64,000 bases of DNA. It comes from Carpediemonas membranifera BICM. Its lineage: Eukaryota > Protista > Fornicata. Within the stretch, counting starts at the first letter, position 1. Every line of letters begins with the position of its first letter. The stretch is taken from the NCBI GenBank assembly GCA_019828565.1, contig JAHDYR010000030.1:112484-176483 (forward strand), in the 5' to 3' direction. A program made the translations under genes and the position numbers. Shown here piece by piece: positions 1 through 64,000 of this stretch. The notes beneath the pieces were generated by a model. It ran no database searches. It was not told the DNA's origin and saw nothing but the letters and a program-made list of their open reading frames with translations.

Positions 1-255
1 CGATGGCACAGACGAGGGCTGAAGTGGGTGAGTGGAGGTAGTGTGCCGCGCAGGATAAGAATACTTGAGTGTAAATTCTTCTGGTGTACGACAGGTGGGC
101 CGTCAGACTGAACCTGTTCAGTCCTCTGGAGTTCATCCCAGGGGGGTCGACAGCTTAAGTCACCTTTACATGAATCCTCCACATAAACCCATAAACCTGT
201 AAATACCACAGACGAAAAGCCTTAACCTGCTCGTTTCTGAAAAACTCAACGCAAC

Positions 256-996
256 ATGCCTGGATATCCGCATACGCCTCGCCTGCCAGAAAGGAAGAAG
301 CAGCATCCATTTTTAGTACGCTCCTCTCGTTCATACATCGTCCCGCCTTCTAGCAATCCTTACCACAATCACTTAACCTTAACCTGCGAAAATTGGGGAC
401 ATTTTGGTCACGCGATGAACAATACGACGGCTGCGCGCTTCCAGTCGATGTCTGTGTTCATGACAAAGTTTAAACGGGTGCAACAGAACCTGTTTGCTCT
501 CCAGCAGGAGAATCAGCGGCTCCGTGCAAAGATGAAAGCCACTGTCGCGGAAACTGGGCAATGCCGCAAAGAAGTCCAGGAGAAACAGCGTCTTGAGGCT
601 GAAATGGAGATACACTATGCCCAGGCTCAGAGTACGCAGGACCGGCAGCAGATCCGCGCCCAGGACCTCGAAACCCGTCTGAAGCAGCTGAGAGAGCACC
701 GCAAGGACCTAATCAAGTGCTCACGGCAGCAAAAAGAGCAGTGCGACTCTGCCAAGATGGTCTTGGCCAAGTTCCAACAGCTGTTCACGGAGACGGAAGC
801 TGAGGCAATCAGCACGACCGAGCGGCTCGAGAGCCTGGCAAAGGACAAGATCAGGCTCGAGCGGGCACTCCAGCAGCGCCACACGGATATCACCATGCTG
901 GAGCGCCGTAACGCCTCAGCGAGTGACTCACTGAAACAAATGACGGCACTGCTTGTCGATGGTGCGAGCCGGCCCGAGACCCGGACCAGTGGATGA
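256..996 (+). CDS. Coiled-coil hypothetical protein (true start may be ATG 415)
   Basis: 246-aa ORF with Q/E/K/R-rich heptad pattern from about aa 70 onward. Confidence 0.7.
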   Translation: MPGYPHTPRLPERKKQHPFLVRSSRSYIVPPSSNPYHNHLTLTCENWGHFGHAMNNTTAARFQSMSVFMTKFKRVQQNLFALQQENQRLRAKMKATVAETGQCRKEVQEKQRLEAEMEIHYAQAQSTQDRQQIRAQDLETRLKQLREHRKDLIKCSRQQKEQCDSAKMVLAKFQQLFTETEAEAISTTERLESLAKDKIRLERALQQRHTDITMLERRNASASDSLKQMTALLVDGASRPETRTSG

Positions 997-1904
997 CGGT
1001 ACGCCGGGCACTAGCGGAGTTTTTAAACACGCCGGCATGCACGGCAGACCAAGATCATATCTCAATATTGAGGATTGGAAATGATGGCGTCGACTCGGCG
1101 AGTCGTCTTCTCACCAAGCTCGACGCCACTTCGGCGGCACACGCATTCTACAAGCAAGCACACAAGCGAATGGAATTAGTACCTCATGGTATGCCTCAGC
1201 TTATTTCTCCTTTCTCTCCAACTACTTCCAGCCAGGAGGACGGGGACCAATCGTTCATAACACCTGGCAGGGCACGTTCATCCTCCATCAGCGCCACCAT
1301 TGATATTATCCCACAGCTGCAATTACATGACGAAGCTGCTTCTCCCGCTACCTCGAATGACCCGGCCAACTCCATCCCGTGCCCGTGCTACGCCACGACA
1401 CTCGCCCCCACGGTCATGTCTAGCACCCCGAAGCAGGCCTTCGTCATGCCTACACTGCCCCCGCCCGAAATCCAGCACACCCAGGCGCTGGACGCCGAGC
1501 GGCAACTGGCCCAGAAGAAGCTGACGTCGTCGCACAAGCTCATGACGAAGGCGGAGTTCCAGCGGACGCAAGAGGCACAGTACAAGCCAAGCGCCAGGAA
1601 CAGAGGGAAACCTGGTCGCCGTCGTCTAATCTGGACACCCGAGCTCCATGAGAGGTTTGTCGACAGTCTGGGGCAGCTGGGGATCAGGAGCGCAGTGCCC
1701 AAGAGCATACTGCAGCTGCTGAACGTCGAGGGCATCACCCGCGAGAGCATTGCCAGTCGGCTCCAGAAGACACGTCAGTACGTGCGATCCGCCAACAATC
1801 TGCCGGACGGCGTGGCTCTCGAGAACTACCATCTGACTCCGACGCTTCTAGAGCAGGTTCGCAAGGCTGATTTTGGCGCCAAGGCCAGGGCCGGTGTCTT
1901 TTAA
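993..1904 (+). CDS. GARP (G2-like/ARR-B type) Myb-like DNA-binding transcription factor; start probably ATG 1169 or 1191
   Basis: C-terminal RLIWTPELHERFVDSLGQLG..AVPKSILQLLNVEGITRESIASRLQK matches the GARP B-motif (RLxWTxELHxxFVxAVxxLG..AxPKxILxLMxVxGLTxxxVxSHLQKYR). Confidence 0.85.
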   Translation: MTVRRALAEFLNTPACTADQDHISILRIGNDGVDSASRLLTKLDATSAAHAFYKQAHKRMELVPHGMPQLISPFSPTTSSQEDGDQSFITPGRARSSSISATIDIIPQLQLHDEAASPATSNDPANSIPCPCYATTLAPTVMSSTPKQAFVMPTLPPPEIQHTQALDAERQLAQKKLTSSHKLMTKAEFQRTQEAQYKPSARNRGKPGRRRLIWTPELHERFVDSLGQLGIRSAVPKSILQLLNVEGITRESIASRLQKTRQYVRSANNLPDGVALENYHLTPTLLEQVRKADFGAKARAGVF

Positions 1905-2055
1905 TCCGCCATGCCAATCTCCGTTTCAACTTATCGTAAATTATCTACACGATGCTGGGTTGATAATGCCACTGATCTTGCACTCAACCTGCAGTGCGAG
2001 CTCAGCAAACGCTGTGTCAAAGGTGCGCGTCCAGAAGTGTGTTTCAAGAAGAAGG

Positions 2056-3288
2056 ATGGACATTGCCCATGGATCCGCAAACGAGGATGTAGGTCCTTCC
2101 AATCTCGTTGAATGGGCCATATGGGAAGAGCAGAGGCTTATGCGCGACGTATTCAACATGAAAGGGTCCGATATCAGCGATGTTCCGCCTTCTTCGTCGG
2201 GAGAGGAGAACTCAGCATTGGAAGAAGCAGCAAATGAAGGTAGCGACTCTTCTCCCTCTTGCAGCGGTGAGAATTCGCCGCCTGAAATGACTGAGGCATC
2301 CATTCCAACGATGGAGGCCAAGGAGCCCGTTGCCCCGGCCCCAGAAGAAGACAACGACGCATCGTACTGCCATTCGGGCTGCCCATCTCCTGTGGAGATC
2401 ACAATTGGGATGAACGCCGTCTTTACTTCCATCGACGAGCCAACCACGCCTGTCAAACCTTCCGAGCCAACGGACGAACCCGCAGACAGCCCTCGGCCTG
2501 ATGCAATAGGGACTGTGGAGGCAGAGGTCCAGGCAGACGAGACGACGTCCCCTCTGAAGCTCGGGTCCGGTGCCCCCGCAATTGACCCATCGGACATCCA
2601 GAAGCGGCTCGAGCAGGCCCGGCTTAGCGGCTGCTGCCCGCCGTCACAGTCGCAGATAGACCGTGTGAGTGCGTCTATCGCCATGCTAAAGTCGACTCTT
2701 GCAGCCGTCACTGGCGACGACACGGACGAACTCATCGACTCCATGAAGGCAGACTCGATGAAGATGGTGGAGGACCTTAGTGCAACCCACCGCCGCATGC
2801 AGGACACCCTCCACGAGTACGACTTGAACACAGTGCCCTCGCCCGCCGCTCATAACCCCCGTGGGTCTCCTGAGTCGGAGAAGGCCGTGTTCTCGCCCAA
2901 CCGGATGCGGGAGGACCTGCTGCCAGACACCCCGACACCCCACTGCCCTGAGGCTGAGCAGTACTCACCTGACATGCCGGAGTCGACCTTCGATAACCCA
3001 GGCAATGACGCGCCTGTCACACCTACCTTGGTCGGGGACGAGGACCCACTCTCGCTGTCCGACGCCGAGGACGAGCACACCAACCGGGAGCTCGGCGGCG
3101 GTCCTGCTCGCCCTAACCGCATCACCTCTGAGTATCTCCACCGCAGCAGGGCGATGCTGGCATCCGCGGGACAGGGTAGCGTCGACCCCTTGCCTGTACT
3201 GAGAGCGGGGGATGAGATGCGGCGGGAATATGCCCGGCTGACACGGTCTCCCGTTCCCGGATCCGGGAGGTCCCGCCCCCAAATGTAA
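2056..3288 (+). CDS. Acidic/Pro-Ser-rich low-complexity hypothetical protein
   Basis: Long ORF (1873..3288 in the track; ATG 2056 taken as likely start), followed by ATAAA. Confidence 0.65.
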   Translation: MDIAHGSANEDVGPSNLVEWAIWEEQRLMRDVFNMKGSDISDVPPSSSGEENSALEEAANEGSDSSPSCSGENSPPEMTEASIPTMEAKEPVAPAPEEDNDASYCHSGCPSPVEITIGMNAVFTSIDEPTTPVKPSEPTDEPADSPRPDAIGTVEAEVQADETTSPLKLGSGAPAIDPSDIQKRLEQARLSGCCPPSQSQIDRVSASIAMLKSTLAAVTGDDTDELIDSMKADSMKMVEDLSATHRRMQDTLHEYDLNTVPSPAAHNPRGSPESEKAVFSPNRMREDLLPDTPTPHCPEAEQYSPDMPESTFDNPGNDAPVTPTLVGDEDPLSLSDAEDEHTNRELGGGPARPNRITSEYLHRSRAMLASAGQGSVDPLPVLRAGDEMRREYARLTRSPVPGSGRSRPQM

Positions 3289-3433
3289 GATAAATGTATG
3301 ACTGTTGCCGTCATTCATGTGCTGTGACCTCCATGGCCATGCTGATCGCCAGTGGAGGGTGCTAATCATGCCAGCTTTTTTCTTGCATGCAAGAAAAAAG
3401 GTAGCGCAGAAGGTATAGCAAGCATCTCACTCG

Positions 3434-3620
3434 ATGGGCTCCAACAAGACGCTCCAGCTGAAGCTTCGCCACGCTTCCCTCCGTAAGATGAACCGCCCCG
3501 TTCCTCACTGGTTTGTTCGCCGTTATCACGCAATTATTCAGGTACCGCATCAAGACCCACAACGCCATCCGTTGGAACAACAAGCGCCGCCACTGGAAGC
3601 GCTCCAAGATCGGCCTGTAA
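3434..3620 (+). CDS. RPL39: 60S ribosomal protein L39 (eL39), two exons 3434-3510 and 3542-3620
   Basis: Removing the 31-nt intron 3511-3541 (GTTTGT...TTCAG) gives MGSNKTLQLKLRHASLRKMNRPVPHWYRIKTHNAIRWNNKRRHWKRSKIGL*, 51 aa, the typical eL39 length and motifs; AATAAA follows the stop. Confidence 0.95.
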
Positions 3621-3951
3621 GCTTTGTGCATGAATAAACCTTTTCGGCCCCTTCTGCGGGCGAGAAATCCATCGCCATCAGTCTTCTTTTCAACTCCACC
3701 ACCGAAAGTGTTTAAGGAGACATGTTCAGGGCTAAGGCACATCAGCAACGCTGCGTATGCAGCTGGTTGACATGCAGAACCTCATTCTCTGCAGACCGCC
3801 CCAGACCATCCAACTCAGGATAGGCTCCAAATAACGGACAACCAGTGGGTGTGACAGCCAGCTGTGGTGGTCTGTAGATCTGCTGAGCCTCACTAGTGGC
3901 CCCCGACTCTCTGGCTGAAGTCGGATTGACAGTCTACATCGCCTCCGAGAA

Positions 3952-5586
3952 ATGACAGTAGTGAGCGTCATAGCGTATGATGGCACTGTCGAGAAGATCA
4001 CCGTGGACTCAAATGACAGCGTAGGAGCTGTGAAGGAACAGTTCGCGATGATCCGAGGCATATCCAGTCCGGGCATCCTCTTCCTCCTGGATGAGCGGAC
4101 AAACGAGCTTATGGAGGACATCAGGCCGCTCAGCGACTTCATGCAGGCGACCGAGGATGCCACGGTCTTTGCCTATGACCGCACCGTGCTCTACCCGGAC
4201 GCCCCCGTCCCCGTACTCACCATCCCCGTCTACACCGCAGAGACAGCGCCCTCCATGCCCCCAGAAACTGAGGTGCCCGCCTCCATGGACGACGAGCTCA
4301 CCCGCGCGCTGTCTGTGATTGTCAGCTTCGACCAGTCCTTGCGGCAGACGCTCGTGGTCGTACGGGCCTTCAGGGCCGGGCTGGACGCCGCGTATAGGAC
4401 AGTGTCCGGTGCACTAGACCGGCTGAACAACCAGAGCGCGGCAATCGAGTGTGCCCGGGCCAACATGGAGCTCTACCAGCGGGCCCTGACGAGGGCTGCC
4501 GAGAACTTCACAGCATCCTTCACCGCGCAGAGGCAGCGGCACGAGGCGATCCTAGCTAACCACGGTGCAGCCATTGAACGGCTCCGGGCCACCCCACTCG
4601 ACCCGGCCCACCAGGCGGGGGAGAGAGAGACCCTGGCTGACCTGGTCGACTTAACCCGAGTCGAGACATGGGAGAAGGAGTGCAGAGTGAAGCAGCAGAG
4701 GCTCACTGAGCGCGTGGAGGCGTTCAGCGCGTCCTTTACTAGCCGCAAGACCCGAGCCCTCGAGCGTCTCGCCCCCTGGCGGCCGGTGTCGACGGCCTCC
4801 CTCACCGACCAGGCACGTATTCTCGAGGGAAGCGTCCGAGCCCTTGACGACGTCTCAACAGGCATCGAGGCTGAGATCGAGCAGCTCCAGCATCTGGTGC
4901 AGGAGCAAACCAGCCCTGAGGCCTTGTTCGAGGCCACACCAGCACTGTCCAGCGCAGTTCGGAAGTGGAAGGACGCGTTACAAAGGCAGTGGTCGATCTG
5001 GGGCCAGGACCAGACGGCCTCGGCCTCTGTGACGTCTAGCGATGTCGCACACGTTGAGATTGGGCGAGAGACTGTGGAAGAGAGCAGGGCAGCTGTGGGG
5101 ACTCAGATGAAGCAGGCGATGGCTGCGTTGAAAGACATATCCGTGCGGCAAACTGAGGTGTCTTCCCTGCAACGCACAGTCACTGCGTTTGCCAACATCA
5201 CACGGAAGTACGGAGATGCGTTCGAACCTCTGGCCGCCCTGGAGACCCTGCCCGAGGCATATCCCCGCCTGCTGACCGAGAACAGACGCCGGGACAGCTG
5301 GAACCGGAGCTACATGGCCCTGCTTGACACAGCCGGTCGACTGGTCGCCGCGGTTCACAGTGCCGAGCAGCACCGCCGCGACGCCTTCCAGGAAGAGTTG
5401 ACCGGCCCCGTCCAGGCCCTGCTCGGCAAGCTGGCCCCCTCTCTGACCGAGTCCCTCCCGCTGCCACAGGTGGGGATTGCTCCCCTGCCGTCCAACGGTA
5501 CAGTGGGGGCTCCGACCGGACCCGACCCTGTTGTTGCTGACCTCGTGGCGGCACTGGAGTCGCTCATCGGCAGGATCAGTCGGTAA
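3952..5586 (+). CDS. Atg11/FIP200 (Atg17-like domain) autophagy scaffold-like protein
   Basis: N-terminal ubiquitin-like region (..VFAYDR), helical body and LPEAYPRLLTENRRRDSW...EQHRRDAF resembling the Atg11/Atg17 LPxAYxxxLxExxRRxxW...ExxRRxxF motif. Confidence 0.65.
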   Translation: MTVVSVIAYDGTVEKITVDSNDSVGAVKEQFAMIRGISSPGILFLLDERTNELMEDIRPLSDFMQATEDATVFAYDRTVLYPDAPVPVLTIPVYTAETAPSMPPETEVPASMDDELTRALSVIVSFDQSLRQTLVVVRAFRAGLDAAYRTVSGALDRLNNQSAAIECARANMELYQRALTRAAENFTASFTAQRQRHEAILANHGAAIERLRATPLDPAHQAGERETLADLVDLTRVETWEKECRVKQQRLTERVEAFSASFTSRKTRALERLAPWRPVSTASLTDQARILEGSVRALDDVSTGIEAEIEQLQHLVQEQTSPEALFEATPALSSAVRKWKDALQRQWSIWGQDQTASASVTSSDVAHVEIGRETVEESRAAVGTQMKQAMAALKDISVRQTEVSSLQRTVTAFANITRKYGDAFEPLAALETLPEAYPRLLTENRRRDSWNRSYMALLDTAGRLVAAVHSAEQHRRDAFQEELTGPVQALLGKLAPSLTESLPLPQVGIAPLPSNGTVGAPTGPDPVVADLVAALESLIGRISR

Positions 5587-6218
5587 GGCCCGAGGGACAC
5601 CCTGGGCAGTGTCCTGGCGTGTGTACATAAAGCATCATTACTGTAATCAGATTGGTGGTTTGATCGGTAGAGATGATCAAGAAGGCTGTTCTCAGCATTG
5701 AAGGGAGCGAGGATATTCAAATCGTGTCGACCATAGTTGGTACTTCAATTCTACTGAACATATCACAGACTGGTCGTTTTGGCAGCATCGTTTGTCCGTT
5801 TCACCAAATTTACTCAGTACTCTGTCAAAACACCACCAATGGGCGGTCCTGCCACCATTAGGCGTCTATTAGGCATAGAAAGCATCCCTCTCGAAGTTGC
5901 TGTCGATCGTATCCGCCGTGTCGTGGGGCCAAGCCCTCTCTTGCTGACACTCGCCGTCCCATCGCTTGAGACGCCGGGACCAGCTGCTGTTGCACTACTG
6001 GAGAGCATTCAAGCTGAGCTTAGGACCCTCCTCAATGCTTGAGGGCGAGTGAATGTCGTCGTTTTCATCGAAGTTTTAAATCCTGCGTCAGGACGACAGT
6101 AAAAGGACATATTTCGGGTCTAGCCCTCCATAAGATGTACTACCGCGACCCGCGCCCATTGCACGCGTCCTAGATGCTGTCAGACCGCGGTGCATTTTAG
6201 CCCAAAAATCTCACAGCG

Positions 6219-7928
6219 ATGATTAACAGTGCGTCCTTCGTGGAGCGGCAGCAGCTGTGGTACGATCTTGTAACGAAAAAGAAAGAACTTGCCCGGGAAA
6301 AGTTGGCGAAAGAGCAGGAGGAAGAGGAGATGCGATCGCTGCGTCCAAAACCTGAGATCTCCAAGATGGCTCAGCAAATGGAGAGGGCGACAACCAATGT
6401 CGTGGAGTTTCAGCGTGAATGGGCCGAGCAGCAGAAACGGAAGCTTGAGGCTAAGCGTACACAGATCGAGGCCGAGGAGATGGAGAATGTTACCTTTTCC
6501 CCAGCCATCAACCCACGGTCAGAGCGCCTCGCCCGCAGACGCAGCCGCCCAACCCACACGAACATTGAAACCACCCTGTTCGAGGAAGCGTTAGCGGAGC
6601 AGCGTACTCCCAAAGTTGAGTCGACCCCAACAGCAAGAACAAGTCAACCAAGCCCCCCAGCCGCTCGGGGAGAGGCGGTACACGAGCGGCTGTACCGTAT
6701 GCACGAGACTATCCAGCAGTCGCACGAGCATGCCCGTCAGCAGCGGGAGGTTGAGTCCGCTGGCGGTGGAACTCCCAGCACAAACACTGGGTTCCTCCGG
6801 ATACGAACTATGCCGATAGAGGACGACCTGCTGCTGCGGGACATGGAGGCTAGGAGTATCAGGGATCAGCGGGCTAGGGCTGCAGAGGAAATGGCGAGGA
6901 GGGCACACCAACCGGCGATTAATCAGAACAGCGAACGCATGGCAATGGAGAAACGGGCACTTGACCTGGAGCTGCTGAAGATGTACGGGCCGAACGCCGA
7001 GTTCGAGAGCATAAGAGAGCGGTACGTCCCCGAGCAGCCCTCGTTCACTCCCAAGATCAATAGGAGCAGCAGGGACATGGAGAAGGCCCGCTTCACGTCC
7101 ACCGAGGAGCACATTGAGTGGCTACACATGTCTCGGGAGCTGGCAGGGCCCCAAGAGCACGTGCCCACGGCATCCGAGCTCGAGGACTTGGCGGAGTCGA
7201 CGTTTAAGCCGAAGATCACCACCCCGCCCGTGGAGCTCCCTGAGGGAGACGTGGTCGACCGGCTGTACGGCTGGAAACAGATACGGGATGCCAGGATAGC
7301 CGCGATAGCCGCGGCTAAGGCTGAGGCCGAGGCTGACCCTGGGTATTCCTTCACCCCCACCGTGAACAGAGACCCCCCGCCCCGGCCCCTGTCTGAGGGC
7401 GTCGCCGTGGGTGGCCTCGACCGGTTCCTCCAGCGCCAGGCTAAGGCAAGGGAGCTGCGTGCCGAGAGAGAGCAGGCTCTCGCCCCACGGACCCCTGTAG
7501 GGAGGGGGAAGGTTACTAAGCCAAGGGAGTTCTCGTTCAGCAACAAGCCGGGCAAGATCGCGGCGCTCGACCAACCTGTCTCCCGCCGTTGGACCAGGGG
7601 CAGGCGTGGGAAAGCGGGGCGGGGCAGTGCTGGACCTAGCGCGACGAATACACCGTCTGTCACAGCAACGAGCTCGGCAGTCAGCTCGGAGGCCCCGACG
7701 GAACAAGGGTCGCCCCAGCCGACTGTGCCCCGGCTGGATGTGGCCTCGCCCTCCTCTGAGGGCCCCCTGTCACCTGAGGTGATCACCGACTACAGTCTTA
7801 TTCTGTCAATGGTGGCTCCCAGTACAACATCGGCGACACCTGACTATCAGACGAGACGGGTCGACCGGGATGCCGTGGTATCCGGGCTGAGGCGGCGGAA
7901 AGAGGGGGACAAGCCCTGGAGAGAGTAG
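6219..7928 (+). CDS. Hypothetical protein with repeated (T/S)FxPx(I/V)(N/T) motifs, probably microtubule/cytoskeleton associated
   Basis: 569-aa ORF with TFSPAIN, SFTPKIN, TFKPKIT, SFTPTVN motifs and VHERLY/VVDRLY segments; AGTAAA at 7949. Confidence 0.7.
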   Translation: MINSASFVERQQLWYDLVTKKKELAREKLAKEQEEEEMRSLRPKPEISKMAQQMERATTNVVEFQREWAEQQKRKLEAKRTQIEAEEMENVTFSPAINPRSERLARRRSRPTHTNIETTLFEEALAEQRTPKVESTPTARTSQPSPPAARGEAVHERLYRMHETIQQSHEHARQQREVESAGGGTPSTNTGFLRIRTMPIEDDLLLRDMEARSIRDQRARAAEEMARRAHQPAINQNSERMAMEKRALDLELLKMYGPNAEFESIRERYVPEQPSFTPKINRSSRDMEKARFTSTEEHIEWLHMSRELAGPQEHVPTASELEDLAESTFKPKITTPPVELPEGDVVDRLYGWKQIRDARIAAIAAAKAEAEADPGYSFTPTVNRDPPPRPLSEGVAVGGLDRFLQRQAKARELRAEREQALAPRTPVGRGKVTKPREFSFSNKPGKIAALDQPVSRRWTRGRRGKAGRGSAGPSATNTPSVTATSSAVSSEAPTEQGSPQPTVPRLDVASPSSEGPLSPEVITDYSLILSMVAPSTTSATPDYQTRRVDRDAVVSGLRRRKEGDKPWRE

Positions 7929-8031
7929 GCGCGGTAGTGTACCATAGTAGTAAAGGCCTCGCGGCGATGGGCTAAAGTGCGTGACATGATGCGGTGACAC
8001 GTGGAACAGGATATCTGCTTGGATTGGGGAA

Positions 8032-8615
8032 TGATGAGGAATACTATGTCTGTACCGCAATCCGAGAAGAATTTTCCCCGTTTGAGCACGAAACAAAAGG
8101 TTCGGGGCTCAAAGGAGCGTCGTGTAATTGCAAAGCTACGGTGGGCCGCTGTTCTTGCAATAATTGCCATCTCTGTGCTTATTGCGTACACACATACCGG
8201 TTCCTCGTCCCCATCCACCCCCAGCTTCCCCACCGTGCACCTCGGGGACAAGCAGCTTTCCATCGAACTCGCGCTGACCCTCTCTGAGCAAGCTCGGGGT
8301 CTCACTGGCCGGGGCGGGATTCCAGACGGCCACGGCCTCGTGTTCGTCCATAGAAGTCCGCGACGGCTGTCCTACTGGATGAATGGTGTCGACTTCCCCC
8401 TCGACATTGGGTTCTTTACGGCAGATGGCGTTCTGAGGGAGCTTTATCCCCTCGATGCCCAGGACAGAAACATCACTGTGTCAACCCGCGATGACCTGTT
8501 GATAGCGGTGGAGGTAAGGCGTGGGTGGTTCGAGGATAATAACGTAGGAGTCGGAACTAAGCTGGAGATGGCGGTGCTCAAGGAGGCTATAGAGGGGAGG
8601 ATGGGTTTGCAGTGA
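8032..8615 (+). CDS. DUF192 family protein with N-terminal membrane anchor
   Basis: ELALTLSEQARGL, GLVFV, YWMNGVDFPLDIGFF, AVEVRRGWF..VG motifs of DUF192; hydrophobic segment LRWAAVLAIIAISVLIAY. Confidence 0.85.
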
Positions 8616-8989
8616 ACTGAGGGGTGTTTATGTATGCTTGGCTGAGGTCGACATAAATAAGTCAAGGCGGGCAGTGTCCATCTGGTAGCAAGGTCAGATG
8701 GTTTTATGAGGCGAGTTAGTCAGCTGGGCACTAACATTCATCCGCTTGATTCATGTGATAACCACCCCACTGATATGTGCAGGTCCCACGGGGTCGCCTC
8801 AGTGCTTCACTGGTATCGAGCACGGTCTGCACTTGATCTGTCTGCTTCTACATTCGTCGACCCGTGTGCCAACAGTCATACCAACAACACCATCGTGCTC
8901 ATCATCATCAGGAAAACATCGCCTAAGTCAACCCGGGCCACCTCAGACCGATGACATGATAACAACGTTGGTTTACTCTCCGATCAGTC

Positions 8990-11353
8990 TTAATGAGCGC
9001 CACAGGTACAGACGTGACCCTCAGAGCCGCACGTACAGATCTCGCCGCGCCCGCAGGTGCAAGGCTTCGGCGCGACTACAGCAGACTTGCCACAAGTGCA
9101 GACGTGACCCTCAGAGCCGCACGTACAGATCTCGCCGCGCCCGCAGGTGCAAGGCTTCGGCGCGACTACAGCAGACTTGCCACAAGTGCAGACGTGACCC
9201 TCAGAGCCGCACGTACAGATCTCGCCGCGCCCGCAGGTGCAAGGCTTCGGCGCGACTACAGCAGACTTGCCACAAGTGCAGACGTGACCCTCAGAGCCGC
9301 ACGTACAGATCTCGCCGCGCCCGCAGGTGCAAGGCTTCGGCGCGACTACAGCAGACTTGCCACAAGTGCAGACGTGACCCTCAGAGCCGCACGTACAGAT
9401 CTCGCCGCGCCCGCAGGTGCAAGGCTTCGGCGCGACTACAGCAGACTTGCCACAAGTGCAGACGTGACCCTCAGAGCCGCACGTACAGATCTCGCCGCGC
9501 CCGCAGGTGCAAGGCTTCGGCGCGACTACAGCAGACTTGCCACAAGTGCAGACGTGACCCTCAGAGCCGCACGTACAGATCTCGCCGCGCCCGCAGGTGC
9601 AAGGCTTCGGCGCGACTACAGCAGACTTGCCACAAGTGCAGACGTGACCCTCAGAGCCGCACGTACAGATCTCGCCGCGCCCGCAGGTGCAAGGCTTCGG
9701 CGCGACTACAGCAGACTTGCCACAAGTGCAGACGTGACCCTCAGAGCCGCACGTACAGATCTCGCCGCGCCCGCAGGTGCAAGGCTTCGGCGCGACTACA
9801 GCAGACTTGCCACAAGTGCAGACGTGACCCTCAGAGCCGCACGTACAGATCTCGCCGCGCCCGCAGGTGCAAGGCTTCGGCGCGACTACAGCAGACTTGC
9901 CACAAGTGCAGACGTGACCCTCAGAGCCGCACGTACAGATCTCGCCGCGCCCGCAGGTGCAAGGCTTCGGCGCGACTACAGCAGACTTGCCACAAGTGCA
10001 GACGTGACCCTCAGAGCCGCACGTACAGATCTCGCCGCGCCCGCAGGTGCAAGGCTTCGGCGCGACTACAGCAGACTTGCCACAAGTGCAGACGTGACCC
10101 TCAGAGCCGCACGTACAGATCTCGCCGCGCCCGCAGGTGCAAGGCTTCGGCGCGACTACAGCAGACTTGCCACAAGTGCAGACGTGACCCTCAGAGCCGC
10201 ACGTACAGATCTCGCCGCGCCCGCAGGTGCAAGGCTTCGGCGCGACTACAGCAGACTTGCCACAAGTGCAGACGTGACCCTCAGAGCCGCACGTACAGAT
10301 CTCGCCGCGCCCGCAGGTGCAAGGCTTCGGCGCGACTACAGCAGACTTGCCACAAGTGCAGACGTGACCCTCAGAGCCGCACGTACAGATCTCGCCGCGC
10401 CCGCAGGTGCAAGGCTTCGGCGCGACTACAGCAGACTTGCCACAAGTGCAGACGTGACCCTCAGAGCCGCACGTACAGATCTCGCCGCGCCCGCAGGTGC
10501 AAGGCTTCGGCGCGACTACAGCAGACTTGCCACAAGTGCAGACGTGACCCTCAGAGCCGCACGTACAGATCTCGCCGCGCCCGCAGGTGCAAGGCTTCGG
10601 CGCGACTACAGCAGACTTGCCACAAGTGCAGACGTGACCCTCAGAGCCGCACGTACAGATCTCGCCGCGCCCGCAGGTGCAAGGCTTCGGCGCGACTACA
10701 GCAGACTTGCCACAAGTGCAGACGTGACCCTCAGAGCCGCACGTACAGATCTCGCCGCGCCCGCAGGTGCAAGGCTTCGGCGCGACTACAGCAGACTTGC
10801 CACAAGTGCAGACGTGACCCTCAGAGCCGCACGTACAGATCTCGCCGCGCCCGCAGGTGCAAGGCTTCGGCGCGACTACAGCAGACTTGCCACAAGTGCA
10901 GACGTGACCCTCAGAGCCGCACGTACAGATCTCGCCGCGCCCGCAGGTGCAAGGCTTCGGCGCGACTACAGCAGACTTGCCACAAGTGCAGACGTGACCC
11001 TCAGAGCCGCACGTACAGATCTCGCCGCGCCCGCAGGTGCAAGGCTTCGGCGCGACTACAGCAGACTTGCCACAAGTGCAGACGTGACCCTCAGAGCCGC
11101 ACGTACAGATCTCGCCGCGCCCGCAGGTGCAAGGCTTCGGCGCGACTACAGCAGACTTGCCACAAGTGCAGACGTGACCCTCAGAGCCGCACGTACAGAT
11201 CTCGCCGCGCCCGCAGGTGCAAGGCTTCGGCGCTTCATCCGCAGCACTCTTCTTACAGGAACAGAAACCGCCACAGCTGCCGCCGCATGTTTTCTTGGTT
11301 ACTGGCTCAAATTCAAAGACATTATCGATCGTCACAGTGTTCTTTCCACTCAT
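8990..11353 (-). CDS. Giant Cys-rich tandem-repeat protein, putative multidomain metallothionein (787 aa, 154 Cys)
   Basis: ATG with unique 43-aa head, then 25 copies of PCTCGRGEICTCGSEGHVCTCG(KSAVVAPK); the two substitutions in the conserved part of the terminal repeat are synonymous in this frame; AGTAAA on the minus strand at 8972-8977 just after the stop. Confidence 0.8.
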   Translation of the reverse strand: MSGKNTVTIDNVFEFEPVTKKTCGGSCGGFCSCKKSAADEAPKPCTCGRGEICTCGSEGHVCTCGKSAVVAPKPCTCGRGEICTCGSEGHVCTCGKSAVVAPKPCTCGRGEICTCGSEGHVCTCGKSAVVAPKPCTCGRGEICTCGSEGHVCTCGKSAVVAPKPCTCGRGEICTCGSEGHVCTCGKSAVVAPKPCTCGRGEICTCGSEGHVCTCGKSAVVAPKPCTCGRGEICTCGSEGHVCTCGKSAVVAPKPCTCGRGEICTCGSEGHVCTCGKSAVVAPKPCTCGRGEICTCGSEGHVCTCGKSAVVAPKPCTCGRGEICTCGSEGHVCTCGKSAVVAPKPCTCGRGEICTCGSEGHVCTCGKSAVVAPKPCTCGRGEICTCGSEGHVCTCGKSAVVAPKPCTCGRGEICTCGSEGHVCTCGKSAVVAPKPCTCGRGEICTCGSEGHVCTCGKSAVVAPKPCTCGRGEICTCGSEGHVCTCGKSAVVAPKPCTCGRGEICTCGSEGHVCTCGKSAVVAPKPCTCGRGEICTCGSEGHVCTCGKSAVVAPKPCTCGRGEICTCGSEGHVCTCGKSAVVAPKPCTCGRGEICTCGSEGHVCTCGKSAVVAPKPCTCGRGEICTCGSEGHVCTCGKSAVVAPKPCTCGRGEICTCGSEGHVCTCGKSAVVAPKPCTCGRGEICTCGSEGHVCTCGKSAVVAPKPCTCGRGEICTCGSEGHVCTCGKSAVVAPKPCTCGRGEICTCGSEGHVCTCGKSAVVAPKPCTCGRGEICTCGSEGHVCTCGAH
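8999..11233. repeat. Tandem array of a 90-bp unit, about 25 copies, internally identical
   Basis: Unit cacaagtgcagacgtgaccctcagagccgcacgtacagatctcgccgcgcccgcaggtgcaaggcttcggcgcgactacagcagacttgc recurs every 90 nt from 9001 to 11161. Confidence 0.98.
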
Positions 11354-12044
11354 TTGGTGCTATTGCTTGTCTGGTGCCCGTGCTTTACAGCTCAGGGTCC
11401 ACAAGGCATTGTCATGGTGCCGGTACAAAACCCGCCCAGTTCAGGACCGGTTGGTGCCCCAGTAATGGGTGGATGGGGCAGTATTTGTGCTGCGGATGAC
11501 GGTACAGTGGCGCTGAAGGGTATGATTCATTCGAGAACTGATGATCGTCATCTCCGACATCACAAGCCCGGGTTCGGGGATGTTTACGAGCCGAGTCGAG
11601 AGGCTGGACGCCATAACTCAGATGGATCAGACACAATTAGGATGATTGGTATGCCTGACAGTGCAATCAGTCAGTTGTTGACCTTAGCTTCAGCTTGGAA
11701 TTACGCCAGGCTGGACCTCACTCAGGCACCCTCAGAATGAGCTCTCCGACACTACCTGGGAGTTATTTAGAACAGGCACACAGGAGTACCCCAGCACTGC
11801 CCTGCACCCGTGTGTGAGGTGTGCTGCTCCCACGACTTTTCAATGTAGCGCCGATGGGGGATTCAAGAGACTCAGTCCCACTGGATCGAGCCATATAAAT
11901 CTTGATTGCTCGGATGCTCGACTCGGAATGCGAGTTCCTGGGTTTGGCAATCAATTTACACGTATACATACCAAATGTACCGATTTGGCTAATCTGCAGG
12001 ATCTTTCATCCAAGATCCATCCGCAGCGGCTCAAGGAGTTAGCA

Positions 12045-13412
12045 ATGTTTGACGTCTTTAGCGTGTTGGAGGACCACACGCCCGAGTTCATTCTTGTCTT
12101 CCTTGTTCTTATTATCTTCGCCGCCGTCTTCGAGGCCGGCAACGAGTTCATGCACCGTGTACTCGAGCGATCCAAGCATAGATTCTTCGCCTTAATGCTG
12201 GAAAAGCTGCAGGGGGAGCTTATGACTGTCGGCGTCTTCAGTTTCGGTGTTTTCCTGCTCAACCTCGTGCTCGAGCACCAAAGTGAGTATCTCGACGCCC
12301 ACGGCATCCCGCCTGAGCAGGTCCACGCCCTGCAGGAGATCTTCGAGAGTGTGCACATCTTCATCTTCGCCTTCACCGTCATCTATCTCTTCACCCTTCT
12401 CATACTATATCTCGTCCTGCTCGGGCGACTGTGGCTCCTGTTCGCATGCTGGAGGCCGTACATGAACGAGCTATCCCCAGTGAGTTTGGACATCGGCAAG
12501 ATCGCCGCCACCCCTCACTGGAAGCGGAGGGTTCTCTTTCTCGACTGTGCTGTCAAGACCGGGCTGGTCCGACTCCATCTGACTCGGGTCAGGCCAGATC
12601 TGGCCTTTAGATCCATGTCTGAGATGCTCACCTCCTCTACCCAGATCCTTATAATGCACAGTGCTGATCTCAGTATGTCCTTCTGGACGAGCGCCCTCAC
12701 CGCGATCATCACCATCGGGTCTCTGTTGAATAACAGCTCGTCCTTCCTGGTGATCTCTGGCGTTCTCACGTTGACCACTGTACTTCCCAAGCTCTTCCTT
12801 TTTATCCCAGAATTCCGGCAATCCTTCACGGCCGACTCCTTCTTCATGACTGAGCGTGTCAGGCGGAAGAAGAAGGCCGTATTTGAGCCTGCCGCTATCC
12901 CACTCAACTCTGACTTCAACCCCATTTTCAACGCCATTCATCTTGGGAGTGATGGTGCAGAGGGCATTCCGATCAAAGTCACCGATACAGCTCCTGAAGA
13001 CAAGTGGCCCATAGAGCAGGAAAGCATCCCATATGCCCTTGAGGACGAGGCCAGGGCTGTGTGTCTTGTCAGGGCCGGCCGGGTTGAGGGGGGCCGCCTG
13101 GTGGTGACCAGGCCTGGCGGACCACGGGTGCTGAAGGGTGTGGTCCACTGGTGGTCATCCCGGAAGGTCCGTGCGGTGCTGACCTCTCACACGGCCGTCT
13201 GCACCCTCGCCGTTTCCATCCTGACGACAGTGGTCGACCCCAAGGCCATGGCATTCCTGGTCATTGTCAGTGGTGCGTCACTGGTCTTGACAATGACCAT
13301 GGTGGTCACTATACCCTCGACCGCGGTGGTGTACGCGGTCGGGTCAAGCAGCACATTTAGGGAGCTGGTCGTGGCCTTAAAGAAGGAGCAGCGGGAAGCA
13401 GAGCACGCTTAG
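12045..13412 (+). CDS. MLO-like multipass membrane protein
   Basis: VLIIFAAVFEAG...LMLEKLQGELMTVGVFSF and FESVHIFIF match MLO TM1-TM3 signatures (LEKIKxELMLLGFISLLL; LHIFIF); about 7 hydrophobic segments. Confidence 0.7.
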   Translation: MFDVFSVLEDHTPEFILVFLVLIIFAAVFEAGNEFMHRVLERSKHRFFALMLEKLQGELMTVGVFSFGVFLLNLVLEHQSEYLDAHGIPPEQVHALQEIFESVHIFIFAFTVIYLFTLLILYLVLLGRLWLLFACWRPYMNELSPVSLDIGKIAATPHWKRRVLFLDCAVKTGLVRLHLTRVRPDLAFRSMSEMLTSSTQILIMHSADLSMSFWTSALTAIITIGSLLNNSSSFLVISGVLTLTTVLPKLFLFIPEFRQSFTADSFFMTERVRRKKKAVFEPAAIPLNSDFNPIFNAIHLGSDGAEGIPIKVTDTAPEDKWPIEQESIPYALEDEARAVCLVRAGRVEGGRLVVTRPGGPRVLKGVVHWWSSRKVRAVLTSHTAVCTLAVSILTTVVDPKAMAFLVIVSGASLVLTMTMVVTIPSTAVVYAVGSSSTFRELVVALKKEQREAEHA

Positions 13413-13496
13413 GGAATAGGGCTATAAACTAGCATGTTAGTCGACTGGTGGCCCGGCTGAGGTGCTCGATCGGACGACTCGGCAAAATTCCCGACG

Positions 13497-15158
13497 ATGT
13501 CTGTTGGGCGCGCGGCGGCGCGTACCGGGCTTCCTGTGGAGGTAGAGATGTCTATACGGGATATAGAACGTATACGGCAGATAGCAACCGCCATCTCTGC
13601 TCTGGCGTCGTCAACGGAGAGCATGAGCTCCGTTATCCCCAGAGAGGTCACGGCGATGATCCGAAGTGCGTGCAGTGCGCTTCCCCATCCACCGTACTTC
13701 AGCACGATGTCCGTCACCACCGCCTCCGACCTCCTTGCCGAGCTCACCGCCATCATCACGGACCTTGCTACCGTCCTCGCCGACCAGATCAGACGAGACG
13801 CTGCAGACACCCACAACGAGCCACTCAAGCTCGCCATGCACCGTCTGAAGTCGGCCAGGGAGTGCATCACCGAGACCATGCCAAGCTGTTCGGACGCCAC
13901 CCTGCACGGCCTTCTCACATGGACCCTGGGCGCGGTACTGCTGGCCGCAGACGATGGATTAGACCCTGCCACACGGTTCATGTGCCGCAAGTTTGCCGTG
14001 GTCGACCGTGAGATCGCGAGAGACTCTGTAGTACAGCTCCGGAGGGGGACTCGGTTTACGGTGTTCAACGCACGGATTTTCGTGGAAGGAATGAATGATT
14101 GTGGGCAGGCAGGAGTTGGATACAAGTCAGATACAATCGGACTGACTTGGATCCGACTGTATCCAATTATCCGATTTGATTCGTATATATCCGAGTCAGA
14201 GGGCCTTGTCAATATCGCCCACACAACCCACGGCCTCTTTGCCTGGGGCTCCAACCGGTGTGGGAGTCTGGGTGTCAACTCGCTGCTCCCTTGGATCAAG
14301 GCCCCCACACCCATGTCTCTGCCTGACCTTATAGTGCACTGTCTGCATGCATTAAGGTATGGTCGGACGTACTTTCAGACGTCTGAGGGCTGGTGTGCGG
14401 CTGGGAACAATGCATTCGGCTCCCTTGGTGTTGGCGTGGAAGATGGTGAGGACGGTGGTTGTGTTCAAGAGCCCCTGATGGTCGACCTCAGCGGGGCTGA
14501 CATCCACTCGTTCCACTCATTCGAACGGGCCGTGTTCGTCAGCACTAGGACGGCGAGCACGCCTCTACTGGCTGCTGGTGACAACCGGGCCGGGGCACTG
14601 GGAATAGGGTCCATGATGGCAACGGAGGAGGTGTTCGCCCGGGTCTGTCTGCCGGCTGGGCTGAAGATTACTGATATTATTCCGTTTGAGGGTGTCACTC
14701 TCATCTTCAGCGGCTATCAGTGCTTCTACATCGGCACCCAAGCTGCATTTGCCGGAGATTTCTCCCCCACCGACACACCATCCAGGTCACCCCGCCGCTT
14801 CCCACTGCGGGTGTCGGCAGTGCTCACGGCCCCCTGCTCGAACGCGGTCTTCGTCTTTCTCAGCGAGGGCCGTCTCCTCACCGCATGGACTCGCCCGCCA
14901 CAGACTCTGAGCGGGGCCGTGCGCCACCCGTCAGAGGTGCCGTGGCTCTCGGAGTTCTCAATGCCGTCTGAGGTGTTCCACATTCATACCGAGTCCCACC
15001 AGCTCCACTACAGCTACGACAGGGGCTGGGCGATCGTCCATGAGCGGGGGTCGGTGGCAGAGGCGAGGGGAGACCCAGCCATCGTGTTCTGGGCTAGTAA
15101 TGTCGCGACACCTGAGAGAATGCTCCCACTGAGGGCGAGGTACCTCGATAACTACTGA
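13497..15158 (+). CDS. RCC1/BLIP-II-like repeat protein with helical N-terminus (lineage-expanded family)
   Basis: GLFAWGSNRCGSLG, AAGNNAFGSLG, AAGDNRAGALG RCC1-type repeats; AGTAAA at 15190. Confidence 0.75.
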   Translation: MSVGRAAARTGLPVEVEMSIRDIERIRQIATAISALASSTESMSSVIPREVTAMIRSACSALPHPPYFSTMSVTTASDLLAELTAIITDLATVLADQIRRDAADTHNEPLKLAMHRLKSARECITETMPSCSDATLHGLLTWTLGAVLLAADDGLDPATRFMCRKFAVVDREIARDSVVQLRRGTRFTVFNARIFVEGMNDCGQAGVGYKSDTIGLTWIRLYPIIRFDSYISESEGLVNIAHTTHGLFAWGSNRCGSLGVNSLLPWIKAPTPMSLPDLIVHCLHALRYGRTYFQTSEGWCAAGNNAFGSLGVGVEDGEDGGCVQEPLMVDLSGADIHSFHSFERAVFVSTRTASTPLLAAGDNRAGALGIGSMMATEEVFARVCLPAGLKITDIIPFEGVTLIFSGYQCFYIGTQAAFAGDFSPTDTPSRSPRRFPLRVSAVLTAPCSNAVFVFLSEGRLLTAWTRPPQTLSGAVRHPSEVPWLSEFSMPSEVFHIHTESHQLHYSYDRGWAIVHERGSVAEARGDPAIVFWASNVATPERMLPLRARYLDNY

Positions 15159-15212
15159 GGGTACAGATATACTGTGCCCAGCCATAGACAGTAAATTAGA
15201 ACCAGGGATATG

Positions 15213-15485
15213 ATGATTGTTGGTGTGCCGTTCTATGCGCGGTGCGGGGCTGAAGTTGTCAACACGAAGGACCTCGAGGTCGACCCAGACGAGGCGCTTG
15301 TCGTAGACGGCGAGAAGGTCGGCGATCGAGGCGATGGCGTTGCCTGCTACTTCCAGGATGCGGAGACGCTGTGCATGCGGTCGTGCGCGTTCCGCCGCAT
15401 GGGCGTGGGCGTGTCGGTGTGGGAGCTGGGGCAGGGGTACGGTGCGCTGGTGGAGGCACTGGCGTGTGACTGTGATAAACTATAG
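15213..15485 (+). pseudogene. Duplicated 3' fragment of the CHID1/GH18 gene
   Basis: Encodes the last 90 aa of the 17174-18244 ORF, truncated at the duplication boundary. Confidence 0.85.
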
Positions 15486-15500
15486 AGTGTCATTTAGTGC

Positions 15501-16089
15501 TTAGAACACGAAGAGCATAGCCAGGAGGACTGCGGCGAGGGCTACGAAGACCTTGGGGGCGGCCGAGAGGTAGGCGTAGGACTCGAAGTAGACGGTGTCC
15601 TGGTTGCAGGGGGTAATGGAGATGGTCATGTTGCGCTCGTCCATGGGGATGGCGTTGATTGAGGAGATGAGGGAGTCAATGACCCAGGTCATGTCGACGT
15701 CGGGAAGGCCGAACGCCTTGGTGATCTCGTCAACGACCTTCTGGATAGCCTCGGTGGGGATGGTCATGTCAAGGTTCTGGAAGCCGTCGTTCTCGACGCA
15801 GGTCTATGTGAGGGCGGGGAAATTACGGGGTGACGAACGAAGTTGAAGTCGCCGTTGGTGTTCTCGAACTGGTCAGAGGCGGCGGTGCTGTTGAAGTGGA
15901 TCCAGATGGAGACGGAGTCGCCACTGTAGTGGCCAGTGTCCCCTGTGTGACGTTGTACGGGTGCTACGAACAAGTGATGTTGTGCTTCTCGCCTACAGCA
16001 AGCATCTCACCCATCGTGGGGTAAGTGAGGGGCTGGATGACAACGCAGCTAGCAAGGGCTACAAAAAGAAGGGCAAGAGCGAATTTCAT
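15501..16089 (-). CDS. Secreted, predicted GPI-anchored surface protein, copy A (3 exons; mirror of 16570-17158)
   Basis: Inverted copy of 16570-17158, including both introns (15943-15971, 15804-15838). Confidence 0.8.
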
Positions 16090-16507
16090 GGCGGTCTATT
16101 CTTCTGAGTCTGTGGACGAAATCTTCACCCCGCGATCTCGACCCCACATTTCGAATCTCGGATGCTCTTGGGTCACACCCGCTCTTCCGCGGACAGGCCA
16201 GTATCACGCCCGGCTGGCCACTCTGGGCCTGCTGTTGTGATATGAGATCGAGATCAACCAGATGCACTCAATCCTACTCAGATCACAACGGACTTGACAT
16301 GCGTTCATCAGCCTTATCCTCAATCAGCGTGCTTCTCTGTCTTCCAACCACCACGCCACCGATTGAGCTCAAGATGCAGACCGCCGGAGATGGTCTGAGT
16401 CTTTTCGCACTTTAGCTTTCGGACAAAGACCGCCTGACTTTAAAGACTCAACAATGTCGGTGTGGCAAACTTTCTCGCCAAGGCGTATCTGAGATTATCG
16501 GGATTTC

Positions 16508-17446
16508 AAATGTGGGGTCGAGATCGCGGGGTGAAGATTTCGTCCACAGACTCAGAAGAATAGACCGCCATGAAATTCGCTCTTGCCCTTCTTTTTGTAG
16601 CCCTTGCTAGCTGCGTTGTCATCCAGCCCCTCACTTACCCCACGATGGGTGAGATGCTTGCTGTAGGCGAGAAGCACAACATCACTTGTTCGTAGCACCC
16701 GTACAACGTCACACAGGGGACACTGGCCACTACAGTGGCGACTCCGTCTCCATCTGGATCCACTTCAACAGCACCGCCGCCTCTGACCAGTTCGAGAACA
16801 CCAACGGCGACTTCAACTTCGTTCGTCACCCCGTAATTTCCCCGCCCTCACATAGACCTGCGTCGAGAACGACGGCTTCCAGAACCTTGACATGACCATC
16901 CCCACCGAGGCTATCCAGAAGGTCGTTGACGAGATCACCAAGGCGTTCGGCCTTCCCGACGTCGACATGACCTGGGTCATTGACTCCCTCATCTCCTCAA
17001 TCAACGCCATCCCCATGGACGAGCGCAACATGACCATCTCCATTACCCCCTGCAACCAGGACACCGTCTACTTCGAGTCCTACGCCTACCTCTCGGCCGC
17101 CCCCAAGGTCTTCGTAGCCCTCGCCGCAGTCCTCCTGGCTATGCTCTTCGTGTTCTAAGCACTAAATGACACTCTATAGTTTATCACAGTCACACGCCAG
17201 TGCCTCCACCAGCGCACCGTACCCCTGCCCCAGCTCCCACACCGACACGCCCACGCCCATGCGGCGGAACGCGCACGACCGCATGCACAGCGTCTCCGCA
17301 TCCTGGAAGTAGCAGGCAACGCCATCGCCTCGATCGCCGACCTTCTCGCCGTCTACGACAAGCGCCTCGTCTGGGTCGACCTCGAGGTCCTTCGTGTTGA
17401 CAACTTCAGCCCCGCACCGCGCATAGAACGGCACACCAACAATCAT
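16508..17446. repeat. Right arm of the 939-bp inverted duplication
   Basis: Reverse complement of 15213-16151; 356-bp unique spacer 16152-16507. Confidence 0.97.
16570..17158 (+). CDS. Secreted, predicted GPI-anchored surface protein (174 aa; Kre9/KNH-like Ig-fold-like N-domain), copy B; introns 16688-16716 and 16821-16855
   Basis: Splicing two GTTCGT...YAG introns (29 and 35 nt) gives MKFALALLFVALASCVVIQPLTYPTMGEMLAVGEKHNITWDTGHYSGDSVSIWIHF...YLSAAPKVFVALAAVLLAMLFVF*, with a signal peptide and a C-terminal hydrophobic tail. Confidence 0.8.
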
Positions 17447-18244
17447 ACGTCGAGGATACTCTCTGCTCCAGTCCTCAGCCATGGTCTGAACCCAGCTGAA
17501 TGGGGTGAGGGGGCCAGCCTTGCCGCTCGTGGTAAAGTCATAAGCGCTCAGTACAAAGTAGTCAACCTCGGTCAACGGAGCGACTGTGGCGAGGTTGACA
17601 TGCCCTGGGACAACCAGGAACACCGGCCTAGTAGGTCCGAGGGTGTGGCTCAGCTTCTCAGTGAACCGTTTGATCTGGTCCGCAAGAACCGGTATGCCCG
17701 TGACGGGAGTCTCGACCACTACGCCGTCGAAGTTGTACTTGCTGACCTCCCTGACGATCGAATTGATGCTGTGAATCGACAGTATGTCCTTGGCGGCGGA
17801 TATGGTGTTCACGTTCAACAGGAAGCGGGGGACTACTCCGAGACCTGACGCCTTGGCCTGAAGTATCCACTCAGCATGGGCGGCGGCGTCGTCTGTGCCG
17901 TGCAGCTTTGTGTTCGAGTACTCATACCATACGGGGGCCACGTAGTCGAGGTGCTGCGCCTGCTCGAGGGCAAGGGTGAGCCCATCGGTGTTCCATGGTG
18001 TTATGAAGGCGAGCGTGGGAAAGGGGCGCGCTAATGTGGTGTCGCTAAGCATCTGCGTCGTCACAAATGCCACTAAAAGGATTACTGGGATTGAGAAGGC
18101 TCCAATGAGGGTGTATCTTCTCTTCGTCGTCTGTAACATAGCACTGTTTGCTATTTTCTCTTGTTGTGTGTCATCGGCAGCGTTCGTAGCAGACGAACTA
18201 GTACTACGAGGTTTTTTGCTCTTCCGCGTTCTCTTCCTCACCAT
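17174..18244 (-). CDS. CHID1: Chitinase domain-containing protein 1 (SI-CLP)-like, GH18 family, type II membrane anchor
   Basis: LAFITPWN, VAPVWY, FDGVVVE, YFVLSAYDF, GPLTPFSWV, GVSVWELGQG motifs; N-terminal TM segment. Confidence 0.85.
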   Translation of the reverse strand: MVRKRTRKSKKPRSTSSSATNAADDTQQEKIANSAMLQTTKRRYTLIGAFSIPVILLVAFVTTQMLSDTTLARPFPTLAFITPWNTDGLTLALEQAQHLDYVAPVWYEYSNTKLHGTDDAAAHAEWILQAKASGLGVVPRFLLNVNTISAAKDILSIHSINSIVREVSKYNFDGVVVETPVTGIPVLADQIKRFTEKLSHTLGPTRPVFLVVPGHVNLATVAPLTEVDYFVLSAYDFTTSGKAGPLTPFSWVQTMAEDWSREYPRRMIVGVPFYARCGAEVVNTKDLEVDPDEALVVDGEKVGDRGDGVACYFQDAETLCMRSCAFRRMGVGVSVWELGQGYGALVEALACDCDKL

Positions 18245-18385
18245 CGCATGAGAACCATGGAAATGCCTCTTCATTCCCAGCTTGACCCAGAGGCATGTAG
18301 GGCATAGAACGGGCCAGACAGGACCTATTGCGTGGGTAGTCCTGGTAGACCCATTTTCCGCAGATTAACGCGCCTTCATCAATGA

Positions 18386-18901
18386 ATGAGCACTGACGGA
18401 GACGATGATCGGCTGCTGTCCTTAGAGGATCTGGAGGACGACAAGATGATCGATGATTTAATCATGGAGCAAGCGAATAAGCAAGCTAACCAGTATCTCT
18501 ACCTGCAGCAGCTTCGGAACGATTACGAGCGAATCGTGCGGTTCAGAGAAGATGTAGCGGGACGAAAGAAGATTGCTCTATCACAGCTCAAGACGCAAGA
18601 GGAGCGACATGTGGTGAAGCTCCGAGAGCTCGACAATCGACGCCTCCACCAGACTGCGAGCTTCAAAAAGACGGAGGAAGCGCTTCAGCGGCGGCGGGAG
18701 TACCTAGAGCAGCGCAAAGTCGATCTCACCACTGCGCTGGCGGAGAGGAATGCACTGGCAGAGAAGGTCGACTCTGCCAAGGCCAGCATGGCTGCACGGC
18801 AGCGTGAAATGGTGGTGGAGATCGAGCAGCTCCACCGGGAGTGCCAGGAGACGATGCTGCGGGTCCAGGCTGCGAAGATGATTGTCGACGGAGACGAGTG
18901 A
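18386..18901 (+). CDS. Small coiled-coil protein
   Basis: 171-aa ORF with heptad pattern. Confidence 0.7.
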   Translation: MSTDGDDDRLLSLEDLEDDKMIDDLIMEQANKQANQYLYLQQLRNDYERIVRFREDVAGRKKIALSQLKTQEERHVVKLRELDNRRLHQTASFKKTEEALQRRREYLEQRKVDLTTALAERNALAEKVDSAKASMAARQREMVVEIEQLHRECQETMLRVQAAKMIVDGDE

Positions 18902-19064
18902 GTCTTTCCTTTAGTGACATGCGATTTTTAAGATATTTTTTAAAGCGATCGTTAGGGTTTCTCAGCCTAGGGCGGATTGACTTGGTGGGCAGTCACAGGT
19001 TGACCTGAGAGCGCGCTGAGACGGCTGCAAGAAAAAAAGTCGACACGATAACCGAACAACATTG

Positions 19065-22000
19065 ATGGCCAAAAACAAGGGGCGCAGCCGCCGCAAGTCT
19101 GCTCAGCAGCGCAAGCGTTCAAATTCAACAGCAGTTCCAGCCGATAAGCCAGAACTGAAGGAGCACGCTCCTGTTGTTGAAGTACCCGCGGAAACCAAGT
19201 ATGACGGCGACGAAACCACGAACGAAGCCATCTCGGATGATGAAGTTGAGAACCACGCTTCTCCCAACAAGGAGGAGCTCATCGAGCCGATTGAAGAAGA
19301 GACCGCCGCCGAGGAGACCAAGCCCGAGGAGGCCGCCGTCGAGGAGCCTGCCGTCGAGGAGGCCGCCGCCGAGGAGACCAAGCCCGAGGAGACCGCCGTC
19401 GAGGAGGCCAAGCCCGAGGAGGCCAAGCCCGAGGAGGCCGCCGTCGAGGAGCCTGCCGTCGAGGAGGCCGCCGCCGAGGAGACCGCCGTCGAGGAGGCCA
19501 AGCCCGAGGAGACCGCCGTCGAGGAGACCGCCGTCGAGGAGCCTGCCGTCGAGGAGGCCAAGCCCGAGGAGGCCGCCGTCGAGGAGCCTGCCGTCGAGGA
19601 GGCCAAGCCCGAGGAGGCCAAGCCCGAGGAGACCGCCGTCGAGGAGCCTGCCGTCGAGGAGGCCAAGCCCGAGGAGGCCGCCGTCGAGGAGCCTGCCGTC
19701 GAGGAGGCCGCCGCCGAGGAGACCGCCGTCGAGGAGCCTGCCGTCGAGGAGGCCAAGCCCGAGGAGGCCGCCGTCGAGGAGCCTGCCGTCGAGGAGGCCG
19801 CCGCCGAGGAGACCAAGCCCGAGGAGACCGCCGTCGAGGAGGCCAAGCCCGAGGAGACCGCCGTCGAGGAGGCCAAGCCCGAGGAGACCGCCGTCGAGGA
19901 GCCTGCCGTCGAGGAGGCCAAGCCCGAGGAGGCCGCCGTCGAGGAGCCTGCCGTCGAGGAGGCCGCCGCCGAGGAGACCGCCGTCGAGGAGCCTGCCGTC
20001 GAGGAGGCCAAGCCCGAGGAGGCCAAGCCCGAGGAGACCGCCGTCGAGGAGCCTGCCGTCGAGGAGGCCGCCGTCGAGGAGGCCGCCGTCGAAGAGCCTG
20101 CCGTCGAGGAGGCCAAGCCCGAGGAGGCCGCCGTCGAGGAGCCTGCCGTCGAGGAGGCCGCCGCCGAGGAGACCGCCGTCGAGGAGCCTGCCGTCGAGGA
20201 GCCTGCCGTCGAGGAGGCCAAGCCCGAGGAGACCGCCGCCGAGGAGACCGCCGTCGAAGAGCCTGCCGTCGAGGAGGCCAAGCCCGAGGAGGCCGCCGTC
20301 GAGGAGCCTGCCGTCGAGGAGGCCGCCGCCGAGGAGACCGCCGTCGAAGAGACCGCCGTCGAGGAGGCCAAGCCCGAGGAGGCCAAGCCCGAGGAGACCG
20401 CCGTCGAGGAGCCTGCCGTCGAGGAGGCCGCCGTCGAGGAGGCCGCCGCCGAGGAGACCAAGCCCGAGGAGACCGCCGTCGAAGAGCCTGCCGTCGAGGA
20501 GGCCAAGCCCGAGGAGACCGCCGTCGAGGAGACCGCCGTCGAAGAGCCTGCCGTCGAGGAGGCCAAGCCCGAGGAGACCGCCGCCGAGGAGACCGCCGTC
20601 GAAGAGCCTGCCGTCGAGGAGGCCAAGCCCGAGGAGGCCGCCGTCGAGGAGCCTGCCGTCGAGGAGGCCGCCGCCGAGGAGACCAAGCCCGAGGAGCCTG
20701 CCGTCGAGGAGGCCAAGCCCGAGGAGACCGCCGTCGAGGAGCCTGCCGTCGAGGAGCCTGCCGTCGAGGAGGCCAAGCCCGAGGAGACCGCCGTCGAGGA
20801 GGCCAAGCCCGAGGAGGCCGCCGTCGAGGAGGCCGCCGTCGAAGAGCCTGCCGTCGAGGAGGCCAAGCCCGAGGAGACCGCCGTCGAGAGCCTGCCGTCG
20901 AGGAGGCCGCCGTCGAGAGGCCGCCGCCGAGCGAGGAGACCGCCGTCGAAGAGCCTGCCGTCGAGGAGGCCAAGCCCGAGGAGACCGCCGTCGAGGAGAC
21001 CGCCGTCGAAGAGCCTGCCGTCGAGGAGGCCAAGCCCGAGGAGACCGCCGCCGAGGAGACCGCCGTCGAAGAGCCTGCCGTCGAGGAGGCCAAGCCCGAG
21101 GAGGCCGCCGTCGAGGAGCCTGCCGTCGAGGAGGCCGCCGCCGAGGAGACCAAGCCCGAGGAGCCTGCCGTCGAGGAGGCCAAGCCCGAGGAGACCGCCG
21201 TCGAGGAGCCTGCCGTCGAGGAGCCTGCCGTCGAGGAGGCCAAGCCCGAGGAGACCGCCGTCGAGGAGCCTGCCGTCGAGGAGGCCGCCGCCGAGGAGAC
21301 CAAGCCCGAGGAGACCGCCGTCGAGAGCCTGCCGTCGAGGAGGCCAAGCCCGAGGAGACCGCCGTCGAGAGCCTGCCGTCGAGGAGGCCGCCGTCGAGGA
21401 GGCCAAGCCCGAGGAGCCTGCCGTCGAGGAGGCCAAGCCCGAGGAGGCCAAGCCCGAGGAGGCCGCCGTCGAGAGCCTGCCGTCGAGGAGGCCAAGCCCG
21501 AGGAGACCGCCGTCGAGGAGCCCGCCGTCGAGGAGCCTGCCGTCGAGGAGGCCAAGCCCGAGGAGACCGCCGCCGAGGAGACCGCCGTCGAAGAGCCTGC
21601 CGTCGAGGAGGCCAAGCCCGAGGAGGCCGCCGTCGAGGAGCCTGCCGTCGAGGAGGCCGCCGCCGAGGAGACCAAGCCCGAGGAGCCTGCCGTCGAGGAG
21701 GCCAAGCCCGAGGAGACCGCCGTCGAGGAGCCTGCCGTCGAGGAGCCTGCCGTCGAGGAGGCCAAGCCCGAGAGACCGCCGTCGAGGAGGCCGCCGTCGA
21801 GGAGGCCGCCGCCGAGGAGACCGCCGTCGAAGAGCCTGCCGTCGAGGAGGCCAAGCCCGAGGAGGCCGCCGTCGAGGAGCCTGCCGTCGAGGAGGCCGCC
21901 GCCGAGGAGACCGCCGTCGAGGAGCCTGCCGTCGAGGAGGCCAAGCCCGAGGAGGCCGCCGTCGAGGAGACCGCCGTCGAGGAGCCTGCCGTCGAGGAGG

Positions 22001-23911
22001 CCGCCGTCGAGGAGACCGCCGTCGAAGAGCCTGCCGTCGAGGAGACCAAGCCCGAGGAGACCGCCGTCGAAGAGCCTGCCGTCGAGGAGGCCAAGCCCGA
22101 GGAGACCGCCGTCGAGGAGACCGCCGTCGAGGAGGCCGCCGTCGAGAGCCGCCGTCGAGGAGGCCAAGCCCGAGGAGACCGCCGTCGAGGAGCCTGCCGT
22201 CGAGGAGGCCGCCGTCGAGGAGGCCAAGCCCGAGGAGGCCGCCGTCGAGGAGGCCAAGCCCGAGGAGGCCGCCGAGGAGACCGCCGTCGAGGAGCCTGCC
22301 GTCGAGGAGGCCAAGCCCGAGGAGGCCGCCGCCGAGGAGACCGCCGTCGAGGAGCCTGCCGTCGAGGAGGCCAAGCCCGAGGAGACCGCCGTCGAAGAGA
22401 CCGCCGTCGAGGAGGCCAAGCCCGAGGAGGCCAAGCCCGAGGAGACCGCCGTCGAAGGAGCCCGCCGTCGAGGAGGCCAAGCCCGAGGAGGCCGCCGTCG
22501 AGAGCCGCCGAGGAGCCGCCCGAGGAGGCCGCCGTCGAGGAGGCCAAGCCCGAGGAGACCGCCGTCGAGAGCCGCCGTCGAGGAGGCCAAGCCCGAGGAG
22601 GCCGCCGTCGAGGAGCCTGCCGTCGAGGAGGCCGCCGCCGAGGAGACCGCCGTCGAGGAGGCCAAGCCCGAGGAGGCCGCCGTCGAGGAGCCTGCCGTCG
22701 AGGAGGCCAAGCCCGAGGAGGCCGCCGCCGAGGAGACCGCCGTCGAGGAGGCCAAGCCCGAGGAGACCGCCGTCGAGGAGGCCAAGCCCGAGGAGGCCGC
22801 CGTCGAGGAGGCCGCCGTCGAGGAGGCCGCCGCCGAGGAGACCAAGCCCGAGGAGGCCGCCGTCGAGGAGCCTGCCGTCGACTCGCTTGACCTCGAGTCT
22901 GACCTGGACGAGCCTGTCGAGGTCCCCGCCGACCTCAGCCTCCAGCGTGTCGGGGAGGTCACCGACGTGGGCGCCGAGATCGCCCGCATCGAGCGGGTAC
23001 GCCTTATCCGAATCAGAGAGGAGAAGGTGCAGAGGGCCAGGGAGGACAGAGACAGGAAGAAGCGCGAGGCAGCCGAGGCGGTGCTCAAGCGGCAGCGGGA
23101 CGTCGACGCTGCTCGCACCCGCCGGGCTCTTGAGATGAGGGAGGCGTTTAAGCAGATCGAGGTCGACCGGCGGATCGAGCGGGAGCGTGCTAAGATCGAC
23201 AAGGCCATCCACGAGAGCAGCTCCCGCCGTGCCTACGTCCAGGGCCTACTAACCCGACTCCGCAACCCCACATCTGACGTCCCCGTCGAGAAGAAGCCGG
23301 TGAGAGCCAAGAAGCCCAGGGCCAGGCAGACCCCTAAGCCGGCCACCCCCGTCAAGACGCCGGTAGTGCCCCGCCTCCCCGTGTCCGTCTCCTCCGAGGA
23401 CCGCGCCAAGAGGGACGCCCAAGGACAACTCCGGTCCATCCAGGGCAACGTTGGGAGAGACAGACTCGAGGTTGAAGCGTATGACCTCGGCGCCAAGGAG
23501 GAGGAAACAGCCCTCGCCGACCTGACCCGCGGCATGCGTGACACGTACGCCCTATCCCCTGAGCAATCCCGGGCTGATAAGGAGCGGGGTCTGCAGGAGA
23601 GCAGGCTGGTGGCACAGGCAAGAAGGAAGTCGTTGCAGATGGGGGCTGAGTCAAACAGGGACTACGCGGCCAAGAAGAACAGGGCTGTGAAGGAGCTCGG
23701 GTTCCTCGAGTCGTCTCCCAGGGCGGTGAAGCCGGTCAAGACCACCCCAGTCACCCCGGAGATGATGGCCAGACCCGCCACAGCCACGTCACTCAGACAG
23801 GCGGTAACTGGCCGTCGCACCCCTGCGGCTAGCGCCCCCGGTAGCCGCATCCCATCCGCACAGGGAAGGCCGGCGACAGCTAGCGGCAAGCCTAGTGAGA
23901 GGAGCCTTTGA
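19065..23911 (+). CDS. Glu-rich pentapeptide-repeat protein with coiled-coil/basic C-terminus (frameshifted in this assembly)
   Basis: Unique N-terminus, EE(P/A/T)(AV/KP/AA) repeats whose last clean units read in frame into the 22967..23911 ORF; mostly single-base indels interrupt the array between about 20885 and 22570. Confidence 0.75.
19296..22880. repeat. Degenerate 15-bp coding minisatellite GAGGAG(GCC/ACC/CCT)(GCCGTC/AAGCCC/GCCGCC)
   Basis: Roughly 240 shuffled units over about 3.6 kb. Confidence 0.95.
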
Positions 23912-24023
23912 TAAATGATCGGAGTTAAGTGTGTTAGGTGGTCGCGGTAGGCCTCTGAGTGGTCATCTTGCGGTTGGTTTGACTTCTCCCAAAGTTGAAA
24001 AGAACATTTCGCAACGGCGACAG

Positions 24024-25925
24024 ATGGAAGACAGCTGTAGCCCGAGTGGAACGGCGCTGTTCAGCGTTAAGGACAGGATGGCGCTGTTTGAGCAGTACGC
24101 TGCGATCCTTAACCCCCAGGCACCCGTCCAAGAGCCGCTTGGCGTCATATACTCCTCAGGTCTTGCGCCAAGGTCTCGCAGACCGCTCGGAGCGTTCCTA
24201 GCAAAGGCTGCGGAGGACAAGGCGGATGCAGAAGAAGTCATGAGTAGGTCTACGTCTGCAATGGACGATTATGCACCTGCCAAGAAGGTGGAGCCCAAGA
24301 AGGAGACCAAAGCAGCAAGAGACAGCAAGCGGAACCGCCCAAAGACAGGCCCAGCAGGCAGGACCAAGCGTACAGACGGGCCAGGTATTGTGGCGCCGTC
24401 GACGTGCTTCAACGAGTCCGCTGCAGGCCGGCCCATGCGGGTACAGACAGCCGGGGCCGCACGGACGAGACAGCAGATCACAGTGAACCTGACGCCCAAG
24501 GGGAAGAAGAGGCTGCCGTCAGCGGACATGACCCGGACGATTGTAGCCCCGCCCCCGGAGTACGCCGACCTGCAGGACCTGTTCAGCATCAGAGGGGACT
24601 TGCGGACCAGGAGCAGTGGTAGACCTGCGGCAAACACCCCCGTGCCAGAGCCAGAGGACGCCGCCCTCTTTGATGATGCGGCCGTCGTTCCCAAGCCAGT
24701 CCGAGTTCCACCCAGACAGGAGTCGCCCATCCCAACGCAACAAGAGCCCGTCGCAGTGATACGGGCACCCCCAGCGGAACCACCTGCTCGCCCCAAGACG
24801 TCAGCGGCGCCAGTGCCCAGGGTGCCCATACAGGAGGTGGAGGATTACGATGCCGACGCTATGCCGTCACCGTTGATTTTGCCCTCCGCGAGGTCTCGGA
24901 GCAGTAGACGTCCGGGTCGACCTAAAACTGCACTGACTGCAACCGGAGTGCAGACCGAGGGTGGCGGGCTGATGAGCACTGAGGCGCACGAGCGGCTATT
25001 GGAGGAACGGACGAGGAAGCTGACTGCAATGTTCCAAGACAAGCTGAAGAAGCAGCATTCACTGCTGCAAGCTTCTGTAAGAAAGAGCGCGGCGGACGCC
25101 AACCAGCACGCCAAGGAGATGGAGGCACAGACGGAGGCCAAGGTCGACGAGTACACAGAGAAGGTCCTCTCGCTGGCCGAGGAGAACGCCGAGCTGAAGA
25201 GGAAGCAGGGGGAGATGGAGGAGCTGCTCAGGGCAGTTCAGGAGTCCGCAGCAGAGGAGGCGGAGGCCCGGCAGCAGGCCAGGCAGGAGAGTGGCCGCGG
25301 TGTGAACGTGCCAGCACTCGTGGCTAAGTTCTTGCCGCCCGACCGGCTCAGGACACTGGCGGAGCTCAACATCGCGACCCTGGCTAAGCTGGCTGACGTC
25401 GGACAGAGGACCGGCAAGGAACTCACCGGTGTGCTCGACTCGAGAGCAGTTGACCTCGTCTGTCTCTCTTGTCTGGAGCCATTCAGCAGCACAAGCGGAG
25501 TGATGGTACTCGTCCCATGTGGCCATGGCATGTGCGCCGCATGTTGTGCCAAACACCCCAACGGCTTCCCACCCTTCTGCCACATCTGTGGTCATCCAGT
25601 CGCCCGAGTCGCTAGGAATCTGGTTGTCGAATCAGTGGCGGCCAGACAGGAGTTCGCCTCACAGGTGGGTGACCGGCTTATGACGGTCCTTGAGCTGCTG
25701 AGAGAGGTCTCTGAGCATGTTTCCGACAATACCAGAGACATCCTCGACATCTGCACCATGGGAGCTGACTTGGTCAACCCAAGGAGCAAGACACCAAAGA
25801 AGGGGCGGGTCGTGAAGAAGCATGTGGGGGAGAAGAAGAAGGCAGTGGCCCAGCAGAAGAAGACCAAGACCGAGCGAGCACGGAAGAAGGTATGTGATAC
25901 CCCCATCGAGATGCTCAAGCTGTAG
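24024..25925 (+). CDS. Disordered/coiled-coil protein with C-terminal C3HC4 RING finger
   Basis: CLSC...PCGHGMCAACC...CHIC; TGTAAA at 25963. Confidence 0.8.
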   Translation: MEDSCSPSGTALFSVKDRMALFEQYAAILNPQAPVQEPLGVIYSSGLAPRSRRPLGAFLAKAAEDKADAEEVMSRSTSAMDDYAPAKKVEPKKETKAARDSKRNRPKTGPAGRTKRTDGPGIVAPSTCFNESAAGRPMRVQTAGAARTRQQITVNLTPKGKKRLPSADMTRTIVAPPPEYADLQDLFSIRGDLRTRSSGRPAANTPVPEPEDAALFDDAAVVPKPVRVPPRQESPIPTQQEPVAVIRAPPAEPPARPKTSAAPVPRVPIQEVEDYDADAMPSPLILPSARSRSSRRPGRPKTALTATGVQTEGGGLMSTEAHERLLEERTRKLTAMFQDKLKKQHSLLQASVRKSAADANQHAKEMEAQTEAKVDEYTEKVLSLAEENAELKRKQGEMEELLRAVQESAAEEAEARQQARQESGRGVNVPALVAKFLPPDRLRTLAELNIATLAKLADVGQRTGKELTGVLDSRAVDLVCLSCLEPFSSTSGVMVLVPCGHGMCAACCAKHPNGFPPFCHICGHPVARVARNLVVESVAARQEFASQVGDRLMTVLELLREVSEHVSDNTRDILDICTMGADLVNPRSKTPKKGRVVKKHVGEKKKAVAQQKKTKTERARKKVCDTPIEMLKL

Positions 25926-26070
25926 GTATTTACGGCTGTTATGTATTGTATTGTAATACTACTGTAAACCCGCGTGGTCTCTTTATTAAGTGCAGAAAAA
26001 CGCTTCTCAGGTGCCCCTGGCTTGACTGGAGGCGGTCCAATCCTGCACCAGCGAGGGCCAACCCAGCTGA

Positions 26071-27742
26071 ATGCCGGAGATGGCATTAGGATACACACAG
26101 CGACCATACTCGGCCCTCGCGGCAGGCCCTGTCTATAGCCTCAGTCAGAGCGACTCCAGGTCGGACTTGAAGATGATGGTCGTTCAGGAGGCGTTTCAGC
26201 GGCTGGACGCCTGGATCGACGCTTCTCGCGCTCACCTCGCCGCCATGTGCTCTTCAGCGCCCAAGAGCGGCAGAGACGTCCAGCGTGACGCAATGATTGG
26301 CTTACATTCCGTCATTTCGCGCAACTATGCGGATTTGCCTGGCGACATTCCCACTCTCATGCGAGAGGCCTTCACTCGCGAGTTCGGCGAGGAGATCCCG
26401 GGCGCAGATGGCAATGCCAGGCAGGCCACAGCGGAGGAGGCGACGAGCACGCTCTCGACCCTCGACCTCCACCATCGCAGTGCCATCAGCTTTGTCAACA
26501 GGATTGTCGCTTTTCTTTCACAACACCCCCCGCTGTCCATGAACGTCGAGCTCGCAGAGGGGCAGGAGCTCCCGGCAGCCCTGCACACGCTCAACCAGGG
26601 CACGCTGTGGGCGTGCCTACTGGGTGGCGGGCCAACCCCGACCTCGAGGACAGGGTGCTGGAATGGTGTCGAAAGGCACAGCTACCTGATAGAAAGACAC
26701 AAGAGAAGATACAAGTAATCCTCAACGCTCTCACCCCCGAGGCCAAGTGCCTCTGGTTCCTCTGCCGCAAGTTCTTCTTCACGTTGAACGTCGCCGAGAA
26801 GGACGGCGAGTGCCTTCAGCGCACTTGGTACGACAGATGCTACCACCACCGCATGTATATGGGCCGCCTCTTCATGCTCGACACGAGACACCACACCACC
26901 CTCACTAGGGCCAGGATGCCCAGGGCACTCGAGGTCTACAGTTATGGGTGCACCCACATCGCCAGGACCCCCAAGGGCCTGTGGGGCTGGGGAGAGAGCC
27001 ATGTTGGTCAGCTGGGGTTCAGGTCAGCAAGTTATCATTTTGTTGACCCAACCCGCCACACCTTCTCCGCCTGCCCCAAGGTCGCCGAGCTCGAGGCCAG
27101 CCTGCCCCACTGGGAGAAGCACAGGATGGTGACTGGTGTGTCGAGATATGAATATCAGACGTTCATACTCACCCCAGCTGGAACTGTCATGTCTGGTCAT
27201 TCTTCAGAATCGTATGTCGGCCCAGTCGGCAAGTGATCAGCGGGAGCAACAGGAATGGCCAGCTGGGGCTCGGACACAAGACTGGGATGACTGGCTTTGT
27301 TGACTTGCCATTCAGGGTCGACCAGACCATTCATTCTTCTGCCTTCAACGTATTCCTCAGTGGCCGCCAGCTGCTGTTTGCTGGTCGAGTTTCACATCTT
27401 ATAACTCGGTCGGGCCTGCTTCGAGGGTTCAGCAGTGACGAAGAATGCCTCACACCCACTCCGCTCCGGTTTTCGGAGAAGGTCCAGGGGTTCTTACGTT
27501 CTCGTCGCCATCTGATCTGGGTGACTGAAGGCCAGTCCCATTTGTGCAGCGAATACTTTGAGCCGTTCGTCATCCCCTTCAAGGTTACTGCATTCGACAA
27601 CTACGGCACGTTCCGTGACGCGTCTGGCAAATGGGTCAAGGCGACACGTCGCTCGAGCGTGGTGTGCGAGACGCCGACTCATTCCGATGTGTATAACGTT
27701 ATCCACATCGACGTCGACCCGTGGACTCCGGACGCAGAGTGA
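26071..27742 (+). pseudogene. Disrupted RCC1-like family gene (paralog of 13497-15158)
   Basis: Three overlapping ORFs; frame change near 26630 (GGG run), stop/frame break at 27233-27236; GLWGWGESHVGQLG and SGSNRNGQLGLGH repeats; FLCRKF shared with FMCRKF of the paralog. Confidence 0.7.
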
Positions 27743-27991
27743 AGATGCGACTGAGCTGAGTTGATTTGGATCCAAGTCGGCTTCCCAGTTGATTGATAAA
27801 TCACCGTCCGGAAGGCCTGGGAATGGTCTCAATTCTATGAAGGAGGACTGGCTCGACTCATTCATTTTGACAACTCTTGTGATCACGGACCCAATGATGG
27901 TGTGGACAACTGGGCTACAGCGACCTCAAAAGCGAGCATCCTTATGGTGCGAAATGAGGCGGTTTCCTCGGGATTGATTCTACAGTGTTCG

Positions 27992-29113
27992 ATGAAGATA
28001 ACGAAGAAGTGGCTGAAGAAACTTTGCCAAGAACAGCAATTATATAGCACCCCCAGCTGCAATGAAGTTCTGTACCTTCACTTCAAAGGAATCGAGAAAA
28101 TCGAGAATTTGGAGGAGTACGTCAACTTGGCAACACTTTGGCTCGAGGGAAATGCTATTACGACTATAGAGAACCTGGATCATCTTGAGAAGTCGCTCCG
28201 TTGCCTCTATCTCCAGGAGAACGGCATCGAGACAATCAGCGGCCTCACCAGCCTCAAAGCGCTGGCACAGGTCAATCTGAGCGACAACCAGATCAAGAGC
28301 ATCGATCAGGACTCGTTTGCTGGTCTGGATCAGCTTACGAGCGTTCAGCTATGCCGCAATCGTCTCCAAGACATCTCTGGTCTGGCCGGACTCGTCGCCA
28401 TCCCCAACCTGTCGACTCTAGACCTCACTGGGAACAACATAGCTGACGTCCGCGTGCTGGAGCAGGTGTTTATGAAGATGCCGAGCCTGAAGGTCCTGAT
28501 GCTAGTCGGCAATGAAGTCATCAAATCAATGTCAACCATCGGGGTGCCGTACAGATTTACGATGGTGGCGGCACTCGAGACGCTCACATACCTTGACGAC
28601 AAGCCCGTGTTCGATGACGAGCGTCGTGCCGTGCCCGCATGGAAGGCCGCGGGCGGACTCCGCCTGTACCTTGAGAGGGGGACCCTCTCTGACGACGAGA
28701 AGCGCCAGATCAAGATGGCAGCAGGCGAGGCGATGCGAGTGGAGCGTGAGGCCATCCGGGTCGAGAAGGAGGCCGCGCACCGCAAGAACATGGATGATTT
28801 CGAGCAGATGATCCGGCAGGCCCGCATTGACAAGGGCCTCGACCCAGACGACTGTCCGCTGTTTAGAAAGACCGCGGGGGCGGGGGAAGAAGAGGCAGAC
28901 GAGGACATGCCCGGCCTCGAGGACGAGGAGGGCGAGGACGTGGAGACGGGGGAGGAGAGTGCTGCAGCTGGGGTCGAGGGTGAGGGTGAGACCGATGAGC
29001 CTGAGGACGGGGAGGCTTCTCCTGATCCCGCTGAGGCTGTGCAGGGCGACAGTACGTTCCTGACAACAGCAGAAGATGAGGCTAGCGAGGTGGACGTGGA
29101 CGAGGTGGACTAG
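27992..29113 (+). CDS. DNAAF1: Dynein axonemal assembly factor 1 (LRRC50/ODA7)-like LRR protein
   Basis: LCQEQQLYSTPSCNEVLYLHFKGIEKIENLEEY..LWLEGNAI, SDS22-type LRRs, LTYLDDKPVFDDERR cap, acidic tail. Confidence 0.88.
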   Translation: MKITKKWLKKLCQEQQLYSTPSCNEVLYLHFKGIEKIENLEEYVNLATLWLEGNAITTIENLDHLEKSLRCLYLQENGIETISGLTSLKALAQVNLSDNQIKSIDQDSFAGLDQLTSVQLCRNRLQDISGLAGLVAIPNLSTLDLTGNNIADVRVLEQVFMKMPSLKVLMLVGNEVIKSMSTIGVPYRFTMVAALETLTYLDDKPVFDDERRAVPAWKAAGGLRLYLERGTLSDDEKRQIKMAAGEAMRVEREAIRVEKEAAHRKNMDDFEQMIRQARIDKGLDPDDCPLFRKTAGAGEEEADEDMPGLEDEEGEDVETGEESAAAGVEGEGETDEPEDGEASPDPAEAVQGDSTFLTTAEDEASEVDVDEVD

Positions 29114-29353
29114 GCCTCTGTATTTATATGTTACGCCATGTTTAAATTTGTCAGGATCAGCGACATCTCAGATTGTGGAAGATCTTGCAAATTGGTTGGC
29201 TGATATTTGATCGAGCCAATATCGACCCCGGCGGAGGATCGCTAGAAATTGGAGAGACAGGTAAAGGCGTGGTTCTGCACTCGGTGGCATCTGACATCAC
29301 CCGGGTCATCCGAGATCAAATCAAATTTCGTACCGAAGTCGCTCATCACGGAA

Positions 29354-32300
29354 ATGCCTCCCTTTCGGGCGTTCGGCTTCATTATTCTTCTAAGCGTGCT
29401 CGCACAATGCTTTTGTCTAGCATCACCGCAAAATACGACTCTTCTCTCCTCTGCATCAATGTCATTATGCTATTCTACTGATTTGATGGCCGTCGGAGAA
29501 CCAAATTACAGCAGCAGTGCCACAGATGCCGGCATAGTAACCATATTAGATCCGGACGGCCAGCGTTGGACCGAGCTGACGACAATCGAGCTCGATTCCC
29601 CCACGCTATCCATGCTATTCGGACATTCAGTGAGCCTGACGGACACCAACCTCCTCGTGGGAGCTCCAGGATACAGCGACAGTGCAGGAGCCGGCTTCCT
29701 GTACTCTATCAGCAGCGGCGTCTTCACGTTGACGAACACACTCGCCGACGGGGCCACGGGGGACGAGTGCGGCACAGCAGTGGCTCTTGACGGCGTACGT
29801 CTCATCATAGGCTGCCCAGGAGCATCATCCAGTGCTGGCGCCGTCCTTGTCTACAAGCAGGCCAACGCCAACCTCCAGACGACCCTCACCGCCCCCAGCC
29901 CCGAGGCCGGAGACAGACTAGGCCAGTCCGTCGCTATGAACACCCAGCTGGTACTCGCAGGGGCACCGGGGGCGTCATCCAGCACCGGTGTGGTACTGAC
30001 CTGGGTGAGGGCTGGCTGGCTCTTCACACTGGAGCAGACCGTGGCTGGCAACGGGGCATGCGGCACTGCTATAGCCGCCTCAGACAGCTGGATCGGCGTA
30101 GGATGCCCCACAGCCGGATCAGCAGGTCAGGTCGCAGTCTACTCGGTGTCCTCCGCCACGGCGACGCTGTACGACACATTGGAGCCGGCAGACCTGACTG
30201 TAGCCGCTGGATTCGGTAGCTCAGTCGGGATAGATGGCTCATACCTCATCGCTGGCGCCCCAGCGAACAACACCGGTATCGGCGGGGCCGTGTGGTTCGA
30301 ACACGTCTCGGCCTGGACAGAGAGCGGAGTGTTAGTCCCTGAAACAGCGGGCACGGCAGCAGCGGGCACAACGGTCAGTGTGGGGCCATACTCGATCGCC
30401 ACAGCCGCGCCGGGCCTCTCGCTGCTGCTCTCACAGACTGCTGAGTGCGCAGCGGGCACGTACGCGGCCGGACTGACCACAGCCGAGTGTATCGCGTGTG
30501 ACCCAGCCACCCCCAACTCGCTGACAGCCTCCATGACTTGTTTTACATCAATCAGCTGTGACACGGGCTGGTATACTCCCGACTTCACCACATGTGTCGA
30601 GGCCGAGGCCGGGTACTACGTCGACCCAGCCGATCAGACAGTGCAGGTCGAGTGTAATAACGGAATGTACCAGCCCAGTAGGGGCCAGACATCGTGTGAG
30701 ACCGCAGACCCCGGGTTCTACGTCCCGGCGACAGGGGCGAACGTTGACCAGGTGCCGTGTGGGACAGGGCGCTACTCTGCCGGCAGTGGGGCCAGTGCAT
30801 GCACCGCTGCCGATGCAGGGTACTACGTCGATGACGAGGACCGCACTGCCCAGGCCGTCTGCTGCAACGGCAAGTACAGCAGCGCCGCTGCCCAGCCGGC
30901 GTGCACGACTGCGGATCCCGAGTACTTTGTGCCCAACGACGGACTACCCCACACCGCCCAGGACCCATGCACCGGGGGCTACCACAGCACGGCGGGGGCT
31001 GCCGCTTGTGTGTTCACGGACTGCGCCCAGGGGTTCGAACTGGTCGCCGCGGTATGCACCGAGTGCGGGTCAGGGCAGTGGGCTCCACTGGCAGCGTCGT
31101 GCAGGGCAGCGGGGGTCGGGTACTACGTAGCAGATAGTGACCACACCAAGCAGGTCGAGTGCAACGGCGGGGAGTACAGCGATGACACGGGCCTGAGCCA
31201 GTGCAAGGTGGCCCCGCCAGGGTTCTACACGCCACCCACTGGCGCCATCACGGAGCCCATCAGATGCCCCGCTGGGTCGTACGCCGCCTCTGGTCAGTCT
31301 GCCTGCACTGTCTCGGGGGCCGGGTACTACGTCAACAACGGCGACAGGACCCAGCAGCTCCCGTGTAACAGCGGCACGTACCAGCCCGATGAGGGCGAGA
31401 CCAGCTGCCTCAAAACCCCACCCGGCACGTTCACTGGCCCGACCGGGTCACACGCCGCTCCCATCGACTGTGGGGCGGGCGAGTGGGCGGGGGAGGGCCA
31501 GGACCACTGCAGCACAGCAGACCCCGGCTACTACGCCCCCGACGACGATAGGTCCGCCCAACTGGCCTGCAACAACGGCTCCTTCAGCAACACCACCGGG
31601 TGCACTGAGTGTACGGCCTGCCCCGCCGGGTACAGCACCCCGGGCGACGGCCTGCCGCACACTTTCTGTGTCAGCGCCGTGTCAGACTCCGGCACGACTC
31701 TAGACTCGACTCTGACTCTGAACGACTCTGCTCTTCCGGCGGAGGTTGTCCAGGTCACCGTTGAGGGGGTCAATTGTTCCAGAATCACGGGCACCGCAAC
31801 CAACACCACCACTGTTGTACTTGTCACAGCCAACTCGACTGTCGAGGCCGGGGTTTACGAGGCAGTTGTCACACTGGCTGACGGTCGAACAATTTCTACC
31901 GCTATCACGATAGATTCAGACATTACCGTTCCCTCCCCCGTCACCACTGTCGACGGCCTTACCGTCTCGGCCATCACGACCAGCCCCGTGTGCCCCAGCT
32001 CCATGGCCTCGCCCATGGGGGCCCTCACACTGTCATCGGCCCGACTCAATGCCGAGTCGGAAGTCGAGTGCTGGTCAGCGAGCGTAGCGATCGATGCGGC
32101 GACCCTGGCGGCCGACCTTGTCCCAGTGCTGGCTACGTCGAGCGAGCTTATCGACGGCTACAACCAGGTTTGCTTCGAGCTGTCGGCAGCCGGAGCAGAG
32201 TTTGGATCTACAGATTCACTCGATCTCAAGATCGACGGGATCTCACTGATCCCCCAGATCGTCTCCGGCGCCGTATGCGGCATTTACATTCCTGGCATGA

Positions 32301-33046
32301 CCGCAGCGGCCACTGCCGACGGGACCACCACGACGGCACACCAGGCGGCCCTCTTCTTCGATGGGACTGCCGTCCTCACGGCCGACGTCACTGTGACAAC
32401 CGACTCAGCCGACTCACTGACCCTTGCCGAGCTGGTCGACACGTACCAGATTTACCTGGGCACCATGACCTTTGTCACTGTGTCGGGCGGGGCAGCGCTG
32501 CTCAGTGTTTTGAGTATCTCTATCTGTCTCAATCTACTCTGCTGCGTCTTCCTCGTGATGCCCAAATGGGGCCGACTCATCAAGCGGGGCCGCCGGGTAA
32601 AGCCAGCCCGCTACACACCGTCGTTCCCGGGTCTGGCTGGCGAGGTTACTGACTCAGACGACTCGGATCCGACTGAATCTGACTCCGAAGAGACTGAGGA
32701 TCCCCAAACTATCTCCAGCAAGACGTCCACACTGCTGGCGGCCACTAGCACGGTGACGCTGAACGACTGCCTGACAGTTGATGACGACGACGAGGCTTCT
32801 GAACACAGCAACGAGGTCGAACTTCTCAATGCAGAGTCCCTGTCAAGCCTCCACGTGGCCTCACCGAGCCCGTCTCCCACGCCACACCTCACTGGGCGAT
32901 CGCCCACACTGAACTCCCCTCTGGTGACATCACATTCGAGGGCTGGGCTGGCTGAGGTCCCGGCGTCGGCGAGGCTGAGTGCTGTTCAGATGGCCATGGC
33001 GGAGGTCAGGCGGGCACGGGCATCGCGGAGTGGGTCCATAAGGTAA
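29354..33046 (+). CDS. Type I membrane surface protein: FG-GAP-like propeller + GCC2/GCC3 (ephrin-receptor-like) Cys-rich repeats + TM + acidic cytoplasmic tail
   Basis: Signal peptide; FGHSVSL..LLVGAPG, LGQSVAM..LAGAPG, FGSSVGI..LIAGAP; many CxxGxYQPxxGQTSC repeats; hydrophobic TM followed by KWGRLIKRGRR. Confidence 0.85.
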   Translation: MPPFRAFGFIILLSVLAQCFCLASPQNTTLLSSASMSLCYSTDLMAVGEPNYSSSATDAGIVTILDPDGQRWTELTTIELDSPTLSMLFGHSVSLTDTNLLVGAPGYSDSAGAGFLYSISSGVFTLTNTLADGATGDECGTAVALDGVRLIIGCPGASSSAGAVLVYKQANANLQTTLTAPSPEAGDRLGQSVAMNTQLVLAGAPGASSSTGVVLTWVRAGWLFTLEQTVAGNGACGTAIAASDSWIGVGCPTAGSAGQVAVYSVSSATATLYDTLEPADLTVAAGFGSSVGIDGSYLIAGAPANNTGIGGAVWFEHVSAWTESGVLVPETAGTAAAGTTVSVGPYSIATAAPGLSLLLSQTAECAAGTYAAGLTTAECIACDPATPNSLTASMTCFTSISCDTGWYTPDFTTCVEAEAGYYVDPADQTVQVECNNGMYQPSRGQTSCETADPGFYVPATGANVDQVPCGTGRYSAGSGASACTAADAGYYVDDEDRTAQAVCCNGKYSSAAAQPACTTADPEYFVPNDGLPHTAQDPCTGGYHSTAGAAACVFTDCAQGFELVAAVCTECGSGQWAPLAASCRAAGVGYYVADSDHTKQVECNGGEYSDDTGLSQCKVAPPGFYTPPTGAITEPIRCPAGSYAASGQSACTVSGAGYYVNNGDRTQQLPCNSGTYQPDEGETSCLKTPPGTFTGPTGSHAAPIDCGAGEWAGEGQDHCSTADPGYYAPDDDRSAQLACNNGSFSNTTGCTECTACPAGYSTPGDGLPHTFCVSAVSDSGTTLDSTLTLNDSALPAEVVQVTVEGVNCSRITGTATNTTTVVLVTANSTVEAGVYEAVVTLADGRTISTAITIDSDITVPSPVTTVDGLTVSAITTSPVCPSSMASPMGALTLSSARLNAESEVECWSASVAIDAATLAADLVPVLATSSELIDGYNQVCFELSAAGAEFGSTDSLDLKIDGISLIPQIVSGAVCGIYIPGMTAAATADGTTTTAHQAALFFDGTAVLTADVTVTTDSADSLTLAELVDTYQIYLGTMTFVTVSGGAALLSVLSISICLNLLCCVFLVMPKWGRLIKRGRRVKPARYTPSFPGLAGEVTDSDDSDPTESDSEETEDPQTISSKTSTLLAATSTVTLNDCLTVDDDDEASEHSNEVELLNAESLSSLHVASPSPSPTPHLTGRSPTLNSPLVTSHSRAGLAEVPASARLSAVQMAMAEVRRARASRSGSIR

Positions 33047-33201
33047 ACTATTGTAAAGCAGCGCGAGTGAGTCATTCTTGGCAGATGCTGGTGATTTATG
33101 ACAGGAATCTCTGGTTTTCTTCCATTCACGCGCAGTTTATGACGCTGACTTCCGGACTCATAGATTTGTTTGGCTTTCGGTCCACCGTTAGGAAGTGGTG
33201 A

Positions 33202-34092
33202 ATGCTGTTTGAGCTGAGCGTATTGTCCATTAATGCTCTCCTGAGCATTCCCACGTTTATTTTATCGATAGGCTTCCGTCTTATGGTTGTTTTCGACAAA
33301 TCATGCCAAACGAAGTATTTCGACAGGCTTTCTGGCCTTCTGACGGCAATCAACGCGTTTGTGCTCGTCTATCTTATCCTGAACATCTGCTGGGTTGCGA
33401 ACATCCTTGACCACGAGGCAGTAGGGTTCATGGTCGACCTCTCTTGCCGAGTTGTGCAGTCAGCGTGCGCCTTTGTATCTTTCTTCCTCATCAGCTTCAT
33501 CAAGCCCTTCGACCTCGTCAACTCATATGAACGGCGCCGGCCTAAAGTCGCCCGTCGTCGCTGGCTGGGTCTTCCCCGCTGGCAGTGGGAGGTGGCACTG
33601 TACTTCTCAGCTGTTGTCGGCCTTGCAGACTCGCTCATATTCATAGACACGTACAATCTGGCCTTCTCTCTTGGCATCCCGGTCCGCGTGCTGTTTTCCA
33701 TCGCCATGCTGTGCATTTCACTCTTTGCCATCATCACGACGGTAGGATTCTTCATCAGGAGAGGCCGCAGGCTGCCTATCAAGGCATGGACGATCGTTCT
33801 TGCCATGCTTGTCGGGCTCAACCTCATTGGGATGCTTCACGTCGTCATTGAGCTTTGTAGGGCAGTGCAGGCGTTCAGCGACGATGTTCTCGGCGAGACC
33901 CTCGCATCCATAGTTGACTATGCCGTCGCCTTCCTCCTTGAGATGCAGGTGGGCGTCTATATGCTCTTCGCGTGCCTCGTGGTCGTGCTTCATGCCGGGT
34001 TCACCGTCCACCACCACATGGCCACCAGCAAGACGACCACACCAACACAGGACCACCACATGTACATTTATAGGGGTATCTTCGCAGGGTAG
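33202..34092 (+). CDS. Multipass (about 7 TM) membrane protein
   Basis: Seven hydrophobic stretches in 296 aa; AATAAA after the stop. Confidence 0.7.
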   Translation: MLFELSVLSINALLSIPTFILSIGFRLMVVFDKSCQTKYFDRLSGLLTAINAFVLVYLILNICWVANILDHEAVGFMVDLSCRVVQSACAFVSFFLISFIKPFDLVNSYERRRPKVARRRWLGLPRWQWEVALYFSAVVGLADSLIFIDTYNLAFSLGIPVRVLFSIAMLCISLFAIITTVGFFIRRGRRLPIKAWTIVLAMLVGLNLIGMLHVVIELCRAVQAFSDDVLGETLASIVDYAVAFLLEMQVGVYMLFACLVVVLHAGFTVHHHMATSKTTTPTQDHHMYIYRGIFAG

Positions 34093-34276
34093 CCGTCATT
34101 TAGTCAATAAACCATGCATCATTGTCTTCATATGATTACCAGAGACCCGTTGACGCTCGAGGACTGGAAAAGGCATGACCGGTAGATATGGTGTTGAAAC
34201 CACTGGACGAGGAGCGCTTATTGGAAATTGAGTCAGCCGTGCCGGGGCGTGGACCCATGCCATTGATCGTCATCAA

Positions 34277-36565
34277 ATGATGAGCATGAAAAGCTCAATT
34301 CAAAAGCTCCTTCAAATGGCGAACGCTAGAGCTGCCTGGCTGTCAGAAGGATTTCCCTCACTGGAGATCCCGGAAAAGGTCTCCAAGATCTCGAAACAGG
34401 TGCCCAACAAGGCTGTACCAGAGCTTGTTGCTCTGCTCAAGGACGTTTGCGGCGATATTGAGATGAACATCCGCGTTGATGGCGAGTTCATGGCCAGCAT
34501 CCTCTGCGAGCTCGGCTCTGTTCTTTTCAAGGGCAATGAGCTTGGCCCCGTCGTCATGCAGATGACGAAGCCCGAACACAACATGTTCGACCTCCTGTGC
34601 ATGATCATCGAGGGCAAGAACCGCCAGCCCTCCCGCAAGACCCTGTTCTTTGCCGGCGTCCTTCTCTCGACCCTTGTTCACGCCAGCGAGGGCCGCTTCA
34701 TGTTCGGCGAGGACACTATCGTTCGTCTCAGGAACGCGACCACAGAGAACGAGGTTCGCGGCCTGCTTAAGTTCATGAACGACCGCAAGGTGCGCTGCAT
34801 TGCTTGCATCACCAAGGTCATCCTCGAGGTCGACGGCCACTACGACGGCGGTGTCGTCTTCACCATCAACGGCCTCGCCATCTCATGCCACCCGCCTGCC
34901 CAGGGCTCCATTCTCCTGGCCGACGTCCACGTTGAGATGGCCGTTGTCGACCTCGTCCTCAAGCTCGCCACCAAGGACTTCACCCGCTTCCCCGCCCCCG
35001 CCGACGTCGCCGTGCGCGCAGTGTGCGTCGACCTGATCCTCCTGTGGGCCCAGATGGACCACATGAGCGGCCAGTTGTCCGTCCTGCCCCATATCATGGC
35101 CATCGCCGACACCCTGCTCAAGTGCCCCCCCACTGTTCCCCTGGGCAAGAGAACCGGCGCCATCCTCGCCATGACTGTCGCCACGATCAGACCCGACTCC
35201 CATCTCTTCAAGTTCAACAAGGACCAGTGGGAGACCGTGTTCGACACCCTCTGCCGCTACACCAACTTCCTGTCTCTCAGGGTCATGGCCAGGGCCGTGC
35301 GGCTGCCCCCCCTCGCCGTGTTCATCACCCCTGAGCGCCTCACCCGCATCATAGCACCGGAGATGTCCGAGCTGACCGATGCTGAGCGGACCAGCTTCAT
35401 TGACGGCCCCTCTCTCGCCGCCCGCCAGCAGATCCTCGGGGAGTTCCTGACCTCCCTCTTCAGCACCGCTCCCAGGGCTGCGGCCCACGTCGCTGACCAC
35501 GCCAAGCACCCCAAGTTCGTCGACAACCTCATCGCTTGTGCCCGCGGCGCTGTCGACTCCATTGAGGTCCGCGTCGTAACTATGCAACACCTCTTCGCCG
35601 TCTTCACCGAGCCCATGGCCATCGTCCAGCTCCTCGCCCACGACGCTGCCACGGCCGAGGCCTTTAGGGAGGAGCACCCCGACTTCCCGGCTATGACGCC
35701 CTACCCTATGCTCGATGGGCTCGTCGCTCAGCTCCACGAGTATGTAGCCAGCCGCAGTGACGTCGACAAGATGATCCAGACGCTGCCCCCGCAGATGGAG
35801 GAAGCCCGCGCCGCTCAGGGCATCAAGGCATGCGCCGGCCAGGCCCTCGCCGTGTTCTCGGCCCTGGCGAAGGGCTCCTCGATCCGCCCCGACCTTGCTG
35901 CTGAGAGCGATGCTACAGTCGCCGACCTCCTCCGCGACGCCGGCCTTCTTACTGACCTGACCCGTCTCTTGGCTGCCCCCATTGGTGGTACCGATTCCCA
36001 CCTGCTTGACGTCATCCTCCTCATGGAGCAGCTGCTCTCGGGCATCGGCACTGGTCTGGGCACGACCATCGACTCCATAGTGGACTCTGGTGCCATCATC
36101 AGACTCGTAGCGTTTGGCGAGAAGGTCATGGAGGGCACCAACGTCAACTACGCCGAGGAGGAGACCAAGCCCCGCTTTGAGATGGCGCTGACCTACACCA
36201 TGAGCGTGTTGCTGTTCATCGCGAGAGCCAAGATCGATGCTGTCACCAACGACACGAAGCTGGCCTTCCAGATGAAGAAGATCGAGGCCATCGCTGTTAA
36301 GATCGTGCAGTCTCTCGAGTGTGACCGCATCTGCTACTGTTTCTCCGTCGAAACCCTCCGCATTCTCCTCGACAACGGCGTTCTTCACGCTGCTGTCGAC
36401 GACAAGATGGTGGAGGTCCTCGACAAGGCTGTCGCTGCCACCACGAGGATCACGGAGGTGCTCCCGTGGCCCACTGCCGTCAACCAGGTCATCAGCGAGG
36501 ACGAGCATGCCAACATCAACAAGAGGATCATAGACGCAGTTGCTGTCATCAAGGCAAAGGCGTAA
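34277..36565 (+). CDS. Large alpha-helical (ARM/HEAT-like) hypothetical protein
   Basis: 762-aa ORF with strong C/G-ending codon bias and amphipathic helices; AGTAAA overlapping the stop. Confidence 0.75.
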   Translation: MMSMKSSIQKLLQMANARAAWLSEGFPSLEIPEKVSKISKQVPNKAVPELVALLKDVCGDIEMNIRVDGEFMASILCELGSVLFKGNELGPVVMQMTKPEHNMFDLLCMIIEGKNRQPSRKTLFFAGVLLSTLVHASEGRFMFGEDTIVRLRNATTENEVRGLLKFMNDRKVRCIACITKVILEVDGHYDGGVVFTINGLAISCHPPAQGSILLADVHVEMAVVDLVLKLATKDFTRFPAPADVAVRAVCVDLILLWAQMDHMSGQLSVLPHIMAIADTLLKCPPTVPLGKRTGAILAMTVATIRPDSHLFKFNKDQWETVFDTLCRYTNFLSLRVMARAVRLPPLAVFITPERLTRIIAPEMSELTDAERTSFIDGPSLAARQQILGEFLTSLFSTAPRAAAHVADHAKHPKFVDNLIACARGAVDSIEVRVVTMQHLFAVFTEPMAIVQLLAHDAATAEAFREEHPDFPAMTPYPMLDGLVAQLHEYVASRSDVDKMIQTLPPQMEEARAAQGIKACAGQALAVFSALAKGSSIRPDLAAESDATVADLLRDAGLLTDLTRLLAAPIGGTDSHLLDVILLMEQLLSGIGTGLGTTIDSIVDSGAIIRLVAFGEKVMEGTNVNYAEEETKPRFEMALTYTMSVLLFIARAKIDAVTNDTKLAFQMKKIEAIAVKIVQSLECDRICYCFSVETLRILLDNGVLHAAVDDKMVEVLDKAVAATTRITEVLPWPTAVNQVISEDEHANINKRIIDAVAVIKAKA

Positions 36566-36777
36566 GTAAACCCGGATTTTTATGGTGTGTATATGCACGA
36601 CATGCTGGTGTGGGATGTATTGTTGGACAGTCATGAGAAGTTGTCTATAGTGCAGGTTATGTCACCACAGTGTTGGAGTCTCTTCACTCGGAGGACACAT
36701 TTCTCGATCAATCTGACTCGACTCCGGAGCCTGCCAAAGCTATTTTTAGCGAAAGTCTCTTTCAAACACGGACACGA

Positions 36778-37356
36778 ATGAAGTTTTTCACCATCAAACC
36801 GGCTAAACTTCCATTTCTCTTCAATGATGATGTCTACGTTAATCAAGAGCTTCCTATCCGTTGTCGTATAAGCGACGAGGTGCTGGGATCGCTTGAAATT
36901 GAGATCAGTGAGGTTGCCGAGCAGCCTCTTTTTCACTGGTGCGGTATGACGAGATCTCGCTATACTCTCACAGTGAGAAGGACTATGGGCGGATTTGATC
37001 TTCTCTTTATCTTCCCCCCACAGTTCCACTTTAACGGCTTCGACGTCATCAACGAACGTTGGCTGTTCAAGGGCCAGATTGAACACGCCTACAAGGCCGC
37101 CCTCGTCCACGACGTCCTCATCTCCTATCAGCAATCCTTCGGAGTCTTGAAGAAGACTTATAACCTCAACCTCCGTGAGATGGCCGATTTCTTCTTTGAC
37201 CAGCTGCTCAGGGCGAACAGAGGTTTCGCGGATCAGAATCGCGCGCAGATCGATCTCGTCGTGAGGGGCGTGAAGTGGAAGACGGAGAAGCTGCAGGAAC
37301 GTCATCGAGTTAGGCTCATCCCACCGCGGACCAACTACAGGAGTTTCCTCTTCTGA
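36778..37356 (+). CDS. DUF1353-like protein
   Basis: PPQFHFNG...YKAALVHDVL...REMADFFF..L...VR resembles the DUF1353 motif series (P.GF.TDG; Y..AA.VHD.LY; R..AD..F; Y..VR). Confidence 0.55.
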   Translation: MKFFTIKPAKLPFLFNDDVYVNQELPIRCRISDEVLGSLEIEISEVAEQPLFHWCGMTRSRYTLTVRRTMGGFDLLFIFPPQFHFNGFDVINERWLFKGQIEHAYKAALVHDVLISYQQSFGVLKKTYNLNLREMADFFFDQLLRANRGFADQNRAQIDLVVRGVKWKTEKLQERHRVRLIPPRTNYRSFLF

Positions 37357-37622
37357 TCCATGGCTCGATCCCTGTTAGGCAGCTTTATTCTCTTTATTCT
37401 CTAAACTAATCTTTCATGGGTCTTCAGCCCGCAGGCAGTGAAGTTGGAGTCTGCCTCTACACCACGACACCACGCGACAGGTGAAGATCCGGCCCAAGAG
37501 TTTGAAGGGTCCCCATGGAAGATAACGCCAGACATCTCCTCTATTGATAAACTCTTTTTGTGCACGATACAGACACCAGCTTCACTCGTTTATTGACGTG
37601 TGATGGTGCAATGCACTCAAGC

Positions 37623-38490
37623 TTACTTCCTCGTGATCTGGGACAGGTCGGCGACAGCGCCACCGTGATAGGCACTGGCACCGGCGCCGCCCTTGGAGAC
37701 AGAGTCGCGGCCATCGAGGCCAAGACCGTGGCCGCCGGCGTCAAAGCTATGTAACTACCATGCGTGATAAACATACCGGTGGGCGTGGGTGCCGTGGTAA
37801 GTGCTGGGGTCCGTCAGGCGATCGAAGATGGAGCCACCCTTGACAGCGGGCTTGGCAGCCGGCTTAGCGACAGGCTTGTCTCTGGGCGACTTGCCACCAT
37901 CACGGGGCGACTTGCCGCCCTCGCGAAGGCCGGTGCGGGTGATCTGGGAGAGGTCCTTCACGTCGCCACCGTGGTAGGCTCCAGCAGCGCCGGTACCGCC
38001 CTTCGCAATGGTCTCGCGGCCCCCGAGGCCACGGCCATGACCCTCAGTGTCGAAACTGCGTAATGTGGGAATACGCGATGGTCGCATCGCATGGAACGAA
38101 CCGGTGGGCGTGCGTGCCGTGATAAGTGCTGGGATCGGTGAGGCGGTCGAAGATGGAGCCGCCCTTGGCCGGTTTAGCGGCGGACTTAGCAGCGGGCTTG
38201 TCTCTGGGAGACTTGGCGGGCCCGCGAGGGGACTTGGCGGCGGTGGGGCCCCCTTCACGGAGACCAGTGCGGGTGATCTGGGAGAGATCGCCGACAGCGC
38301 CACCGTGGTAGGCACCAGTGGCGTTGGAGCCTCCCTTAGCCACGGAGTCGCGGCCAGCGAGGCCACGGCCATGGCCATCGCCATCGAAGCTGCGTCAAAA
38401 ATTCAAGAGAAAGAGGACATACCGATGAGCGTGGGTGCCGTGGAAGGAGGATGGATCGTTCAAGCGGTCAAAGATAGACGGTTTGCTCAT
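37623..38490 (-). CDS. TPPP-like protein of three partial p25alpha repeats (252 aa; introns 38390-38422, 38056-38101, 37747-37776)
   Basis: Spliced product has 3x SIFDRL(T/N)DPSx(Y/F)HGTHAHRFDxxGHGxGLxGR, the partial p25alpha motif with Rossmann-like GxGxGxxGR; AATAAA on the minus strand at 37589-37594. Confidence 0.88.
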
Positions 38491-38736
38491 GGTTTAAAGT
38501 ATTGTGTTCTGCGGTTGTTCTGATCAAGTGAGGAATTTAGCGCAATTAGTCGAATTTAAGCTTGCCATGGCACATACCAACATGATGTCACAAGGCCTCC
38601 ATAGCGCTGTCTGGACGCCCCCTGAGGTCCCTCTCTGCATGTTTTTCACCAGCCCAAAATAGCCACCTCTCACAACAACAACCCCAGCTCTCCCCCGCCA
38701 TCACACTCGCCACGAATCACACTATGTTTACTCCAC

Positions 38737-41678
38737 TCACGTCTGCCCGCTCCCGACCCGTGCGAGCAGTCTGTCAGCAATCTTGGTCGTCGTGGCGGCA
38801 GTCTCCGGGCGCGTCTTGGCCGTCCTGGGCCTCATCCGCATCGAGGGCGAGGGTGAGAGCATGGCGCTGCCCGGACTCCTGGTGCTGGGGTTGGCCAGCC
38901 CGTGGACGCTCCTCTTGAGATGGCGGACCTCGGACTTGAGGTCGAGGATGATTTCACTACTCTTCTTTCGCTCGATCGAGAGCTTGTCGAGCTGCTCTTC
39001 CAGTGTCTTGATCTTGTGCTCATACTTGACCTGCTGCTGGTTGAACTTCCGGTCGAGGTCAAACTTCATCTTGTTCAGCATCTCTGCGGACTTGATGCGA
39101 GGATCGTCGGTGCCCTCGCGCCGGAGCTTCTCCAGCTGCGCGTCGGCGGTGCGAAGGTCTCTCTTCGTTTCCCTGTGGGCCTTCTGCTCCTCAGACAGCG
39201 CCCGTTCGAAGGCGATGACCTTGTTCCTCATCGAAGAGAGCTCGTCCCTCAGCTTGTCTCTCTCCTGCCTCATCTGCATCGTCTGCACGTGGTTGTGCTC
39301 CTCGTCGGCCTTGTTCCGCTTCGACTCTGCCTGGATCTGGAGAATCTTGTCCTCGAGCACGGCAATGTCGTCCTCGTTGCCGGCAATGGTCGCCCTGAGC
39401 TGCATCACGGTCTCCTCGCTCTCTCTCAGCTGCCGGGCCGCCTCGAGAAGGTCGTGGTCGAGGTTCTCAGCAGCATTGGCCTCCGCGGCGGCAGAGGCGT
39501 TGACGACCTCGGCCTCGAGCTCGGTGATGCGCTCGCGTGCCTGCTCAGAGAGCGCGTCCATCTGCCTGATCTGTTGGTCGAGCTGGTCGACGGTCTCGAC
39601 GGCGTGGTTCTTCTCGGCCTCGGTCTCAGCGAGCTTCGTCTTGAGGCCACTGACAGTCGTCTGGGCGAAGGTCAGCAGGCGGGTCGTCTCCTGCACCTTC
39701 TCCCTCAGCTCTGCCAGCTGGGACTCGCTGCCAGCCCCCTCTGCAGCGTCCTGCTCGAGCGTCTTGCATCTTTCCTCGAGGACCTTGACCCTGTTGTCGA
39801 GCTCCGTCTTCCTCAGGAGATACTCATCAAGGGCCACCTGTCTGGAGTTCGCAGCCTCCTCCTTGACCCTGACCATCTCCTTCTCGGACTCGGCCAAGGC
39901 TGCCGTGAGCTGCTCGATCTTGGTCTCGAGCCCGCCGACCTTGTTGGTCGCCCGATCTTGGCCATCCGCCGCAGCAGCGATCTGGGCCTTCAGCTGGGCG
40001 ATCTCGTCGTCCTTGGCGGACTGCGCGGCCTCGGCCTCAGAGATCTGGCCGAGTGTCGCCTCAAGCTTGTCCGTGATCTGCTCGACTGTGTCCATCGCAG
40101 CCTGGTTGTCCTCGACGAGCCGGGCAACGTCCTCCTCCCTGCTGGCGATGGACTCGGCCAGGGCGTTGGTCTTGGCCTCCAGGGCCTCAGCAAGCTTCTG
40201 CATCTCGAGCTCCTGAGCAGCGATGGTGGCGCGGGCCTCGGTCAGCTCGGCCTGAAGGGTGGCGGCAAGGTCGCCGCTGGATGCCGAGGACGACGCCATC
40301 GCGTCCAGGCTGGCCTTGGCAGTGGACGCCTCGACCTTCATCTCCTCCAACTGGGCGGTGAGGCTCTCGATCTCGGCCCCGGCAGTTGCAAGGCGCGTCT
40401 TCTTGTCAGTGAGCTTGGCCCCAACTGTCTCTAGGGCCTCGGCGTGGGCTGTTTCGGACGCCTCCATCTCCTCCATCGTCGTCATCAGGTCGGCGCTCAA
40501 CTCATCCCGCTCCTGCTCGACCATAGCCTTGGCCTGCTCCAGCTCAGCGAGCTTGGTCTTGACGTCCTCAAGCTCAGCCTTGGCGCCATCCCGGTCGAGC
40601 GAGCACTGCTCAAGATCGGTCTTAAACTGCGACAACTCAGACGACTGTGCCGTCGAGTCAGAGTTGACCGAGTCCAGCGTGCTACGGAGGGCCTCGAGCT
40701 CGGCAGCCGTGCTCTCGAGTCGTGTTTCCGCGGACTTCTTGCCCTCCTCGGCCATTGCAAGAGAGACCCGGATCTCACCCAGCTGGGTCTCGGTCTCCTT
40801 CTCACGGTCGACAGCAGCCTTTCTCTCGTCCTCAGCGGCAGCGGCGGCCTCCTTGGCGTCAGTGAGGGAGGCCTGGAGGCGCTCGATCTCGGCGTGCAGC
40901 TGGATGACCTCCTCGGGGTCCATAGCGGTCGCAGGCTCGGTCTCGGTCTCGGTCTCAGGCACGGGTGTCTCAGGGGCGGGTTCTTCCGCGGGCTCGTCAA
41001 CAAACTCCTCGACTGAGACCTGCTCTGGGGCGGGCGACGGCTCCCCGAGCTCAGCTTCAGGCTCGGGCTCCTCCTTGGGGGACTCCACGGGCTCCTCTGG
41101 GATGGGCTCAGGGGACACGGGCCCGGCCAGAGTTGGTGCTTTGACAGTGATGGGGGTCCCCTGGTCTTTCTCGACCTCCTTGAGGTACGCCACTGCGCCA
41201 GAGAACTGGGCGTCCGTGAACTGCACGTCGACGTTGTGACGAAGCTCAGGAGTGTTGAACTTGTCGTGGGCCTGGTTGGCGAACTCGATCAAGACGTTGA
41301 CAACCTTGGGGAAGTTCTTCTTCTCGTAGAGGTCAAGGGGCTCGAAAAGTTGGTCCTTGGGGACGATCTCAGCTGCTACAGTGAGGAACTGGGTGATGTT
41401 CTCCATCTGGACGTAGGCGAACTTGCTGGGGTTAGGCGCGCACGAACCGGGCTTGATAACGTTTCCTACACGGCAAAGCATCTGCCCAGTGAGGCTCTTT
41501 GTTAGATCCTCGTCAATGTTTTCGTCTTCAGGAAACAGATCGCAGAGCCAGCGGTGAAGGGCGCTCATGTTGAGAAGATAAGCCTGGGCGAGCATTTCCA
41601 TGCGTCCTGCGTCAGAGATCTAGTTTAAGGTTACAAACCGATCGTCGCTGCGTTCTTCTTATTGCGTTTCCTCGCCAT
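38737..41678 (-). CDS. Calponin-homology domain + long coiled-coil cytoskeletal protein (intron 41607-41638)
   Basis: QMENITQFL..LFEPLDLYEKKNFPKVVNVL calponin/transgelin-type CH domain; upstream exon MARKRNKKNAATI joins in frame via a 32-nt GTTTGT..GCAG intron; AGTAAA on the minus strand after the stop. Confidence 0.85.
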
Positions 41679-41968
41679 TTCTGTCTATTTCTCGGTCGTG
41701 TTCTTCGTGGAGAAGTCGTGCAGTTTTTGCTCAGAACGCATGGGAAACAGAGTGAATTGACCCCCTAGCGTCCAGTACTAGGGTTCACCCTAGCTTCCAG
41801 CGGATTTCCCCAATTCCAGCATTTATTGGTCAAATCTGACAATTCATTATTCCACAAAGGGTCACTCCCCATCTGCCCGAACCGTGCCCTAGCCAGCAGT
41901 GGGAGCCTCGTTACAGTTGAGCCCGACGATGTTGGTTCGCAGTATATCCATCAACAACACCAACCGAC

Positions 41969-42751
41969 ATGTACCAATGCCCTGTATGCATGAATGACGA
42001 GAGGAGCAGGTCATCGCCACTAGTATCAACGGCGTGTGGCCATGTTTTCTGCCACGCGTGCATTGTAGAGTGGCTCCGAGCCCAAGGGACATGTCCCTGC
42101 TGCCGAGAGCCAGTGCAGATGGACGATTTGTCCCCCATATTCCTCCAACAGCAGCAGAACGCTGCTGAGCGTCTCTCCTTCACTACACCGGACCACGCTG
42201 CAGACCTGGACATCCTGGTTGCCAAGCTCGAGGGCGGCCAACCCCTCACAGAAGCCGACCTGCCTGCATTAACCGGTCTCAGAGACTCACTGGCCAGTAT
42301 TGAGATGACAGGCGTGGCCCAAGCCCACGAGGACAGGGACAAGGCCATTCGCCAGTCAGTGTCCGTCCAGAACGACATGAGAAGCCTCATGTCCAGCCTC
42401 TCAGACGAGAGTAAGAACAGACTGGCGCTGCTCAAGGATCATGTGGGGCTACAGCAGTCTTTCCTCGATGCTGAGAAGCGAGTGTTCGGACTCGAGCAGC
42501 AGCTGCTGTCGGAGAAGAGGGACATCCTCCTTTTAATGAAAGAGAACCTCACCCTCAGAGAACTCGCCAAGCAGGCTAAGGCAGAAAAGGGCGAGCTGGA
42601 GGAGCAGCTGCGTGGTATGACTGGGCGGCTTGAGGCAGCAAAGAAGGAGCAGATCGGAATCGTCACACGGAAACTCAGCGAGCTCAACATGGTGGAGGAG
42701 AGGATGAACGCCCTCATCAACAGGCTGGGGTCTCGGGACGGCAGCAGCTGA
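41969..42751 (+). CDS. N-terminal RING finger + coiled-coil E3 ligase (TRAIP/RNF4-like architecture)
   Basis: CPVC...CGHVFCHACI..W...CPCCR followed by coiled coil. Confidence 0.8.
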   Translation: MYQCPVCMNDERSRSSPLVSTACGHVFCHACIVEWLRAQGTCPCCREPVQMDDLSPIFLQQQQNAAERLSFTTPDHAADLDILVAKLEGGQPLTEADLPALTGLRDSLASIEMTGVAQAHEDRDKAIRQSVSVQNDMRSLMSSLSDESKNRLALLKDHVGLQQSFLDAEKRVFGLEQQLLSEKRDILLLMKENLTLRELAKQAKAEKGELEEQLRGMTGRLEAAKKEQIGIVTRKLSELNMVEERMNALINRLGSRDGSS

Positions 42752-42931
42752 GGTGACGGGCGTCCACGGTTGTCTCAAAAGTGATCCGTCGGTCGGTCGT
42801 CACCGATGTAGACTGTAAATGTGTACCAGTGAGACGGGATTACAGTGCTTTATAGACGCTCATTTTCCTTGGATCGGCTGAACCGGCCGTTTTGATTCTC
42901 CCGCAGTTTAAGGTTAAGGCGAGACCAAACA

Positions 42932-45900
42932 ATGAGCCAGGAACTCTCTGTTTACGACTACTTCGATTCCGAGCCGAATGTTGGTATTCTTGAAGGTCAC
43001 CAGAGCGTTCTGATCCTCGTCGAGAAGAAGCATCCTCTTCTGAAGGCCCCTAAGCGTCCGAAACACGTCGTAGTCTCCGACGATCCTACTCTTGGCATCA
43101 TGATGCGCTTTACTGGCAAGCTTATCGTGACTACCGATGCTTTCCTCAAAGGTACGCGCCTTTCTCCCGCTCCCCTCACCCAGTGCTCTCCCCCGCTGTC
43201 ATGGCCAACATGCAGATGTTCGAGAAGGTCAAGACCATCGTCACCGCTTCCTCTGAGCCCGTGGAAGACGATGAGCCCGAAACTGAGGACGACGCGGACT
43301 TCTTTGACGACAAGTCCGTTTCCCGCCCCTGCGATCGCGTTGAAGGCACCTTCGACGAGCTCGCCCGCTGTGCCAAGAACATCGACGTCATCCGCAGCCG
43401 TCTGATCGCCCTGCCCGTCTCTGCCATCCTCGAGCACGCCCTTCAGTGCCGCATGGAGACGCTACCCGAGGCCCCCATGGACAAGAGGTTTAAGGCAATG
43501 CAGCACAACAGCATCAACAACGTGTTCAAGGGCCTTGCTAACTCCACGATCGGCGCTGTTGGTAAGAACGTCATTGACAACCGCAAGTTCGCCATCAAGG
43601 GCGTCCAAGTCGATCGGACACGGATGTCCAGAGAACGCCAGAGACGCGAGGAGGACATCTCCAGCGCCTGCATCGGCATTGTCGACGACCACGCGGTCAA
43701 CCCTGCTGTCAACGACGGTAACCGCGACTTTGTATCCGTCTCGACACGCTTCACACTTCCCAAGAACCAGCTGCGGGTGTCCTCCCGCCACACCTCCTTC
43801 GTGCTCGTCCGGGTCGACGATTACAACCCTCAGACGGGCGAGGCGACCCTCCCCAAGCGCCTGAGGCCCATGTGGAACACGAAGTTTACTAGACTCGGAT
43901 ACACGGAGAAGATGCGCCAACTCATGGACGCCATCGCCGCAATGGAGCGTTCCGACCCCGGCAGCGTCCGTTTCGGCCAGTCCGTGCCCCAAGACAGTGA
44001 GGACAGCGACGAGGCGGCCATCTTCCTCAACTCAAGCTCGCTCCCCATCAACGCCGTGGATATCTCAGTCCACCAGGCTATCGTGCCCGCTGGAGCCGAC
44101 CTGGCCAAGTTCGACGACCACAGCACGCACCCCCTGAAGTTCAAGGAGGCGTGGATGATCATCCCCATATTCATGGCCCTCACCGACCTCATGGAAGTTG
44201 TCCGTCTCGGGAAGCCCGACATCGTCGCCCCCTTTAAGGCTGACTACCTCGGCAAGGACCGTGAGAACTACCCCGACGTCAAGCTGCCCCCCCGCTCAAT
44301 CCCTGCCGAACCCGTCGACAGTATCAAGGCCATGTTCGCCAACGCCTTCCCTCAGCCCAACACCGAGCAGCTCCTCGCGGCCAGCAGGGCCGGTATGCAG
44401 GGCATTTCTGTCGTATCCGGCGGTGCGGCGACCGGCAAGCCCCGCGCTGTGCTCTCGATGGTCAGCAAGCTCCTGGCAGACACAAAGGCCAAGCAGGACC
44501 GCGTCCTCGTCCTCGGCCCCAACATGGCAGCCATCAAGGAGCTCCTCGACGAGTTGTTCAACGCCCCCCTCCGTAACCCCCAGGGCGATGTCCTCCGCGT
44601 CGGTGCCGACTACAGCCTTAGCCTGCTCGGTCGGGCGACAGCGATCGACACCTCCCACGCCTACTCCTGCCGCTCCTCTGTGGAGTACCGCCGGCTCGTC
44701 CTCTCTATGCTCCAGGGTATGAACAGTGGCCGCATGCCCAGGGGCGACTCCTCTTTCATCCTGGGCTCACCGCCGCCTCTTTCCGTCTTCATGGAGGCCA
44801 ACAGGAAGGAGAAGGTCGATGAGATCATATCCCTTGGCCGCCGTGCTGCACTTGTCACTGACTGGTATCCTAGCATGCCCGACGAGGTCAAGGCATCCCA
44901 TGAGGTGCAGCACAGAGTTGTCTGCGTCCTTCTCGATCTCATGAAGTCATTCTGGCAGAACGCTGATGCCGTCATCCGGTCTATTCCGGTGTCAGATTTC
45001 ACCATCGCCCACGGTGTATGGCCGTCGTCGGGCGGCATCAAGTTCGCCACGAGCATCGCCAACACGTGCCACCGGTACGCTGACCTATTCGGCCAAGCCT
45101 CGTACCTCATCTCAGACGGCGGTAAGACGCCGCTTTTCGCACTCTCCAAGCTCGCCCAGGCCCTGGCCGAGTCCGACGCCATGAACATGAGAGCGTGGTC
45201 CAGCCGCCTCAGCCCGATGAGGATCAAGCAGGTGCTGTCTGACGGCGCCGACCTCGTTCTGAGCACGCCATCCATGGGCCTCAGTCCCCAGGCACTCAGA
45301 GCGATGAACGTGCGCCACGTCATCGTGCTCAGAGCCGAGCTCTTCACGGAGACGTCCATCCTCACGCTCCTCGACGCCCGGGCTCATCGGCCCAAGCGTT
45401 CTGAGCGGAACGCCACGCCTCTCAGCAGCGTGACCCTCGTCGGCGACAAGACCATGGCGGCCCGCAACCCCTTCATCCCGGACATCCTGACCAGAGCCGT
45501 CTGGGCGGACACACCCGTCACCTTCCTTAACCTGCAGTACAGGATGACGCCCATGATCGCTGACCTGCTCAACTCTACCGTCTACCGCAAGACGCCGCTG
45601 CACTCTGACCTCGCATACACTGTGAACAACAGCGTCAGAGAGGAGATCGCAAAGAACATGAAGACGAACTGGCCCCAGGGGCTCGGGCCCCACACCTTCC
45701 CCGGTGTCATCTGCCTCAACGTGCCCCGCTCCGAGGGCGCTGAGGAGCACGTCATCGGCAAGACGTACTGCCGCAAGGCCGAGCTGCCCCCCACGCTCGA
45801 CCTCGTCAAGTGGTACTTCGCCATGAGCCCCAACAACAGCACCGTGTGCGTCTGGACACCGCACACCGCTCAGGCTGACGACATCAGGGACGCCATCGGC

Positions 45901-46326
45901 AGCAACGCCGAGTTCGAGGCCATCCCCGACGCCGGAAACCGTATCACCGTGCTCTCGGGCAACGAGATCTTCACCAGGGGCGGCGTCTTTGATTTCATGG
46001 TGATGTCTATGGTCCGGTCCAACGACAAGCTCCAGCACGACGGCAGCATGACCACCCCCGCCAGAGTGTCGGCACTCACCAGTGCCAGGAACGGTGTGGC
46101 TTTTGTCATGGACACTGAGACGTTCAGGGGCGACCAGAGCGGTATCATGCAGTATCTCAAGACCAATGGGCTCATCTTTAGATACAAGACCGACCTGCCC
46201 AAGGATGGGCTTCCCTCCGCTAAGAAGTGGATGGCGAGCGGTGCTGGTGACCTCGGGCTGTTTGACGGTGACGTCGATGAGTTTGACCTCGAGGACAACA
46301 ACGTCGGCTTCGAAGACTTCTTCTAA
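42932..46326 (+). CDS. Divergent UPF1/DNA2/NAM7-like SF1B helicase-fold protein (intron 43152-43183)
   Basis: Q-motif NTEQ, VVSGGAATGKP, RVLVLGPN, LVGD, LNLQYRM, WTPHTAQ, VMSMVRSN, ALTSAR; 32-nt GTACGC..CCAG intron links exon 1 in frame. Confidence 0.75.
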
Positions 46327-46411
46327 GCCGGCTACTGTTCAATGTGGGTTGTAAATGATTGAAAATAACATGTTTACGTGTCTGAGTAATCTGATATGTA
46401 CACCATAACTC

Positions 46412-49400
46412 TCACCGGCTTCCCCTTGTCGCCGGCCACGAGCTTAGCGGCGTCCGGTCAGCTGCTGGAGCTGACATCAGCGGACTGTTCACCGTCGTTG
46501 CAAACATCGCCGCCGCCTCTCTCACGGAGGCGGGCATGCCCTTGACAGTGTCCAGGAGGGAGTCGGTGACGGTCTTAGGGGTCTCAGCGGGAGTCTGGTA
46601 TCGACTCTTGGTCATGTTCCGTCGTCTCGGGGCAGTAAGAGGCTTAGGCCGGTGGATCTCAGGCATATTATCGTCCTCCGGGTCAGAGCCGAAGTCGGAG
46701 TCGAGCTTCATGGCCAGCAGTTTAGCCTTGAGTTCGGGCGACTCGTGGAAGTTGGCAAGAGCAGCCTCGACGTTCCTCTCGCTTTGGGCCTGCTGGGCGG
46801 TCCTGTCAGGCACGAACTGCCAAGGGATACGCTGGGTCAAGTCCGGCGCCTGGAGGGTGGGAGGCTTCTTGGCCTGTCTCAGTTGGGCATCAACTCCTGT
46901 GAGGGCGAATACGTTCTTCAGGTTGTTCGCTCCATTCACCGGAGCAACCTGGTCGAGAGTCTTGGCCGCACTCTCGAGCACCTCCTCGTCGACCGCCTCG
47001 CCATTCATAGCGGCGCTGACAGTGGCCTGCGCCGCGTCTCTCGCTTGCTTTGTCGTCTCCTCGGTCTTGTCCGACTTCCTCCCCAGCGTCGTCAGTACCA
47101 CGGCCCGCCTCAGCGCGGCCTTGCGCTTCTTCCTCTTCTCCTGGTCCGCGGTGATCCTTGTTACGATCTCCTGGTGTCTCCGCTCGGCCTCTGCCTCGTG
47201 GTCGAGCAGGGCAAGTCGGTCAGGGGTCACGCCCTGCTGCAGGGCTGCCAGTAGCTGCCCGTCTCTGGTCCACACCAGGGCGTTGCCGTCGAGGGAGGCC
47301 GTCACCAGCGATGGCGGGGCAGGGATCATGCTGACACTCACTGCGGCGTCGTTGTGCCCCTTCCACCGCCTCTTGACGCTGATCAGGTTGGTCCTGCCGC
47401 CCGGCACCCTGCTCATCAGCTCCTTCCCGGGGAAACTCGCCTTCAGCGGAGGATGTGTCTGCCGGTCGAGGCGAGAGTATCCGACGGGGCTCAGGCCGAG
47501 GTCCTCGAAGAAGGCGAGGAGGTCGTACGCCGTGATGCACCCCTCGTCATCGACTGTGAACAGCAGCCGGTCATCAGGCTCGAAGGCCGCGGACAGCACG
47601 CACGAGAGCCTGTGCCCCTCGCCCGCCCCCTCCAGCATGAGGGAGAAGGGCGTGTTGGCCCTCGTCCTCTTGGTGAGTCGGCTCTGTGACCGGCGTCTGA
47701 CGCCTGCGGGCGAGTCCATCGCCATCCTCTTGAGCATGGCTGACTGGCGATCCTCGTTAGGGTCCTCTGGCAGCAGGTTGCACGCCATCTCGGGTCTACC
47801 GTGCTTGAAACATGCCAGCAGCTGCAGTGCAATGGGACAGGGCCGCATGGACCAGAGACAGATGTAGCCGACTGAGTCAAAGGTCGCCAGGACGGGGTAG
47901 GGATCTAGGAATGTGCAGGCGGTGATGTCACTGTGCAGGGAGTCGAGGTGGTGGACAACGCCCTCTAAGCTGCCCGCCTCGAGGTCGGTCACCTTGATGA
48001 ACCCAGTGCTGTCGCCGGACACGAGGAGAGAGACGTTGGTAGTGACCGCCACTGCTGTAACCTCGGCCACCGGGCGGTCCGGGATGGAGGGGACCACCGT
48101 GTCAAGCCGCCTTACGATGCTGTTCGCCCCGTCGGTCGAGTCGTCGTCATAAATGTGGACGGTCCCATCCCATGATGACGAGATCACCCACACGCGGCGA
48201 CCAAGGTCTGTTCTCAGCTCGGCATAGTGTATAGAGCTGACCTCGGCGCCGTGCTTGGGGGTGAACTCCTTCATGAATGCTCCCGTGTTGAAGTTGTACA
48301 CGGACACACGCCCGCTGCCGTCGCCCAGGATAATCTTCCGCTCCCTCTCGTCCAAGCAGAGGCAGTTGAGTGGTGTTCCGTGGTCCAGCGTCCTATGTTG
48401 AACACCGCCCGCCCCGTCCCAGAACTTCACACGCTGACCCGACCAGGCGCACATGGAGGTCGCAACGGTGCTGTAGAGAGCGCCTGAGACGCCTCGGGAG
48501 TCTGCCCGCCACGGGTCGGCGGTCGAGTCGCTCGTGAGCGTCATCAGTCCACGTGTGGTCGCGAGTACGATACGGTACTGACCGCTGATGAATGTCGCGT
48601 GCAACACAGTGGTTCCAGCGGGCAAGTGCAGTGTCTGTACAACTTCTGACTGCACGGTGTCCCAGATCTTGACGACTCCCTTCGAGTCGAATGTCGCGAT
48701 CTGTCTGGTGCTGAGCGACAGGCTATGCGTGACACTGTTGTGGTGTCCATTTGTCTGCAGGCTGCTCGGCTTGACCCCCGTCCCTTGGTTGAGGTCCCAC
48801 ACCCTCGGCTTGGGGTCATTGCCCGTGGACACGAGCACGCCTGGTCTGTGGGTGATCACCGACGTGATTCCTCTCGCATGGTGTGAAGAGAGGCGCTGCA
48901 TGGGCTCAGGCCCCATGAAGGCGTCCGCGAGGGTGGGGATGTGGGACGTCCGAGAGTTGTTCTTCGTGAGGTTGTGTAGATGGCCGGCGATGACGTTGGC
49001 CGTGCCAGCCGCGCTCCCAGTCACTGCACACTGTAGTGTTGGCAGCCACGTGATGCAGGTGATGGGGAGCTGGTGGTACTGCTTCAGGTACACACACTCG
49101 AAGTGCACCGAGCATATGAACTTCTGGAACACCGGGGGCAGGTTCTCTTTGAAATATGGGACATGAGCCTCGGGGACTGGACCCTCCGCTAGTTTGAAGC
49201 AGTAGAGGAAGCCCTCTGCCGTGCCGACATACAGTGTGGCGGGCGAGGAGACCCAGCAGGCCGTGACAGGTGTGTGGGCGAGGTAGAAGGCGGACTCAAA
49301 GGAGTATGTGTCCCTTGACCATATCACCATCGAATGATCGTCGGCCCCGATCGTGATGATGCATCGCTCGGGGTGGGCCACCTCTGCAAACACGATACGG

Positions 49401-49855
49401 CCTTTGTGGCCCGCAAGGGTGCGGAGATTAGTGTAATCCTTTGCTGATAGAACGCGGATGACGTCGTCGTCGACCACGAGGAGCTTCTCGACATCCTGCA
49501 GGTAGTGTACGTATGAGATCCTGCCCTGTGGTGCGAGCCGAGGGGTGTCATGCATCATTTCACCCAGGAGCTTGCCAACATCGCTCTTGCTCACAGCAGC
49601 CTCTTCAATAATGAACGACATGAATTCGTCCCATTCCATCTCACCGTCACCGTTGACGTCGATCTCTTCAAACATCTCGCACAGGTTTCCCACAGTGGCA
49701 CGGAGGTGTTCGGCGTCGCATAGGGGCGATGGCATGAAATGAAGCATCACGTGGACAAATTCGGTCATACTCATGTCTCTGTGCTCAAATTCTTGCCGTA
49801 ATTGATCTAGAACGCCGGCATCGAGTGCCACCATTGGATCTAGGTCGATAGCCAT
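46412..49855 (-). CDS. EF-hand + WD40-repeat protein (WDR49/WDR64/EFCAB8-like, ciliary)
   Basis: FEEIDVNGDGEMEWDEFMSFI EF-hand followed by many GH..W(D) repeats. Confidence 0.85.
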   Translation of the reverse strand: MAIDLDPMVALDAGVLDQLRQEFEHRDMSMTEFVHVMLHFMPSPLCDAEHLRATVGNLCEMFEEIDVNGDGEMEWDEFMSFIIEEAAVSKSDVGKLLGEMMHDTPRLAPQGRISYVHYLQDVEKLLVVDDDVIRVLSAKDYTNLRTLAGHKGRIVFAEVAHPERCIITIGADDHSMVIWSRDTYSFESAFYLAHTPVTACWVSSPATLYVGTAEGFLYCFKLAEGPVPEAHVPYFKENLPPVFQKFICSVHFECVYLKQYHQLPITCITWLPTLQCAVTGSAAGTANVIAGHLHNLTKNNSRTSHIPTLADAFMGPEPMQRLSSHHARGITSVITHRPGVLVSTGNDPKPRVWDLNQGTGVKPSSLQTNGHHNSVTHSLSLSTRQIATFDSKGVVKIWDTVQSEVVQTLHLPAGTTVLHATFISGQYRIVLATTRGLMTLTSDSTADPWRADSRGVSGALYSTVATSMCAWSGQRVKFWDGAGGVQHRTLDHGTPLNCLCLDERERKIILGDGSGRVSVYNFNTGAFMKEFTPKHGAEVSSIHYAELRTDLGRRVWVISSSWDGTVHIYDDDSTDGANSIVRRLDTVVPSIPDRPVAEVTAVAVTTNVSLLVSGDSTGFIKVTDLEAGSLEGVVHHLDSLHSDITACTFLDPYPVLATFDSVGYICLWSMRPCPIALQLLACFKHGRPEMACNLLPEDPNEDRQSAMLKRMAMDSPAGVRRRSQSRLTKRTRANTPFSLMLEGAGEGHRLSCVLSAAFEPDDRLLFTVDDEGCITAYDLLAFFEDLGLSPVGYSRLDRQTHPPLKASFPGKELMSRVPGGRTNLISVKRRWKGHNDAAVSVSMIPAPPSLVTASLDGNALVWTRDGQLLAALQQGVTPDRLALLDHEAEAERRHQEIVTRITADQEKRKKRKAALRRAVVLTTLGRKSDKTEETTKQARDAAQATVSAAMNGEAVDEEVLESAAKTLDQVAPVNGANNLKNVFALTGVDAQLRQAKKPPTLQAPDLTQRIPWQFVPDRTAQQAQSERNVEAALANFHESPELKAKLLAMKLDSDFGSDPEDDNMPEIHRPKPLTAPRRRNMTKSRYQTPAETPKTVTDSLLDTVKGMPASVREAAAMFATTVNSPLMSAPAADRTPLSSWPATRGSR

Positions 49856-50034
49856 GCGGTGTGTTGTGATGTGCAGAATAGTGTCTGCCCAAAAATCGTC
49901 CCAACTCCGCCCCTACAGCACGTCCTACATGGCTCTAGCCCCATACCATTCCCAATTCTGCCCCTACAGCTGCGATACTTACCGGTCCCCGAGATTCGTA
50001 TCATCGAGAAGTCATCCGAACCTGTTCCATCGGA

Positions 50035-51391
50035 CATGGCAGAGTGCCGCAAACACGGGTCAGAACCACAAGATAACGACAGTAACAGTCTCCTGGCACA
50101 CGATGAGGCCATTCACAAATCCGCTCCCATGAAACAGCATAGTGACGACAAATACCGCCTTCTAGGCCGCCTCGAGTTCTTTCATGAGCATCCAACGATC
50201 ACATACATGTACAACTTCCTCTGGTTCTTTATTCTCGGCACCTTAAACAACTTCGGATACAGCATCGTCCTTGCCGCCGCCCGAAGCGTCGCCGAGGACT
50301 TCAACCAGCTCAACATGCTCGGCTTCGTCCCCTGGGCTAACGTAGGAGTCGGTCTCCTCGTCCGCCCGCTCAACGTGGCCATGGAACGGGTCCCGTTTAC
50401 TGCCCGCTTCCTCCTCAACGCCATCCTGATGTTCCTAGGGCCCTCACTGCTCGCCTTATCTATATGGACGGACATCACGTTCGTATTCTGCATTCTGTCC
50501 ATCCTCGTTGTCGGCGCCTCTTCTTCTTTCGGCGAGAGCGTCCTGCTCACTTACATGCGGCTGTACGACGCTCGTAGTGTCAACGGATGGTCGAGCGGCA
50601 CTGGAATGGCCGGTGTGTCCTCCGCTCTGGCCTACCTCGTCGCCACGTGGCTTGAAATCCCTGATCAGCTGACCTTCGTCGTCATTGCCTTCCTCGCTGG
50701 CATATACGTCCTCTCTTTCGCCCTCCTCGTCCGCCCCCGCCCCTGCCCCCGCAGGGCAGACTCAGACCCCGAGGAGGCCGTTGAGCCTTTCTCTGAGGAC
50801 GTCCTCGACGGACTCACCCCAGACGCCGTCGAGCAGGCCGACCCCACCCCCGCCGTGCCCGTCATCGACAGAGTCATCGCATACGCCCACAAGCTCTGGG
50901 TATGCACCAAGCATGCCTCGTGGAATGGCGGGCTGCTCGCGGCCGTCTACTTCTTCGAGTACGTGTCTCTGACTGGGTGTGCGGCCAAGGCCCAGCCGGC
51001 GGACGACGGCAGCGCCAAGACCAAGTACGTCGTGCTCCAGCTGTCGTATCAGATTGGAGTCTTCCTCTCGCGGTCATCGCTGTTGTTGTTTAAGATCAGA
51101 TACGTATGGATCCTAGCAGCAATGCAGGCGGTGAACTTTGCTGCATGGCAGCTCCAGGCGTATACCAAGATCGTTCCATTCGCCATACAGATCCCGGCGA
51201 TGTTCTACGTCGGTCTGCTGGGCGGTGCGATGTATGTGAACGTGCTTTACTTCACCATGGCCGACGCGAGGATCAGTAAGAACCACATGGAACTCACCAT
51301 CAACCTCATTACTATATTCATATGCCTCGGAATCACTGCCAGCTCAATCTACGACCTGGTGATCGACCACACGTTCCTGGCTGACAAGTAG
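50035..51391 (+). CDS. CLN3: Battenin / CLN3 (BTN1) family lysosomal transporter
   Basis: FILGTLNNFGY..LAAA, WSSGTGMAG, YFFEY, YQIGVFLSRSS, GLLGGAMYVN motifs. Confidence 0.9.
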
Positions 51392-51445
51392 AGCCTAGTG
51401 AGATGTAATAAAGCCCGGTAGAATCTTAGCGAGTTTACAATACAT

Positions 51446-53695
51446 TCATCGGGCCTCGGCCGTCTTTGCCATCCGCTCTAGATCCCGCCGGAACCGGTCA
51501 AGAAGCCCTGCAGCGTCCATCGTCAGCTGGGTCTCGTCCACGCTGGGGCTATACTCGTTGTCATCAGCAAACTGCGGCTGTCGGGCCTTGCTGGGGCCAG
51601 CGGGCTCGGTGTCGTCGCGCATCACCTCGGCAAGCACACGTGCCTGTTGCCGCAACAGACGCTGGAGCTTGGAGTTGCCGATCAGGGCAGGCTCAAGCTT
51701 GCTGTTGATGTCCAAGCACTGCACCAGGGCCTGTGTCCGAGTCCCGCGGTGCTCCCCTCGAGTCGACGCAGTTTTAGGACGAACTGTGGTCTGGGCGGCC
51801 TTCATCGCCTGGCAAAGAGCGTCCATCTCCGCGGCCATCTCTCTCGCCTTGCTGGCGACGGTGGTCCGACTTGCTTCAGTCCTCTGGGCCCTTGCAGTCG
51901 ACACGAGGTCCTCCTCGACCTCTTCCTGATCTCTCTTGGCAAGCACGCGCGTGGCGTTGGCCAGCCTCACCTCCGTGGCCTGCAGCCGCCTCTTGAGCCC
52001 CTCTGCGTGCTTGGCCACCTCCATGAGCTCCGTGATCCTTGCAGTGGCCCTGCTGAGGTCACTCTCCTTCGCTCTCAGAGTCCTCTGCAGCGTCTGGACC
52101 ATCCCCCGTAAGCTCTCATCACTCTGGTACATGTTACCGCCCCTCGCTGCCGTCAGCTCCGTCTGTAGCCTGCTGTTCTTTGCACTGAGAGCCCTGACCT
52201 GCTCATGGACCCTATTTCCTGCACTATCGTGGCCATACCCAGCCCTCACTCTCCTCAGCGCTGACTCCAGCCTCTGGATCCTTAGGTCTCTCTCCTGCAC
52301 ATCCAGCTCGAGCGTGGTCACCTTATCGGCCATCTCTAGCACACGGCTCTCACAGTCGAGCTGGAGTCGACGCACATCATCTGATTGGAGTGTGGTGGTG
52401 AGATGGTACCCGTCCTCCCGCATCTCCTGCTCGCCGCTCATCTCCAGCAGGCTGTGGGACCGCTCATGGTCGGGCTGCAGGCTGGAGTCGTACGAGTCAT
52501 GACTCGAGCTGGAGTCACTAAAGTCATCGCCATGGTCTGGCGCCCTGTCCGGCGACTGGGCCTGTGAGTCATCGCCCAGGACGGCCTGGGGCTCAGAGTG
52601 GGCCCTAGCACCATGACCGCTCATGTCAAGGACGTCTCCGATAGTCTTCATAGCCCCATGCATCTCCTCGAACTCGGGCAGAGTGCCCTCGCTCTTCATG
52701 ACGGGCAGTTTAAGGTCCCTCATGATATGACCGAACTGGACCAGGGCTAGAGTCTCGTCAGGGCTGGCGGAGGGCACGCCGACGAGGAACACGGACCTGC
52801 CGCACATTACTGAGGGGATGACCGTCCGTGTCAAGGCCGTCGACACTCTCGGGTCAGCAAAGTCAACGTCGTCGCCCTCCCCGTCTGCCAGGGTTACTAG
52901 AGCCGAGAGCAGGCCGTCCACACCCCTATCCTGCCGGCCTATGGGGACAGTAGCGTCGAATATATCGAGGGTTGAGTGGTGCTTTCCCCTGAACACGTGG
53001 AGTCGGATGGCAGGGCTGAACCCATCAGTGCCTGCCCCCAGGGCAGATTGGATAAGGTCCTGGCACTCCTTGGCACTGTCAACCCGCACCGTGGTCGAAT
53101 CATCGAGGGAGCATGAAGGGCTCTGGCTCGGCTCGAGGGTGGGTGAGAGGAAGTCGACCACGCCACGATCGCCCAGGCCGCTGACAGAGGCAGCCACGGT
53201 CGCCCCGGAGGAGTACGAGGCTGTATCGAATAGGTCCCAGATGATGGCGTCGACTAGGGTCTCTCTGTCGTCCTGAGCGTAGACTGGGGAGTCCTGCACG
53301 GTGCCAAAGACGGCAAGGACGGCGTTGAAACCATTCATTGCCCAGTTCGCGGTGATGGAGGCGATTCGGACAGTTTCTGCGGTTGGGTCTGAGGTCATCA
53401 TCGCCCTGATGGGGGGCTCGGGGGCGTACACGATGTCCTGCGTCTCGATGTCTCGAAGTCCGTGAACTTCGAGCCCACCACAGTCATCGTTCTCCACGGA
53501 TTCAACAGAGAACTCAAAGGGCATGCTCTCAATCGCTTCGACGTTCTTGTCGTCAATTACGAACGTAACGTCGAGATCTTGAAGGCTCGCGGAGGATGTT
53601 GGGGAGTTCGATGAATTAGCCCCTGAGAGGCCTCTTAGCTCATCATTGAGCTTCATAATGTCGTCATCAACGCCCAATAGCTTGTATTGGGCCAT
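51446..53695 (-). CDS. Degenerate kinesin-motor-like domain + coiled coil
   Basis: NGFNAVLAVFG (cf. GYNATIFAYG), STLDIFD (cf. SKLNLVDLAGSE), ALTRTVIPSV (cf. KLTRLLQDSL), DETLALVQFG (cf. EETLSTLRFA); TGTAAA on the minus strand after the stop. Confidence 0.65.
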   Translation of the reverse strand: MAQYKLLGVDDDIMKLNDELRGLSGANSSNSPTSSASLQDLDVTFVIDDKNVEAIESMPFEFSVESVENDDCGGLEVHGLRDIETQDIVYAPEPPIRAMMTSDPTAETVRIASITANWAMNGFNAVLAVFGTVQDSPVYAQDDRETLVDAIIWDLFDTASYSSGATVAASVSGLGDRGVVDFLSPTLEPSQSPSCSLDDSTTVRVDSAKECQDLIQSALGAGTDGFSPAIRLHVFRGKHHSTLDIFDATVPIGRQDRGVDGLLSALVTLADGEGDDVDFADPRVSTALTRTVIPSVMCGRSVFLVGVPSASPDETLALVQFGHIMRDLKLPVMKSEGTLPEFEEMHGAMKTIGDVLDMSGHGARAHSEPQAVLGDDSQAQSPDRAPDHGDDFSDSSSSHDSYDSSLQPDHERSHSLLEMSGEQEMREDGYHLTTTLQSDDVRRLQLDCESRVLEMADKVTTLELDVQERDLRIQRLESALRRVRAGYGHDSAGNRVHEQVRALSAKNSRLQTELTAARGGNMYQSDESLRGMVQTLQRTLRAKESDLSRATARITELMEVAKHAEGLKRRLQATEVRLANATRVLAKRDQEEVEEDLVSTARAQRTEASRTTVASKAREMAAEMDALCQAMKAAQTTVRPKTASTRGEHRGTRTQALVQCLDINSKLEPALIGNSKLQRLLRQQARVLAEVMRDDTEPAGPSKARQPQFADDNEYSPSVDETQLTMDAAGLLDRFRRDLERMAKTAEAR

Positions 53696-54002
53696 CCGAG
53701 TGATCTCGTTGCCGAATGTCCGAGTCCGAAAGTCGCTCAGCAATAAGGGCGGCTACGTGGCGGCATATTGGGTGGATCTCGGCTACATGAGACGCACCAA
53801 TGACGGCCTGGCTGGCCTCCGTCTTGACTGCGGGTTCGAGGTGAATCGCTCACAGCGGCCACAACAAACTGTACTGCGACTCAAAATACTCAATTGTAAC
53901 ATCCGTTATACAGGTTACCGCCACTTGATGGCCCAAGTCCGTCTGGAAGACAGACGATTTTTCGCATTTTAACAGACGAGTTTTCCAACGCAACAGCCGT
54001 TG

Positions 54003-55984
54003 ATGTCGCTTCTCACGTTTGATAGCACGGCTGACACGATTATTTTCCATCGTAGGCTCATTCAGACACATTTTGGGCACAATGGAAAGCCAAGTTTGTT
54101 TTCTTTCTTCAAACTAACACAGTGACCGACTATTCTCACCATTGGACCCTTGCTGAGAAGAAACCGCATGAGTATGTGTATATTAGAAACAACAAGGACT
54201 TTGTTTCCAAGCTGATCATCTCTGACGGCTTCTCGCTGAACCACCTCGACACCGTCCTGGCTCAGGCCCCTCTATACGCCAGCTTCGAGCCGTATGGCGT
54301 GATGACCCCACAGCCAGTGCCCTCCTTAGACGCCCTCTCAGCTATCCTGCACCGCTTTGACTCTGCGCTGCTCGCATTGACGGGGTCGGGGTCTAAGTTC
54401 ACGGGCCCCCCTGTCATAAGCCAGGTCGAGCCCGTGAAGGACAGCATCGACGTCGAGCTAGAGGCCGACGAGCCCGTAGAGGACCCCATGTCGACCCTCG
54501 AGCCTGTGGACGATCCGAACGTGGCCCCCCACCTTGCTGCCCTCTTTGCAGTCGACCCCCGCGTCCACCCGGCAGAGGTCGGCGACTGGTGCAGTCTAGC
54601 CGAGACGAAACAGGACCTGCTGTGCGCCACGGTGCCGTACATGGCAACTCTCCCTCCCCTGCCCGAGAACTTCCCTGATGGCCTCCAGTCAGAGGGTGCG
54701 TGGCTCGCTGAGGGCGCAGTCATCCTCAACCTGACCTCGGACGACGACCTTATCCTGCTCTCGACTGTCGACATGGTCCATCTGGTCGCCCTGCCGACGT
54801 CATTCCCAGAAGGCCCGCTAGCAAGTCTCCGCGGTCTCGAGGGGCGGCATGTGCGCTGGTTGGAGGAGCTCCAGGAGCGGATCAAGGTCTCCCTAACCCG
54901 CGCTGAGCTCGACCCCACCGAGTATAAGCTTCTTGTGCCGTACCCGCCCCCAGTGTGGGCCTTGCATGTCCATATCGTCCCAGCATCCATGCGATTCCCG
55001 CCGGTCTGCGGAACATTCTTCCCCCTGGCCTCAATCCTCAGCATCCTGAAGAAGTCGCCGTCCTATCTGTCAACCGCGACACTGAACTTTACACTGCCTG
55101 TTGGTCACAGCCTCGCCGTGTTCAGAAGGGCGCTGGACGACGACCAGACGCCCTCACACCGTAACGAGGACCTCCACTTCTCCATGCGTCTGCAGCCCCA
55201 GGACCTGGCCTCCTCGAGAACTCTGCCCCAGCGAGCATCGTCCCACGCTACCTTCCCCCAGCCCCGACACTCGCCCCCCAGACAAAGGCCGGCATCTGAC
55301 ACTGCCAGGGCGACTCATGCTGACACCCCCGGGCCGACAGAGAGACCCAGTCAACCCAGTCGGCTCGACCGGTCGACCCGGACGGACACGCCCGAGCACA
55401 GCAGGGCGCCGATCTCCCAGAGCAGCCTGTCCCACAGACGGCAGTCGGACATATCTCCCGCCCCTGTTCCGGCCCGTGCGGAGACCAGGCAGGACCAGAA
55501 GCCCGCCTTGAGACACGCCATGCCGGCCCCCACTCCAGGGATGGACCAGATCAGCGTTGGGGGACACATTGGAGCCGCACAGGTCACTCAGACCGTGGTA
55601 GTGCCGCGGATTGAGTCCAGTCCCGCGACCAACCTGACTGAGCCAGTCAGAGCCAAGCCGCCCCGTATGAGGAGTGTCGCTTCATCAAACATTGGAGAGA
55701 AGAGCACGATCACCACAGCCTCGAGGGTCGGCGGTGCCCTGCCGACGCCTGAGAGCGCCAGACCCGCCTCAGTCAGACCTGACTCGAGCTCGAGGATGAA
55801 ACCCGCTCGGTCTGTCCAGGCAATGTCGATGGGCGTCTCCCTCGGCGCCCAGTCCCCCCGAGAGGCGCCTATGCCTCCTGCTGAGCTTGTTGACCGAGGC
55901 CGTGAGACTGGGGGTCGGACCCCCCTGCCTCCCAGCCGGCTGCTGGAGAAAGCCATCGTGGGTATCGCGGAGGACCCCCTGTAG
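54003..55984 (+). CDS. Scavenger decapping enzyme DcpS-like HIT-domain protein with long disordered C-terminus (intron 54094-54122)
   Basis: LASLRGLEGRHVRWL...PYPPPVWALHVHIV resembles DcpS IRSLRDL..EHLPLL..HYxPSYYHLHVHF; 29-nt GTTTGT..CTAACACAG intron joins ATG 54003 in frame. Confidence 0.65.
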
Positions 55985-56081
55985 ACCGACCTGGGCTATT
56001 GTACTGTAAACTGCGTCCACTTGATTGTATGATGATGTGATGTCATGGCGCGAGAGATTTATAAACCCGACCCGGCCTGGT

Positions 56082-58220
56082 CTACTTATTCCGGAACAGC
56101 TTCGACACGAAATACGACCCGGCGTGGGTCGCCATCGCCTTCCTCCTGCGGCCCCCGCTGCCCCTGCTCACGTGGGTCGAGACATCGCCGGAGAACCCGT
56201 CAAGGACGTCGTGCGCCCTCGCAAAAATCTCCTGCGGGGCCGACTTGATGTTCGGCAGCGTGGCAATGAGTCGAAGCACGACGGAGCCCTGCTCGGTGTC
56301 CAGCAGCGCGGCGGCGTCCCTCCCCGAGGTCAGCCGCCACGAGTTGTCCCCGGCAGAGTGCCCGCCGGCGTCAACCCTAACCAGGTTGCCCTTCTTCAGC
56401 GGGGGCGTCTGCAGCGCCATGTAGTAGCGCCTGTAGTTGGTCACGGGTAGCCCGAAATGCCAGGCGGGGTCGCTCATGCTGTGGTCGGCGACATCCTCGA
56501 CCAGTGTCGGCGGGCACGGGAGCAGCGGGCCGGCCGAGTGCCGCTTTATGAGGGCGACCAGGCTGTCGTCGAGCGTCGCCTCGACAGCCCTGATCTCGTC
56601 CATGGGGCGGTTCCTCTCGAGCCGCTGCCGCAGGGCAAATATCGCTCGCACCCTGGGGTTTGAATCACTCAAATCGGGGAAGTCCGCGGCCGCCTTCGTC
56701 TCGAGCATGGCGTCCGCCGCAGTCTGCTTGAACAGGTCCGTCGACACAGCGGGCGTCGCCAGGCCCCTGCTCCACACGGCAAGCTCCTTGGCCACCGTTG
56801 CCCCACCCACCGCCCGCTCCAGCCCGGCCATCGTCTGGAACAGGCCGGGCCAGGCGGACACGGGGGCCCTGGGCGGGTCCCCCTCCGTGGGCTCCTCGGC
56901 GGTGGCGGTCTCGAACAGGGCCCTGGCCGCGGTGATGCCCTTGCGTCTGTTGACGTACTTGAGGTACTCGACCCAGCCGAGGGCCGACCCCGACGCGATG
57001 ATTGATTCAAAGAGGCCGTCGGCCTTGGCGTAGTCCTGGGTCTGCTCGAACTGGTCCGCCGCGGACAGTGTCACAATCAGCTCGCTGTCGGGCAGCGCCA
57101 CGAGGGCCCTGTCGAAGGCCCGGGTGATGGCCCGGCTCCTCAGGCCGTCCCTCGACTCCACCACAGTCGCCTCGGTCAGGTAGGCGATGTACTGGAGCCA
57201 GATCTCGGGCGACCGGTACAGATCTAGGATGGCCTGCTCGAAGGCGAACAGCGTGCGGGCGTGGTGGGCGTAGGCGTCGGCCCGGTCGTAACGCCGCTGC
57301 TCGTACGCGATGAGGCTCAGCCACCGGGCCAGGCGGGTCGAGCAGTCCGTGCCGGGCTTGGGCGGGTACTCCGTGCCGGCCGCCTTGACGTACAGCTTTT
57401 GCCGCTCGAGAGCGGTGTACCGCGCCTGCTCGCCCCTCTCCAGGCGGTCGTCCAGGATCTTGCCGATGATCTGGTCGAACTTGCTGCCGAGCCTCTGGAG
57501 GACATCCCGCCGCTCCCACCGGGCGTGCATCGTGATTATCGCAGTGACGTCCTTCATCGGCGTGTCGATCGCACGGTAGAACTCCCGCCGCACGCCGTCG
57601 ATGAACGTGTCGGGGTCCTTCTCCGGGATGCCCGCGCTGGTGAGGAGCGTGAGATAGTCAGCCCACAGCGGCTGGGCGTCGAGGTGCAGGCCCACGCGAC
57701 TCAGCGCGAACTTGAACGTGTCGACCAGCACCTCGCGGGCGTACGTGCCGAGCCGGGCATATCCACTGCTTCCCTTGTGCTTGGAGCCGACCCCGAGCCT
57801 GTTCTTGACGTATTCTATGTAGGTGGCAAACACAGCGATGTTGCAGAACTGCCGCAGGGCGTTCTCCAGCGTCTGCTTGATGTAGCCGTGGTTGGAGTTC
57901 ACATGGAGCTCCGAGATGCTGCCGTCGGTCACTTTCTGAGCGGCCGCCTGATCCTCGGCGGGGACGCCCTTGGCATCGACATACTGCACGGATTCCTTGC
58001 CGTTGGTGTCCTCGAAGATGACGTAGGCCTCGTACCTGCGGCCGCATGTGGGGTAGAGCTCGAAAAAGCGGCGGTATAGCTTGCGGACGGTGTCTACGGC
58101 CTTCTTGCACACTCCAGTGCCCTCGTCGACGGCCATGGCGAAGATAGCTCCCCAGTTCTCTATGTTGTATGGATCCTCCTCTATGTTGAACTGATCGATG
58201 AACTCCTCGTATTCATCCAT
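56082..58220 (-). CDS. CSTF3: Cleavage stimulation factor 77 kDa / Rna14 (HAT-repeat Suf family)
   Basis: IEEDPYNIENW, RKLYRRFFELYPTCGR, FKFALSRVGLHLDAQPLWADYL, VRREFYRAIDTPM, RTLFAFEQAI..PEIW, RRKGITAARALF. Confidence 0.85.
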   Translation of the reverse strand: MDEYEEFIDQFNIEEDPYNIENWGAIFAMAVDEGTGVCKKAVDTVRKLYRRFFELYPTCGRRYEAYVIFEDTNGKESVQYVDAKGVPAEDQAAAQKVTDGSISELHVNSNHGYIKQTLENALRQFCNIAVFATYIEYVKNRLGVGSKHKGSSGYARLGTYAREVLVDTFKFALSRVGLHLDAQPLWADYLTLLTSAGIPEKDPDTFIDGVRREFYRAIDTPMKDVTAIITMHARWERRDVLQRLGSKFDQIIGKILDDRLERGEQARYTALERQKLYVKAAGTEYPPKPGTDCSTRLARWLSLIAYEQRRYDRADAYAHHARTLFAFEQAILDLYRSPEIWLQYIAYLTEATVVESRDGLRSRAITRAFDRALVALPDSELIVTLSAADQFEQTQDYAKADGLFESIIASGSALGWVEYLKYVNRRKGITAARALFETATAEEPTEGDPPRAPVSAWPGLFQTMAGLERAVGGATVAKELAVWSRGLATPAVSTDLFKQTAADAMLETKAAADFPDLSDSNPRVRAIFALRQRLERNRPMDEIRAVEATLDDSLVALIKRHSAGPLLPCPPTLVEDVADHSMSDPAWHFGLPVTNYRRYYMALQTPPLKKGNLVRVDAGGHSAGDNSWRLTSGRDAAALLDTEQGSVVLRLIATLPNIKSAPQEIFARAHDVLDGFSGDVSTHVSRGSGGRRRKAMATHAGSYFVSKLFRNK

Positions 58221-58502
58221 CGCCCGTTCGTCGCTACCTCTGGTCGCTGGTCTATTCTGACAAATCAGGGAGAGCTCTCCAGAGGCAAGGGGCGACCGAA
58301 TGGGATACCTTGATACCATCGACAATAAGGTTGGCTGGCATCATCTAGTTTTTTCGCTCTGATCTGATAACGATGGGACCGGCGAGATCAGAATTTGGCG
58401 ATGTGGTGTCCTGGTGAGTGACACCGGTCATGTTGACGCAGACAGACAGCCGTCCTGACCTCTTGATAGAACGCCTGTACACTGTTTTCACAAAGCCACG
58501 AA

Positions 58503-59747
58503 ATGACCGATTCAGGTATGCCAGCGGCAGTCCCCGGCTATTATGTTCACAAACGGCGTTGGAACATGAAAACGTGGGATGTGACGCCAGAAGGCTGTGA
58601 GGGTATGACGAAACAGGACGTTTTGAAGGCAAACCCACAGCTTCTTGCTCAAATCACGTCTCAGCAACACAGTCCGCAACAGGCCAAGCTTGCCAAGTGC
58701 ATAGTAATCAGCAGCCTTCCAGTGAACATCTCTAAGGAAGCCATTAAGACTTTTATGGAGAAGCAGATGAAGACCCTCGGCATCACCCGAGACACCGTTG
58801 CCCGTGTCTCCCTGCAGAAGCACGGCCACGGCACGGCGGACATTGAGTTCAAGGACCCCAACCTTGCCACAGCCTGTCTTGGTCTGGGTTCACCCGAGCT
58901 GGACGGCCGGCCAGTCCGTCTCGCCCGGCCGCGGGAGTACACCATGGGAGCGGCCTCTAAGGAGTTCTTCCACAACGACCACATCAATTCCCGGGTGCCA
59001 AACTCCATGCATAAGCTTCTCCTCATGGATATCCCCGTGTACTACTCCCTCGACGACGTCAGAGCCCTGCTGGGGGAGATCGGGCCCCTGGAGGAGGCCG
59101 AGCTCATCCTGGCGCCCACAGGGGCGTCCAGGGGCATGGCCTTTGTGAAGTTCGCAAACCCCGAACACGGCCGTCAAGCTCTGAAGGCGATGGCACCGGG
59201 GAAGATGACTATCCCTGTTGGGTCGAGCACTATTACCCCCACGCTCCGCAGGGCAGTCGACACGGATGAAGGCAGGGCCGACTCGTGCGAGACGGGCATG
59301 ATGCCCTTCCCTGGCACGCACAAGACAGTGCTCGCCCCCGGTGAGCTCTTCACCGCTGTCGTCGGCAAGGCTGAGGGCCGATTCGACGAGGAGGGCCGCC
59401 CCAACCTCGGCAATCCCACCTGCTGCGTTGTTGTCCTCAACGCCCTTTCCACCCGGGACTTGTTGTCCGATGGGTACCGGGACATCGCCATGGACGTCGC
59501 AGAGGGCCTGGGGGAGTACGGTGTCGTCAATAAGGTCGCTATACCGCGGCCCGGGGGTCCTGAGTACACGGTGCCTGGTATGGGCCGTATTTACGTGCAG
59601 TTCCAGGACGTTGAGGGCGCCAAGAAGGCCATGGAAGATCTTCCGAGGCGTAGGTTCATGGGGCGGAAGCTGATGTGTGCATACTACGACCTAGTGAAGA
59701 TGGAGGCCGGGGATTACAGCGGCGGGACAATGCGGATCGAAGGATGA
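58503..59747 (+). CDS. U2AF2: U2AF large subunit (U2AF65): ULM + 2 RRM + UHM
   Basis: KTWDVTPEG ULM, RLARPREY, VPNSMHKL, TGASRGMAF, VAIPRP..VPGMGRIYVQF..RRFMGR..AYY. Confidence 0.88.
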   Translation: MTDSGMPAAVPGYYVHKRRWNMKTWDVTPEGCEGMTKQDVLKANPQLLAQITSQQHSPQQAKLAKCIVISSLPVNISKEAIKTFMEKQMKTLGITRDTVARVSLQKHGHGTADIEFKDPNLATACLGLGSPELDGRPVRLARPREYTMGAASKEFFHNDHINSRVPNSMHKLLLMDIPVYYSLDDVRALLGEIGPLEEAELILAPTGASRGMAFVKFANPEHGRQALKAMAPGKMTIPVGSSTITPTLRRAVDTDEGRADSCETGMMPFPGTHKTVLAPGELFTAVVGKAEGRFDEEGRPNLGNPTCCVVVLNALSTRDLLSDGYRDIAMDVAEGLGEYGVVNKVAIPRPGGPEYTVPGMGRIYVQFQDVEGAKKAMEDLPRRRFMGRKLMCAYYDLVKMEAGDYSGGTMRIEG

Positions 59748-60174
59748 ATGTATCGGGATCTAGCTAAATGCCGGCTGATTTAATGTAGTAGTGAGTGGTG
59801 TGAATGTGCCGGGAGCGCACAACACATGTTCGTTGTGTGGGAAAATTGATTTTGGTTATATTGGACTATTTGAAGCCTGAACGCCACTTGAACGCAATGA
59901 GATACATTCGGGCTATTCACTTCAGTTCGTATGGAGGGGGTTTGACTCTCCAAAGCGGTAGGAACGCAGTGGAGGAACACGACCCTCGGTTTTGACTCAA
60001 GACGACTCGAGAAAAAAAGGATGAAGCATTTTTTCCTTCATGCAGGCAGACGGGCTGAGCTGCAGTGCCGGGTCCAGATGAGGCTGCTTGCTCATATGGT
60101 GTCACCAGGGTGGCTGCCTATCAGTCCTCCGAGGAAATTTTGTCGAGTGTCCATCGAACAACAAGACAAGACTG

Positions 60175-63100
60175 ATGCAACCTGGCTCAACTGTCATTAG
60201 ACGGGCATTGGGACTTGCATATGTCCAAGAATGTCGAAAGAAGGGCATAACTCCCAACGAAACCATCACAAACACCCTTTCTCAGCAAACGAACGATGAT
60301 ATCGAGCTCAACGCCATTTTTCAGCTCGGAAGCTTCGGGAACGAGCACGTAATCGCCCTTTACAGCGCGTTTAACAACAGCGAAGAGCATCTTCGCCGAC
60401 TTTCCAAGCTCTCCCTCGACGGGAACAACATTTCTGGGCCAGGCATGCGGCCCATCAACGGCCTGCTCGTCCTTAACCCGAGCCTGACCACCCTCGAGCT
60501 CTCCCACAACCCCATCGGCGACGAGGGCGTCCACACGCTGTGCCAAGCCCTCATCCCGCCCCGAAACCCTGCCTACCCCCGGGTACGACTCCAGCGTCTG
60601 AACCTGAGTGATTGCGGGCTGTCAGACTTCGCAGCCACGCGTATTGCTGAGATGCTGAAGCATAACACTGACCTCCGCGTGCTCGAGCTCAGCACCACCG
60701 GCCGACCCGCTGGCCACCCAGTGATGCCCATGGATTTGCACTCAAACCCCGAGCTGGCGGACTTTGTCACTGACTTACAGGCCGAGCTTGCTGTCGAGAG
60801 GCAGGTGACGGTCCTGGGAAAGTCTACACCGCTGAACAGCGCTTTCTTCGAGTCTCACGGAAATGATATCGGGCCCATGGGCGCCACAGCCCTCGCCCAG
60901 GCCCTGAGCGTTAACCGGTCGATCCAGACACTCAACATACTTGGCAACGCGATCGGCAACGAGGGGTTCCGTAACCTAGTGACCCACGCCACTGGCCACA
61001 CGAGTCTGAGGACGCTGGGGCTTTCTGTGTTCCACCGGAGCCAGTTTCCCGCAGCCGGTGAGTTCTATTGCCCCCGCCAGAGTGCGGCGCATGCTTTTCC
61101 CCGCTTTGTCAACCTGTTGCGGTCGACCCCGCACCTTACCCGACTTGACCTCGGCTGGGTCATCATCGGCCCTCTTCGCCACACTTCCACACCCCTCCCT
61201 GCCCCCCTAGCAATGGCCGACACCTTCCCCGCCGAGCCCGCGATGACAGTGGTTGAGGATGAGCCCCAGGGGCCTAAGCCAGTCACCCCGGGTACACCAG
61301 TCATTCTTCACACAGAGATGAGGGCACTCGCACGGAAGCAGAGGGAGGAGGGGAAGGCGGCCGAGAAGAAGCAAGAGCCGGCCGCACATTCGCCGGGCGC
61401 CACGTCAACGTCGCCCACACCTGAGAAGAAACGCCGCACGAAGTCCCCTGGCAACAAGCGGCGTCACAAAAGCCGTGAGACGAGCGCCGACGTTCTCTCG
61501 CCCTCTCTTGGCCGCGCGTACGGCCGAGCTCGTGCCGACAGCGTGGAGGGCCAGCCTGTATCGTCCCCATTAGTCGTGGTCCGCACACAGCAGGCGATGG
61601 GCGTGACAAATGATGACCTTAAGCTGCGCAGGCGACTCGTCGAGACGCTCAAGCAGAGTAGTCCTGCCAAGCGGCGTGCAGCCATGATTCCCGAGATATC
61701 TACGCCGGTCTTCAGGTTCTCCGAGACGGTCGCCCCGCCGGCTGGACGAAGGGACCTCAGTGAGACCCAGCCGCCCCAGTCCATGCCCAGCCGTGACGCC
61801 CCCAAGGCCCCAGCTCTCCGAGACTCGCCCCCCGCCCGCACGGCTCCTGAAGCGCTGCAGTCACCTCCCAAGAGACCTCCGCCGCCCGCCCTACCCGCCC
61901 CTGTGGATTCTGACACGGAGAGTGAGGATGACTCGCCGCCGCACCGCCCGCCGATCCCTGTGAAGCCTGCATTTATCAGCAACAAGCACCGAGATGCCAC
62001 AAAGCAAGCGGAGATTCAGCGTGCAGCCCAGCAGCAGGCGCGAATCGCGGAACTTGAAGCTGCCCATCGCATGGAGATCGAGGAGCTCAAATCCAAGCAC
62101 GAGGAGACTGTCGCTGCCGTTACTGCAGATCTTGAAGCCCGGACGGCCGTGGTCCAAGAGCTCACGGGCACTGTCCAGACACTGACGGGAGAGAAGCACG
62201 CCTTGGAGGTGGAGAGAGATTCACTCGCAGCGAGGGTATCTGAGGCAAAAGCTGCCGCTGCAGAGGCTGCTGACGACACAAAGAAGCGTGTCACTGCTCT
62301 CAAGGCCAAGATGACTGCCACCTACGAGGCCAAGCTTGACGCCCTCCGAGCTGAGCTTGAGTCGGCGAGGAAGGCCGACGCGGACAGCTTCGCCGCGGCC
62401 CGTGATTCGTGGCAGTCTACTGAGAACAAGCTGAGGACAGACGCCAAGGACCTGGCTCTGAAGGCAAAGACCCTCGCCGCGGAGAAGGATGCCCTAGCTG
62501 CTGAGAAGGAGGCTGTCTCTGCCGAGCTCTCACAGACTAAGGAGACCTCTGCAGAGACCCACGAGGAGGCCAAGCGAATGGCCCGGCGGGTGGTCGAGCT
62601 GGAGGATGTCACCGAGCAGCTCCTGGCGCAGCTAAAGGAGAGGGAATGCGAGGTAGTAGAGCGACCCCGGCCGGTGTCCCCTGAGTCGACAGCAGTCGCG
62701 GCACAGACTCCGTCCCCTAAGGCAGATCCGCAGGTCCAGGGTGGCGAGCACAGCGAAGAGCCTGTGCCGACGACCCCCACAGTGGAAACCCCGGAACCCG
62801 TGCAGAGTCAGCCCCGTCAAATGAATGTGGACACTGACACACAGCTGAAGCCGGAGCCGGAACCTGTACCGGAGCCCAAGCAGCCTGAGCCTGCCCCCGA
62901 ACCAGAGGAGCCTGAGAAGCCTGCCCAATCACCGGTGAAGGCAGCACCCGAAGTTGATCGCAGGCCAATGATCGCGATCCCTGTCAGGCGTCCAGTCGTG
63001 AGTGATAGCGACAGCGACTGGTCCGATGATGAGTCCCCCGTGACGACCGCACCGCCCAAGGCCTCTGCAATCCTTATTAAGGCCGAGCCTGAGCCCGAAG

Positions 63101-63282
63101 TCGAGCCCCAGTCAGGGCCTGCCCCTGAGCCAAAGCGCCAAATCCACTTGTCGCCTGTCACGATGGGAAAGCTCGACCGCCCCTCCCCGGCGCTGCAGTC
63201 CTCGGTCATGGCCGTATGCGCGGGAGACCGGCTCGCGGTATACGAAGGGAAGAATGGGAGGAGCTTTGTTGTTGCGGTTTGA
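60175..63282 (+). CDS. RNI-like LRR protein with Pro-rich linker and coiled coil
   Basis: LSLDGNNISGPG, LELSHNPIGDEG, LNLSDCGL, NDIGPMGA..LNILGNAIGNEG repeats. Confidence 0.8.
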   Translation: MQPGSTVIRRALGLAYVQECRKKGITPNETITNTLSQQTNDDIELNAIFQLGSFGNEHVIALYSAFNNSEEHLRRLSKLSLDGNNISGPGMRPINGLLVLNPSLTTLELSHNPIGDEGVHTLCQALIPPRNPAYPRVRLQRLNLSDCGLSDFAATRIAEMLKHNTDLRVLELSTTGRPAGHPVMPMDLHSNPELADFVTDLQAELAVERQVTVLGKSTPLNSAFFESHGNDIGPMGATALAQALSVNRSIQTLNILGNAIGNEGFRNLVTHATGHTSLRTLGLSVFHRSQFPAAGEFYCPRQSAAHAFPRFVNLLRSTPHLTRLDLGWVIIGPLRHTSTPLPAPLAMADTFPAEPAMTVVEDEPQGPKPVTPGTPVILHTEMRALARKQREEGKAAEKKQEPAAHSPGATSTSPTPEKKRRTKSPGNKRRHKSRETSADVLSPSLGRAYGRARADSVEGQPVSSPLVVVRTQQAMGVTNDDLKLRRRLVETLKQSSPAKRRAAMIPEISTPVFRFSETVAPPAGRRDLSETQPPQSMPSRDAPKAPALRDSPPARTAPEALQSPPKRPPPPALPAPVDSDTESEDDSPPHRPPIPVKPAFISNKHRDATKQAEIQRAAQQQARIAELEAAHRMEIEELKSKHEETVAAVTADLEARTAVVQELTGTVQTLTGEKHALEVERDSLAARVSEAKAAAAEAADDTKKRVTALKAKMTATYEAKLDALRAELESARKADADSFAAARDSWQSTENKLRTDAKDLALKAKTLAAEKDALAAEKEAVSAELSQTKETSAETHEEAKRMARRVVELEDVTEQLLAQLKERECEVVERPRPVSPESTAVAAQTPSPKADPQVQGGEHSEEPVPTTPTVETPEPVQSQPRQMNVDTDTQLKPEPEPVPEPKQPEPAPEPEEPEKPAQSPVKAAPEVDRRPMIAIPVRRPVVSDSDSDWSDDESPVTTAPPKASAILIKAEPEPEVEPQSGPAPEPKRQIHLSPVTMGKLDRPSPALQSSVMAVCAGDRLAVYEGKNGRSFVVAV

Positions 63283-63893
63283 TTGTTGATTTACTAGACT
63301 AAATGGCGTTTAACACTGGATGGAATGTGGTATTTATCAAAAATTCTCCCGTTTCACCAAGCCATTTCTGGGCGGTCGATGATGTGTGTCATATTCGTGA
63401 TCCCGCCTCATTCAACCCCAAAACTCATGGCGAGACCGAAAGACACAGCAACGTGTCCGTCTTCTCCATTTCTGATCTTGTGATCGATACTGCTGGGATA
63501 GGTATCTCAACTGAGATGACGTTCTTGTGACAGATTGCTTTGGGTAGCACGTGTTTGACCGGAGTGGTTCTGAGGAGCAGCTCTATCAGTATAACAAGAC
63601 AAGTCGACCGTTGTGCTGTCTCGGACGTTTCGTACTCAGGTGGGTCGCGTAGGGGCGACGAGCCAACCGTCAAGGTTCGTCAAATGATTGGATCAATTCG
63701 GCAGGCCACAATTTGGTTTCGCCGCCGCAGCATGACGTAAATATTCTTTATGGAACAGTAGCGTAGCGGCGTACGTAGCTCTGCGGCCCCTCGGTGGTGG
63801 GCACCGAACGCCCGGTCAGTAAGGGCTCTGGTTGAATATGGTTAGAGGTTGGGCAGTAATCAGTTGATGAATCGATCCGCATGTTTGAAGAAA

Positions 63894-64000
63894 ATGGCCG
63901 AGGACAAGCCGGCCACCGCCGCCGAGGTGAGAAAGCTGAAGGAAGAACTGCAGGAAACGAAGAGAATGCTCCAGCTCATGAAGCAGAACAGAAGGAAGAG
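63894..64000 (+). CDS. 5' fragment of a coiled-coil ORF running off the window
   Basis: aaaATG then MAEDKPATAAEVRKLKEELQETKRMLQLMKQNRRK, open to the window edge. Confidence 0.5.
   Translation, partial: MAEDKPATAAEVRKLKEELQETKRMLQLMKQNRRK

Follow-up and report, generated by a model that had tools for sequence, protein, structure and literature searches.

The window analysed here, a 64,000-nt stretch of contig JAHDYR010000030.1 of Carpediemonas membranifera BICM, carries on the minus strand a complete ORF of 787 amino acids (8990–11353) with a single Met. The ORF opens with a unique head of 41 amino acids (11231–11353), continues through modules 1–24 of 90 bp each (9071–11230) and closes with the terminal module 25 (8990–9070), which ends in Gly-Ala-His before the stop codon. 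A probable polyadenylation signal, AGTAAA (8972–8977, minus strand), starts 12 nt past the stop, and a probable 5′ UTR of about 39 nt (11354–11392) precedes the start codon. The flanking genes, encoding a DUF192 protein on one side and a weakly MLO-like protein on the other, are not metal-related. The host was guessed in the earlier note to be a protist of anoxic sediment, and C. membranifera is indeed a free-living flagellate of oxygen-poor sediment. Its assembly, reported as 24.2 Mb in 69 contigs with 57.1% GC, 83x long-read and 150x short-read coverage (PMC8516963), comprised 24,237,836 bases in 69 contigs.

The stop-free minus-strand translation contains 154 Cys (19.6%), of which 152 lie in 76 CxC motifs, 75 of them being CTC. 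There are 26 His and three Phe, the latter confined to the head, so that aromatics amount to 0.4%; Trp, Tyr, Leu and Gln are absent and the calculated mass is 77 kDa. Re-translation and repeat analysis thus agreed with the earlier note on the ORF, its Cys number and its 25 CxC modules. The head, for which a length of 43 residues had been given, is unique and Cys-containing as described, and its length is 41–44 residues depending on the boundary chosen, the first PKP starting at residue 42. It is composed of 22 Cys-free residues, a C-x3-C-x3-C-x-C segment and a diverged copy of the linker, making four Cys in total with the first at residue 23. Each module follows the formula CxC-x5-CxC-x6-CxC with one His and no Phe, Trp or Tyr, has a net charge of about +1 and is joined to the next by a Cys-free linker of Pro, Lys, Ala and Val. 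A hydropathy scan of the whole protein revealed no hydrophobic signal or transmembrane (TM) stretch and no hydrophobic tail (the maximal 19-residue value was 0.74). Judged from the sequence, the protein lacks hydrophobic targeting signals and would be cytosolic.

Three of the six frames are stop-free through the repeat unit, so ORF length alone proves nothing, and codon usage did not discriminate between the frames. The variation within the array was informative. Among the three CTCG sub-repeats of each unit and the fourth version found in module 25, all four variable columns fall at third-codon positions of the minus frame, and only in this frame is the peptide (CTC) conserved among the sub-repeats. 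The linker copy in the head retains Lys-Ser-Ala with Ser encoded by AGT instead of TCT and differs by an indel of one whole codon. Module 25 departs from the other modules at unit positions 63 (C>T) and 66 (T>C), after which the array ends; the claim that both changes are synonymous in the minus frame and alter residues in the two open plus frames was confirmed (S>G and A>T in one, K>R and C>Y in the other). Among 200,000 shuffled units, 33 had three CxC in any stop-free frame, which places the arrangement beyond chance. Of 22 likely genes of the window, 18 have an NRTAAA motif no further than about 50 nt from the stop, the background being 0.04 per 56 nt. The only clear poly(A) end among the reads is found about 16 nt beyond the first base of a motif of this class. 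The AGTAAA behind the stop is as described before, except that the neighbours share NRTAAA and not always AGTAAA itself. Taken together, the third-position variation, the AGT/TCT Ser codons, the silent changes in module 25 and the AGTAAA signal identify the minus frame as the gene; this frame is real and under protein-level constraint. As a side observation, NRTAAA resembles a relaxed Giardia-like poly(A) signal and is handy for calling gene strands in this genome.

Five public runs contain the region, and none from treated cultures turned up; four of them were mapped to 11141–14200, an interval that includes only one unit. All contigs were unstranded, and their RNA status was an automated guess supported by poly(A), cDNA adapters and a chimeric contig; two runs (X1 and X2) have almost the same records and seem to be a single library deposited twice. 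RNA-like contigs span the head without gaps, the main one (11205–11392) at a depth of 897 compared with 71.5 for the MLO-like neighbour. The locus is transcribed and, with due caution about contig depth, looks well expressed under ordinary culture conditions. The contigs over 11141–14200 showed no splice joints, and the gene is probably a single intronless unit. An in-frame stop is located three codons upstream of the ATG. Since upstream ATGs meet a TGA first and a possible 29-nt GT-AG intron (11388–11360) was unspliced in the contig, no N-terminal extension is expected; nor was an upstream exon seen in the contigs. At 11392, where the high-depth head contig stops, contig depth jumps from about 260 to about 900 and no plus-strand poly(A) motif is present; the best interpretation is that a dominant minus-strand mRNA has its 5′ end here, the strand being inferred from unstranded contigs. 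A 7-codon upstream ORF (11416–11393, minus strand) ends at this apparent 5′ end, near a TGTAAA at 11389. The single TGCRCNC found 450 nt upstream of the gene is within chance expectation. A contig in which 11471 is fused to contig C26 was also considered as possible trans-splicing and rejected; because of the microhomology at its junction this chimera was read as a cDNA template switch.

A second, divergent polyadenylated RNA was identified on the plus strand (11443–11910, depth 260–360) with a poly(A) loose end at 11910 and a TATAAA at 11894. Its sequence is unique, lies between the Cys-array gene and the MLO-like gene, is present in a single copy in the genome and contains a Met-initiated ORF of 92 codons (to 11740) with no Pfam match. 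Giardia has bidirectional promoters. One library has a contig spanning 11761 to 11153, where it meets an adapter; the contig crosses the head in antisense and enters module 1. The adapter is of the type used in Vertis 454 libraries (PMC4176332). In the same library the unit did not stand out in depth, perhaps as a result of normalisation or filtering. Further along, a low-depth contig (11948–12450) has a loose end rich in T at 11948, closely following a TGTAAA on the minus strand at 11960; it may represent a polyadenylated RNA that is antisense to the MLO-like gene in its 5′ part. The plus-strand signals at the array locus are best read as a weaker divergent, partly antisense RNA beside the dominant minus-strand mRNA. 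The earlier note had missed this polyadenylated RNA, which lies next to the head and overlaps part of it.

The plus strand also contains a mirror-frame ORF of 915 codons (8993–11740). It was asked whether the minus ORF might not be the main product, the locus being either a transcribed satellite or the gene for this plus-strand protein. The plus frame stays open for 129 codons beyond the minus-strand ATG, an extension recovered in 0.2–0.5% of shuffles in a post hoc test, and the cDNA contig mentioned above leads from the vicinity of a plus-strand poly(A) end into module 1. However, the informative substitutions are all synonymous only in the minus frame, AGTAAA stands behind the minus stop, the depth step at 11392 has no plus-strand poly(A) motif and the plus-frame product gave no credible family match. 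This explanation was judged highly improbable; the 915-codon ORF is probably a shadow of the minus-strand gene, and its translation is unlikely.

Tandem Repeats Finder reported one array with a period of 90, 24.8 copies, 99% matches and no indels, and modules 1–24 have no DNA differences at all. The contig representing the unit had a depth of 20,914, giving a unit/head ratio of 23.3 where 24 is expected for these 31-mers; the ratio is rough, given the coverage ramp towards the 5′ end, the two library filings and the caution due to contig depth. A value so close to expectation argues against a much shorter true array. Inflation of the array by assembly is unlikely considering this ratio and the reported 83x long-read coverage (PMC8516963), and the assembled length is probably real, consistent with the 25 modules counted before. 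The variant contigs listed for the unit had depths of 14–47 and were error-like, and a variant confined to a single unit would be hidden by the 5% threshold. The history of the array may have comprised two steps. A CTCG motif would have been triplicated into the 30-residue module, an old step to judge from the diverged synonymous sites, and the module would then have been recently amplified or homogenised to 25 copies, both array ends being spared as in unequal crossing-over or gene conversion. The gene would thus have arisen within the Carpediemonas lineage by internal duplication. The window contains another array, a Glu-rich one (19062–23138) of a 15-bp period encoding EExxx pentapeptides in about 238 copies with 75% matches, which switches frame part-way, a frameshift that is either real or due to assembly; by contrast, the Cys array is free of indels.

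No paralogue of the protein was found in the genome, in which the locus is single. A loose pattern of CxC triplets gave 81 matches in the genome against 72 in the control, that is the background rate; two matches were looked at as candidates and discarded, one being the Cys-rich region of a SET-domain protein and the other a 21-bp repeat without a long ORF in the CPC frame. Among the loci inspected, L043 (46–2250; G000:C13) encodes a protein of 734 aa in which a SET-like domain follows a Cys-rich, CXC-like region, by eye similar to Enhancer of zeste, and L019 (1241–1906; G000:C1) comprises adjacent 21-bp tandem arrays with Thr-rich, Ser-rich and Arg-rich open frames.

The exact protein is absent from a collection of 15 billion proteins, in which two of its neighbours are present. 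No homologue was obtained with the full protein or with queries of 251 and 100 aa from an index of 5.8 billion proteins, which requires shared 5-residue words and similar length and may miss diverged relatives. The four phmmer hits among 1.84 billion 50% representatives proved on inspection to be unrelated repeat or low-complexity proteins, and neither the protein and pattern searches of JGI metagenomes nor the searches of PDB sequences and ESM Atlas features returned a relative. A literature search for metallothionein and Carpediemonas gave no result. Since Cys-rich proteins that are short and evolve fast are poorly detected by such searches, the outcome indicates no close relative rather than no relative. 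Repeats were masked ahead of gene prediction in this assembly (PMC8516963), which, with neither the protein nor a relative in the collections searched, suggests that repeat-masked prediction can drop whole expressed genes. In Pfam, the whole protein had no metallothionein (MT) match and no EGF match was found; a query of three modules gave only sub-threshold MT matches (E 0.65 and 4.2), PF00131 and PF12749 reaching 10.6 vs. 23 bits and 7.9 vs. 22 bits of the gathering thresholds.

MTs are described as having 15–35% Cys and less than 10% aromatics (PMC7216689), or CxC motifs, little Trp, Tyr or Phe and typically 20–30% Cys (PMC13168519). At 19.6% Cys, the protein lies within the first range and slightly below the second, a low-end density. 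It shows the motif type of MTs (CxC, CC or CCC) and their scarcity of aromatics and, by the hydropathy scan and the contigs without an upstream exon, neither a signal peptide nor a TM segment. Its 787 residues exceed the usual MT size limit of 300 aa, as do accepted MTs of 365 and 399 aa, and its first Cys at residue 23 disagrees with the N-terminus of 3–10 aa given for animal MTs (PMC13168519). Because of the departures in size, N-terminus, Pfam score and fungal-type box, it is filed as MT-like, outside the named MT families. We consider it a cytosolic, independently evolved multimodular MT-like protein, with a probability of about 0.65.

The main competing ideas concern the state and use of the Cys residues. 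Six Cys per module could form three disulfides in each 30 residues of an EGF-like string, as in a structural or surface protein of a cyst wall, extrusome or coat, and related fornicates have large CXC/CXXC surface families (PMC3916229). Fold searches returned only disulfide-rich EGF/TNFR strings, all of them insignificant (Z ≤ 2.6; E from 0.038; TM ≤ 0.46) and derived from low-confidence models. The absence of a signal peptide, TM segment or hydrophobic tail and, in the contigs, of an upstream exon and a Cys spacing that is not EGF-like make such a protein quite unlikely. Glutathione synthesis implies a reducing cytosol in which Cys stay thiol, and the genome encodes a eukaryote-type glutamate-cysteine ligase (GCS) and three glutathione synthetases (L050, L051; G000:C39, C68, C17, C63). 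In a glutathione-containing cell, the Cys of a cytosolic protein would hence be thiols. Spironucleus, on the other hand, was reported to lack glutathione synthesis (PMC3916229). A search of the genome for phytochelatin synthase gave no match; the same search was also blank in every control genome.

Free thiols might also serve as a protein reservoir of thiol, sulfur or Cys, or as a redox buffer that takes up oxidants or sulfane sulfur under oxygen and sulfide swings, with metal only incidental. One residue in five bears sulfur, the habitat is micro-oxic, a redox role was proposed for diplomonad Cys-rich proteins (PMC3916229) and MTs themselves scavenge radicals (PMC7216689). Nevertheless, GCS and the three glutathione synthetases supply a cheaper thiol pool, and the strict CxC triplets with fixed spacings seem to exceed the needs of a thiol store; we hold this use unlikely.

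AlphaFold single-sequence models had a mean pLDDT of 59–64 and a pTM of 0.22–0.24. In every module a predicted β-hairpin joins the second and third CTC, and the linkers are of low confidence. MTs fold around their metals, and such models neither support nor refute a metal cluster. The predicted hairpins with cross-strand CTC would also suit an array of small structural zinc modules (Zn-hairpin or knuckle) acting as a scaffold or as a binder of nucleic acid or cytoskeleton instead of a metal store. The zf-CCHC score of the whole protein was over the Pfam cut-off, though with zero significant stretches, and it vanished in short pieces, which marks it as an artefact of summed repeats. With a charge of about +1 per module, no aromatic residue for a core or base stacking and 24 identical units that would offer avidity without specificity, structural zinc modules were regarded as very unlikely.

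In the preferred, MT-like reading, three CxC pairs in 20 residues without a hydrophobic core would most plausibly close round a small cluster, and each module would take up its fold, a small thiolate cluster, only with metal bound. Six Cys, possibly with the His, would suit about two Zn/Cd or about four Cu(I) per module. The MT 10d-AbiMT4 uses three Cys per divalent ion (PMC11645667) and TmMT binds about 0.7–0.8 Cu per Cys, i.e., Cu40–45 on 57 Cys (PMC4755600). By analogy with these stoichiometries, the capacity of one chain would be about 50 Zn/Cd or about 100 Cu(I) ions. Strung like beads on flexible Pro/Lys linkers, the clusters would stay independent of one another, and the likely job of the protein would be to buffer and detoxify soft metals ingested with bacterial prey and sediment. 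Comparison points both ways on metal preference: the layout recalls fungal Cu-thioneins, whereas the His recalls the Zn sites of plant type 4 MTs (PMC7216689). The K/N rule (54:2), which would suggest Cd/Zn, was set aside, since it does not hold beyond gastropods.

The locus is a transcribed orphan gene and an extreme version of a known architecture, for which likeness suggests a putative MT function. Being identical, the 24 modules would offer a clean natural system for asking whether capacity rises linearly with repeat number and what limit it reaches. If the protein binds metal, the known length of MTs would be about doubled (787 aa and 25 modules vs. 399 aa or ten domains), a record by protein length that covers the open-access literature searched, beside which longer unpublished or predicted candidates may exist. 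It would also add a further independent origin of multimodular MTs, in a lineage for which none was found described, provide a new minimal module of the 6-Cys/1-His type and lend itself to metal biosorption as a ready-made scaffold. The combined reading, in which the longest natural MT originated independently in a free-living fornicate with a new 6-Cys/1-His cluster, 50–100 ions per chain, a capacity set by expansion and contraction of a perfect 90-bp array and an overlapping antisense RNA from a divergent promoter, is tentative and, as a whole, doubtful.

The comparison with modular MTs of Cryptococcus, Tremella and tunicates made in the earlier note stands for the modular CxC architecture and not for sequence homology. 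As no homology to known MTs was detectable, the likeness is architectural and not evidence of descent. TmMT of Tremella mesenterica has 257 aa, 57 Cys and nine introns and includes 6-Cys boxes, and the fungal unit is a 7-Cys box, CxC-x5-CxC-x3-CxC-x2-C (PMC4755600). Like TmMT and CnMT1/CnMT2 of Cryptococcus neoformans, the Carpediemonas protein has tandem CxC boxes with spacers and Gly, Ala, Lys and Pro between the Cys, and it shares the first spacing, CxC-x5-CxC, with the Neurospora-type unit. In contrast to the fungal proteins, it is three times longer, with 25 modules instead of 3–8, DNA-identical units and no introns seen, and its module contains six Cys and a His, a second spacer of x6 and no seventh Cys.

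Members of the Fornicata possess many Cys-rich CXC/CXXC proteins that are not MTs, such as VSP, HCMP and HCP of Giardia and CRMP-1, CRMP-2 and CRP of Spironucleus (PMC3916229). The protein resembles them in its CXC motifs and more than 10% Cys. VSP and CRMP, however, are membrane proteins of large families with mostly CXXC motifs and a C-terminal TM segment, which in the VSP/HCMP and CRMP types comes with or without a signature tail, whereas the present protein is single-copy, TM-less and built of perfect repeats with CxC only; assignment to this surface type was rejected, only the residual 'over 10% Cys' bin being suitable.

Very long MT-like chains produced by tandem duplication are known from tunicates, namely OdiMT2 of Oikopleura with 399 aa, 123 Cys and six repeat units, varying from three to seven among populations (PMC8283569), and BscMT1 of Botryllus with 365 aa, 105 Cys and nine repeats (PMC8476144). 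OdiMT2 is the longest in the open-access literature searched, in agreement with the previous claim that the protein exceeds the known multimodular MTs. The tunicate proteins have 12-Cys domains, 29–31% Cys and a shown Cd preference, in contrast to the 6-Cys modules and 19.6% Cys found here, and there is no homology; the copy number of OdiMT2 differs among populations, which illustrates the kind of variation proposed for the present array in the earlier note, while the Carpediemonas array is known from one strain. In the snail Alinda biplicata, 10d-AbiMT4 exceeds 300 aa, consists of nine β-3 domains and one β-1 domain and binds about 30 Cd, the repeats of long MTs acting as autonomous domains (PMC11645667). 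The two proteins are alike in having many near-identical internal repeats and a distinct terminal unit, and differ in that 10d-AbiMT4 has ten domains of nine Cys with the distinct one C-terminal, whereas the Carpediemonas protein has 25 modules and its distinct domain is N-terminal.
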